Source: Oikopleura dioica (Eukaryota; Animalia; Chordata). From it: a DNA stretch of 64,000 nt. The stretch is taken from assembly GCA_907165135.1 (NCBI GenBank), contig OU015566.1, positions 2,976,001 to 3,040,000 on the forward strand, in the 5' to 3' direction. Shown here one piece after another: positions 1-64,000 of the stretch; the first letter of the stretch is position 1, and each line of letters starts with the position of its first letter. Below the pieces are notes generated by a model that had not been told where the DNA came from, ran no database searches, and saw only the letters and a list, made by a program, of their open reading frames with translations. Both the position numbers and the translations under genes were made by a program.

Positions 1-114
1 GAATTTTATTGAAATCAGACATAAGAAGCAGGCGTTTTTTCAAAGCTGGAAACAAGCTTGTATTTTATATTTTTCGCTAAAAGTTCTGCTCAGAATTTTT
101 TTCAGTAAATCATT

Positions 115-524
115 GATAATTTCAAAAAAAAAATTTGCGGGTCCGGAAATCATAAAAAATCTGAAAGTGCAGTTTTCTTCAGCTCGTTGAGACGAGTCGA
201 ATGATGGGTCAAACTTTTGATGACTCCAATGATTAACCGGTTAGCCGGCAATTTCCCGGAAAATACATTTCCGGTCGCCGTTTTTGTTCTAGAAATGCTA
301 GAATGACAAAAAAAGCGGGAAACTGGTCCTTGAAGTTAGTTTTTCTGTGGGTGAAAAAATGAGAATCATATCTCTAACCATAAGATGCTTATCACCAAAA
401 TTCTATTTTCTTATGAAAATGGGACCGAAAATTAGGAAGGTGCAGCAACAACGAAATACATACAAAACTGCACTTTCAGAATTTTTACGATTTTCAGACC
501 CGCAAAAATTTTTTTGAAATTATC
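115..524. repeat. MITE-like inverted-repeat element
   Basis: Arms ~115-180 (TGATAATTTCAAAAAAAAAATTTGCGGGTC...CTGAAAGTGCAGTTTT) and ~464-524 (AAAACTGCACTTTCAG...GACCCGCAAAAATTTTTTTGAAATTATCCA) are reverse complements; no clear TSD. Confidence 0.65.
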
Positions 525-534
525 CATTACTTAC

Positions 535-712
535 ATGAAGACGTTCTGCAATTTCTCGGGCAATACAGTATAAGAACAGTAACAAACAAACAAAACACTA
601 GCCAAAGTCTTTTTCGAGGCTCGAAAATTTTCCGACAAGTATTAAAAAGTTGATTTTTGAGCCCAAAAATGAATATACAATAAACTTGTTCCAGCATCTC
701 TGTTTTATACAT
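535..712 (-). CDS. Possible 5' exon of a type II membrane protein continuing off the window start
   Basis: ORF with hydrophobic stretch LWLVFCLFVTVLILYC followed by a GTAAGT donor at 534; no recognisable domain. Confidence 0.3.
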
Positions 713-921
713 TCTTTTTCAAAGCCTTTTTTCTCTTAAATAATTTGCGGATGTTTTTTTCTCGGACTTGCATCTTTTCCCGAGGGGTTCGATTAAGGCC
801 GAAAATGTTGATTTATAATACATAAGGACGAGGTAATCATTATCGCCCCTAATGAACGTTCAGGGAATACTGTCACTGTCTGTTGCTCTGAACCGTTTTT
901 TTTTTGCTTTTTTTATTGATT

Positions 922-3861
922 TTATTGCGAATGAAGACTTTTTCCTGCAAGAAAGACACCACAAGTAAGGGTAGAAAAAATAAGTTTATTAATTAAAAAA
1001 AATATTTTTGCCGTCATAAAAAAATATAAAAAATCATTCAAAAATCATTACCTGATGCAGCAGGATCGAGAGAAGCAATTTGAAAGACCTCTTCTTGCTC
1101 ATCCGGAGAATTGATTGAAGCCAGGGTTCCTCCTTCTCCTTCGCAAACGCCAAGAGCAGTTTTCCACGGCTTCTCATCTCGCATCAGCAGGACGCATTTT
1201 TGGGAGCTCGGGATGAAGTGCCAGCCGTAGTCGCATTCTTCGTGAGGACTTGCAGTTGGAATCGTGCTTGGGTCCTGAATACCGATCATGAAAACGACGA
1301 AGACAGCGCTTCAGCCAATCAAAAGACAGTATGTCTAAGACAAGCCAATCAGAGGCCTCGCTTCATACCTTTGTCGTTGAAACAGTAACAGCTGGTCTCA
1401 TACAAATCGGATACTTTTTCAACCCTTGATTATCCTCCCCACAGGGGCAGTTTTTCCACAGACCATCATCGAGACCATCTCCTTTGATTTGCGCACAGAG
1501 CTTGTTCTGATCGGCCTGTGGATTTCCATCCCGCCAATTTGTAAAAGTAATTTGCTCTCCATCGTCCCAAAATTGCGGCTCATTCGGAGGGTATTGGTTC
1601 GTGTGTCCGCCAGAAGGTCCGAAAGTTATCCCCAGCCAGGAGTTGCCCATGATTCGTTTCATGACGAAAGCGTTTTCGTCTTCAGTCTGGATTTGAAGCA
1701 ATTTCGCGCCGAAGGATTCACAGTGAGCTACTGCGTCGTCTTTGAATGTCTACGAAATTGGCTCTAGAATTAACTTTAAGGGGGAGGTCGTCAATATCGG
1801 GGTTGCTCTTGACCAAAAAAGCGGGAAAACCTGATTGGATAGAAAAAAATCAAATTGTTAGGGGGAAAGAAAGGGTTGTAAAAACGTGACCGGCGCAATC
1901 GAGAAAAAATATTGGCCAGAAAAAATCGGTCAAAAATGCCGCCAAAGTAAGGCGATTTCGCGAAAATTCACCAAAAATGGTTATTTTTTTCACAAATTCC
2001 TCGATTTAACCCCCTAAAACTTATTTTTATTAAATAATTTTAGGCTCAACAGACTCGTTAGGACCTGTAGATTCCAAAAATATATGATTCATATGGGCAC
2101 TATATGTATAAGTGGGATTTTGATCAGCCCTGAAAATCCATATTGACGACCCCCCTCTTAAAACATCAATTTTTCACTTGATTATAATTTTTGTAAAATA
2201 TCTAGATTTAAAATTCTAGAGCCCTTTCAAAAGACTCGTTCCATTATAGAAGTTCGAAAAGCTGTAGCACATTCCATTATCCTCGTTCAAATAAAAATTC
2301 AACGTCCAGCTCGCATCATTATAGCAAGTCAAATTGGAAGTCGGTTTTTCCGTCGGACGCAGATTGAAGGGCGCTGGCATTGAGCAAGCAAAAGCTTCCC
2401 TAGAAGTGCAGCCTTCTGAGATCCAGTTTTGCTTCGATTTTTCGAGATTCATGTAGGCACAGGAATGCGATTGTTCCAGACATTTGGGCTGCTCTGCCTC
2501 CCAGGAAGTGTAGCCAGGTGATTGGCCGGAAGAAGAGTAGCGCATGTCGCACTGAGCGCCATTCAACGGCACCGACTGGTGCATATTCGACAGATCTAGC
2601 CACATTCTAGTGACGCCTGCATCTAACCACTCGTGGAAATAATTTCCAAGAGCTTCTTGCTCTTGAATGCTTTGGATTCTCAACTGCTCCGCTCCGACGC
2701 TTTCGCAGTATTTCTTCGCCTCGAGCCAGGGTTGATGGTATTGTCCGTTTAGGAAGAATTTGTAGCACTTGCTGCTGTTATCGTTGATTCTGATGAGCGA
2801 CCATCCATCGGGGCAAGTTCCGCCAAGGGGTTTTTGACAAACGCCGGAGAGTTGTTCTCTCGAAATGACTGCTTCCCACTCTCCAGAACCAGGATTGCCG
2901 AAAGCAGCAGCAATCGCGCTTGGATACATGTCGAGTGCCGCATCGGGCTCGCCATAGGCCCAATTTCGGAAGCCGAAATCTGGTGCCCCGGAAACCCATT
3001 CGAATCTGTCTGGCTGGTTTTTCGGCGCGTTCAGATTGTTTAACCCGATCCAGGCGCCGTAGTACTTGTTTTGAACTGCTTGGTCCCATTTCTTGATTTC
3101 ATCCTGAATCAGGTCGACGATGAAGTCGTTCTCCTCCATGTTTTCAATCGTCACTAGCTGACCACCCATGTCCTGGCACTTTGAATTGGTCAAATCGAAA
3201 TTTCTATTGGTCGACGAAGGAATGACTTTGACACATGAAGGATCAGATCGACCAACATCCATCTTGTACCAGCCTTCTTCGTTGCGACAGTCAGGGACGC
3301 AGCCCATTTTCTGGACTTTGCAGATAAAGCTAAATCGCTTCGTACATTCGTTCTTGACCCATTTGCCTTCGGTCCCGTAATCTTGGGGGAGATTTTCGGT
3401 GAATAGCGCGAAGGTACATCGCTTGGATGGATCGGAGTTTGTTTCTTGCTGAGGGCCCCAGTATTTGAAGTTGTACGGCTTTTCGATCGACATTGAATTG
3501 ACCCAAACGTTTTGATTGACGTTTTCGAGGTTGTTGAGGCCGATCCAGTAGCCGCGGTAGCCGCGCTCTTGCCAATTTAGCTGGTTGTAGATGAAAAGCA
3601 TCTCTTGCTCCGACTGAAAATAAAGGTTAAAGTAGCCGAAAATGAGTTTGTTACCTGAAAATCAACGAGATCTCCTCCTTGCGAATTGCAATAAGATTCC
3701 GCCTCATTCCAGCTTTTTTCTCCGACTCCATCTTTGCCGCTCTCAAAAACTTTGTAGTGAAAGTCGCCAAAAGTACTCCACGAGTTCGGACAAGCCACTC
3801 CGGCTTCGGCAACTTCTAGCTTTGAAAAAAGAATATTTATAACTATCAATTTTATCATCAT
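922..3861 (-). CDS. Secreted multi-domain C-type lectin (mannose-receptor-like, 4 complete CTLDs plus a partial fifth)
   Basis: Signal peptide; repeated CTLD motifs (CPxGW, CYKFF, WIGLN/WLGI, FxNWxxGEP, C..C). A 41-bp intron 3614-3654 restores the frame. The 3' end is uncertain. Confidence 0.85.
1780..2157. mobile_element. TTAA-flanked MITE (Kolobok/T2-like) in a lectin intron
   Basis: TIR GGGGGAGGTCGTCAATAT / ATATTGACGACCCCCCTC (16/18); TTAA at 1776-1779 and 2158-2161. Confidence 0.85.
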
Positions 3862-4383
3862 TTTTTGATCTTGAAAATTGACCGTCTGAGGTGTTGGCAA
3901 TAAGTTTCGAAGACAGAAGTTTTGAAAGAAGGTGCGAAATTGGCGAGTTAGCGAGAAAATGGAACGATTATGATTTTGCAATTGCGTCAATGGAGAAATG
4001 CCAAAGAAGAATTTACCATATCATTTTTCTTATAAAAATTGTTTCGAACGAAAAAAAAAATGATTTAGGAAGAAACTACCTTATTCATAAAAATCTAAAA
4101 AAATTTCTTGATGACCAATTTATTACTAGAACTGTTTTGAAAACGATGATTCACCCAGTTCAAATAAAAAATTACGCTTCTTTCCAAAATAGCAAATTTT
4201 CTTAAAAATTCGCCTCCCATTGATTTTCTCATTTTTCACCAGCTGATCTTTTGTCTGGCCGCCAGCGAGACAAGCTTCTGGCTCTTTTCCAAGGGGCGAC
4301 GTATCTCAAGCCTTTCAAGAGATTCAAGCCAAGAAAACGCGATTTCTAGAGTTGTTGTTGAGACTTCTTTTGATGCACGAAAA

Positions 4384-5484
4384 ATGGACAGTTTTCAATG
4401 GAGAATGGAAATTTCGTTCGAAGAGATAACTAATTTCACAAAATTTTTGGAAAATGAAAAGATCGTCAAGTTTTTGGAAGCAGATTCATGTCATCGATAT
4501 TCGGATAAATATCTTCTCGGTATTTTCAAGAATTTTATTTTTCATAAAAAAAATTCTAGCGACGACGCTGATTTATGCAAGCAGAACGAAAAGAAATCCG
4601 CTTACCATTGACGATTTTTATTGCTTACTGTATCTGGCGAATGATATGGAAGAGGACATAGAATTCAAGGTAAAAATTGAAAATTTTAAAAAAAGACACA
4701 AACGAAGAATTCGAATTTCTATTTATTTTTGTTATGTAACAGCTAAAAAACTTCACAAGCTTTTCGAGAAAATCATAAATATTATATTTAATAACTTTAT
4801 ATACCATCATAAAATACCCTTGTGTTCACAATCTGCATAGATGGCCAATTGACTCATTTTATTTCACATGGTTGAAGTTAATTCACATCTTCTTCTATTT
4901 CTTAAAAAATAGATCCATTTCAGAAAATATTTCTCTTTTTTTTAAATATGGGTTTCTCATTTCAGTACCAATAAAGAGAAAAAACCGTTCTACATGCTTA
5001 ACCATGCATTTCATCTTCAAAATCGAACCAAGCCAAATTAACGGTTCATTGAATTAACAAAACAAAAATTCAAAAAATTCAGAACGAAATTCTCCCGTGG
5101 TGCCTTGGAAGCGACTGGGAAAAACGCTGGCGCGAGTTCAACCTTCGAAAGGAACATCTCTGGAAGAAGATGGGCTACCGCGCTCTCGTGCCGCTAGAAC
5201 TTCTCGAAGAAATCATCTTCTACGGCGAGTTTTGTCAACAAAGCTGGGTCTGGAAACGAGTCAGGCACAACGATCACGGTGGTGCTATCAGGTTTGTCTT
5301 TCTAAGTCGACTGGTAGAGAAAAAAGATTCTAGAGATCATCATCGACCAAAATGCGAAAACATCATCAGCCCTCGTGGCCCAAGAAGAAGCCCGATGGGC
5401 TGTCATTATCCAAAACATTCCTCAGAGCTCAAACGAACTTCAATTTCCGCTTCATCCGGCTATTTTACGGACTCTTCCGAGTAA
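4384..5484 (+). CDS. SPDYA: Speedy/RINGO family CDK activator
   Basis: Spliced motifs FLEADSCHRYSDKYLLA, LYLANDMEED, EILPWCLG, LWKKMGYRALV, WVWKRVRHNDHGGA and PRGP match the Speedy box. Confidence 0.85.
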
Positions 5485-6844
5485 GTCTTTCTTCCTTGAT
5501 TTCATCTTATTCTGGTATTCAGCGAAAAAGGAGGAAAAGGCGGAATTTTCGGCGATATTTCCATTCTTTCCGAAGACTACAACGAAGAAAAACTTTGATT
5601 GCTGTTCTTAGCTCAAACTGCCATTTATCTTTTGTATTATTCAGAATAAAATTTTGTAAAAAAACAAATCAAAAAGATATTTACGCAAGCTCTATCTCAA
5701 AATCATCGTAAAAAAATCGTTTTCGAACAGGAAGGAAAAGTCAAATTTGTTTGATGAATAAGAAAGGACGCTTAATCATTGACATACATTTCTGTGCCGG
5801 GTTTTTTGTCAAGTTTAAAAGCTCCAAAATGGATAAAAATATTGTCGAGAGCGACAGAGAAACTCTACTTTTTACAAGAGGAAAACTAAAAACCAATAAT
5901 AGTATCGCCGAAAATATCCTTATTTACCAGAATCATTTTCATATTCGCGAAGGAGCAGAGACACCAGCGCGCAAGAGTAAATCTCACAATAAGATACTAA
6001 AAAAGCTTTATTTCGCTTTGAAATTTATTGGAGCTGTTCTCGGAATCGCGAGTTTGAGTTTTTCTATTTATATGGCCATCATCAAGATCTCGGTACCGAA
6101 ATCCGAAGCTTCAGTCATAACATTCTCGCCGAGTTTGTATAACATAACAACTCCTTCTCCGAAAAATTTTTCTCTGAAAAACCCAATAACGACAACATCT
6201 ACAACAACAATATCTCCTGTCATCACAGAGAGCTACATTCCAAAACCGGTGATTAAAATAATTCAGCGTTAATAGTAACTCAATTTTCAGGACGATTTTA
6301 CCATTCTCCTTTATCGCCATAGATTCATTTTTTTCGGTGATAAGAAAATAAAAAAGACATCGGCGACTCAAGCTCATATTTTTCCTCCTTACGCTGTAAT
6401 AAAAGATCAGCTTTTCCTATTCGGAAATGATCAGGTACTCGAAAAACATGACTGGGAATATCGGAGGTTTATTGTTAAAAGATTGCAATGCTCGATGGAT
6501 GCTCAGTTAAAAAAATGAAAATCAAAACATTGAATTCTTATAATTCTGGTTCTGCTGCTCTCTCGATTGAGGGAAATTCAAAAGGTTCGCATTTCATAGA
6601 GCAAATACTAATTTTTTTTCAAGCACTTATTTGTTTCGACTCTTATTATGGAAATAAATGTGAGATTTTCGATTCAACATCAACCAAAAGAACACACGCT
6701 TCAAAGTTTAAACATCTGTGGGGCATGCTCGGATTTTATAAAGGAAAACCAATAACTGTCGGCTCAACATCTTTTTCAAGCTATTGCAAGGTAGAAAGTT
6801 TCTCGGAGAGCGGATGGTTTTCGGTAGGTTCTCATCCGAGAGAT

Positions 6845-8051
6845 CAGTGTTTGAAAAAAGAATGTGCGCGGGCTGCGAGCGGGCGAGCGGGGCGCGGGCG
6901 GGCGCGCTCGTCCATCCGACCACCTAAAATTTTGACAAATTTTGCCCCCGCCCATCCGCCCATCAAAAAATCAGGCCTTATACTGCTCGCACGCGCACGT
7001 ACCGCTCATGCGCCCCCGCTCGCCCGCCCTCCCCTCCCATGCTCGCCCCTTGCCCGTGAGTGCATGTGATCGGACCGGGTATTGTCAAGTAAAACGGACT
7101 CATTTTACACAGAACAAGGCCTTATTTTACATAAGATTGGGACTTATTTAACACAGAAAAATAGAAAATCGTTGATGACCTGTGTAAAATAAGCCCGTAT
7201 TCTATGTAAAATAGGTCCATTTTCTGTGTAGATTACGTCCGTTCTCTTAGTTGGTCGATGGGTTGGGGTTTTTGGTCCAGAGTTGGAAACGTAGTAACAT
7301 GTTGCGACTACATAGCTCCTCAACTGTGGAGCGGTTTTTAGTATCTTATAGTCGAGATATTTTAATTATCTCTTTTGCATCATGTAGGGTAGGGTCCATA
7401 GTGTGTTAAATAAGCTTTTGGTGTCTTCATCTTAATCGGTGGTTGAGCAATTACGTCATCATTCATCGATCCTGCCTCTTTTATCGACGGCACCAAAAAA
7501 TTTAAAAAGTTGTAAAAAGCAATAGAGATTTGATCTAATCGACCAGGGGCCTTCCTCACATCAGTAAAAATAATTCCTAGGGTTTTTTGGTGTCAACACC
7601 AATGTTGGTGGTGGAGAAATGACGTCATCATCAATTTTTCCTATGATTTTAGTGTATTTTTGACTATCTGATTACTCCACCACCAGTGATGGTGCTTACA
7701 CCAAATCCATATTTAACACACTACAGACCTTCTAAAGCAAGAAACAAAAGAGAGAATCGAAAAATCTCAACTCTAAGGTATTGAAAATCGCCCCACAGTT
7801 GAGGAGCTGTCTTAAAAAAAACTTGTTTTTGGTCGGTTTTTGTTTTTACGTTTCTTTCGGTTGGTTTTTTTTGAGTAGAATTTAGCGCCCCGGGAGGGTG
7901 AGCGGGCGGGCGCGGGAGGGTGCCCGCGCACATCCGCCCATCCGAAAATCTGGCCTTTACATGCCCGCTCCCATCCGCCCTTCCAAAAAATCGTACCCTT
8001 CGCGCCCGCGCTCGTCCGACCATTCGATTCTAAGGCTTTTTTCAAACACTG
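6845..8051. mobile_element. Non-autonomous hAT-like DNA transposon (1207 bp)
   Basis: Perfect 16-bp TIR CAGTGTTTGAAAAAAG (6845-6860 / 8036-8051); 8-bp TSD CGAGAGAT (6837-6844 / 8052-8059); GC-rich subterminal repeats. Confidence 0.92.
7314..7808. mobile_element. Foldback/MITE nested inside the hAT-like element
   Basis: Ends AGCTCCTCAACTGTGG / CCACAGTTGAGGAGCT, with ~90-bp imperfect inverted arms including GTGTGTTAAATA / TATTTAACACAC. Confidence 0.65.
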
Positions 8052-8929
8052 CGAGAGATACAAGAGAGCACACATTAATTGGGCTTGAAACTGAGCAATG
8101 ATCTTAGCCGGTGGGAAATATTATCGAAGAGAGTCTAAAGATGTTTGGATTCTCAAAAATAACGACTGGTCAATTATTGGTCATTTGAAATCGGTAAGAA
8201 TAATTATTCAAAAACTTTCCTCAACTGAGTCTAAAGAGACTTCATACAGCTTCTTCTATTCAAATCCAACAGTTTGTCTTTATCGTCGACAATGCTCTGA
8301 GTCAGATGGAAGTAGCAAGATTAAAAATTGAAGATGATAAGATTGTTGAATCAGAAGTTGTTGGTCATTATTCCTTTGAGACAAGATTATATGAAAGACC
8401 GCCTGTTCTTTATCAAACGAAAATGATAAACTGTATTTGAAAAAAAAAATCATGTAATACATTGAGTCAAGTTTTCGGGATGCATTTTTCTTTTAAAAAT
8501 TGGCTGTCATTAAAATTGATTTCTGGGTGCTTTGATTTATCGAGTTAGTTTGGCAAAAGTGAAACAATGGGCAATAATTCCCCTCGTCTTCCATTTTCCG
8601 TTTTTCCCTCGAGTCAAATAAAATATTTATGACGTCGGATTTTTTCACTTCGTCCTCGGACATTTCCTTGATCTCGCGACACTGATTTGAGAAGTTGACG
8701 GAATGGCGGTCGGTTTTTCCGCTGGAATTTTGAGAGGAAAACAAAGAAAAAGATTCGGAAAGAGTAAATTTATTTTAAAAGAGGTTGATTGGGCTGGAGC
8801 AAGGACTTATTTCGATGGTCTCAAGGACAGGAATAAATGCAAAATTAAGGGCGTAGAGGCCTAATACGGTTGCCTTCTTTTCACCTTATTTTCTCCGTGA
8901 ATCTCAAAATGATCCCTACGAAAGTTCAC

Positions 8930-9143
8930 CAGATGCACTTCCTATCTCCTTCTCAACGCCTTCCTCTTCATCCTCGCCGGAACCGTCGTTCTGGCCTTCA
9001 TCCCAGACGCAAAACGACGCGATAGAGTGGTCATTTCTGGCTCCCTCATCGGATCTGGCTTCTTCCTCGTGATCACTGTTTTTTCTTACCTTTTAGACCT
9101 GCGAGATAGAAAAGAGAAACAAATAAACATCGATACTATTTGA
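8930..9143 (+). CDS. Possible small two-TM protein
   Basis: Open frame reading YLLLNAFLFILAGTVVLAFIP...VVISGSLIGSGFFLVITVFSYLL; no in-frame ATG as assembled. Confidence 0.3.
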
Positions 9144-9718
9144 GTCCATTTCATGATGAAAATCTTTATTTACAGAAGAATAATTAAAGGCAGTAACAAA
9201 TTACTAATAGTCCTCGGATTTTCGGATTCGGACATTTGCCTTTTGGTAAATATTGTCCAACGATGAGCTTAAATTAAATTTTTATAAAGCTCTTTTATTT
9301 TTCAATTTGTAAAAAATTGATGTTACCTGTGAAAAACTTGAATGGCAGTTTCATTTCTCTCGATTTTCTTCATCTTCTGACCTCTTTTCGGCTTCCCGAT
9401 CTTTTCACTCTTCGAACGAAAATCATAAAAATTTAAAAAAATCAAAAGAACGAATGTCTTCAAAATCGAGAAATAAATCATTCTTCTCGCTGCTTTTCGT
9501 AAAAATTTGATATTGTTCGCAACATAACTGTATATCAGAGACTTCATTATTTTGTTATTTTTAGGCAACGTTATTTTTTCGACATTCTAGCGTCTTATTT
9601 TGGGAAAAAGGAGAAGGGATGGGCTTTGGTAAAGGGAGTATTGTTGCCCCGCGGGCCGAATACTGAATTTTGTTTTTTTTTAATTTCTCAGACTTTTCTT
9701 CAGACTCATTTTTATTAA

Positions 9719-10371
9719 GGGTACTACCTTCGATTTCCAAAAGGTATCTTATAGAACTCAATGTAGAAAACGGTAACTAGAAATGGATTCTTCGTTAAAA
9801 TTTATGGTCATATATTGAAATTCTCGATCCTTCTTCAGATATTGCCTCAAGAATTTTTTCGAAAAAAATTTTGATCTTCGATTTTCTTGATCAAGGGCTT
9901 ATTTCAAAGCTTAGAGCAAGAGGATAATTTTGGCAGCTATATCGATCGTTGAATTTAGATATTTCAGATTCTAGAGCGAAAAATAAGGCCGCAACTTTTA
10001 AAAAATGCTAAATTTTAGCAAAATCGTTGAGACACAATTTTCAAAAAATTAATTTCAGTATTTTAAGTCTTTCAATGAAAAAATCCTTCTGACATTTTGA
10101 AGATCAATGTTTAAAGAATAAATAAAAAATAAAATGAGATAAAGTTATCAGGGTTGTTTTTGAGTTATTCAAGCCTAAATATAGGCCATTTCGGCAAAGA
10201 CGTTGACTTCAAGCCAAAATTTAGCCGGTTTTTCCTTGAGCAATGGAGAAACCCCTCTGTAAAAGTAAGGATCTAGGATAGATCTAATTAATAAGCGCAT
10301 ATGGAGTTCGCCATCATATATAATTCCTGAGTTATTCAAGGCTCAACTTGGGGAAATCGAAGGTAGTACCC
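9719..10371. mobile_element. TTAA-flanked MITE (Kolobok/T2-like), 653 bp
   Basis: Perfect 20-bp TIR GGGTACTACCTTCGATTTCC; TTAA at 9715-9718 and 10372-10375. Confidence 0.9.
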
Positions 10372-11433
10372 TTAAGCAAAAATATTATATTTTTGCTCAA
10401 GAAAAAATATTCGTTCTGGTTGAACTTAATCAGATATCATTTCGATTTCCGTCAAAGGACCATCTTCATCGATCTGCGAATAAACTCTTTTACTTCATTT
10501 ATCAACTTGATGTCATTTACAACAAACATATCATTTCAATCATTTCGGTCAAAGTTGGGCCGCCAAAATTTATTTCCGGGCTTTGAAGCAGCTGATTCTT
10601 ATTTCTCGAGATGAAGCTTGATAATTATCAAAATTTCGAAGCTCTTACCGACTTCTCAGTCTCACTCAGGAGAATTCCTCCTGGGCTATAAATATTTTTG
10701 CTCTCTTCAATTTTCAAGCCAGTCAAAAATTCTTCGGAGTTTTCTTTAAAGGTGTCCTAAGACTTCATTTTTAGTAGAGTCGAGATCAGAAAAAAAATTC
10801 AGTCTAGTACATCATCTAGCGACTGAAAAAAGAGAGATGAAAGTTAATTAAGGGCTCAAATCAGCTGATGCCAAATATTTACCGAAATTCAATTCAGCTA
10901 ATTTTGGTAAATTTATGGTCGTCATTTGATTGATCTCGCAATCGACTTCATATTTTCTTGAAAGGAAAACAATAAAGAAATATTGGTCTTTCGTCGTGTT
11001 ATTCAGCAAAAAAATGTAAAAAGAGATGTTTTTTCAGTATAATTTCGGAAGTAGAGCTGTTTACAGTAATGATTCTGTAAGATGCAAATTGAAAAAAGAG
11101 ATGGTCGAGCCTGAAATGGTGGAAACTTTGGTTCTTTGCTTTATGGAGACTTTTTGGCCAATCAGAGGACAGAAAAGCTTGGCTGCGCAAATCAGAGGCC
11201 ATCTGGTCCTGGAAGAACCAATAAGATTCGCCCATTTTAGGCCGATTTTGGCCTTGAAACGTGCGGAGATTTGTGTGTTGGAACTGATTTCTTGAGCAAA
11301 AAAATGGTCATTCTTTCGGATGGGAGTGTGATGCAACAAAATTTTCGGAATTCGAACTAGTGTGAGAGCAGGTTACAGTAGAAACAGTTTCGTGATAAAA
11401 GTCGCGGTGACTCTTTTTCTTCGTTTTCGTTTT

Positions 11434-12344
11434 CTAGTTCATCTTATTCTTCAAATCGTCAAGGGCGTCATCGCCAAAGGCAAAGGGCCAGGCTTTGATA
11501 ACGAGCAGAATGTTGAGGATGGAGGCAGCGACGATCCAGACGACGATGAAAATGCCGACGCAGAGGATTTTGAGCGAGTCGCCGCAGTCTTGGCAAGCAG
11601 CGATGAAGATACCGAGGACGGTGACGATCAGGAAGAGAGCGGTGAAGAGGAGGGAGATCAGGGCGCAAATTGTGGTAGCCTGAAAAATTGAAGATTCGAT
11701 CGAAATTTCTCATTCGAAAAGCAAGTCTGAAAACCATCCTTACTTGTCTGAACAAAGACTTACCACAAGCAATTCTTTGCAGTCGAGTTTGATGGCCAAA
11801 ACACCCATGAGGCCAACGAGGAATGCGAAGAAGGAGCTACCGTTTCCAGATGCCCTAGTTTTTGGTTTAAAATGGTCCATTGTATTTTCGCTTACATTGA
11901 TTTTCGATCACCACTTTCAGCACTTCGGTTGGTGATGCAAGAAAGAATTCCAGGGAGAACGGCGAAGGCGATCTGGATGATGCAGATCCAGAAGATAGCG
12001 CCGATGTCGCCCTTAAGATTCTTAAGTTAAGAAGATTGATGAGTTCATTTCCCGCGAGGAAGGACTTGAGGTTCGTCAGAAAGCTAGGGCAAATAAAAAA
12101 TCAGCTGAATTGGTAAACAAGTTATAAATTTATGACGCTGCAAAAGTAAAAATTCCGCTCATGAAAATAAAATAAACTCTATGATGAGTACCAACAGTGT
12201 TAAATACCTTTGCCTTGTCATTGAGGCCGACTGCGCCCATGACTCGATCAGCAAAGCCCTCAACAGTCTTGATCCATGGTGTTCCGATTTGAGCCTCTCC
12301 AGGCCACCACCAGTCTTCGCCGTAGGATGTTTGGATGTCAGAAG
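11434..12344 (-). CDS. Four-pass membrane protein, CD20/MS4A-like (copy 1)
   Basis: GT-AG spliced frame: AIFWICIIQIAFAVLPGILSC; GSSFFAFLVGLMGVLAIKLDCKELLVATTICALISLLFTALFLIVTVLGIFIAAC; ILCVGIFIVVWIVAASILNILLVIKAWPF; stop TAG at 11434. N-terminus uncertain. Confidence 0.7.
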
Positions 12345-12378
12345 CTGAATTATCGATAAAGATTCGCATATTACAATT

Positions 12379-12490
12379 GAGCTCGGCAAACTGTGTGAAA
12401 ACCTGATTCAGGGTCCCGGAAAAGCTTTGATTAATAATGCAAAGATCTTTCATGACCCTGACACAGGTCTTTCGACCGGTTGCCGAGCCC
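12379..12490. repeat. Short palindromic dispersed repeat of the CCTGASTCAGG family (also at 16039-16150)
   Basis: Arms GCTCGGCAA...CCTGATTCAGGGTC / GACCCTGACACAGG...TTGCCGAGC; shares sequence with the copies at 23.0, 25.9, 26.5 and 44.8 kb. Confidence 0.65.
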
Positions 12491-13843
12491 AGATGGCTGA
12501 GACTTATTTTTCTTCAGAAAAATGTCAAAGAATTTTTTTTATTCTGAAATGAATGACTTTCAGCCGAAAAAATTCCTTTATAAAGAGCGAAAAAGGGATA
12601 ATTTTCCCTTTTTTGATCCCCTTTGAAATTGATATTTCATGAAAGAAATAAAGAAAAAGATCGATGGATCGATTTTTAGTAATTAAACCAAGAAATTATC
12701 AAGACTTTTACATTTTGTGTTAAAATCTTTGACAAAATCTAAGTCCAAAATGCTGCAAACATCTATTTTCATAAAAATCTTCATTTGATTAAAGTCTTTG
12801 ACAAAACCTGAATTCAAGAGCTCTCTAGCAATGCTTCCTTCTGCCATCTTTCAAAAATCCTTATTTTTAATTCCTCTTTATGAAAACTCGCAAAAAATAA
12901 ATAAAAAAACAGCTTTAGATTTTGTGAACCTACAAAAAAAGGAGAACGAGGATTTCAGATTCTAGAGCGAAAAATAAGGCCGCAACTTTTAAAAAATGCT
13001 AAATTTTAGCAAAATCGTTGAGACACAATTTTCAAAAAATTAATTTCAGTATTTTAAGTCTTTCAATGAAAAAATCCTTCTGACATTTTGAAGATCAATG
13101 TTTAAAGAATAAATAAAAAATAAAATGAGATAAAGTTATCAGGGTTGTTTTTGAGTTATTCAAGCCTAAATATAGGCCATTTCGGCAAAGACGTTGACTT
13201 CAAGCCAAAATTTAGCCGGTTTTTTCCTTGAGCAATGGAGAAACCCCTCTGTAAAAGTAAGGATCTAGGATAGATCTAATTAATAAGCGCATATGGAGTT
13301 CGCCATCATATATAATTCCTGAGTTATTCAAGGCTCAACTTGGGGAAATCGAAGGTAGTACCCTTAAGCAAAAATATTATATTTTTGCTCAAGAAAAAAT
13401 ATTCGTTCTGGTTGAACTTAATCAGATATCATTTCGATTTCCGTCAAAGGACCATCTTCATCGATCTGCGAATAAACTCTTTTACTTCATTTATCAACTT
13501 GATGTCATTTACAACAAACATATCATTTCAATCATTTCGGTCAAAGTTGGGCCGCCAAAATTTATTTCCGGGCTTTGAAGCAGCTGATTCTTATTTCTCG
13601 AGATGAAGCTTGATAATTATCAAAATTTCGAAGCTCTTACCGACTTCTCAGTCTCACTCAGGAGAATTCCTCCTGGGCTATAAATATTTTTGCTCTCTTC
13701 AATTTTCAAGCCAGTCAAAAATTCTTCGGAGTTTTCTTTAAAGGTGTCCTAAGACTTCATTTTTAGTAGAGTCGAGATCAGAAAAAAAATTCAGTCTAGT
13801 ACATCATCTAGCGACTGAAAAAAGAGAGATGAAAGTTAATTAA

Positions 13844-14504
13844 GGGGGTGGTAGTCGAGAATACTTTTCTCGACTTTTTGAAATTTTGATTTTATTTTTG
13901 AATTCCTCGATGCAAAAGGAACATTTTTGGTCCCTACCATTTTTTGATTTGATCAACTTTATTTTAGAAAATATCGATTTTAAGTCGGGAATTTATGATT
14001 TTTCGAAACTTGGAAATTTGATTTCCTTTACTAAAACCGATATTAACATGATTTTTGCTGCGTGATATTGTCAAGATAAAAGATTTTACTAATAAATAGG
14101 CAATAATTGAGAATAGTTGTTATTTTTTCGAAAATTAAAGTTCAAATTGGGTGAAAATTGACGATTTTTATGAAAACTACATTTTTTAAATCAGGTTCTG
14201 CGACCTCAAAATGAAACAGAACCTTTTTTAAACTTATTTGCCCACACGCCTAAGGGTCTGAACTATCTTAAGAATAAATCAATTTTCGAAAAAAATTTAA
14301 GGGTTTTCTCACAATTTTGTCAAGAGATAGGTCCACTTTAGAAGCATATTTTGAGCTTTTTCCGAAAGAAAATTTTTTAAAAACTATGTCGCCCACATAA
14401 TTTGAACCCTTTCAAACCCATTTTCGATGAGAAAAGAAAAAATTTTTTTGAAAAATTTTGAGCTAATTTTGTTGAAAAAAATCCGATTCTCGACCACCAC
14501 CCCC
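13844..14504. mobile_element. TTAA-flanked MITE (Kolobok/T2-like), 661 bp, present only in duplicate copy 2
   Basis: 19-bp TIR GGGGGTGGT(A/G)GTCGAGAAT; TTAA at 13840-13843 and 14505-14508; empty site with a single TTAA in copy 1 near 10849. Confidence 0.95.
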
Positions 14505-15090
14505 TTAAGGGCTCAAATCAGCTGATGCCAAATATTTACCGAAATTCAATTCAGCTAATTTTGGTAAATTTATGGTCGTCATTTGATTGATCTCGCAATC
14601 GACTTCATATTTTCTTGAAAGGAAAACAATAAAGAAATATTGGTCTTTCGTCGTGTTATTCAGCAAAAAAATGTAAAAAGAGATGTTTTTTCAGTATAAT
14701 TTCGGAAGTAGAGCTGTTTACAGTAATGATTCTGTAAGATGCAAATTGAAAAAAGAGATGGTCGAGCCTGAAATGGTGGAAACTTTGGTTCTTTGCTTTA
14801 TGGAGACTTTTTGGCCAATCAGAGGACAGAAAAGCTTGGCTGCGCAAATCAGAGGCCATCTGGTCCTGGAAGAACCAATAAGATTCGCCCATTTTAGGCC
14901 GATTTTGGCCTTGAAACGTGCGGAGATTTGTGTGTTGGAACTGATTTCTTGAGCAAAAAAATGGTCATTCTTTCGGATGGGAGTGTGATGCAACAAAATT
15001 TTCGGAATTCGAACTAGTGTGAGAGCAGGTTACAGTAGAAACAGTTTCGTGATAAAAGTCGCGGTGACTCTTTTTCTTCGTTTTCGTTTT

Positions 15091-16004
15091 CTAGTTCATC
15101 TTATTCTTCAAATCGTCAAGGGCGTCATCGCCAAAGGCAAAGGGCCAGGCTTTGATAACGAGCAGAATGTTGAGGATGGAGGCAGCGACGATCCAGACGA
15201 CGATGAAAATGCCGACGCAGAGGATTTTGAGCGAGTCGCCGCAGTCTTGGCAAGCAGCGATGAAGATACCGAGGACGGTGACGATCAGGAAGAGAGCGGT
15301 GAAGAGGAGGGAGATCAGGGCGCAAATTGTGGTAGCCTGAAAAATTGAAGATTCGATCGAAATTTCTCATTCGAAAAGCAAGTCTGAAAACCATCCTTAC
15401 TTGTCTGAACAAAGACTTACCACAAGCAATTCTTTGCAGTCGAGTTTGATGGCCAAAACACCCATGAGGCCAACGAGGAATGCGAAGAAGGAGCTACCGT
15501 TTCCAGATGCCCTAGTTTTTTTTGGTTTAAAATGGTCCATTGTATTTTCGCTTACATTGATTTTCGATCACCACTTTCAGCACTTCGGTTGGTGATGCAA
15601 GAAAGAATTCCAGGGAGAACGGCGAAGGCGATCTGGATGATGCAGATCCAGAAGATAGCGCCGATGTCGCCCTTAAGATTCTTAAGTTAAGAAGATTGAT
15701 GAGTTCATTTCCCGCGAGGAAGGACTTGAGGTTCGTCAGAAAGCTGGGGCAAATAAAAAATCAGCTGAATTGGTAAACAAGTTATAAATTTATGACGCTG
15801 CAAAAGTAAAAATTCCGCTCATGAAAATAAAATAAACTCTATGATGAGTACCAACAGTGTTAAATACCTTTGCCTTGTCATTGAGGCCGACTGCGCCCAT
15901 GACTCGATCAGCAAAGCCCTCAACAGTCTTGATCCATGGTGTTCCGATTTGAGCCTCTCCAGGCCACCACCAGTCTTCGCCGTAGGATGTTTGGATGTCA
16001 GAAG
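15091..16004 (-). CDS. Four-pass membrane protein, CD20/MS4A-like (copy 2)
   Basis: Duplicate of 11434-12344; the differences I noticed fall in introns. Confidence 0.7.
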
Positions 16005-17461
16005 CTGAATTATCGATAAAGATTCGCATATTACAATTGAGCTCGGCAAACTGTGTGAAAACCTGATTCAGGGTCCCGGAAAAGCTTTGATTAATAATGC
16101 AAAGATCTTTCATGACCCTGACACAGGTCTTTCGACCGGTTGCCGAGCCCAGATGGCTGAGACTTATTTTTCTTCAGAAAAATGTCAAAGAATTTTTTTT
16201 ATTCTGAAATGAATGACTTTCAGCCGAAAAAATTCCTTTATAAAGAGCGAAAAAGGGATAATTTTCCCTTTTTTGATCCCCTTTGAAATTGATATTTCAT
16301 GAAAGAAATAAAGAAAAAGATCGATGGATCGATTTTTAGTAATTAAACCAAGAAATTATCAAGACTTTTACATTTTGTGTTAAAATCTTTGACAAAATCT
16401 AAGTCCAAAATGCTGCAAACATCTATTTTCATAAAAATCTTCATTTGATTAAAGTCTTTGACAAAACCTGAATTCAAGAGCTCTCTAGCAATGCTTCCTT
16501 CTGCCATCTTTCAAAAATCCTTATTTTTAATTCCTCTTTATGAAAACTCGCAAAAAATAAATAAAAAAACAGCTTTAGATTTTGTGAACCTACAAAAAAA
16601 GGAGAACGATCAATTTTGCTGTTTTACATCGTCCCAGGGGATGAGGTCACGGACCAGACTCACGTCTCAGAAGAAAAATACTGTGCTAATTAACCGAGTT
16701 TGGGAGAGATAATGAGCTGCATAAGCTGGTTCCCATTTCCTTTAACGAAAAATCGATCAATAAATTAAAAAAAATTCCTTAAAAAGCGCGAAAAATTACG
16801 GGAAAAACAATCAAATTTAAAGCCTATATAAAAGCAGCTCCCCCTATTTTCAGGTTGACCCCCTTTAAGGGGGCCCCTTATTCAAATAAATAATTACCCT
16901 CTCGAATAATCCGCATTTTATGATAGAGTCTCTCAAAAATTCAACAAAAAATTCAATTCTTTCAAAAATCAGAAAGTGCCATAAAAAGTGATCTCAATGT
17001 CGACTGTTTTACGACCAAGGAGGATCACCTCTCGTAAAGATTTTTCACGCTCGAATCATTAAATTAATCATTATATTATTCAAGCACAAGTTTAGCGAAT
17101 ATGGCAAATTTCTGATGAGACTTTTTAATTAATTTTTTATTTTAAAAATTTCTTACCAATGTCTTCAATTTCGCCGGGAATATCTCTTGCAAATCTCATT
17201 TTTCGCGGATTTCTTTTTCTGGAAATTGTCACTGTACTTTTCAATTTCAAACAAAAAAGTGCGAAGTCGTGAATGGCGAGCTGATTCAGTTTTATCAAAA
17301 GGCCCCAGGCGCCCAGAGGGGAGGCGAAAAACGGCTGACGCACTGTAGCGGGGGCGGGCGATGGTATTCCTCATTCCCGGACGCGATCCATCGAAGAAAG
17401 GGAGAACTGATTTTCAAAATTTATTATGAAAGACACAGGAACGTTTTTATCAAGTTTTGAT

Positions 17462-18557
17462 TCACCCGAAATTCTCACAAAGCTCATGAAGGTACTCGGG
17501 CTCATCTGTTTCGTCTTTTTCACAGTCTTCAAGCCCGAAATGGCTGATGCATGCGCTTACATTGTAATAAGTTGATTTCAAGCATGTATTTCCTACTTCA
17601 TAGCATTCTAAAAAATGTTTTTTTGGCTTCGCTTTTTTCTGGCGATCTTTACCTACTTCAAACATATTACAGTGTTTTATAGGATAAAATTTATCCAATA
17701 AACAAATATTTTTTTCATGAAGATCATTCATAAAGTCGCACTCCCTAGGATGTGTGATCACTCTTCTGGTTGTTGTTGTTGTAGTCGTTGTTGTAGTTGT
17801 TGTTGTAGTAGTTGTTGATGTAGTATTTGTTATAGTTCTTGTTGTTGTAGTAGTTGTTGTTGTAGGTGTCTGTGTAGTTGTTCTTGTAGTAGTTGTTGTA
17901 GTTGTAGTTGTAGTAGTTCCAGTTTTTGTTGTTGAAGTTGTTGTTGTCGTGGTTTTTGCTGTTGTAGTTGTTGCTGTGTTTGTTGAAGTCGTTTTTATTA
18001 ATCTTGTGGAAGAAATTGATGGAGAAGTCGTTGAAGCTGTAGCGGTTGTTGAATAAGTTGCCCCAGAAGTTGTGGTGGGTATTGCTATAGAGGTGGCCAT
18101 AGAAATATTCATAGCAGGATGGAACATTCAGATTTGGAAAATTTAGGAGCCACAAAGGTGAACGATTTGAGCATATATAACTATTAACTGGATAAAAAAA
18201 CGCATCGGCAAAACTCAAATTTTTGCGCCATAATGTTCCACCCTGGTCGAATAAGTTGTAGGAGAAATAGACGTGAACATCGTTGTACTGTGAACAGCGT
18301 TTGGATATGTCAAAATGGACGTTGAAGTAGTATTATCGACATCTGGCTTTGTTGCTGGTGCAATCGTTTGCGGGATGGTAATCGCAAGAGTCAAGCAAAT
18401 AAGAACAAACAATACACTCGCAATTACAACCTAAAAAGTTTGTCATCCCAATTCGCAAATTTATTATCAACCCATGGTTTTATTCTTGATTTTTAACTTC
18501 TTGATAATCGCTATCAAGATTTTCTCTCGAATCAGATCTTGCACTTTTGGGTGTCAT
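17462..18557 (-). CDS. Type II membrane protein with Thr-rich stalk and C-terminal Cys domain (paralogue A)
   Basis: TM VVIASVLFVLICLTLAITIP, poly-Thr stalk, then ECDFMNDLHEKNICLLDKFYPIKHC...CYEVGNTCLKSTY..C...CEKDETDEPEYLHELC. Needs one extra base in the T5 run near 18490. Confidence 0.75.
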
Positions 18558-18762
18558 TTGATGTTATGCGCGAATATTGAACTGAAGAACTTGCTCTTCT
18601 ATTTGTCTATACTTTCGATAAGGATGACAACTTTGACAGTGTCCAATCGTCGATCTCCGATATCTTTCCTTAGGCGCCTGTTGGTCGCTAGTTTTTATTA
18701 AAAAAGAATTGATGTATTCAGTAGAAAAATAAAAAAGGCAAGCGTGAGCACATTGAAAGTTT

Positions 18763-21700
18763 CTACAAGTCTGAGCCGTGAGCATCGTTGAGCGTCGATC
18801 GAAAATCATTTATGAAGTCAGCGAAAGTTTTGAAAAAGTTTTCCGATTTGATGACCGTCGGGTTTTCGCTGAAAGCCTTCGCGGTTTGAAAAAATTGTCG
18901 ATTCGCCTGAATAAGTGTTGACGAAGGCATAAAAAAGGAGTCTTACCTGAGCCATGGCGATTTCCAAGTCGATGAGGATCTTGTCAGATTGATGAAGATA
19001 TTCTCTTTTTTCGGGGTTTTCAAAGGTTTCTCTGGCGTAAGACAAAGGATTTTTCGAATCAACACTAAGAAAATTTCCCCTTGTTGGTCATTTTATCCAT
19101 CAAAAAAATGCCAAGAATTGAAAACTCCGTCCCTAATAATCTTCGGAAAATTATCCTTTGAATTCACTCTTCTCATCGTGTTAATTTTCTTTGACAGCCA
19201 GTTGCACTCATTTCGGTACCGCTGCATTTCATATCGCAAAGCTCCAAAATGCACTAAAACTCGCACTCAGAAAAAACCGAAAATGTTCAAAATTACCCTT
19301 GGAAGCTTCCGGAACAAACTGCAGTTCTTCTTCAAAATCCAATAAGTCCTCGCCAATAAGCTTAAATATCCAGTTGAGAAAAGAAATCAAAATTTAAATG
19401 TCAGTTTCTTACGCGATTTTGTATAAGGGGCCATTCAATAAAAATTTTATGACAATGAAAATGGCAAAATGGGCGATATAAAAGAAGTTCTTACTCAAGC
19501 AAACTTTCATTCGAGCATTGAGTTGTCAAGAAAAAGGTCAAATTATGAAATTATTTTTAGCGCTTTTTGCAATTTCTCAAGGTTTGGTTGAGTAAATAAA
19601 AACATGAATGAAATTATTTTGTAGCGAATCTGAGATTGTCGGTAACAGATAGTGTTCTTGGGAATCTTGCTGATGGAATCGAAGGTGAGAGGAAGAAAAG
19701 TCGATATGAGAGATAGCTGTCCTTTAGAGCGGGGTCGGACGGTGCCGGTACCAATCCAAAATTGGTACCCGGTACCAAATTTTTGGTACCCGGTACCAAA
19801 AAAATGTCAGAATACCGAGCCAAAATTGATTTTAAAAGGTTAATTCGGTCAATAAATGGAGTTTCTTCACACTTCAGCCGCGGAGCGGACATTAGTTTTT
19901 CGATGATTCAGAAAAAATGCTTGACTTTGGTACCGGATACCAAATTTTTGGTACCGGGTACCAATTTTGGTACCGGGTACCAATTTGGTACCGGCACCGT
20001 CCGTCTCCCCCTTAGAGCGCCCCCTTAACCGTACCCTGGGCTATCCCCCCTAAGGCCTCACGCCCCCCCAACTTCGGTGTCCTGACCCCAATCAAATTTC
20101 ATCCCAGTGACTGACACAGCCCCAAACCCTGTCTACCGAAATGATGATCAATTTTAGTGACAATTTTCGATGGAAAATCGGAGCAAAATGCGACTCATTC
20201 TTGGACAAATTGGTCAAATCCCCAAAAACTGTAAGAAAAATTGCCTTAGTCGGGTCAGAAAGGGTCTTATTTGTCTTTTCAGAGGATATTCCGAACAGAA
20301 TGGACTCGAGAAAACGACCCTTTCGGAAGGTCAACTTTACCGGATTCATTTTGCATCCGGGAAATTCTATGGAATCGAAGCACCGTTTTTCCCCGAGCCG
20401 ACATTCGATTTTAAAATGGTGCCAGTTCCTGAGGAGAAAGAACTGATGCTTTCCGTTCTTATTTCTCCCTATGCCTACAGGTAAAAATCGAAGTAAAACA
20501 TTTCTGAGATGAATTAAAGCACCGACGCGAAAATGGTTCCGAAAGGATCAGGTGCAAGAGCTGTTATTGTAAGTCTCTTCACCCTGCTTCTTGCTTACTG
20601 TAGTTTCTGATACCGCGCAGCAGTAACAATAAACTCACCTTTATTCGTTCGATCAGATCCAAAATCGCCCCCTTCGCCGATTCCCCGGACTCCGATTTGA
20701 TAAAAGTCTTCAAATATTGAAGTTTGAAAGCATTTTCGTTTTCCGACTTTGGCGGGGCTTTTTGATTGACTCGATCAAGGGCTCGGGATTTTTTCTGTTT
20801 TTGGTGTTCTTTTTGGGTCAGAAAATATTCGAAAAGGAGTCTCAAAGTTAATTTTTGACCATTCCTTGAGTCAAAATCAACTTGCAAATTTCTCCGAATT
20901 TCTCGCTTTTTCTCAAGGATGTAGCCGCTTTTGTCATCAGATTGAAGATCGGAAGAATTATGTCTAAAAACCATAAGAAAAAAAACCTCCATTGAAAACA
21001 TACCGCCGCGGCCATCGAACTCCATCTTGAAAATCATGCATTTGAGTCGCAATGGAGCATCAGAAATACTCATCAATGCATGGGCTAGGGCATCAGCTTC
21101 GTTGATTTCAGCTCTTGAATGGATCTTTTCGAGGATTTTTTGTAACTCCTTTTCGTCTGGGAGGTTTCTAGACGAAAGGATCAGAGTTTGTCAGAAATAA
21201 AGGACGCGCTTACTTGAGAAGAGTTTTCAGATGACAGACGTCTAATTTTCCCGGATTTCCGGTAATCAAACATCGAGCGACATCATGTGGTGAGGATCTG
21301 AGATGAGTGAGGAGAATTGAGAGATTTTGCGCCTTCGAATGATGAATCATTGGTTTGATACTTGTCTTGAGCATCGATCGGATTCGACCATCTTTATTTG
21401 GTGTTTCCGCTGAAGACAGATGGTTATGGTTTGGGTTAGGGGTGATAAGAAACGGTAGGATAATTTTCTACCTGGGAGTGGCTCTGGACTTGGTGGAGGA
21501 GGTGGTCTAGCAAAAGAAGTCAACTTCTGCTGAAAACCTAGAATTTTTGTCAGATGAAGAACAACAAAGAAATTTGAACCTGGAGACGTGGGCTCGTTTT
21601 CGTTCTCAAGCGAATCCTCTGAGTGAATACTCGGAGTAGCCGGTGGCGGAAGTGAAGGAGAAGAATCGGTTTTCCAGCATTTTCGTCTTCCACTACCTTT

Positions 21701-23519
21701 TCTAGCGCTCATGTGCCGCGCTTTTGGAGCTTGGAAGTTGATTCCATCGACAGTTCTTCAATTTTGATGAGGGTAAAAATGATGAATAGTCTTACTCATG
21801 TGAGCTGATCATTTTCCGCTGAAGCGCTTTTCTCATCGAAGTTTCATCTGATCCCCCTGAGAAAGACCTGTTACTTCCTGCTGAGCTTGTTCTTCCTCCT
21901 CTTTCAAATCGCCCTTGCACCCGGGAAACTTCTTCTTCTGACAAGAAATTCTCCAAAAATGTGAAAAACTGGGTCCGGTCATAATCAGATGAGGTAAATT
22001 CTTCGCCGAGTTCTAACCCAAGTCTATTGAAGTCCTTGTGACCTCGGTACTCGTTGCAGATTCTCTCCATTCGCGAAATATCCGCTCGGGAAAGGCTGTT
22101 TGGGTGAGTTGGGGAAACAGAAGTCGTGGCGTCCTTGCCGAGTTTCACATTGTCGATGATGACCAAGACGGGGTTTGGGCCGCAGGAGGTCAAAATCTGG
22201 ACGATTTTTGAGCGGTTGAAGTTTTTGATTGAAATTTCATTGACGGAGAGGAGCTGGTCGCCGATTTGAATTCCGGATTTTTCAGCGGGAGAACCAGGCT
22301 TGATGTCTTAAGAGATTAAAGGGTGAATAGGAGCATTATAATAAGGGGCTCACTGTACTAATTTGTAAAGGAGAACTTGACTGTATGTTACCTGAAATAG
22401 TGACTGGATATTCGCCCTTGATCGTAAACCCGAAACCTTCCGATTCGGTCTTCCTAATGACCAGTTTTCTGACATTACCATTATTCATCCTTTCAAAATC
22501 AAGGTCCGGTCTTCGAGGTCGCTCGAATTTCTCAGGGGTAAATCTTTGAACCTACAAAAAACTTGTTCTCTTCCTTGATTTCAAAGAAAATCATTACCTT
22601 CGGAAGGGGCCCGGATTTGGGACGACGAAGGAGTTTTGGAATAGCAGGTGGGGCTGAAGGAAGAATCGGTTGCTGGTTAGGCTTCGTCGACTTCAAAATC
22701 GGCTGTGGCTGGTGGTTATTGTCTTCTTTTCTCCGATTCTCTCTGAGCAAATTGTCGAATCTCGGTCTGTCTGCCGTGGGCAAAAAGCCGCTTAATGAAA
22801 TTTCAAAGACGTTTTCAAAAATTCATGGAATACCGTAATGCATGGAGAATAAACTCCTCAGCCGGGTGGCATAATAACGTCGTTAATTTTTCAAACAGGA
22901 GGTCGAGATTTCGGTCGTGCGTGTAGACCTTTAGAGCGCGAAGCAATCGCTAGAATTAATTATGAATTGACTGGCAAAAGATTAAGTATCTTAAGAACGC
23001 CTTCTGTCTGGGCGCAGGAACCTTTGTGAAAACCTGAGTCAGGGTCCTAAGAGAGACCTCAGAAAGCCACACAGGACCATAACTCAGGTTTCAGTACAGG
23101 GTACCTATCGTAGAGCAGAGTCATTCTGTACCTCATAAGTTTCGAAATGATCATCTCCCAAAGTCTGCTGAAGCGTCTTGAGAAACATCTGGGTCTTGAT
23201 ATCTCCCTGTCCATAAAGCTCAAAGTATCGTTTAGCAGAAATCATCTTCGGCGTTGATTTCTTCCGAACGACTCCTGTTGTTATCATTTGCCCCTTGTGC
23301 TGGCCAATCATTGGGAGAACGATGTCCGTTCCGTTTGAATTTGACATTCCATTAACCTAAAAATTCAATCAGTTCAAGGATGAAATTTTTGATGATGCCT
23401 TGAGTGAAAGGCTAACAGGAACTTCTGGTTGGAAACGATATCTACTGCCATAAATCGTTGTTTCTCTAACAAAAGCCATTTGGGCTCCGGCAAAATGAAA
23501 AATCTCGACTGACAGTCAT
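18763..23519 (-). CDS. GRID2IP: Delphilin-like formin (PDZ, harmonin-N-like, short FH1, FH2)
   Basis: HN-like LHALRGFLPTADRPRFDNLL; PDZ GFGFTIKGEYPVTIS..PGSPAEKSGIQIGDQLLSVN; FH2 KAQNLSILLTHL, APLRLKCMIFK, EDLLDFEEELQFVPEASK, AFSENPTVIKSENFFKTFADFINDF. 5' end uncertain. Confidence 0.8.
19731..20011. mobile_element. 281-bp MITE with subterminal GGTACC repeats
   Basis: Arms CGGACGGTGCCGGTACCAA / TTGGTACCGGCACCGTCCG, about eleven GGTACC sites, flanked by direct repeat TTAGAGC (19724-19730 / 20012-20018). Confidence 0.85.
23010..23100. repeat. CCTGASTCAGG-family palindromic repeat in a delphilin intron
   Basis: GTGAAAACCTGAGTCAGGGTCC at ~23026-23047 with a degenerate inverted arm. Confidence 0.55.
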
Positions 23520-24089
23520 CATTGTTTATGTTTTCTTTTTCGAGGGAATTTTTAATGAAGGCAATTTATTATTCATATCAATATTTTTTACAAGGAAAAG
23601 GTAAAATTTGACGGCGAACTGCTTGTTTCCTGTGAGTTCTTTGCAATTTGAATTATGTTAGATTTGTTTCAACTCTGAAAACCATAAAACAATTTCAGTC
23701 ATATGAAAATCTGATTTTTCGTATTTCTCAGAGTTTCAATTTTCGAATGAAATTCTTTTCAACCGTTTCTATCGAACCTTTATCCACTAGAATTTTTAAA
23801 ACTCATCTTACAATATCAAGAAAATTCGGAGTTCTCCTGCCACAAGACGGTGGAGTCAATCGACGCGTGAATTCTCTAAATTGCAGCTCGTTTTTTCTCC
23901 CAGCCATAATTCGTTTTCTCGCTTTTTTCCTCGATCTTTTCGAAACTTCCAAAACTACGAAAATAATTCAACCCCGGCGAATTCAAGCGAAACAAATTCA
24001 TAAATACGGAATCGTGATTTTTTGCTCAGAGAGAACTACATTATTCATGGCGCGAATTTTCTGCTGGAAATGAGACGGAAATTCACATT

Positions 24090-25065
24090 TTATTTACAGT
24101 AAATTTTTCTAAAAAAATCATACAAGCGTTTCAGCTTTATGAACTTTTTGAACAGGCAAATATTCGTTATCAGAAGAGTCCATCGAACTAAAATCATTTT
24201 AACGCCTTTTTCGAGCGGCTGAATTTCAAACCTGAAGCCAGTATCGGAATCAGAATCCCTCAAATCGTTGAATTTCGAGCAGTTGTTTTCCGAAAAACTC
24301 GGGCGAAGGAGATTGTTCATTGAAGGCCAGCGACATGTCCTTGTTGATTTCATGGAATTCAGGGTTGCTGATCGACGCATTGAGTTTATTGGAGTGTGTT
24401 TGTTGATTTGGGATTTGAGGAGATTTGCTCGATTTTCGATAAATTCCAGATTCTTAAAAAAATATTTTCTACTATCTGAAAAACGGACACCTCAAAGTAC
24501 AACAAGGAAGTCTATATAGAGATTGATTACCTTTTGAATATTCATATTCTCCTGATCAAAATGACCGAGGCAAGTTGGCGCCAGTAATCCGGCAATTTGT
24601 CGGTCTAAACTTGAGATGATCCGTCTTTGCTGCTCGATCTGCTGCTCTTGAAGTAAAATACTCTTGAGACACGCTTCTTCTGCCGTTTCATTTTTGTCTA
24701 AAATTCCTTTCACAAAGAATTTTTTTTGAAACCTACGATTAATAATTTTTAAATGGAGTTCATGATCACCGTCATTTTCTTTCGATCTTCTTGGCAGTCT
24801 TGAAATAATCGTCGAATGGCTTCATTTCGGATAGTCACGTGAAAATAAGAACGAAAAATGTTTCGTTTGAGATTTTTGTGTTTGGCGGATCCGAGTCTTA
24901 AGTCTTCCTGTTTGAGTGCTTCAGGTCCGATCCGTCGGAGGCAGAAATTTTCGTTTCTGACGAAACGTGAAAGGGAAGAACTTTTTTCACGCAAATGACT
25001 TGATATCCGGCTTGATTGGAAGATCGAGGAAAGCTGTTCTTCGACAAGGGCGGATATAACATCTG
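24090..25065 (-). CDS. Uncharacterised spliced gene, partly coiled-coil
   Basis: Several open segments (DVISALVEEQLSS..., LLQEQQIEQQRRIISSLDRQIAGL) with short intron-like gaps; no domain recognised. Confidence 0.35.
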
Positions 25066-25844
25066 AAAATGACTTTTAATTCGCGGTTTGGGTCACTCTG
25101 ACTGATAATAGTCTTTCTTGTTGACAAAAAATAAGAAGGTCATTTTATAAATTCTTCAAGAAAATTAGCTACAGACTCGTTGATTAAATTAAATTTAATC
25201 AGCAAAGTCGAGTAGTCTTTCGATATTGGTTTTTGCCCAAAAACAGTAAAGTGTCTTTAACGCATTTTTTCTGCGGTAGACTTTTTCTCCCTCAATGATG
25301 CGTAATTTGCGGCTACGTCCCGACAACACCTACTGCCCCGCCGCGATGCGTCTGAGGCCCTTTTCTTTCCTCCCCGCCGTGAAATCGGCCTCGGTTTTTC
25401 AATAAACTCGACAAGACAACAAATCTTTTCTGAGAGGAAATTCGAGGTTAACTGCTTTGACCGAGCCCATTGTTTTTTATCGAAGAGTCTGAGATTTTCT
25501 TGCAACGATTTTTTTTAAGAATTTATCAATTTTTGCCTTGTTTTTTTTACATAAATCCTCGGAAAAAATCTCACTTTCATGAGAGCCTACATATAGACAG
25601 GTTTAAAAGCAGGTGCGAAACCCGCATAACACGTGAATTTCTAACCGTGGGATCATCACTTGAAAAATTAATTGCTACTGCGATGTGCTTCCGAAACTCA
25701 AGATTAATTCATTTATTAAAACATGAAACTCGATCCGTTAGAATAACCCTTTGAATCCTCAGGGATCATTTTCTTCCGCCCTGACAGGGTTAAAATGATT
25801 AATCTTTCAACCCTCCCGGCTTCAAGTAATCAGATGGTCTTTTC

Positions 25845-26628
25845 GAGGCTCAGTCACCTGTGTAGAAAACCTGACTCAGGTTCTTAAGAGCTTAAATTAC
25901 TTAATAGTAAGAGCCGCGTAGCGGCTTTTCCAAAAGAAGCCGCAAAGCGGCTTTCCATAAAAGTTCGTCCGAACCTGACTCAGATTTTTACACAGGTTGC
26001 CGATCCTAAGCCTGACTCAGGGTTCCGTTTTTCAGAAAAATCCATTTGAATATTCAATGAAAAACATAAAGATGTTAATAGTTCTTGTTCCTAACAAGAT
26101 CAAAGTGTTTATTTTTTTCATTGTAGCTCCCATTTAATTAAATTTGCGTCAGATAATTGCCCATTTAGCTCGTTAATTTATTTATTAATCAGATAAAGTA
26201 GCTGTATCTACATAAAACCAATCTTCATACATTTTTAATTGCAAAACCCTGTTCAATCAGAACTTTGTCATTGGAAAAATGCTGTTTCTTAACACCTTCA
26301 CTTAGTCTTGTCAGATCGATATTTCCTATTAGCGAAAAGAGCCTGGAAAAAAAAGTTAATTTAATTCATCTTTCCTCGAGCAAATCAAGTTTTTATCTCC
26401 CCTGTCACCCGGGACAGCTACTCAAGCTCACTGGTAATAAGCTAGGGTCGGCAAATTGCGTGAAAAACCTGACTCAGGGTCCGAAAAAGCCCTGAGAACC
26501 TGACTCAGGTTCGATTTTCGAAAACAGGTTGGAAAAGTAATATTGCGAAGCCTCTAAGCAGCTTTTTTTTCATGGAAGCTCTTTCAGAACCTGACTCAGG
26601 TTCTCAACACAGGTTCTCGAGCTCAGGG
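25845..26628. repeat. Cluster of CCTGACTCAGG-family palindromic repeats
   Basis: Exact CCTGACTCAGG at 25870, 26011, 26468, 26499 and 26590, with CCTGTGT/ACACAGG inverted arms. Confidence 0.75.
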
Positions 26629-28014
26629 AAAAAAAATTACCTCCAGCTGACGTTTTCTTCTTCACATTTCTAATCTCTTTTTCCACTGACCCGACCCAAA
26701 CCGTCAAGACATTTTCTTCATTCATTCTTATTATCTTTGTTCTTTATTTCTCAATTTTGAAAAAGATATTCTTTCCAAAAACTATTTTTCTATTGAGAAA
26801 AGCTCGGAGAAACCCTTCCGCCGTGGTAGTTTTTCACGCTGAAGAGGGCGCTCCCGCGCGCACACGCTTTTAATTTTGCTCCTCTTTTTTCCGTTTTGCG
26901 GTTTCAAGTCTTGATTGAGTTTATTTTGCTGATTGACGCGATGCATCATCGGGAGATGTTCGCCCAAGTACAGTTATTTTGCCACTAAAGCGCTTTTTTG
27001 GCTAGTTTTTCTGCAGAATTCCAAAAACTCTTGTCCAAAAACTTGAACAACCCTTTTTTGTCATAACGGTGCTTCTGAGTCTCCTCCACGCCAAGACTTG
27101 TCACAAGTTTGACAACGTTCCTTTCTCCGTGGTCAGAATTCTGACTCTCAATTTCAATAATCGACAGTCCAAAATTATTATCCAGGGACCATTTTTTTCA
27201 ATCAATAAAAAAGAAGAAAAACCGATTTGTTTTGCGTCAGTCTAACGTGCAAAATAAACAAACCATCCGTCAACTTGAGCTGCTTTTTGGAATAAGAAAA
27301 AAAGGGATTACATAACAATTTATTTCAAACTCAATCTTTGAGATGCCTTTTCAGCTCAGAAAATTCGTAATTCCTGAAATATTCGAATAAACCAGCAAAG
27401 TCACCGTGTCAAGAAACGGTTTTAGAATGCTGACTCTATTTTAATTGACCGTTCTTGGGCAAAAATTCGGATGATCCCGGATCACGATTATTTAATCCCA
27501 ATTAAATAATGCGGCACAGCTGCAGTTCATTCTTCATTAATCATTTTTTTTTCTTCGAGAAAATGAACTTGACAACTGCTCAATGGACACAAAATCCGGC
27601 GAATGAATTTCTTGCTTTTACAGTAAAAAGAAGAGGTTTTATAAAAATGCAGATTTATCATAAACAGCTCTTGAGACAATTTTAGATTAGCGTGAAACGC
27701 AACGTGGCGCATCACTACGCCGCCGCGGATTAAACCAGGAAGTTATTATTTTTACCGTCTTAAAATAGAGTCAAGCAATTTTCAAAACATTCGTTTTTCC
27801 CAATAACTAGTTCGCAAAAGCCGTTGAACTGTCGCTCACGGGAAAAGAAACCTTGTTGATTGCAAATTTAAGGAATTTAAATTCAAAGCCCTGCTAACGA
27901 CATTCAATAAAAGGCGGAATTCTTCTTCCTCTAAAAGATAAAGAAATTCTTTAAATCAATCTTTTTTGACCATATTTATTCAGTAAAACACAGTCAAAAC
28001 AACGCAATATCCTT

Positions 28015-29251
28015 CTATCGCTGTCTTCGGTTCGCCACCTTGTTTCCAGTCGGTTTTCCCTTTCTCGATTTGCCATCTGCTTTGAAGTTGCGCTTCTGAA
28101 CCTTGCCTCCTGCTTTTCTCTTCTCCAAATTAAGTACTTTATCCGCGGCGGAGTTTTTGTTGAATTTCGGGTTTTTCGCTGACATCAGGTCAAGGATCTG
28201 TTTCTGCTCCGCCTGAAATGAAAATAAGTATCGCTTTATCTGTATTTTTTTATTTTAAAAGGGAGCTATGAGCACTTACCTCGGCGTCCTTGGAAAAGAG
28301 CGCGTTGTACTTCTTCTTTCCTCCAATTTTTTCCTTCTTTTCGCCTTCAACTGCCTTGTCGAAATTGCCCAAACTGGCCGTACTGTACTTTGCCTTCCTA
28401 AACGAGTCCCGGAGCTCGTCCTTGTCTTGCTGCTTTTTCGCGTTGTTCATTCCTCTCTGTCGCGCTAGAATCGAGAATTCAATCGGCATATATCATGAGC
28501 ATTTTTACCGATGTTTTTGAGCCGGGCATGCTCGTTTTTGGCGACTCGTTCTTTCTTTTCCGCCTTTTCTTTTTCCCAAGGATCGACATTTGGGTCCTCG
28601 TGGGGCTTGATTTCTCGGATCCAGTCTTTCGACTCGTCGTTTTTGTTCAATTGCTAGAATTTCAATAAAACATCGAATTGAAAATCAATTTCTTACCGAG
28701 GCTTTTTCAGCTCTCATGTATCCCCATCTCGGTTTCCAGGAGTTTGTGATTTCGCACCAGACCATTCTCGACTTCTTTTTCTTCGGGTTGATTCCTTCAA
28801 AATTGATCATTAGTCCACGACTCTAAAAGACTAAACGCACCTTTCAACGTCGCATAAGCTTCCCACTTCGTCTGAGCGGCCTTCTTCGGCACTGGTTTCT
28901 CACGTGGTTGGATGAACACATCATCGTACTTTTTATCTGGCAGTTCTGTTACGATCGAGTCGTTCACAACTAAAAAATCAGTAAAATCAACGAGGAGAAG
29001 TGGCTATTATACCTTCAGTTTCAAGCCCATCGCCCTTGAAAATCTGGTTGATGAGCAATTGAGCGTTGTCGCGGGCAAGGTCTTTGAGGTACTCGTTGGA
29101 TTTGCCCGTCAACTCGTTTGTATCGAAAATAAGCAGGTCTTTCAGATCAAACTGCGGCTCTAGAAATGTGTAAAAAAGGGAGGGGGAGTTCATTCTCACC
29201 AAGGACTTTTTCGACCTCGACTGTGACGGCTCCGACTTTTTCAACTTCCAT
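28015..29251 (-). CDS. RRS1: Ribosome biogenesis regulatory protein
   Basis: QFDLKDLLIFD, LARDNAQLLINQIF, PREKPVPK, TKWEAYATLKG, WKPRWGY, KKERVAKNEHARLKN, STASLGNF. Confidence 0.93.
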
Positions 29252-29327
29252 TCTTGAGACAAGTAAACGTTAAAAAATCGAAAAAGACGACATTTTTATA
29301 AGGAAAGGGAAAAATACAGAACAGTCA

Positions 29328-30261
29328 TCACTTTTTCTTCTTTTTGCTAACTGGAGATGTTCCCAAGAGCTCATGTCTTTTTGCCTCCGCGGTTTTACTT
29401 AAAAAGGTTTAATTGCTTTCTTCTAGAAAACAACTTTACCTTAGTGTGAACGCAGCTTTATCCACCATCCCTTCAAGTGTCAAAATCACATGAGCCCCCA
29501 AACTCTTCGCTGCCCATTCATCTTCCAAATCCTCCGAATACTGCTCACTTTTTTCTGCTCCTTCCATCGCTTTCAAGTACTGGGAGGATTTGACCTTCAA
29601 CATCTTTTGAGAGAAGGATTGTTCGATGGAGTCGACGTTTTTGACAAGCTTTTTACGCGAAGCAGCTGTTGTTGGGGGAATTTTGATCGTGATAACTTCG
29701 TTTTGAGATGTAGCGATGAGGTTTGCTTTCTGGCATGCTAGAAATTCAGTCAGCTGTTGATTACTGCATTCTTTTACCTTGAGTGATCGGCTGAACAAGC
29801 TCAGGACAGCCAGCAACAGAAGCTTTCACCATGCTCCGACTAACAGCCAAAGTCGCCAAATCTTCCAAGCAAAAAGGTCGCCATCGTAAAGCACATTCAG
29901 CTGTCCAACGGTCTCTGCCTCTAAAACGCTCTTTCTCCACTCCTATCAACTTCAAAATCACCTCAAAGCCGGGCTTGATCGCGTTCAAATGGCCCAGCGA
30001 ATCGTCAAGAAGCGTTTCGACGATTTCCTCAACGGCGAAAAAGTCGATGAAATCAACATCATCAAAGTCAGATTCTTGAAAAGCGGAAACGACGAATTTC
30101 TGAGCAGAGCTACGTCCTCGTTCTTTGGGCCCTTCGAGGAAGCGTTGGTTCTTGTTTTTCTTGATATCGATGTTTTCAAGCTTCAAGTAATCAGGAAGAG
30201 CAAGAGCGGCGCTAGAATTGACAAAGGCTCTTTTGATGCCTGATATCGACGTCCGTAACAT
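29328..30261 (-). CDS. MRRF: Mitochondrial ribosome recycling factor (divergent)
   Basis: Transit-peptide-like MLRTSISGIKRAF; ITIKIPPTTAASRKKLVK; C-terminal RHELLG, similar to the RRF KELLG end. Confidence 0.65.
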
Positions 30262-30408
30262 TTTCTAATAATACCGGCTTGACTTTTTCTTTGATCAAAA
30301 TCCATCGTGTTTATTTTTAGATTTGGGCAGTGAAGAAAAATTAAAAGAATTGTGGCCTAAAGAGATTGAACTTAAAGTTTCAGTGTGAACATAAATTTGT
30401 CTATTATT

Positions 30409-33400
30409 TCAAAATCGCCCGTGATTGTCTTCCAGCAGTCCTTTTTCGATGATGCCAAGATCTTCGAATGCTACCTTCATCTTGTCCACCATATGCTGGA
30501 TTCCCTTCTGCTGGTCCTAAAGAAAAATAGATAGAGGGCCGGGGAAGAGAAACTTACCCCAAGATGTTTTTGAATAGCCTTCATAGTTCCTTCATCAAAG
30601 TTGGCGTTGACATTTTCAAAGTGGGGCCGATGATCACCTTCGTACTGCATCCGGATCGAAGACAGAAGCTCATTCAGTCGTCCTAAAAGGAGGGATGAGA
30701 TCAAGGAGGAAGCATTTTTTAACAAATAATGAATAGATATTGAGTTTAGACCGGAAGTAGAGGTGAAAAATGACAATAAATACTTGCTCCGAGCATAGTA
30801 TATTGTCAGAATAAAAATGCCTGAATTAGATTTTGGAAAAATCGTCGACGAGTTTGTCGAGCACACCAAGAAAGTAGGAAAAAAGGACTGGGAACAGCTC
30901 TTTGCGCTTTTCGAACGAGGTTTGATAAGAGAGAATTTCATACATTTGTTATTATATATTTTGAAGAGGCTGAAGAGAAAAAATATCCTCTCGATACAAG
31001 AAAACGTGACTTGTTTGAATTCATGGACTATCTAATGACTACTGGACTCGAGAAAATGGCTGCCATTGTGGATGTTGCCGATATGCATGTTTTCAAGCAA
31101 GAGAACGGGGAGCTGTCCGAAGCTTTCAAATCACTGTATCGGGAATATGAAAATGTTTAAAGCCTTTCATCTCTCACCATTGACAAAATAAATCAATAAA
31201 GAGCCAAGATGTTACCTCTGAATTGCTGCGGAGCGCGAATTTGATTGTTGAGCGCTTCCAGCTGGGCTCTCAGCTGCTCTTCTTCTGTTTGAATCGCCAT
31301 ACCCGACTTTCGTTGCACTTCTTGAGCGATGATCACTTCGAGGATCTTGTGGGAGAGCTCGAGGAGTTTCCGTTTGCGTTCTTGAATCTTTGACTTTGTA
31401 TTTGCCTGCCGCTCCTTTGAAGAAAGATAAGACGATGTTAAACAAGGGAAATAGTACCTGGGCTTCACGAATTTCCTTCTTGAGCATGTCGCATCGATTT
31501 TCATGCGCTTGAGTCATTTCTTCCTGCAGTTTTAGCCGTCCATTCAGCGCTTGAAACCCTAGGGAAGCCCTTTCATCACTTGAAAACGAGGCTTAAATTA
31601 CCGAGAATAGGAACAGGAATCATTTTCTTCGGGTCGGGATTGTTCGCCACTGCTTGCTTCCAAATCACTGGGTCAATACAGGCAGGAGGTTTGTCGCAAA
31701 TCTGCTTGATAGTCTCTTCTGATAATGTCGTTCTTACTGTAATTTCTTCCAGCGCAAGTGCGGTTGTCAATTGCGATTTGATATTCTAGGGGATTTTTAA
31801 CGATAGTTTTTGGGTAAAAATACCTGTTGATTGAGCCCATTTGACAATTCCGAAGCGCCAAGCACTCGTGATGTTCCATCGTTGTTCTGCACCTTGACAA
31901 ATACAGTAGCTTCTGTTTTTTCGCTCTCGATTGCGCGCAAGCCTTCGACTTGTACTGAAATCGCTGGATTCTTTCCCATCGCGTTGTGGATTGCATCAGA
32001 TACAGTCGACTTTTCGACGCCCCCAGGACCGAGTTTTTTCTTCAGCGTCAGAATCACAAGACCGTCTATGGAAATAACTGAATCATTGCATCAAAAAATC
32101 ACTGTACCGGAATCTTTCGCAGTCGGTAGGGAAGCATATCCAACATTTTTAAAGCAGCAGAAGTGATTGTTTGGCTTGAGTTCGACCGCTTCTCCACTCT
32201 TTGAATAGAAAGCTTTTCCAGCGCCCCAATTTGCCTGGACCGTGTTGAATTTACCGATGATTTGGTCTCGCTCGTCGCCGAAAAGTTGAGGCTGGGACAA
32301 GGCTTTGGCAGTGAGGAGGAGCTGGTTGGATGGCTGGCCTTGTTGGTTCTGATTCTGGTTGTTCTAAAATAGCACTTGGTGAACTCGTGATACTCTCTTT
32401 CTATCTGGTATCCGATAGCCAGCAGGAAAAGGAGACATGTGTAAATGAACAAATGTCAAAAAAGCCCCGCTCAGAATCATTTCTTATCGATCAGAAAAGC
32501 TCGACAAATATCCCTGCAACTGCGCAATCAACAAATAATCTACCCTTATAAACAACAAATCAGAATGTCAATGAAAAAAGAATCCAAGATGCCCGAGGAA
32601 AATGAACCCGGTGAAGATATAACGATAGTCGTCAACGAAAAGCCAGAAGAGGGAAAGAACGAGAAAAATGACCTAGAGCTTTCGCATTCCGATGACTCCA
32701 TCAATAAAGATACCTATGAGCCGGAAATTGTGGAAAACTATCAAGAAGTGAAAGATTTAAACGGCAGACGCTTGGTAAAACTTCCAATAAAGTCAATTCT
32801 TGAAAAAAATTTTAGTTGAAGATTGGAGCTTTGGTATTTTTGCTCATAAGCATTATAGTAATTTCCGTTACCGTTCCACTTGTCCTTCTTGCCCCGACCA
32901 CAGAACCAATAAGCGAACTAAGTTCAACGACATCATCCCTATTAATTGAAACAACCACAACAGCACAGATAACCAACATAACAACGACAAGCCAGTCAAA
33001 GTCTGAACTCACAACCACAATGACTAACAATGCGGAGAAACAGACCTCAACTAAACCAGTAATTTCAACTTCACGAAACGTCTCCACATCGTCTTCGATA
33101 ACAAACAGTACAGTGATCTCTGCGCCAACATCATCTGCCGCTTCTACTTCAACAACTTGTCCAAAAACTGCGTTGACAACTACTTCAACGACTAATTCAA
33201 CGACTACTTCAACGACTACTTCAACGACTACTTCAACCACTACTCCAACGACTACATCAATATTTACAAAAACGACTACGTCAACAACAACATCAACCAC
33301 AACAATAAGAGTCATTGAAGATGATAAAGAGTGTCTCGGTATTGATGAGCTTTTACAACTAGGTGGTATTTGTCGATTGAACATAGGCTATCCGATTAAG

Positions 33401-35544
33401 CCTTGTAATAAATATGACAAAGGTAGAATATTTCTCAGCCCAAAAAATTAAAAATTAAGGATGTTATCATCTCGACGGAACTTGCGTAAAATCACTCTAT
33501 ATGGACATGAGTTTATGCGCTGAACTGCTAAATTGGGAATTTTGTGAAGAAGAGCAATCAGAAGACCCAGATTATATTTATGAGCTCTGTAACCCACCTG
33601 AAAAATAAACAAAAAAATCTTACTCTTGATAAAATGATCAAGAAGATGCACAAACTTTATCTCTTGAACTCTTTGATAGAAAAGTGCCGCCGAAGAAGTC
33701 ACTTGACAGTACTGTCAAAAATGCTGTCTTCAAACATATCTGTATAAACAGAAAGAACTGTTTTTCGAATACAGTTTTTGCATCTTCAAATCAAATGTCT
33801 GAAGAAAGAAGTAAAACAGGTTTTTTTTAAGTGTGCCCAAAAATGGTGGAGCGTTTTTGAAGGTGTTAGAGTCGAGATATTTCAATTCTCTCTTTTGCAC
33901 CTTGTTGGGGAGGGTCTGTAGTGTGTTAAATAAGCTTTTGGTGATATTTGCACCAGTGGAGGTGGAGTTATGACGTCACAAAGTTGAAGGCCCCCTTTTA
34001 TAATGCATTTTTATGACGTCATAACTCCACCACCAGAATAGATATTGACACCAACTCTATCTCAAATGAGTAAACTAATACCCGGCTACATTCTGCAAGT
34101 TACAGATTGTAATAATATTAACCCAATCAAAAGATACGAAAATTCTCGGGCACACTTAGAAAAAACCTGTTTAACTCCGCATCGAGAGATAGTCTTTATG
34201 ATGAATTTCAAGAAGTAAAAGAGCCAAGAGCTAAACCATGGGTGAGTTAAACTACTGATGAGATTTAACTACATAAGATTTGAGGTTATTTTCCTAAGTG
34301 TTTGTTTTGTTCTTACTTGCCTCATCACCGCTATCACGATTCCAATTACTATCTCTCCAGCTACTAAGCCGGAATCTACATCAGAAACGCCAGTCCATTC
34401 GACCATGACAACGAGCTCAACAGTAAAATCAACGACATCTTCAACAACAACATCGACGACAACTTTCCAAATTTCTTCTCATACGACAAAAACTACAACA
34501 TCCCCCACAATAATTTTTACGACAATACCAACGACAATGGACGCTCCAACTACTCAGTTGACTACAACAAGGCCTTTCTTAACTTCTTTTCAAACAACAA
34601 CAACAAGAGCAGTCGATAACACTGCCGAGTGCGATGATATCAGTCATTTACTTGATCGAGGGATATGTTATTTCGACAAGCATTATCCAGTCAAGCATTG
34701 TGACAAGAACGATTTAGGTAGTAGTTTTTAATCGAGCTATTTTTTTTAAATTAAGGCTGCTATAAAATTGGTGAAAAATGCCTGAAATCATTGTACTTGG
34801 ATTGGACGCTATGCGTTGATTATCTAGGATGGGAGAATTGCGAAAATGATGAAACTGAAGAGCCGGAACTTATTTCTGAGTGCTGTTTGAACCACGACTG
34901 TACTGATAATTGAAAATAAAACGTACTTGATTATTATTTGAAAAAGCAGACGCTCCAAAAGAACTCGTGTTTCCAAAAAGTCCTCCTGTCGTCCCAGTCG
35001 TCGATTTATTACCAAAGAGTCCACCACCGCTACTCGACGTTGTCGTATTTCCAAAAAGACCGCCTCCAGTTGAAGTCGAAGTATTTCCGAACAAACCTCC
35101 TCCAGAAGAAGAGGTAGTCGTGTTTCCAAAGAGACTTCCGCCGGTTGAATTCTTATTGCCAAAAAGACCGCCGCTTGACGACGAGCTTGTAGTTGTGTTG
35201 CCAAATAAGCTGCCTCCAGTTGACGTACCAAAAGTAGAACCGCCTGAAAATTAAAGTTTATTACTCTATTCTCTTTGATTTCGGCCTGCAACCTTCAGGG
35301 TCTTTCTTTCTCTTGATAAGCATTTTTCAAAAGAAGAAGGAAACGATCTGTCTCTCGTAAAAGAATGAGAATCATCTCAAGAGAAATCTAGAAGGCGGAA
35401 TAGATCTAGAGATCGGGTACCTGTAGAAGAAGTGGCTGTGTTTCCAAAGAGACTTCCACCTGTTTTATTATTCGAATTCCCGAAGGTAGATGTCGTCCCA
35501 AATGAGGAGGTGCTATTTGACGTATTTCCGAAGCTAAACGTCAT
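30409..35544 (-). CDS. NUP54: Nucleoporin Nup54
   Basis: N-terminal GGLFG repeats; PQLFGDERDQIIGKFNTVQANWG, PPACIDPVIWKQA..NPDPKKMIPVPILG, QRKSGMAIQTEEEQLR, GRLNELLSSIRMQ. Introns 32364-34926 and ~30684-31213 join in frame. Confidence 0.95.
30817..31160 (+). CDS. Small (~98 aa) uncharacterised gene nested antisense in a NUP54 intron
   Basis: ATG at 30817; a 47-bp GT-AG intron 30920-30966 joins two open frames (…LFER|EAEEKKYPLDTRKRDLFEFMDYL…); TAA at 31158. Confidence 0.6.
32565..33608 (+). CDS. Thr-rich/Cys-domain type II membrane protein (paralogue B), nested in a NUP54 intron
   Basis: 41-bp intron 32775-32815 is in frame; TM IGALVFLLISIIVISVTVPLVLL; ECLGIDELLQLGGICRLNIGYPIKPC|GCYHLDGTCVKSLY..C...CEEEQSEDPDYIYELC. 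Confidence 0.8.
33850..34050. repeat. Fragment of the foldback family seen at 7314-7808
   Basis: Shares GTCGAGATATTT..TCTCTTTTGCA..GTGTGTTAAATAAGCTTTTGGTG; perfect 18-bp inverted repeat GGTGGAGTTATGACGTCA (33961-33978 / 34014-34031). Confidence 0.65.
34066..34913 (+). CDS. Thr-rich/Cys-domain type II membrane protein (paralogue C), nested in a NUP54 intron
   Basis: TM VIFLSVCFVLTCLITAITIP; ECDDISHLLDRGICYFDKHYPVKHC|GCYKIGEKCLKSLY..C...CENDETEEPELISECC. Start uncertain. Confidence 0.75.
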
Positions 35545-35668
35545 TTTCTACAAAAGACTTCGGTAAGAATTTGGAGAGGAGAGTTGCTTGAAAATGTGGG
35601 CAGGATTTATTGAGAGCACAATTGTCAATTTATCTAAGAATTCAAACTAAGAATCGGTTATTTTTCAA

Positions 35669-37230
35669 TTATTCTTGCTTGAGGACACATTCAGACGGAG
35701 TTACAACGATGTCATTCCAGATTGAGATTTGTGAGTCTGAAATATATTCAATTTTTCAACCGAAGTCAAGGAAGACTTTCTTGCCTAAATTGGAAGTATT
35801 TTCTAGGCCAAGAACAGCCCTGTGGCCGCCATTGCACCAGACTCGGAGGAGCGTTTGAGCCGTCGTGCAGACCATGTCCATGTCGTTTGGCGACCAGTCC
35901 TGGTGGACGCGGTATCCGGCCTCAGTAGGATCAGTTAGACCGACAGAGTGCGGTAGGAAGATTCCAGAAGCGAGAAGTTGTAGAAGTCGACGCATGACCT
36001 GAAATATTGTCAATTTGTTATGACCAATTTTTTTCACCTTTTGAGGCGATAAGCGGCCAGTTTCCTCTTGCTTCGGGTTGTTCATTATACAGTGCGCGAC
36101 GAGCAGATCGGCGACCCAGACATTCAGTGAGCTAAAAGAAGATATTCGTTTGATCGGATAATTTTCATTCAAACCTGAAGCCAGGGAATCGTTGACGCAA
36201 GTCGCGGAAAATACGAGTCAAAAGAGGAGCCTGAGACTCGTTAGGAGGAACGACTTGGATGGTGGAGGAGTACCATTGAGTGTGCTTGATGGCTCTTTGA
36301 GCGAGCTGACAGAATTCAGGGGAGATGTGAGTTCCTGAATATTGAATTGAAGAAAAGCTCAAGGAAGATAACTTTTAACAGCTATTTAATGAAAAGAATT
36401 CAGACCTGGACATAGCTCTGGAAGCCTTTCAAACGGAATCGTCAGCCAAACTGCGACAGTAGTCGTTTCCTTCTTCGTAATATCGAATCCGTAATCAGTA
36501 CTGTTCAATAAATACTCGCTGCAACTCGGGTCTGTTTCCTTCATCTTATTCATCACTTTACGACTCACTTGTCCGATTGTTTCGTGTGTTGGTAGGGTGG
36601 AAATGATCATGGCAAGGTCAACCCTTTTGTTGTTTTTGAGAAGACAGTTACGCGTGTAAGAACCGATTGTGTGGAATTCCAGGATTTGAAAGTTCTCTGG
36701 CTGGTCCATATCTCCAGTCATGAAGTCACTCGGCGCGTTCGTTTGCTAAACATTATCGTGTCAAGTCTTTTAGACGTTTAGGGCTATCTCAGATAGCCTA
36801 TCTGTAATGATCTACAGACATCCAGGGACTAGAAATCTACCTAGAAATGTACCTGAACAGCAGCGATTCCCGCTACAATTTTATCATGAAGCTCTTTCAG
36901 CGCCAGATAGTCATTTTCATCCGGTCGGATCATGTAATCCCGCTCCTCCAGTGCTTTAAAAATATCGTCTTCGTCCAAATCTGGGCGGATTCTGAACTCG
37001 ATTCGTTTCAATTCCCTTTCCCTGCAAACTCACCTTGGGAAAGACTTTTCACAAATGACGAAATCAAACGGTACATGTGGAACAAACTGTTGTGGCATGG
37101 GCGGTCTTGGAGCTCCCATGGGCCCTCTTGGGCCGTGACCTCCTCGCCAGTTTCCTCGCCATTGCCCTCGACCACGGTAGCCTCCCCGACCACGCGGGCG
37201 ATATCCTCCTCGATTCTGATAATACGACAT
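35669..37230 (-). CDS. ILF2: Interleukin enhancer-binding factor 2 (NF45)
   Basis: RGG N-terminus; FVPHVPFDFVICEKSFPR, IGSY, RDLRQRFPGF, LLQLLASGIFLPHSVGLTDP, DMVCTTAQTLLR, SIWNDIVVTPSE. Confidence 0.95.
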
Positions 37231-37872
37231 TCTAGACGCGCTGATTTTAGCTTCCATCGTTACATAATTGGCAGTTTGTTACAGAAAAATCAAACAGAAA
37301 CGCATAAATCAGCTACCAGTCGTAGTCAAGCAGCGTTCCGCGTTTCTTCTTCGAGTTTTCAAATTGTTCGTTTGGTTTGCCGCGTTTGAGGGATGAATAT
37401 CCTGAAGAACGATCATTCTAGCGCCCGAGTGAGGATATCGTTACCTTTTCTTGCAAGTTGTTTGGCGATAACGATAGCATTCGCTGTGTAAGAATCAGCA
37501 ATTTCCTTCGCTTCCATTTCATCCTCGTCTTCGTCGATTGTCGAGATCGTGACGGTTCCGAATTTTCCAAGATCTAGCATAGTTCATGAGTTTTTGAAAG
37601 GAAAATGAGAAGGGATCACCTTTGATTTCTCGTTTCAACTTCGTTTCGACCTTTTCTCCAGCGACATTCACGTGCTTCTCGCTGCTTTCTAGCGAGTCCG
37701 GGTAGAGAAACATAGGACCACCTGAATGAAACTATAATTTTTACACCTTCAGAGAGGTTGTTTTTACCTTCCGTATGAGCATAAAGTATAGGCAGCTCAC
37801 ACCGTTTACAAAGATGTCTCGTTCTCTCTTCGTATCCATCTTTCCACTTGATATAAATTGATTTATTCTGAG

Positions 37873-38128
37873 TATTGGGATCTTAGATTCGTTAGACTCC
37901 CTCGTCCCCTAAGGTCACTTGCTTATCTAGATCGAGCTTTGCTCGGTCGCCGCCGTGTATTTCTCTTCATTCGGTAATTCACGCAGTTCGTGAATTAACC
38001 TCTATTTTACTCCAGCTCGAAATACAGACGTCAAAGATACTTTACTCGTTTTCTTCACTCGTCCAGATATAGAGAGCAGGCAAACTACGCTAGAAGTGGG
38101 AGATTCAGCAGAAGCTAGGATCCCTTCA
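37873..38128 (+). repeat. 5' LTR
   Basis: TATTGGGATC...GATCCCTTCA; I found no difference from 44099-44354 by eye. Confidence 0.97.
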
Positions 38129-38639
38129 GTGGTATCAGAGTAGTCCCGTTGGAGAAAAGATAAATTTTTCCGCCATCGACAACCGAAGTTTCGCAACTTG
38201 GACGCTGATTGGCCGTCAGCGGAGTCGAGGGGAACCGAATCACCAACCGCCACCGCGCCGCCGGAGAAACTCCACTCAGAGAATTTTCCGCACCACACCA
38301 ACACCACCCCGAGCGAGCGCCACCGCACGAGCGCCACCACGACCCACGCGCCGAAAGTCGCGCCCACGCAACCACGCACGCACGCCGGGGAAAACCTAAA
38401 ATACTGAGAAAAACATAATTCTTTCGCCACTTTTCACCAAAAATCGAGAGAAGTTTACGAAGAATCGACCCTTGGACCAGACCTTGAAATTTCGACAATC
38501 GCTGGACAGAGAAATCGTCGGGCGTTTGCGCAAAAGGCACCTCAGCTCATCATATTGCGACTTTTAGTCGCAGTATTTTCTGAGGGCCTGAAAGGTAATC
38601 CAAGGCCCATAAACCCTTACTGCCGATATATTTCGAGCT

Positions 38640-39572
38640 ATGGCGGCGAACAAATCACTGCTAGAAACCGTCACCGAAATAAGAAGCATAAACGATCGAG
38701 TAAACTACCTCGAAGAACAAGTGCGAAATGACGAATCACTAAAGCCAAGCCTAGAGCCCTTGATCACAGAAAGCAGAGTAAAATTAGAACAGCTCAGTAC
38801 AACGCTTCTTACCTGCGAGCTCGATCAAGGAAAAGACTCTACGAATGCGACAATGAGAGAAGAAGCATGGGTGGCCACTACCTGGTCTCGTCACGTCCAA
38901 GACTTGCCGAAGCTGGACGCCGCATGCAACACATCTTTCAACACCTTCTTGGGCAGAGCCGACATTTATCACCGCGCCTACGTCCGCGACAGACCTTCAC
39001 GTGAACAGCCTTTCATCGCAGCAGTGTACAGCCACTTCGACTTGAACATCGAACGCTCACTTGGAACCGAATTTCTGAATTGTCAAGACTGGAAATCGGC
39101 CAAGGCGCTGCTAGAGAAATCATTCGCCGCGAAGAGTCACTACTTACTGAAGCTAAGCGAAGTTTTCGACGTCGAATACGACCATTCGAAGCCGTTTGCA
39201 CACTACACCGCCAACGTCTTGCAAAAGATGAACGAGGCGAAGCAAGCGACTTTGAACTCTTACCGACAAGAGAAGTCAGCCGACGCCGGGGTCGATGAAA
39301 TATTTGACATATTCTCGACGATGATGCTGTACTTGAATCTTAGGAAAGAAGAACCAGACGTTTTCAACGCAATCCTTCCAAGCCTATCAAAAGTTTACGA
39401 TATCAACGAACTCTGCCGTCTCGCCCAATCCACAAGACAGAATCGAGTTGACAGCGCGACCGTCTCCCAGCACTTCAACAGAAATAAGAACAAAAGAAGA
39501 AGAATGCTAAGCGCGCCAGCAACGATTCTAAGGATGGGAAAGACGATAAACAACCAGAATCCAAGAAGATAA
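38640..39572 (+). CDS. gag: Retrotransposon Gag
   Basis: 310-aa ORF after the PBS with an N-terminal coiled coil; no CCHC knuckle seen. Confidence 0.85.
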   Translation: MAANKSLLETVTEIRSINDRVNYLEEQVRNDESLKPSLEPLITESRVKLEQLSTTLLTCELDQGKDSTNATMREEAWVATTWSRHVQDLPKLDAACNTSFNTFLGRADIYHRAYVRDRPSREQPFIAAVYSHFDLNIERSLGTEFLNCQDWKSAKALLEKSFAAKSHYLLKLSEVFDVEYDHSKPFAHYTANVLQKMNEAKQATLNSYRQEKSADAGVDEIFDIFSTMMLYLNLRKEEPDVFNAILPSLSKVYDINELCRLAQSTRQNRVDSATVSQHFNRNKNKRRRMLSAPATILRMGKTINNQNPRR

Positions 39573-42500
39573 ATACGACTAAGAACGTTGAAGATTTCCA
39601 ACCATTCGACGTTCACTTTTACACAGTGAAGAAGAAGCGACCAGGAAAGGCTTATTTCGCTTCGGCTACCATCATTACGGGCTCTAAAAGTTTTGACGTA
39701 TCGATGGAAGTCGACAGCGGAGCCGAGTCCTCCTGTCTGTCCGCTGCTTACGTTCCCGACGAATTTCTCCAGATGCTGAAGCCCTGTCCCTTCAAGGTCA
39801 CCGGTTTCAGCCCAAATATTCCCGCCGAGCAGCCGATGGGTATCCTTCCCTGCCGCTTATCATTCAATGGTGGCCCTGCATTCTCCCTGAATCTCACCAT
39901 TATGCCAGGCAGTAAATACCCAAGTCTACTGGGCCGCGATATACTAGAGAATGCGATGACGGACAGCTTCACAGTCGACAATAAGAATCGTACTCTCTCA
40001 TTTTGCTACAACGAAGCCTTCACACAAACTGAGACTCAAGTGGTGAAGCTGGACGGAGTGAAGCGGACCAAAATCAAGAAATACTTGACTACTAGATCAG
40101 CGGTCAAGGATAGCGATCGATCCCGCACTCAACCGCCACCAAAAGTCCCAAAGCTGGACGCACCTAACAAGAACGCAGCCAGGTGCCCCATTCAGCTAGC
40201 GAAGCAAAAACTCGGAATTACCCTACCAGCAAACGCCGACCCGGGGCAAAAGAAGGTGGTCGCCGAGCTGTGTTTGGATTTCGACGACAGATTCGGCTGC
40301 GACGGTCAAAAATGGGTGAATTCCCATTCGAGATCGAAATCCCGACTGATGGTACGAGTCGAAACATCAGTCAACACCCTATTCCGCAAGCTTTTCATGG
40401 CCAGGTCACTGATCACATCTCCGAACTGCTCGATACGAAAATAATAGAAGAGATCAAGGACCAGAAAGGGTTTAATAGCCCCGTTCTGCCAATCCCTAAG
40501 AAATCTGGGGAAATGCGCTTCTGCATCAACTACAAGAACAGCTTGAACAAATGCCTCTCCGACAAATCCGACCCATATCATCTTCCGAGCATGGAGGATA
40601 CGATCGCGAACATTGGACCGGGCAACAAGTATTTCGCCACAGTTGATTTGCGGAGCGGATATTGGCAGTGCCCTATTAAGAAAAGCGATAGGTATAAGAC
40701 TTCCTTCCAGTGGGGTGGGAAATCTTACGCCTTCTGCAGATTACCTTTCGGTTATCGATGCTCGGGGAATATATTCTCGCGCGTCGTAAACACGATTCTC
40801 GACTCAAGCCCCACCAGGAAGAAGATGCTTTCTTATATCGATGACATAGTATGTTTTGGGAAGTCTTTCAGCTGCTATTACAACACTCTCCGAAACCTAT
40901 TCATCGCGCTCCGCAAGTTTAACGCTAAACTCAAGGGCGAAAAGTGCTCTTTCCTACAATCAGAAGCTCACTTTTGGGCCGAATCATCAACGAAGAAGGA
41001 ATCAAACCGGACCCTGCGCAAGTCTCCGCCCTTCGTCAGATGAAACCCCCACGCTCCCAAAAGGAGTTAGCTTCATTAATCGGGTCATTGAATTGGATCC
41101 GAGGTTTTCTAGAAACAAAAATGGGCGAAGCTATTTCATCCGGTTGCTTCTCGAGCAGAATGAAACCCATAAACGATGTTCGAAATTCGGCGAACGAAAC
41201 AAATTGTTTCAAGTGGACCAAAGAAGCGGATTTGGCGCTCAAGGAAATTCAACGACGACTCTCCGAGACTCCTGTCATAAGCTTTCCTAACTTTGACGAG
41301 TCTTTTCACCTCTACACAGACGCGAGCCTGTACGCAGCGGGTGGTGTTCTGCTACAAGAGTATGGCGGGAGAGTGCACCTAGTAAGCGCGATTTCCCACA
41401 CCTTCAACAAAGCTGAAAGAAAATGGAACACTTCAGAAAAGGAAATGTTTAGCATTGTCTGGTGCTGCGAGCGACTGGAAAAGCTCCTGAAAGGTAGATT
41501 CTTTCAGATTCACACAGACCACAGATCTTTGATCTTCCTACACAAAAAGAAGTTCAAGAATTCTAAAATAAGCCGATGGCAAAGCCGATTGGAAGAATTC
41601 GATTTTCACATTGTCTACATCAAGGGATCAGAAAATCAATTCGCCGATTTTATGAGCCGCAGACCTGGCGAGGACGACAAATCACTTGGATACGACTCTG
41701 AGTTTCCCGTTGGTCGCGAGTACGAAATCGACAAGAATTCACCAGTACGTGTCTTCGTCCCTTTCTGGAACGAAAATCAGTTTCCGGAGAAAATCACTTT
41801 ATCAGAGGTGAAGATACATAAGGTAAACGTCAAGGCTATCGCGGCGCCAATGGAGATTCCGTTGGTGTCAGCGAATTATAATAACATTCTGGACTATCAA
41901 AGGGAGGACTCTGCTCTGAGTGCAATCATCACTTTTCTGGAATCTGGTAAGGAGCCACTGGACATAAAATCGCTGGTGAAGGACTCCGACCACCGACAAT
42001 CGTCTCTACTCAAGATGGAAAAAGCTCTGTTCCTGGATAACACTACCGGGTGCTTGATGTGTCAATTCAAATCTGGCGCGCGGGCGGTGGTACCGGAAGC
42101 GGTAAAAGTCACTTTCTCTTTCTAGCTCACGACTTGTCCGGTCATCTGGGCGAGCCGCGGACTTTAGAGCGATTAGAGGACGTTTGGTGGCCTTCATTTC
42201 AAGACGATGTTTCTAACTACGTCCACAGCTGCGTCCCTTGCCTACGCAGAAAAGGATCTGCTGGAACTCGTACCAAACCGCCACTTGGAACCCTTCGTCG
42301 TGGAAAAACAGCTGGCGAATCGATTCAGATCGATTTCGCTTGTATGCCTCCCGCTGGCGGATTCAAGTATTATTTGGTGGTGGCGGACACTTTCTCTCGC
42401 TACACTTGGTGCATTCCGACGCGGTCCGACACTGCTATCCGCGCTGCAAAAGCGCTCATCTACAAGGTCTTCCTTCCCATGGATTTCTTGCCGAAACATC

Positions 42501-43789
42501 TACACAGTGACAGAGGTACCCACTTCTGCGCAAGCGTGATTGACGAAATGTGTAAGCTTAACCAGATAAAACATACAATAAGTACCGCATTTCACCCTCA
42601 ATCAAACGCTTTCGCAGAAAGAGCGAATCGGACTATCAAAAACAGTCTATTCTGCATGGTCAACTCATCTTCCGGTCGAAAAACTTGGGCCGACTGCGTT
42701 CCCCACGTGATGCGCGCGCTCAATAGTGTGAAAAACAAAAGCACGAAAATTTCACCGCGAGAAGTTTGGTTTGGCCGAAAAAGTACTTTCACCCACTCTA
42801 CTGGCGCAGAAATGACAGCGGAAACACCTCAGGTGTTTGGTCTCAATGTTGGAGCTTTAGCGAAATCGGCGGAAGCCATTGTGAAAACTGCGATGGAAGC
42901 TGCTGACCGAGCCATGGAGCACAGGCTGAAAAACGAGCCTAAGCCGAGACCAATCCCCGCTGGCGCTGTCGTGTACATTAAGCGAGAAAACCTGACCGAC
43001 GCTAAAAGCAAGAAGGAACGCTGGGTAGGTCCCCTGAAAGCCGTTTCGAGCAACGACTGGGTCGTCATGGTCGAAGATAAAAAAGGACAACGTGATTTCA
43101 TCCATCGAGAACACGTGGTTCACGCCGCAGAACGAAATCACGACTTACGCTGGATTGATTACTACGAGGCCGAGTACGTATTCCCACATTTAACCGAAAT
43201 CGTTAAGTCGAAAGTCCCACAAAAATCGCCTGTTCCTACTTCCAAACCGATGGAAAAGTCCGGGTCGAAGTCGCATGGGGGGAGGAAATCTTCTCAGGTC
43301 GCGTCGACTCCGATGGTTGCTATGGAAAAACCGCCAAGATCATCTCTATCACCTATTTTGGAAAGTAGACGCCGATTGGACATGGAAAATCTGGGAGATA
43401 CAACCGCTACATCTATTTTGGACTCGTCGGTAGCTCCAGCCGAGCCGTCAGATCGCTGGTACTCTGGTGGTACTCTTTATGAAACTGCCGAGGACATGTC
43501 AGCTGATGCTACAGTGATTTCGGAGGTTGCTGCGCCCGACAATAGCCATATGTCAGTCGATAAACATAATTCAACAGTAGTTGAGGGCTCAGCAACTGAA
43601 AACAGCAAGAAAAGAACCCGTCCAAAGTCTTCACCAGATCGTCAATACTCAGCCGGCGCCGATCCGAATGCGACTTTAACCGAAGTTGGAGCAGCTCATC
43701 TCCCGAAACATACAAAACGAGCACACCGTGAAACGAGGCCCGTCGAACCTCTAAACATCGGCACAAACTCGGGTCAGTCATACGACTAA
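39490..43789 (+). CDS. pol: Retrotransposon Pol (protease, RT, RNase H, integrase), broken by -1 frameshifts as assembled
   Basis: VDSGA; VDLRSGYWQ, LPFG, YIDD; YTDAS, TDHRSL, ADFMSR; HDLSGH..CVPC, IDF, SDRGTHF, AERANRTIK, WVGPLKAV. Confidence 0.97.
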
Positions 43790-44098
43790 GCGCAAGTACT
43801 GCCCCACTCAGGTCCCCTATTCATCGACCGGGGCCTGAAAAGGTACGGAAATTATCACAGTTTACCGTCGCCGACGTATTTTGAGTTCTTCTACATGTGC
43901 AGCTACTCCTTCATGTCATCACCGCTCGGACATCACGAAAACTTCGCATCTGATTCAAGCTTTTTCCCAAAAAAGGGTTTTTTAACGCGAATCAGACTGC
44001 CTCGACGTTTCGAACCTGCCATGTTACTCATCTTACGCTTATACTCCTGCAAAAATCACACACTTTGGCCTTAGAGGACGTTTCAGTCTCATGGGGGG

Positions 44099-44354
44099 TA
44101 TTGGGATCTTAGATTCGTTAGACTCCCTCGTCCCCTAAGGTCACTTGCTTATCTAGATCGAGCTTTGCTCGGTCGCCGCCGTGTATTTCTCTTCATTCGG
44201 TAATTCACGCAGTTCGTGAATTAACCTCTATTTTACTCCAGCTCGAAATACAGACGTCAAAGATACTTTACTCGTTTTCTTCACTCGTCCAGATATAGAG
44301 AGCAGGCAAACTACGCTAGAAGTGGGAGATTCAGCAGAAGCTAGGATCCCTTCA
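44099..44354 (+). repeat. 3' LTR
   Basis: Direct copy of 37873-38128 at offset 6226. Confidence 0.97.
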
Positions 44355-44711
44355 TGAGCGACGATTCCTGGAGTTCGAAAGACGGTGAATTTCGGGTCGA
44401 GAACTCGGGCCTTGTCTTTCGATCGCATCGGCAGCATGTCCAGTTCTTTATCAACGACTGAGAGCATGATATTCAGGTCGATTTTGACGAGACTTACTGA
44501 GACAAAGTTGACCACAAAGACAGTGATACGTTTTCAGCGACCCTTCAGTATCATATTTGACAGGCGCAAACTTCTGTACTGCAAAGATCTTGGCATCTTG
44601 AGTGTATTCTTCTCGAGCACCGCGCTCCTGGTGCATTGCCAGGCCTCCAATACTTCCCGTCGCCATTTTTGATCAGCTGAAAGTTATGAAGTGAAATAGG
44701 GGTTAAGATAC

Positions 44712-44822
44712 GGCTTCGTAACCTGTGTATAAAAGCGGCTTTGACAGACAAATGATCTTATTGGCTTAAGTGTCTAGCTCGCTCAGAAACCTGAGTCAGG
44801 CCTTCTACACAGGTTGACTAGC
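44712..44822. repeat. CCTGASTCAGG-family palindromic repeat upstream of STEEP1
   Basis: AACCTGTGTA...CCTGAGTCAGG (44790-44800)...TACACAGGTT. Confidence 0.6.
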
Positions 44823-45217
44823 GAAAGATTGAGAGGCAAAAGCAGAAAACATGCGTTTTGAAAATTATAGTACGTTGGTTCATCAAAAATTGAAGAAGAA
44901 TAAAACAAAAGTAGATAAAGAAGGTCAGTAGAAACAAATGATAAAGAAAGGTAAGGAAAGTGCGTTTTTAAATCAAAAAGTTGGTACAAAATCAAACTTT
45001 TTCGGTGTTCTTTTAGCATTATTTTTGTTGGCGTAGAAGAAGGCAATCTGGTTAATAGAGATTATTCTAGATAACTGTCCGAATAATGGAATTCTTTTGA
45101 GGAATGCTGTTTTTAGAGTCGGTTAGTACAGAGAGAGAAAACATGAAGCAAAATTTCATTGAAACGAAATATACAGGCTTTGGAAATCAATTTGCTTCGA
45201 CGAAAAAATGACGACGA

Positions 45218-45934
45218 TCACATGATTTGACAGCCCTTTTTCTTTTTGTTCTTCTTTGGCTGCGGTGGCGGGTTTTTCAGCCTGTATTGGACCACTTCTC
45301 GGACGATCTTGAAACAAATGAGAGTTTGCTCAAGAGTAAGAGCGTACCTCAGTGAACAAATTCTCAACATTGAGGTTTGTTTTGGCAGAAGTAACGATGT
45401 AGCGCAAGTTTAGCTGGTTGCACATACTTCTGACGGCGTCTTCTTGGAATTGACGGTCTTCTTTGTCCGCTTTGTTGACCGCTATGATGATCGGTCCGTG
45501 CTTTCCTGAAAGAAAAATGAGATCTGACATTAATACTTTTTTCTTACTCTCTGAGGTTCGCTGAATTTCGTCAAAGAACTTCCTCACTTCGTCAAGAGAA
45601 GCTCTGCTGTCGAAGGAGCAGACAATGATGAATCCTTGGCCGCTTTTGTAATAGTTCTCGCGGAAGAGAGAGAACTCATCTTGACCAGCCGTGTCCAAGA
45701 TGCTCAGTTTGTATGTTTGACCGTCTACGTCGTGCCGTTTTACGTAGTTGTCCTGAGAAGAATTGAATGAAAAGATTGGTGCTGCCGAGCCCAGTTTCAG
45801 ACTCCTCTTACCTCCAGTGTGGGATCATATTCCTGCACAAAAACTTGTTGGTGAAACTGAACTGTTAGCGCTGATTTACCAACTCCCCCAGATCCGAGCA
45901 CTACTAAGCTCATGTCATTCTGCGGAGACGCCAT
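45218..45934 (-). CDS. Ras/Rap family small GTPase
   Basis: [33 protein letters not shown], polybasic tail KKNKKKKG and CaaX box CQIM. Confidence 0.93.
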
Positions 45935-45986
45935 TCTAGAGCGCGAAAAATATTGAAATTTTATAGGAAAATAATATTTCTTAAGA

Positions 45987-46862
45987 CTATCTAGGCAGCG
46001 GAGTGTACATGGGTCCCGATTGAATAGAAATAGTGCTGGTGCCGAATTCGGAGCCGAACAGAAAGTGGAAGTAAATGTTTGAAAAGACGATGATGTATTC
46101 GAAGAGCGCGAAGAAGGTGTAAACGAAATCGTTGCAGGTTGAATTGTGGTGGTGGTAGAGGAAAAGGGTGACGAATGTTGAGCTCAAGTGGAGCAGAAAT
46201 GTCCGTTTCCGCGATCGATATGCGCCGTGGCCAACGTTTACGCAGGAAAGCGCTAGAAAAGGGGGGAATTTAATGATGGAAGATGTCATTTGATGTCTTT
46301 GAATGTCTAAAGATGCCGAAAGACTTACCAGTAATCATGAATAAAGGAGAGGCAGAAAGAAAGGTGCCGAAAGAAATCGCATGGACAATAAACCACTCGT
46401 TCGATTGAACATACGTCAGGCCAATCAGCGCCAAAATGTCGAGGAAGTAAAAGAAATACATAAGATTCACGCGGCTTTTATTCCCGATGAGATGCAAGTG
46501 CTTCTGGCGGAAGTAAACTCTGAATATGAAGAGTTAAAAATGAACATTTTTGTTTCGACAATTACCCAAGAAATAATCGAGGAAAAGAATGTAGACCGAT
46601 TGCCGCTCTCCAGATGAATTCCATCGGCTGTCGATCTTGAAAAACTACATGATTGGGTGCCTTAGAATTGTGTCTAACCTGATATCATCATGGAAATCGA
46701 AGGGAGCAAATTATACGGGTGATGAGTTTTTCCATCTTTGACACACTGTGTGTTAACAGATCTTTCCCAATCCGTCCAAAGCGATAGAAATAAACAGGAA
46801 ATGAAAGCTAACGATGGACAGGCGACGCAGAACTTCCAAATAGAGAGGATTTCTGCTTTCAT
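45987..46862 (-). CDS. PGAP2: Post-GPI attachment to proteins factor 2
   Basis: [64 protein letters not shown]. Confidence 0.88.
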
Positions 46863-47314
46863 ACTTCTCTTTTTTTACTCTCTCATTCTAGTAAAAGAAA
46901 TATAAAGAATCATTCTATGAATTAAAATGAATTATTGATAAGAGTAAAGGAGATATCCTGACTCAGGGCATGCGTTCTGCAGCCTGTCTACAAAAACTTA
47001 CTGAAACTGAAAGGGTCAAAGTGGAAAGCCGCTTTTTCAAAAACTAACTTAGCGTCAACGGGTTACAAAACCCATCAGCCGAGAGGCGGCTTCGTCAATG
47101 CTATCCTCTCCATGCTCCCTCTATTATATAAATTTTGAAGACCCCGCTTCGCGACTTCGTTTTTATAAACTAGCGGCTTTTGATTTCAACTCTTTCAGAA
47201 TCCTTACTAAGGTCTTGTAGTTAAGATGCCGTGTCCAGAAGTTAGGTGAAACAGGTTAACAGTAAAAAATGCTTGGAAACAGAAACAAATGAATTGATTA
47301 AATATGAATTGTAT

Positions 47315-48180
47315 TTAAAAAGTAACAACAAGATTTTCATCACGAAATTCTTGCGAGCAGTAAGGACACAATTTCCTTGGCAGTTTTTTGGAGCACTCTT
47401 GGCAAAGCTGATGGCCGCAGGTTGAAAGCACCGTTCTCTTCCTTTCTTCTCGGTTGAAAAAGAGCTTGCAAATGCCGCACTCGAGTTCGAACTTGACGAG
47501 ATCGATGTTGTCGCGGACATAAGCGAGGAATGCTTCTTGGGTTTGGGCGGCGCTTTCGGGGATGTAGTCGAGCTTTGGAAGGGATTTTTTGCGAGAAGAG
47601 GAGCTTTCCTTCATGACTAGCGGCGGACAGTGGGAGAAAAGGGTTGATAGGGTCTGGCAGAGCTCGATTAGCGAACACTTGATGTTCCAGTTTTGGAGAT
47701 AGGGAGTAGAGATCTGAAGAAATGCGTCAATTTTGGACAACTTTAAAAGAAAAGGCGTGTATTTTTCAAACAAATGCTACCCAGCTTTACCAGAAATCTG
47801 AGTCAGGTTTCTGGAAAGGTTGCCAAGCAAAGGAGCAGATACAGCAATTGATATTTGTCAGATCAGAATTGATAACTTACATGACCGGTTCTAGCGACAT
47901 ACTCCGACGGTATTACTCTCATCCCGTCAGTGGGCACGACTTTTGCTAAGGGTGGGTCTTGTGGAAACGTCAGTGGAAGCAATATTTGAATCGAGTAGTT
48001 ATAGGTTTTTCCTTTGTATGGCGCTGGAATCGTCCCTTTGAGAACTGTATATTCGGCACCGCTTCTGTCGGTATTTGAATTGAATCGCTGGCTTGTTACT
48101 TCGAGATTCGGAAAATGGCGTTTGAGCGAGTCGAGCTGTTTCTTTTTCATGTGCTTCCAGCGATGACTTTCAAGGGACAT
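47315..48180 (-). CDS. TSG101-type UEV domain fused to a C-terminal RING finger (~232 aa)
   Basis: LKGTIPAPYKGKTYNYSIQILLPLTFPQDPP..PYLQNW; CGIC..CGHQLCQEC..CPYC. Intron 47714-47880 is phase 0. Confidence 0.85.
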
Positions 48181-48306
48181 GAAATCTGAATAATGAACAT
48201 TTTCGATGAATTTTCACTCCGAAATCCGGTATTGAAGAATATGAACTTTATTAAACATAAAACCCTATAAATTATCAGTCTGAGTTATCAAGCATCGCAA
48301 AACGAT

Positions 48307-60900: not shown

Positions 60901-62207
60901 GTCTGAAAGCGCGATTCTCAGCGAAACCCCCTGGTTGTATCTTTATTTGATTATTCCAACTCTCTCTCCATTTGTTTTTATTCTTTATATGTTCATACAA
61001 GTTGCCAAAGAAGGTTAGAGCTACTGTATTTCGTAATCAATTCTTATGAAATTAAGGCGGAAAACTTCGATCAATGAGGCGAGAAACATCTTTGTCTAGA
61101 AGAAATGCAATGCCAAAAGAATCACTACGGTTTCTTCCTTTTTGGGGAAATTTTCAAGGAAAAAAAATAAATATTTAAGCGGAAAATTCAAAAATCGCGG
61201 TCGAACTCGAACAATATCTGAGATGTCCTCCAATTCCGTCCCTTCGCCGAAAATTCGAATCAAGTAAATATGCTTTTTTAATTCTCAAAAAAATTTCTTT
61301 CAAAAAGAGAGCCAATAATGAAACTCATCAAAAAAGAGAAGAAAACTCGACGATCTTCAAGCTGCTCCGATCTAACCTCTGCTACTGCTCTTTCAAGCCC
61401 GCAGAGTACTCGAACAACATGATGAGTTGAAAATTCGTCTCACCTGTTATTTCATGTTCGCAGCATTCTTTCAGCGAAATATCATCTCTCAAATAAAGCG
61501 TCTTTGAAACTGTGTGTTCATAATTGCCCGTCGCAGTCCGGAAAGTCCCGATAATGACCAATTCTTCTGGCATTCGCGGAAGACCAGGAAACGAAGCGAC
61601 CCATTGAAGGCGAACTTTTGACGTTTCTCCTGGAGTCCTCCAGCGAATCGTGTCCAAAAGCTGGGTGAGATCTCGCTCTCCGCAGCGATACGCTTCTTGA
61701 GACGAGTCGAGTACTTTCCAGTAGCCGCTCGTTTTGTTCGTTTTTAAATCTTTTGCTTGAAGAAAAAACTCGGTGAAGACCAGTCCATTATTCGCAAAGA
61801 CATCCACTTCGACGATGTCTTCTCTTTGGAAGGTGTAATAGACTGGCTTGATTTGAAGACCAGTTTTTGAAGGAACCATACTTGTTCTGACAACGGGACA
61901 CATTTGATCACCGACGTTTTCTTGAGCCTCGATAAACTCATTTTCTGGGACTTTCGCGGATGAATTTTAATTGAAAAATGAGCAAAAATCAATCATCAAT
62001 TTCTCGCGTTCTTTTCATTAAAAAATCCGCTCCTGTAACAGCCGAAATCTCTAGAATCCTTCCATCCCTCGGATCCGTCAACTGTGGCGCCTCTTTCTCT
62101 AGAATCACCTTCTGCGTTGGATAAAGCTGCGAACTCGGAACGCGCTGTCCTGTTCCAGCTTCAAAGTGAGAAAAAGAAATTGCCGCGGCGAAGAAATACT
62201 TGAGCAT
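57920..62207 (-). CDS. Type I membrane protein: Reeler-like, two DB-like Cys modules, somatomedin B, PA14-like, Thr stalk, TM, Ser-rich tail
   Basis: Signal peptide; FTEFFLQAK..SGYW..C..KVRLQW; CC..C..C..C modules; SCVNRC..CQCDTDCTRRGDCCPD; YLAGGGHQIVIEF..LKLAYSGP; TM IISVVIINVVFLFIILAFGFLGFL. 3' end uncertain. Confidence 0.7.
60788..61018 (+). CDS. Possible small single-pass membrane protein nested in a receptor intron
   Basis: 76-aa ORF with a C-terminal hydrophobic segment WLYLYLIIPTLSPFVFILYMFI, inside intron 60517-61443. Confidence 0.35.
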   Translation: MKEDPTLKIKVFPSVFSSASNYGADAIKFNNYEPWMPESESAILSETPWLYLYLIIPTLSPFVFILYMFIQVAKEG

Positions 62208-63034
62208 CTTGGCCCTTATTTTCTTCGCAACCGACAGATTTCACAAAATTTATAAATTTGTTCAAAAAAGAAAGTCAAAAGACAAGCGCGGAGGGATGCA
62301 ATTTTCGCCCGGCGCATCATTCTTTTTAAACAAACGAGGAAGGGATTCCATTCTCGGATTTACGTTCTAATAAATGCCTACAAGAAGACATAGGATTGGA
62401 AAATTCTGGTTCATAAGCGTGAATCTGATTTATATACCATCTTCCGAGTCTTCGTTCAAGTTTCAGAAAAGAATTATTCATAATAAAGTATTGTCAATAC
62501 CTGCTAGTTTACTTAGCCATCACTTTTGAACTTCGCCTAGGTATATCAATTTTTTGGATGCTAGACAATAATTTTTGCTCTTTCGACTTGGCTTTGAATG
62601 ACAGCTTCAAGAAAACGAATCAAGAGTTTAAAAATTCATTGGGAAAAAAAGCTGCAATTGCATTTGATGATTTTTTTATCAACGATGATCGATTAATTAT
62701 AATGAATTCTGTAATTAAAATAAAAAGTCTTCCGCAAAAACCCCCGATAATTTCTTTCACAGAAGCACTGTGATTAAAATCAAATGAGATTCACCCAGAT
62801 CAGAAGCTCGCCTCAGGCGTGAACTTAAAAAGAGAAGAACCAATCAAAGTCGATAGAAAAAAAGGGTTGAGAGAAACGTAGTAAATTTCATTGATTTCCC
62901 TCGCGCCTCTTTATTGATTCAATATTGGCACAAAGAAAAATATATTTATATGAGATATTTCTAAACATCAAAGGTAAGAAAACAAGCAAACTATTTCTCT
63001 GCAAAAAATTATTTGATATTTTGCCATAAATCGG

Positions 63035-63561
63035 GGCATAATACAAATTTTGGAACTTTTCAGCCTTGGACGGGGAAAAAAAGGAACTTTTAAGCTTGGA
63101 CGAGAAAAAAAAAGGAACAGTTAAGCTTGGACGACGAAAAAAAGGAACTGTTAAGCTTGGACGAGGAAAAAAAGGAACTGTTAAGCTTGGAAGAGGAAAA
63201 AAAGGAATTTTCGATTTGGAAAATTTTTTTCAAATTAAATTTTAAGGGTTTTTAAGGCCTCCCGGCCTAATGAAACCCCGTTTAAATGAAAGAGAGGATC
63301 GAAAGGAACATTTTAAGGGGGGTTCCTCTAGGCCGGTAGGCCTCTAACACCCTTAAAATTAAATTTGAAAAAAATTTTCCAAATCGAAAATTCCTTTTTT
63401 TACTCGTCCAAGCTTAGCAGTTCCTTTTTTTCCTCTTCCAAGCTTAAAAGTTCCTTTTTTTCCCCGTCCAAGCTTAAAAGTTCCTTTTTTTCGTCGTCCA
63501 CCCTTAGAAATTCCTTTAACTACTCGTCCAAGCTTAATTGTTCCAAAAATTGTATTACGCC
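63035..63561. mobile_element. 527-bp foldback element with internal ~30-bp tandem repeats (Merlin-like)
   Basis: Ends GGCATAATACAA / TTGTATTACGCC; 8-bp TSD TAAATCGG (63027-63034 / 63562-63569); units like AAGCTTGGACGAGGAAAAAAAGGAACTGTT mirrored on both arms. Confidence 0.9.
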
Positions 63562-64000
63562 TAAATCGGAGATGAAAAAGATAAGACGAAAAATCGCCCC
63601 TTCAAATTGAAATCTTTGAATTTTAAATTGTTATTTTTCTAGACAAGTTTTTTCTTTACTTAAATTTTACTATCTGCGCTTTTATAGCCTCTCGAGACTG
63701 GGCCGGATTGGGCAATAAAAATCTGTTGACCTTTTATATTCACGAAACAAAAAAATTCAGAAACGCGCGGAAAAAACAACAGTCAAACGAACTAAAAAGC
63801 TAATTGAAAATTGAAAAGAGAAAACAAAAAGAAGCGCTGGAAAAGCGGGTCAACTATTTGGCTTTCAATGGAGAATGCAGTTTGCTGGAAACAAGAGGAT
63901 AAAAATTAAGAAACCGGGCTCTGAAATTGAAGGAAAATCTTTTTAAGGAAAATTTTAAGCGAAAATTTCTGAAAAAATAATTATTTTTTCGTTTTAAGGG

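Follow-up and report, generated by a model that had tools for sequence, protein, structure and literature searches.

Introduction

Polymorphic LTR-retrotransposon knockout alleles include Cer1 in C. elegans plg-1 and gypsy insertions in Drosophila. The closest described elements to the one reported here are the Tor retrotransposons of Oikopleura dioica. Their target duplications comprise 4 or 5 bases, and their insertions were hemizygous and found in <5% of animals, with no homozygous insertion seen; env is missing from a few Tor elements (PMC4402516). Conceptually, a further insertion of this kind is nothing new, as rare, young and hemizygous Tor insertions have been published before.

Here, we analyzed a stretch of 64,000 nucleotides (the window) from the Okinawan O. 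dioica assembly OKI2018_I69. With a probability of roughly 0.85, we consider that an env-less Tor copy recently transposed into exon 2 of the single-copy autosomal gene STEEP1 and produced a loss-of-function allele, likely on one haplotype.

Results and Discussion

The Host Gene and the Insertion Site

The six exon pieces of the host gene (Table 1) tile the 230-aa STEEP1 protein of Bergen O. dioica (CBY08100.1/E4X8K9) with 85–95% identity, and E4X8K9 is named STING ER exit protein in UniProt. The exons were searched singly, and the flanks of the insert were joined only to test the frame. Matches to the Pfam family STEEP1 (PF25809) were colinear: exon 1 corresponds to profile positions 2–19, the upstream half of exon 2 (2a) to 21–47 and the downstream half (2b) to 53–84. 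Exon 2b by itself reached 30.8 bits against the PF25809 cut-off of 27. Besides the insert, the exons contain no defect. A search of the assembly for a second STEEP1 copy, which the sequence-only reading had suggested, returned none; the interrupted locus is the one copy in OKI2018_I69, and the gene is single-copy.

Table 1. Positions in the window of the host gene, the following gene and the inserted element.
Feature	Position	Strand	Remarks
STEEP1 exon 1	44498–44666	−	ATG at 44666; GTAAGT donor at 44497
STEEP1 exon 2, upstream half (2a)	44355–44457	−	
STEEP1 exon 2, downstream half (2b)	37768–37868	−	
STEEP1 exon 3	37620–37721	−	
STEEP1 exon 4	37445–37573	−	
STEEP1 exon 5	37313–37401	−	stop TAG at 37315–37313
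ILF2-like gene	35756–37230	−	DZF_N, DZF_C; ATG at 37230
Target-site duplication, left copy	37869–37872	.	TGAG on +, CTCA on −
Target-site duplication, right copy	44355–44358	.	TGAG
5' LTR	37873–38128	+	256 bp; ends TATTGGGATC...GATCCCTTCA; 256/256 identical to 3' LTR
PBS-like motif	38130–38147	+	TGGTATCAGAG...; TGG-initiated; one base past 5' LTR
gag-like ORF	38640–39572	+	310 aa in window copy, no Pfam family
pol, four frame segments	39626–43789	+	
Protease	about 39707–39952	+	weak RVP match
RT	40492–40974	+	RVT_1
RNase H	41214–41600	+	RT_RNaseH/RT_RNaseH_2
Integrase zinc and core	42113–42598	+	Integrase_H2C2, rve
G-run polypurine tract	44093–44098	+	adjoins 3' LTR; 5–7 G among copies
3' LTR	44099–44354	+	256 bp

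Exon 2 is interrupted at codons 90/91 of 230 by an LTR retrotransposon of 6,482 bp, with the target duplication TGAG on both sides. The insertion is antisense, because the element has its ORFs on the plus strand, opposite to the minus-strand host gene. When 37873–44354 and one TGAG were cut out and the flanks joined by script, the STEEP1 frame was restored; on the minus strand the flanks with a single TGAG read in frame as ...TPGIVAQNKSIYIKWKDGYEERTRHLCKRCELP..., and exon 2 without the insert is 204 nt long, a multiple of three. These results bear out the sequence-only reading, which had described a very young LTR retrotransposon, antisense in a STEEP1 coding exon, with two identical LTRs and a restorable frame: the LTRs match at 256 of 256 positions, the TGAG duplication is present, and the PF25809 matches are colinear on both sides.

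From exon 2a, the reading frame enters the antisense LTR for 42 codons and ends at a stop at 44230–44228. A truncating STEEP1 allele is supported. In the proposed mechanism, the integrase would have made a 4-bp staggered cut, giving the TGAG duplication in codons 90/91, and translation would yield 90 native residues followed by 42 LTR-encoded residues and the stop. The loss would cover over half of the STEEP1 domain as well as the entire C-terminal half, so that we infer a loss-of-function allele.

Structure of the Element

By its LTRs, its target duplication and its protease–RT–RNase H–integrase order, the element is judged to be Ty3/gypsy. In the 309 bp from the pol stop to the 3' LTR (43790–44098), no env-like third ORF was found. 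This does not exclude membership in Tor, because a few Tor elements are also without env (PMC4402516). As a Ty3/gypsy element in O. dioica with a 4-bp duplication and identical LTRs, it is on these features a Tor element; the assignment is to Tor as a whole and not to a place within Tor1–Tor4.

Beyond the integrase, pol continues as a long tail that matches no family. The gag-like ORF has a frame break near 39491, and its last ~27 codons lie outside the frame of the family; pol has further breaks near 40307, 40971 and 42103. All four breaks in the window copy fall in homopolymer runs of 5–6 nt, and the run lengths at these places differ among copies without regard to relatedness. The breaks could be genuine, but they are probably Nanopore homopolymer miscalls rather than true damage. 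At homopolymer runs, this Nanopore assembly does not allow one to judge whether the ORFs of repeat copies are intact.

Two PBS-derived patterns were searched for the primer tRNA; one gave no match and the other a single match that is not tRNA-like. The element's antisense strand contains no AATAAA and one ATTAAA; as base composition predicts roughly one AATAAA (an estimate), these counts are uninformative.

Copies of the Family in the Genome

In the Okinawan reference assembly, the family numbers at least 32 copies, and this count is a lower bound. Target duplications of 4 bp flank 32/32 copies. Five LTR haplotypes exist, each common to both LTRs of a copy. Judged from the LTRs, the burst of the family is very recent, because the two LTRs are identical in 30 of the 31 copies besides the one in the window. 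The PBS-like motif is kept in 28 of 32 copies, and the other 4 carry an A>G variant. A single gag-pol ORF of 1,717 aa is open in 10/32 copies, and one fused ORF of this length is the design of the family. An env-less Tor family has thus undergone a very recent burst, to at least 32 copies, in a genome that is usually called nearly transposon-free.

The copies also bear on whether the interruption was created by the assembly. A repeat-driven misjoin, or a misplaced copy of this 32-copy repeat in an intact STEEP1, might be suspected in a Nanopore-based assembly with merged haplotypes, where homopolymer noise is seen among the copies and a scaffold gap adjoins one of the others. However, both junctions lie in one exon, the 4-bp duplication is exact and the frame is exactly restored, which a misjoin would not yield; the window contains no N, and the matching 4-bp duplication signature is found in all 32 copies. 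We therefore regard an artefact as extremely improbable.

Two other statistics of the insertion sites were rejected. The location of other copies in coding sequence was approached by the longest stop-free stretch over rebuilt empty sites; the random-position null was equally long (median 102 against 110 codons), and the statistic does not discriminate. G enrichment at both ends of the duplication (7/32) was not significant given the marginal frequencies.

Allele State

OKI2018_I69 is a Nanopore-based assembly of a single male with ~3.6% heterozygosity, and its haplotypes were merged with HaploMerger2. The scaffold that bears the window (C4) ends in telomere repeats on either side and is therefore an autosome. 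No contig with the empty site was kept in this merged-haplotype assembly. The HaploMerger2 paper contains no statement that the longer allele is preferred, and for this reason we claim no bias toward insert-bearing alleles.

Three public ORFs (P0004, P0002 and P0001) cross the insertion site uninterrupted, although they may stem from another population than the Okinawan one. At the protein level P0004 equals the window in exons 2a, 2b and 3, and it differs in an intron read-through. From the merged assembly, the literature and the uninterrupted allele, we infer that, most likely, the sequenced male carried the insert on just one haplotype and the allele is rare in the population. Homozygosity via inbreeding is possible, as the animal was from laboratory culture.

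More generally, the insertion could be fixed or homozygous: either the Okinawan lineage is losing STEEP1, or the knockout is homozygous in the cultured line. This would agree with the interruption of the sole STEEP1 locus in the assembly and with the cultured origin of the animal. However, the LTRs are identical and the STEEP1 exons otherwise free of defects, a public uninterrupted ORF has the same exon 2–3 protein sequence, STEEP1 is well conserved in comparison with the Bergen lineage, and the published Tor insertions are all hemizygous and rare (PMC4402516). Fixation or homozygosity is thus unlikely. Whichever the state of the second haplotype, the Okinawan reference holds a disrupted allele of its sole STEEP1 gene; therefore, annotation, orthology calls and claims of "gene loss" made here would be misled.

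The O. dioica lineage is famous for unexplained intron gain, and the insert might be tolerated through its removal from the pre-mRNA. A permissive spliceosome would excise the antisense Tor copy as a GA-AG intron from the LTR edge to the duplicated target or, alternatively, exon 2 would be skipped, its 204 nt being frame-neutral and divisible by three. The sequence does contain a candidate GA donor one base in from the end of the antisense LTR (exon end 44354, GA at 44353–44352) and a candidate CAG acceptor derived from the duplication (AG at 37869–37868). Their predicted use would keep the frame with one Gln-to-His change. About 12% of the introns in O. dioica are of the GA-AG type, and this type has a larger share among new introns (PMC4122922). 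However, according to the same review, introns above 1 kb are only 2.4% of the total in this species (PMC4122922). The acceptor has no pyrimidine tract, and skipping of exon 2 would delete most of the STEEP1 domain. Removal by splicing, including the GA-AG excision, is very unlikely in our view; if true, the excision would be the birth of an intron from a retrotransposon caught in the act.

Neighbouring Genes

The minus-strand genes downstream of STEEP1 are those named previously, namely an ILF2-like gene (DZF_N/DZF_C), Nup54 with FG repeats, an RRF (MRRF-like) gene and RRS1. Two mucin-like genes on the plus strand separate the N-terminal FG exons of NUP54 from its remainder. The distance of 82 nt from the STEEP1 stop to the ILF2 start was also reproduced; an alternative in-frame ATG at 37257 would give a gap of 55 nt. 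About 210 nt separate ILF2 from the start of NUP54, and 552 nt lie between the end of the upstream Ras-like gene and the STEEP1 ATG.

Plessy (2024) used a 500-bp intergenic rule for O. dioica operons (PMC11067885). Under this rule, the STEEP1–ILF2 and ILF2–NUP54 gaps are within the limit and the gap between the Ras-like gene and STEEP1 is beyond it. The sequence-only reading had placed the insertion in mid-operon, but this position was not established; tight spacing is seen only for STEEP1–ILF2. With 552 nt between its ATG and the Ras-like gene upstream, STEEP1 resembles the opening gene of a candidate operon more than one in its middle.

It had also been suggested that LTR promoters might rescue ILF2, NUP54, MRRF and RRS1. 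Judged on orientation alone, this is unlikely, since a sense promoter in the LTR would drive transcription along the plus strand, in the direction leading away from these four genes. An effect on ILF2 and the further genes would require a hypothetical dependence on read-through transcription started at the STEEP1 promoter. The locus offers a natural test of how a 6.5-kb insertion acts on two adjacent genes that lie close together and may be co-transcribed.

Comparison with Known Systems

The exons of the host gene share the PF25809 domain and full-length colinearity with STEEP1/CXorf56, the STING ER exit protein, and a corresponding role of the larvacean gene is a candidate only. The locus resembles Cer1/plg-1 and the Drosophila gypsy alleles in that a young full-length Ty3/gypsy-type element lies in a gene and loss of function segregates. 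It differs from them in that the target is a conserved single-copy gene in an operon-bearing genome and in that the allele is known here from its sequence.

With the Tor elements (Volff et al., 2004; Henriet et al., 2015, PMC4402516), the element shares the host species complex, the LTR structure and the PR-RT-RH-IN order. Its family is also like Tor in having near-identical LTRs, many intact ORFs and young polymorphic insertions (PMC4402516). However, most of the Tor3/4 elements studied have env and the window element has none, and it differs further by its single fused gag-pol ORF. For the Bergen strain, few copies of each Tor element are described, whereas the Okinawan family numbers at least 32 near-identical ones per haploid assembly.

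The Interrupted STEEP1 Gene

The element lies inside exon 2 of a minus-strand host gene with five exons, separated by GT-AG introns of 40–46 nt. When the two flanks were joined with a single copy of TGAG, one open frame was obtained that reads ...TPGIVAQNKSIYIKWKDGYEERTRHLCKRCELP..., exactly as the sequence-only reading had given it. The exons were searched singly against Pfam, and the matches to the STEEP1 domain were colinear: profile positions 2–19 in exon 1, 21–47 in the upstream half of exon 2 (exon 2a), and 53–84 in its downstream half (exon 2b). Thus, the insertion point falls between positions 47 and 53 of the 110 profile positions. The target duplication spans the boundary of codons 90 and 91, with two bases in each.

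In the interrupted allele, the frame enters the antisense LTR, runs for 42 codons and stops at 44230–44228. The predicted product would keep 90 of the 230 native residues; more than half of the STEEP1 domain would be missing, as would the conserved C-terminal half. Nonsense-mediated decay of the mRNA is plausible, because three exon junctions lie far downstream of the early stop. Skipping of the 204-nt exon 2 would preserve the frame but would remove most of the STEEP1 domain.

Coordinates of the main features in the window
Feature	Position	Strand	Remark
RRS1	28510-29295	-	downstream
MRRF-like	29439-29825	-	downstream
NUP54, remaining gene	32300-31196	-
Mucin-like membrane protein genes	32816-33451; 34258-34731	+	within NUP54 gap
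NUP54, FG-repeat N-terminal exons	35544-34870	-
STEEP1 exon 5	37401-37313	-
STEEP1 exon 4	37573-37445	-
STEEP1 exon 3	37721-37620	-
STEEP1 intron 2	37722-37767	-	46 nt
STEEP1 exon 2	44457-44355, then 37868-37768	-	continues past element and one TGAG copy
STEEP1 exon 1	44666-44498	-
TGAG flanks	37869-37872; 44355-44358		outer end of each LTR
LTRs	37873-38128; 44099-44354		256/256 identical, base-level reading
Element interior	38129-44098
Frame breaks, window copy	near 39491, 40307, 40971, 42103		one-base length difference from most other copies
Ras-family GTPase gene	45219-45698	-	upstream

Uninterrupted STEEP1 in Public Sequences

A large protein search was run with the minus-strand ORF at 44228–44515, which covers exon 2a and reaches from intron 1 into the LTR. 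It returned three ORFs with a STEEP1 domain, all of which span the insertion site uninterrupted. P0004, which comes from an ENA contig and clusters with P0002, matches the window exactly across exons 2a, 2b, and 3 and differs only in intron read-through, as would be expected of a second haplotype or a different individual from this lineage. The closest named proteins are from O. dioica. The third cluster contains the annotated Bergen O. dioica proteins CBY08100.1/E4X8K9 (230 aa; UniProt name "STING ER exit protein"), which are tiled end to end by six exon pieces of the window at 85–95% identity. Because public ORFs cross the site and the Bergen protein is tiled in this way, the identity of the gene, its model, and the empty-site state are confirmed by sequences from outside the window.

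Intron 2 of STEEP1 is also found in the closely related public ORFs and is missing from P0003, a Bergen-type genomic ORF that continues from intron 1 into exons 2 and 3 without a break. Judging from these ORFs, this intron is a presence/absence difference between O. dioica lineages.

Structure of the Element

A repeat finder returned one direct repeat pair in 36500–45500, 100% identical and with a spacing of 6,226 bp, and the LTRs, which had looked identical on first reading, do match at every base. A PBS-like motif starting with TGG lies one base 3' of the 5' LTR, and a run of six G directly precedes the 3' LTR. The G+C content of the interior is 0.47–0.50, compared with about 0.42 in the surroundings. 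On the + strand, the ORFs are arranged in the order gag-like, protease, RVT_1 (E 4e-22), RT_RNaseH (E 8e-30), and Integrase_H2C2 with rve (Pfam). The gag-like ORF matched no Pfam family, and the match to retroviral protease was weak. The order of the pol domains is that of Ty3/gypsy. Because pol ends just 309 bp short of the 3' LTR (43790–44098), the element lacks an env gene.

The Element Family

Both the LTR and the interior have many matches across the genome, and the initial candidate counts (84 LTR matches and 44 interiors) point to a total of about 40 copies. We compared the window copy with 31 further copies; one copy of the family is located at C4:2569056-2575538. All 32 show a perfect 4-bp duplication, and no two share an insertion site. 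The LTR pairs are identical in 30 of the 31 other copies, and the remaining pair differs by one base. Five LTR sequence variants occur among the copies, and both LTRs carry the same variant in every copy except one; therefore, the identity of LTRs within a copy is real and no by-product of polishing. Substitutions relative to the window copy range from 2 to 123 over 6.5 kb, with eleven copies showing 8 or fewer.

Several side features were observed among the copies. A 4.3-kb copy (L030, G000:C2:863328-867615) has internal deletions of 1,580 and 616 nt, but its LTRs are identical and its 4-bp duplication is perfect; either it transposed as a deleted derivative or the deletion came later than integration. 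Several copies (L003, L008, L023, L027, and L032) cluster in a stretch of about 220 kb on the pseudo-autosomal scaffold (G000:C1, 6.06–6.29 Mb), and this region may be rich in repeats and perhaps pericentromeric; L032 is an LTR between inverted LTR fragments, and L008 carries a 27-nt insertion where the LTR meets the PBS. The PBS-like motif shows an A-to-G change in at least three copies (L008, L011, and L023; TGGTGTCAGAG versus TGGTATCAGAG). The insertion sites of the 32 copies share a weak palindromic pattern: A or T is found three bases before the duplication in 28/31 and three bases after it in 32/32, and G is the last duplicated base at 16/32 sites. For the window copy, the flanks compared were 37861–37872 and 44359–44366.

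The coding region of the window copy is divided into five frame segments. All four frame breaks are in homopolymer runs of 5–6 bases. Of the 20 sites at which length varies among the 32 copies, 15 fall in runs of at least 4, and the length states are scattered among copies regardless of their relatedness by substitutions. For these reasons, the breaks are probably Nanopore errors in run length that polishing with short reads was unable to correct in a multi-copy repeat. An uninterrupted gag-pol ORF of 1,717 aa is present in 10/32 copies, and we take it as the design of the family. The intactness of repeat ORFs in the OKI2018_I69 Nanopore assembly is untrustworthy at homopolymer runs.

Copy Number of the Locus

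OKI2018_I69 was assembled from one male with Nanopore reads and Illumina polishing; its heterozygosity was estimated at about 3.6%, and HaploMerger2 merged the haplotypes into "reference" and "allelic" sub-assemblies (PMC8008620). Scaffold C4 (14.53 Mb), which carries the window, has telomere repeats at both ends, as stated for the two autosomes of this assembly (PMC8008620). Thus, the sequenced male carries two copies of the STEEP1 locus, and the insertion may be heterozygous. Within the assembly, the STEEP1 domain is found at this locus only. Because each flank occurs once, the assembly contains neither a second STEEP1 copy nor a retained empty-site contig.

Neighboring Genes and the Candidate Operon

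The gene had been placed in mid-operon. On its downstream side, 82 nt separate the STEEP1 stop from the start of the ILF2-like gene, and about 210 nt separate the stop of the latter from the start of NUP54; the MRRF-like gene and RRS1 come next, and all four share the strand of STEEP1. On its upstream side, the nearest gene encodes a Ras-family GTPase; the last exon of that gene ends with polybasic sequence and the CAAX box CQIM, and its TGA (at about 45219) is separated from the STEEP1 ATG by an AT-rich, ORF-free gap of 552 nt. In the operon annotation of this genome by Plessy et al., co-oriented genes are grouped when no more than 500 bp separate them (PMC11067885). Because the upstream gap exceeds this distance, STEEP1 is more likely the first than a middle gene of a candidate operon. 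According to the same study, genes within operons show no strong correlation in expression.

The FG-repeat N-terminal exons of NUP54 lie about 2.6 kb from the remaining gene, and the two mucin-like genes between them look like genes nested in an intron unusually large for O. dioica.

It had also been suggested that LTR promoters could rescue the downstream genes. In Tor elements with mapped start sites, transcription starts in the 5' LTR. If the LTR promoters here are alike, they would fire on the + strand, away from ILF2 and the genes beyond it, and the 3' LTR would send antisense RNA over STEEP1 exon 1. Rescue from an LTR is thus unlikely, as it would need antisense promoter activity.

Comparison with Known Tor Insertions

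The density of genes in O. dioica is about one per 3.9 kb (PMC4122922). It follows that a considerable fraction of new insertions, if they land at random, should strike exons before selection purges them. An exon insertion is exactly what is expected of an identical-LTR copy from a family in full burst. Tor elements, the Ty3/gypsy elements of Oikopleura, carry intact ORFs between near-identical LTRs and duplicate 4 or 5 bases of the target site; insertions of these elements are described as hemizygous, occur in <5% of animals, and were never observed homozygous (PMC4402516). They total 2.97 Mbp in OKI2018_I69 (PMC8008620). Our finding is correct and clean, and is a fresh example of this published phenomenon. 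It goes slightly beyond the examined literature in the burst size of one env-less family and in a reference sequence whose allele of a conserved, single-copy gene is the disrupted one.
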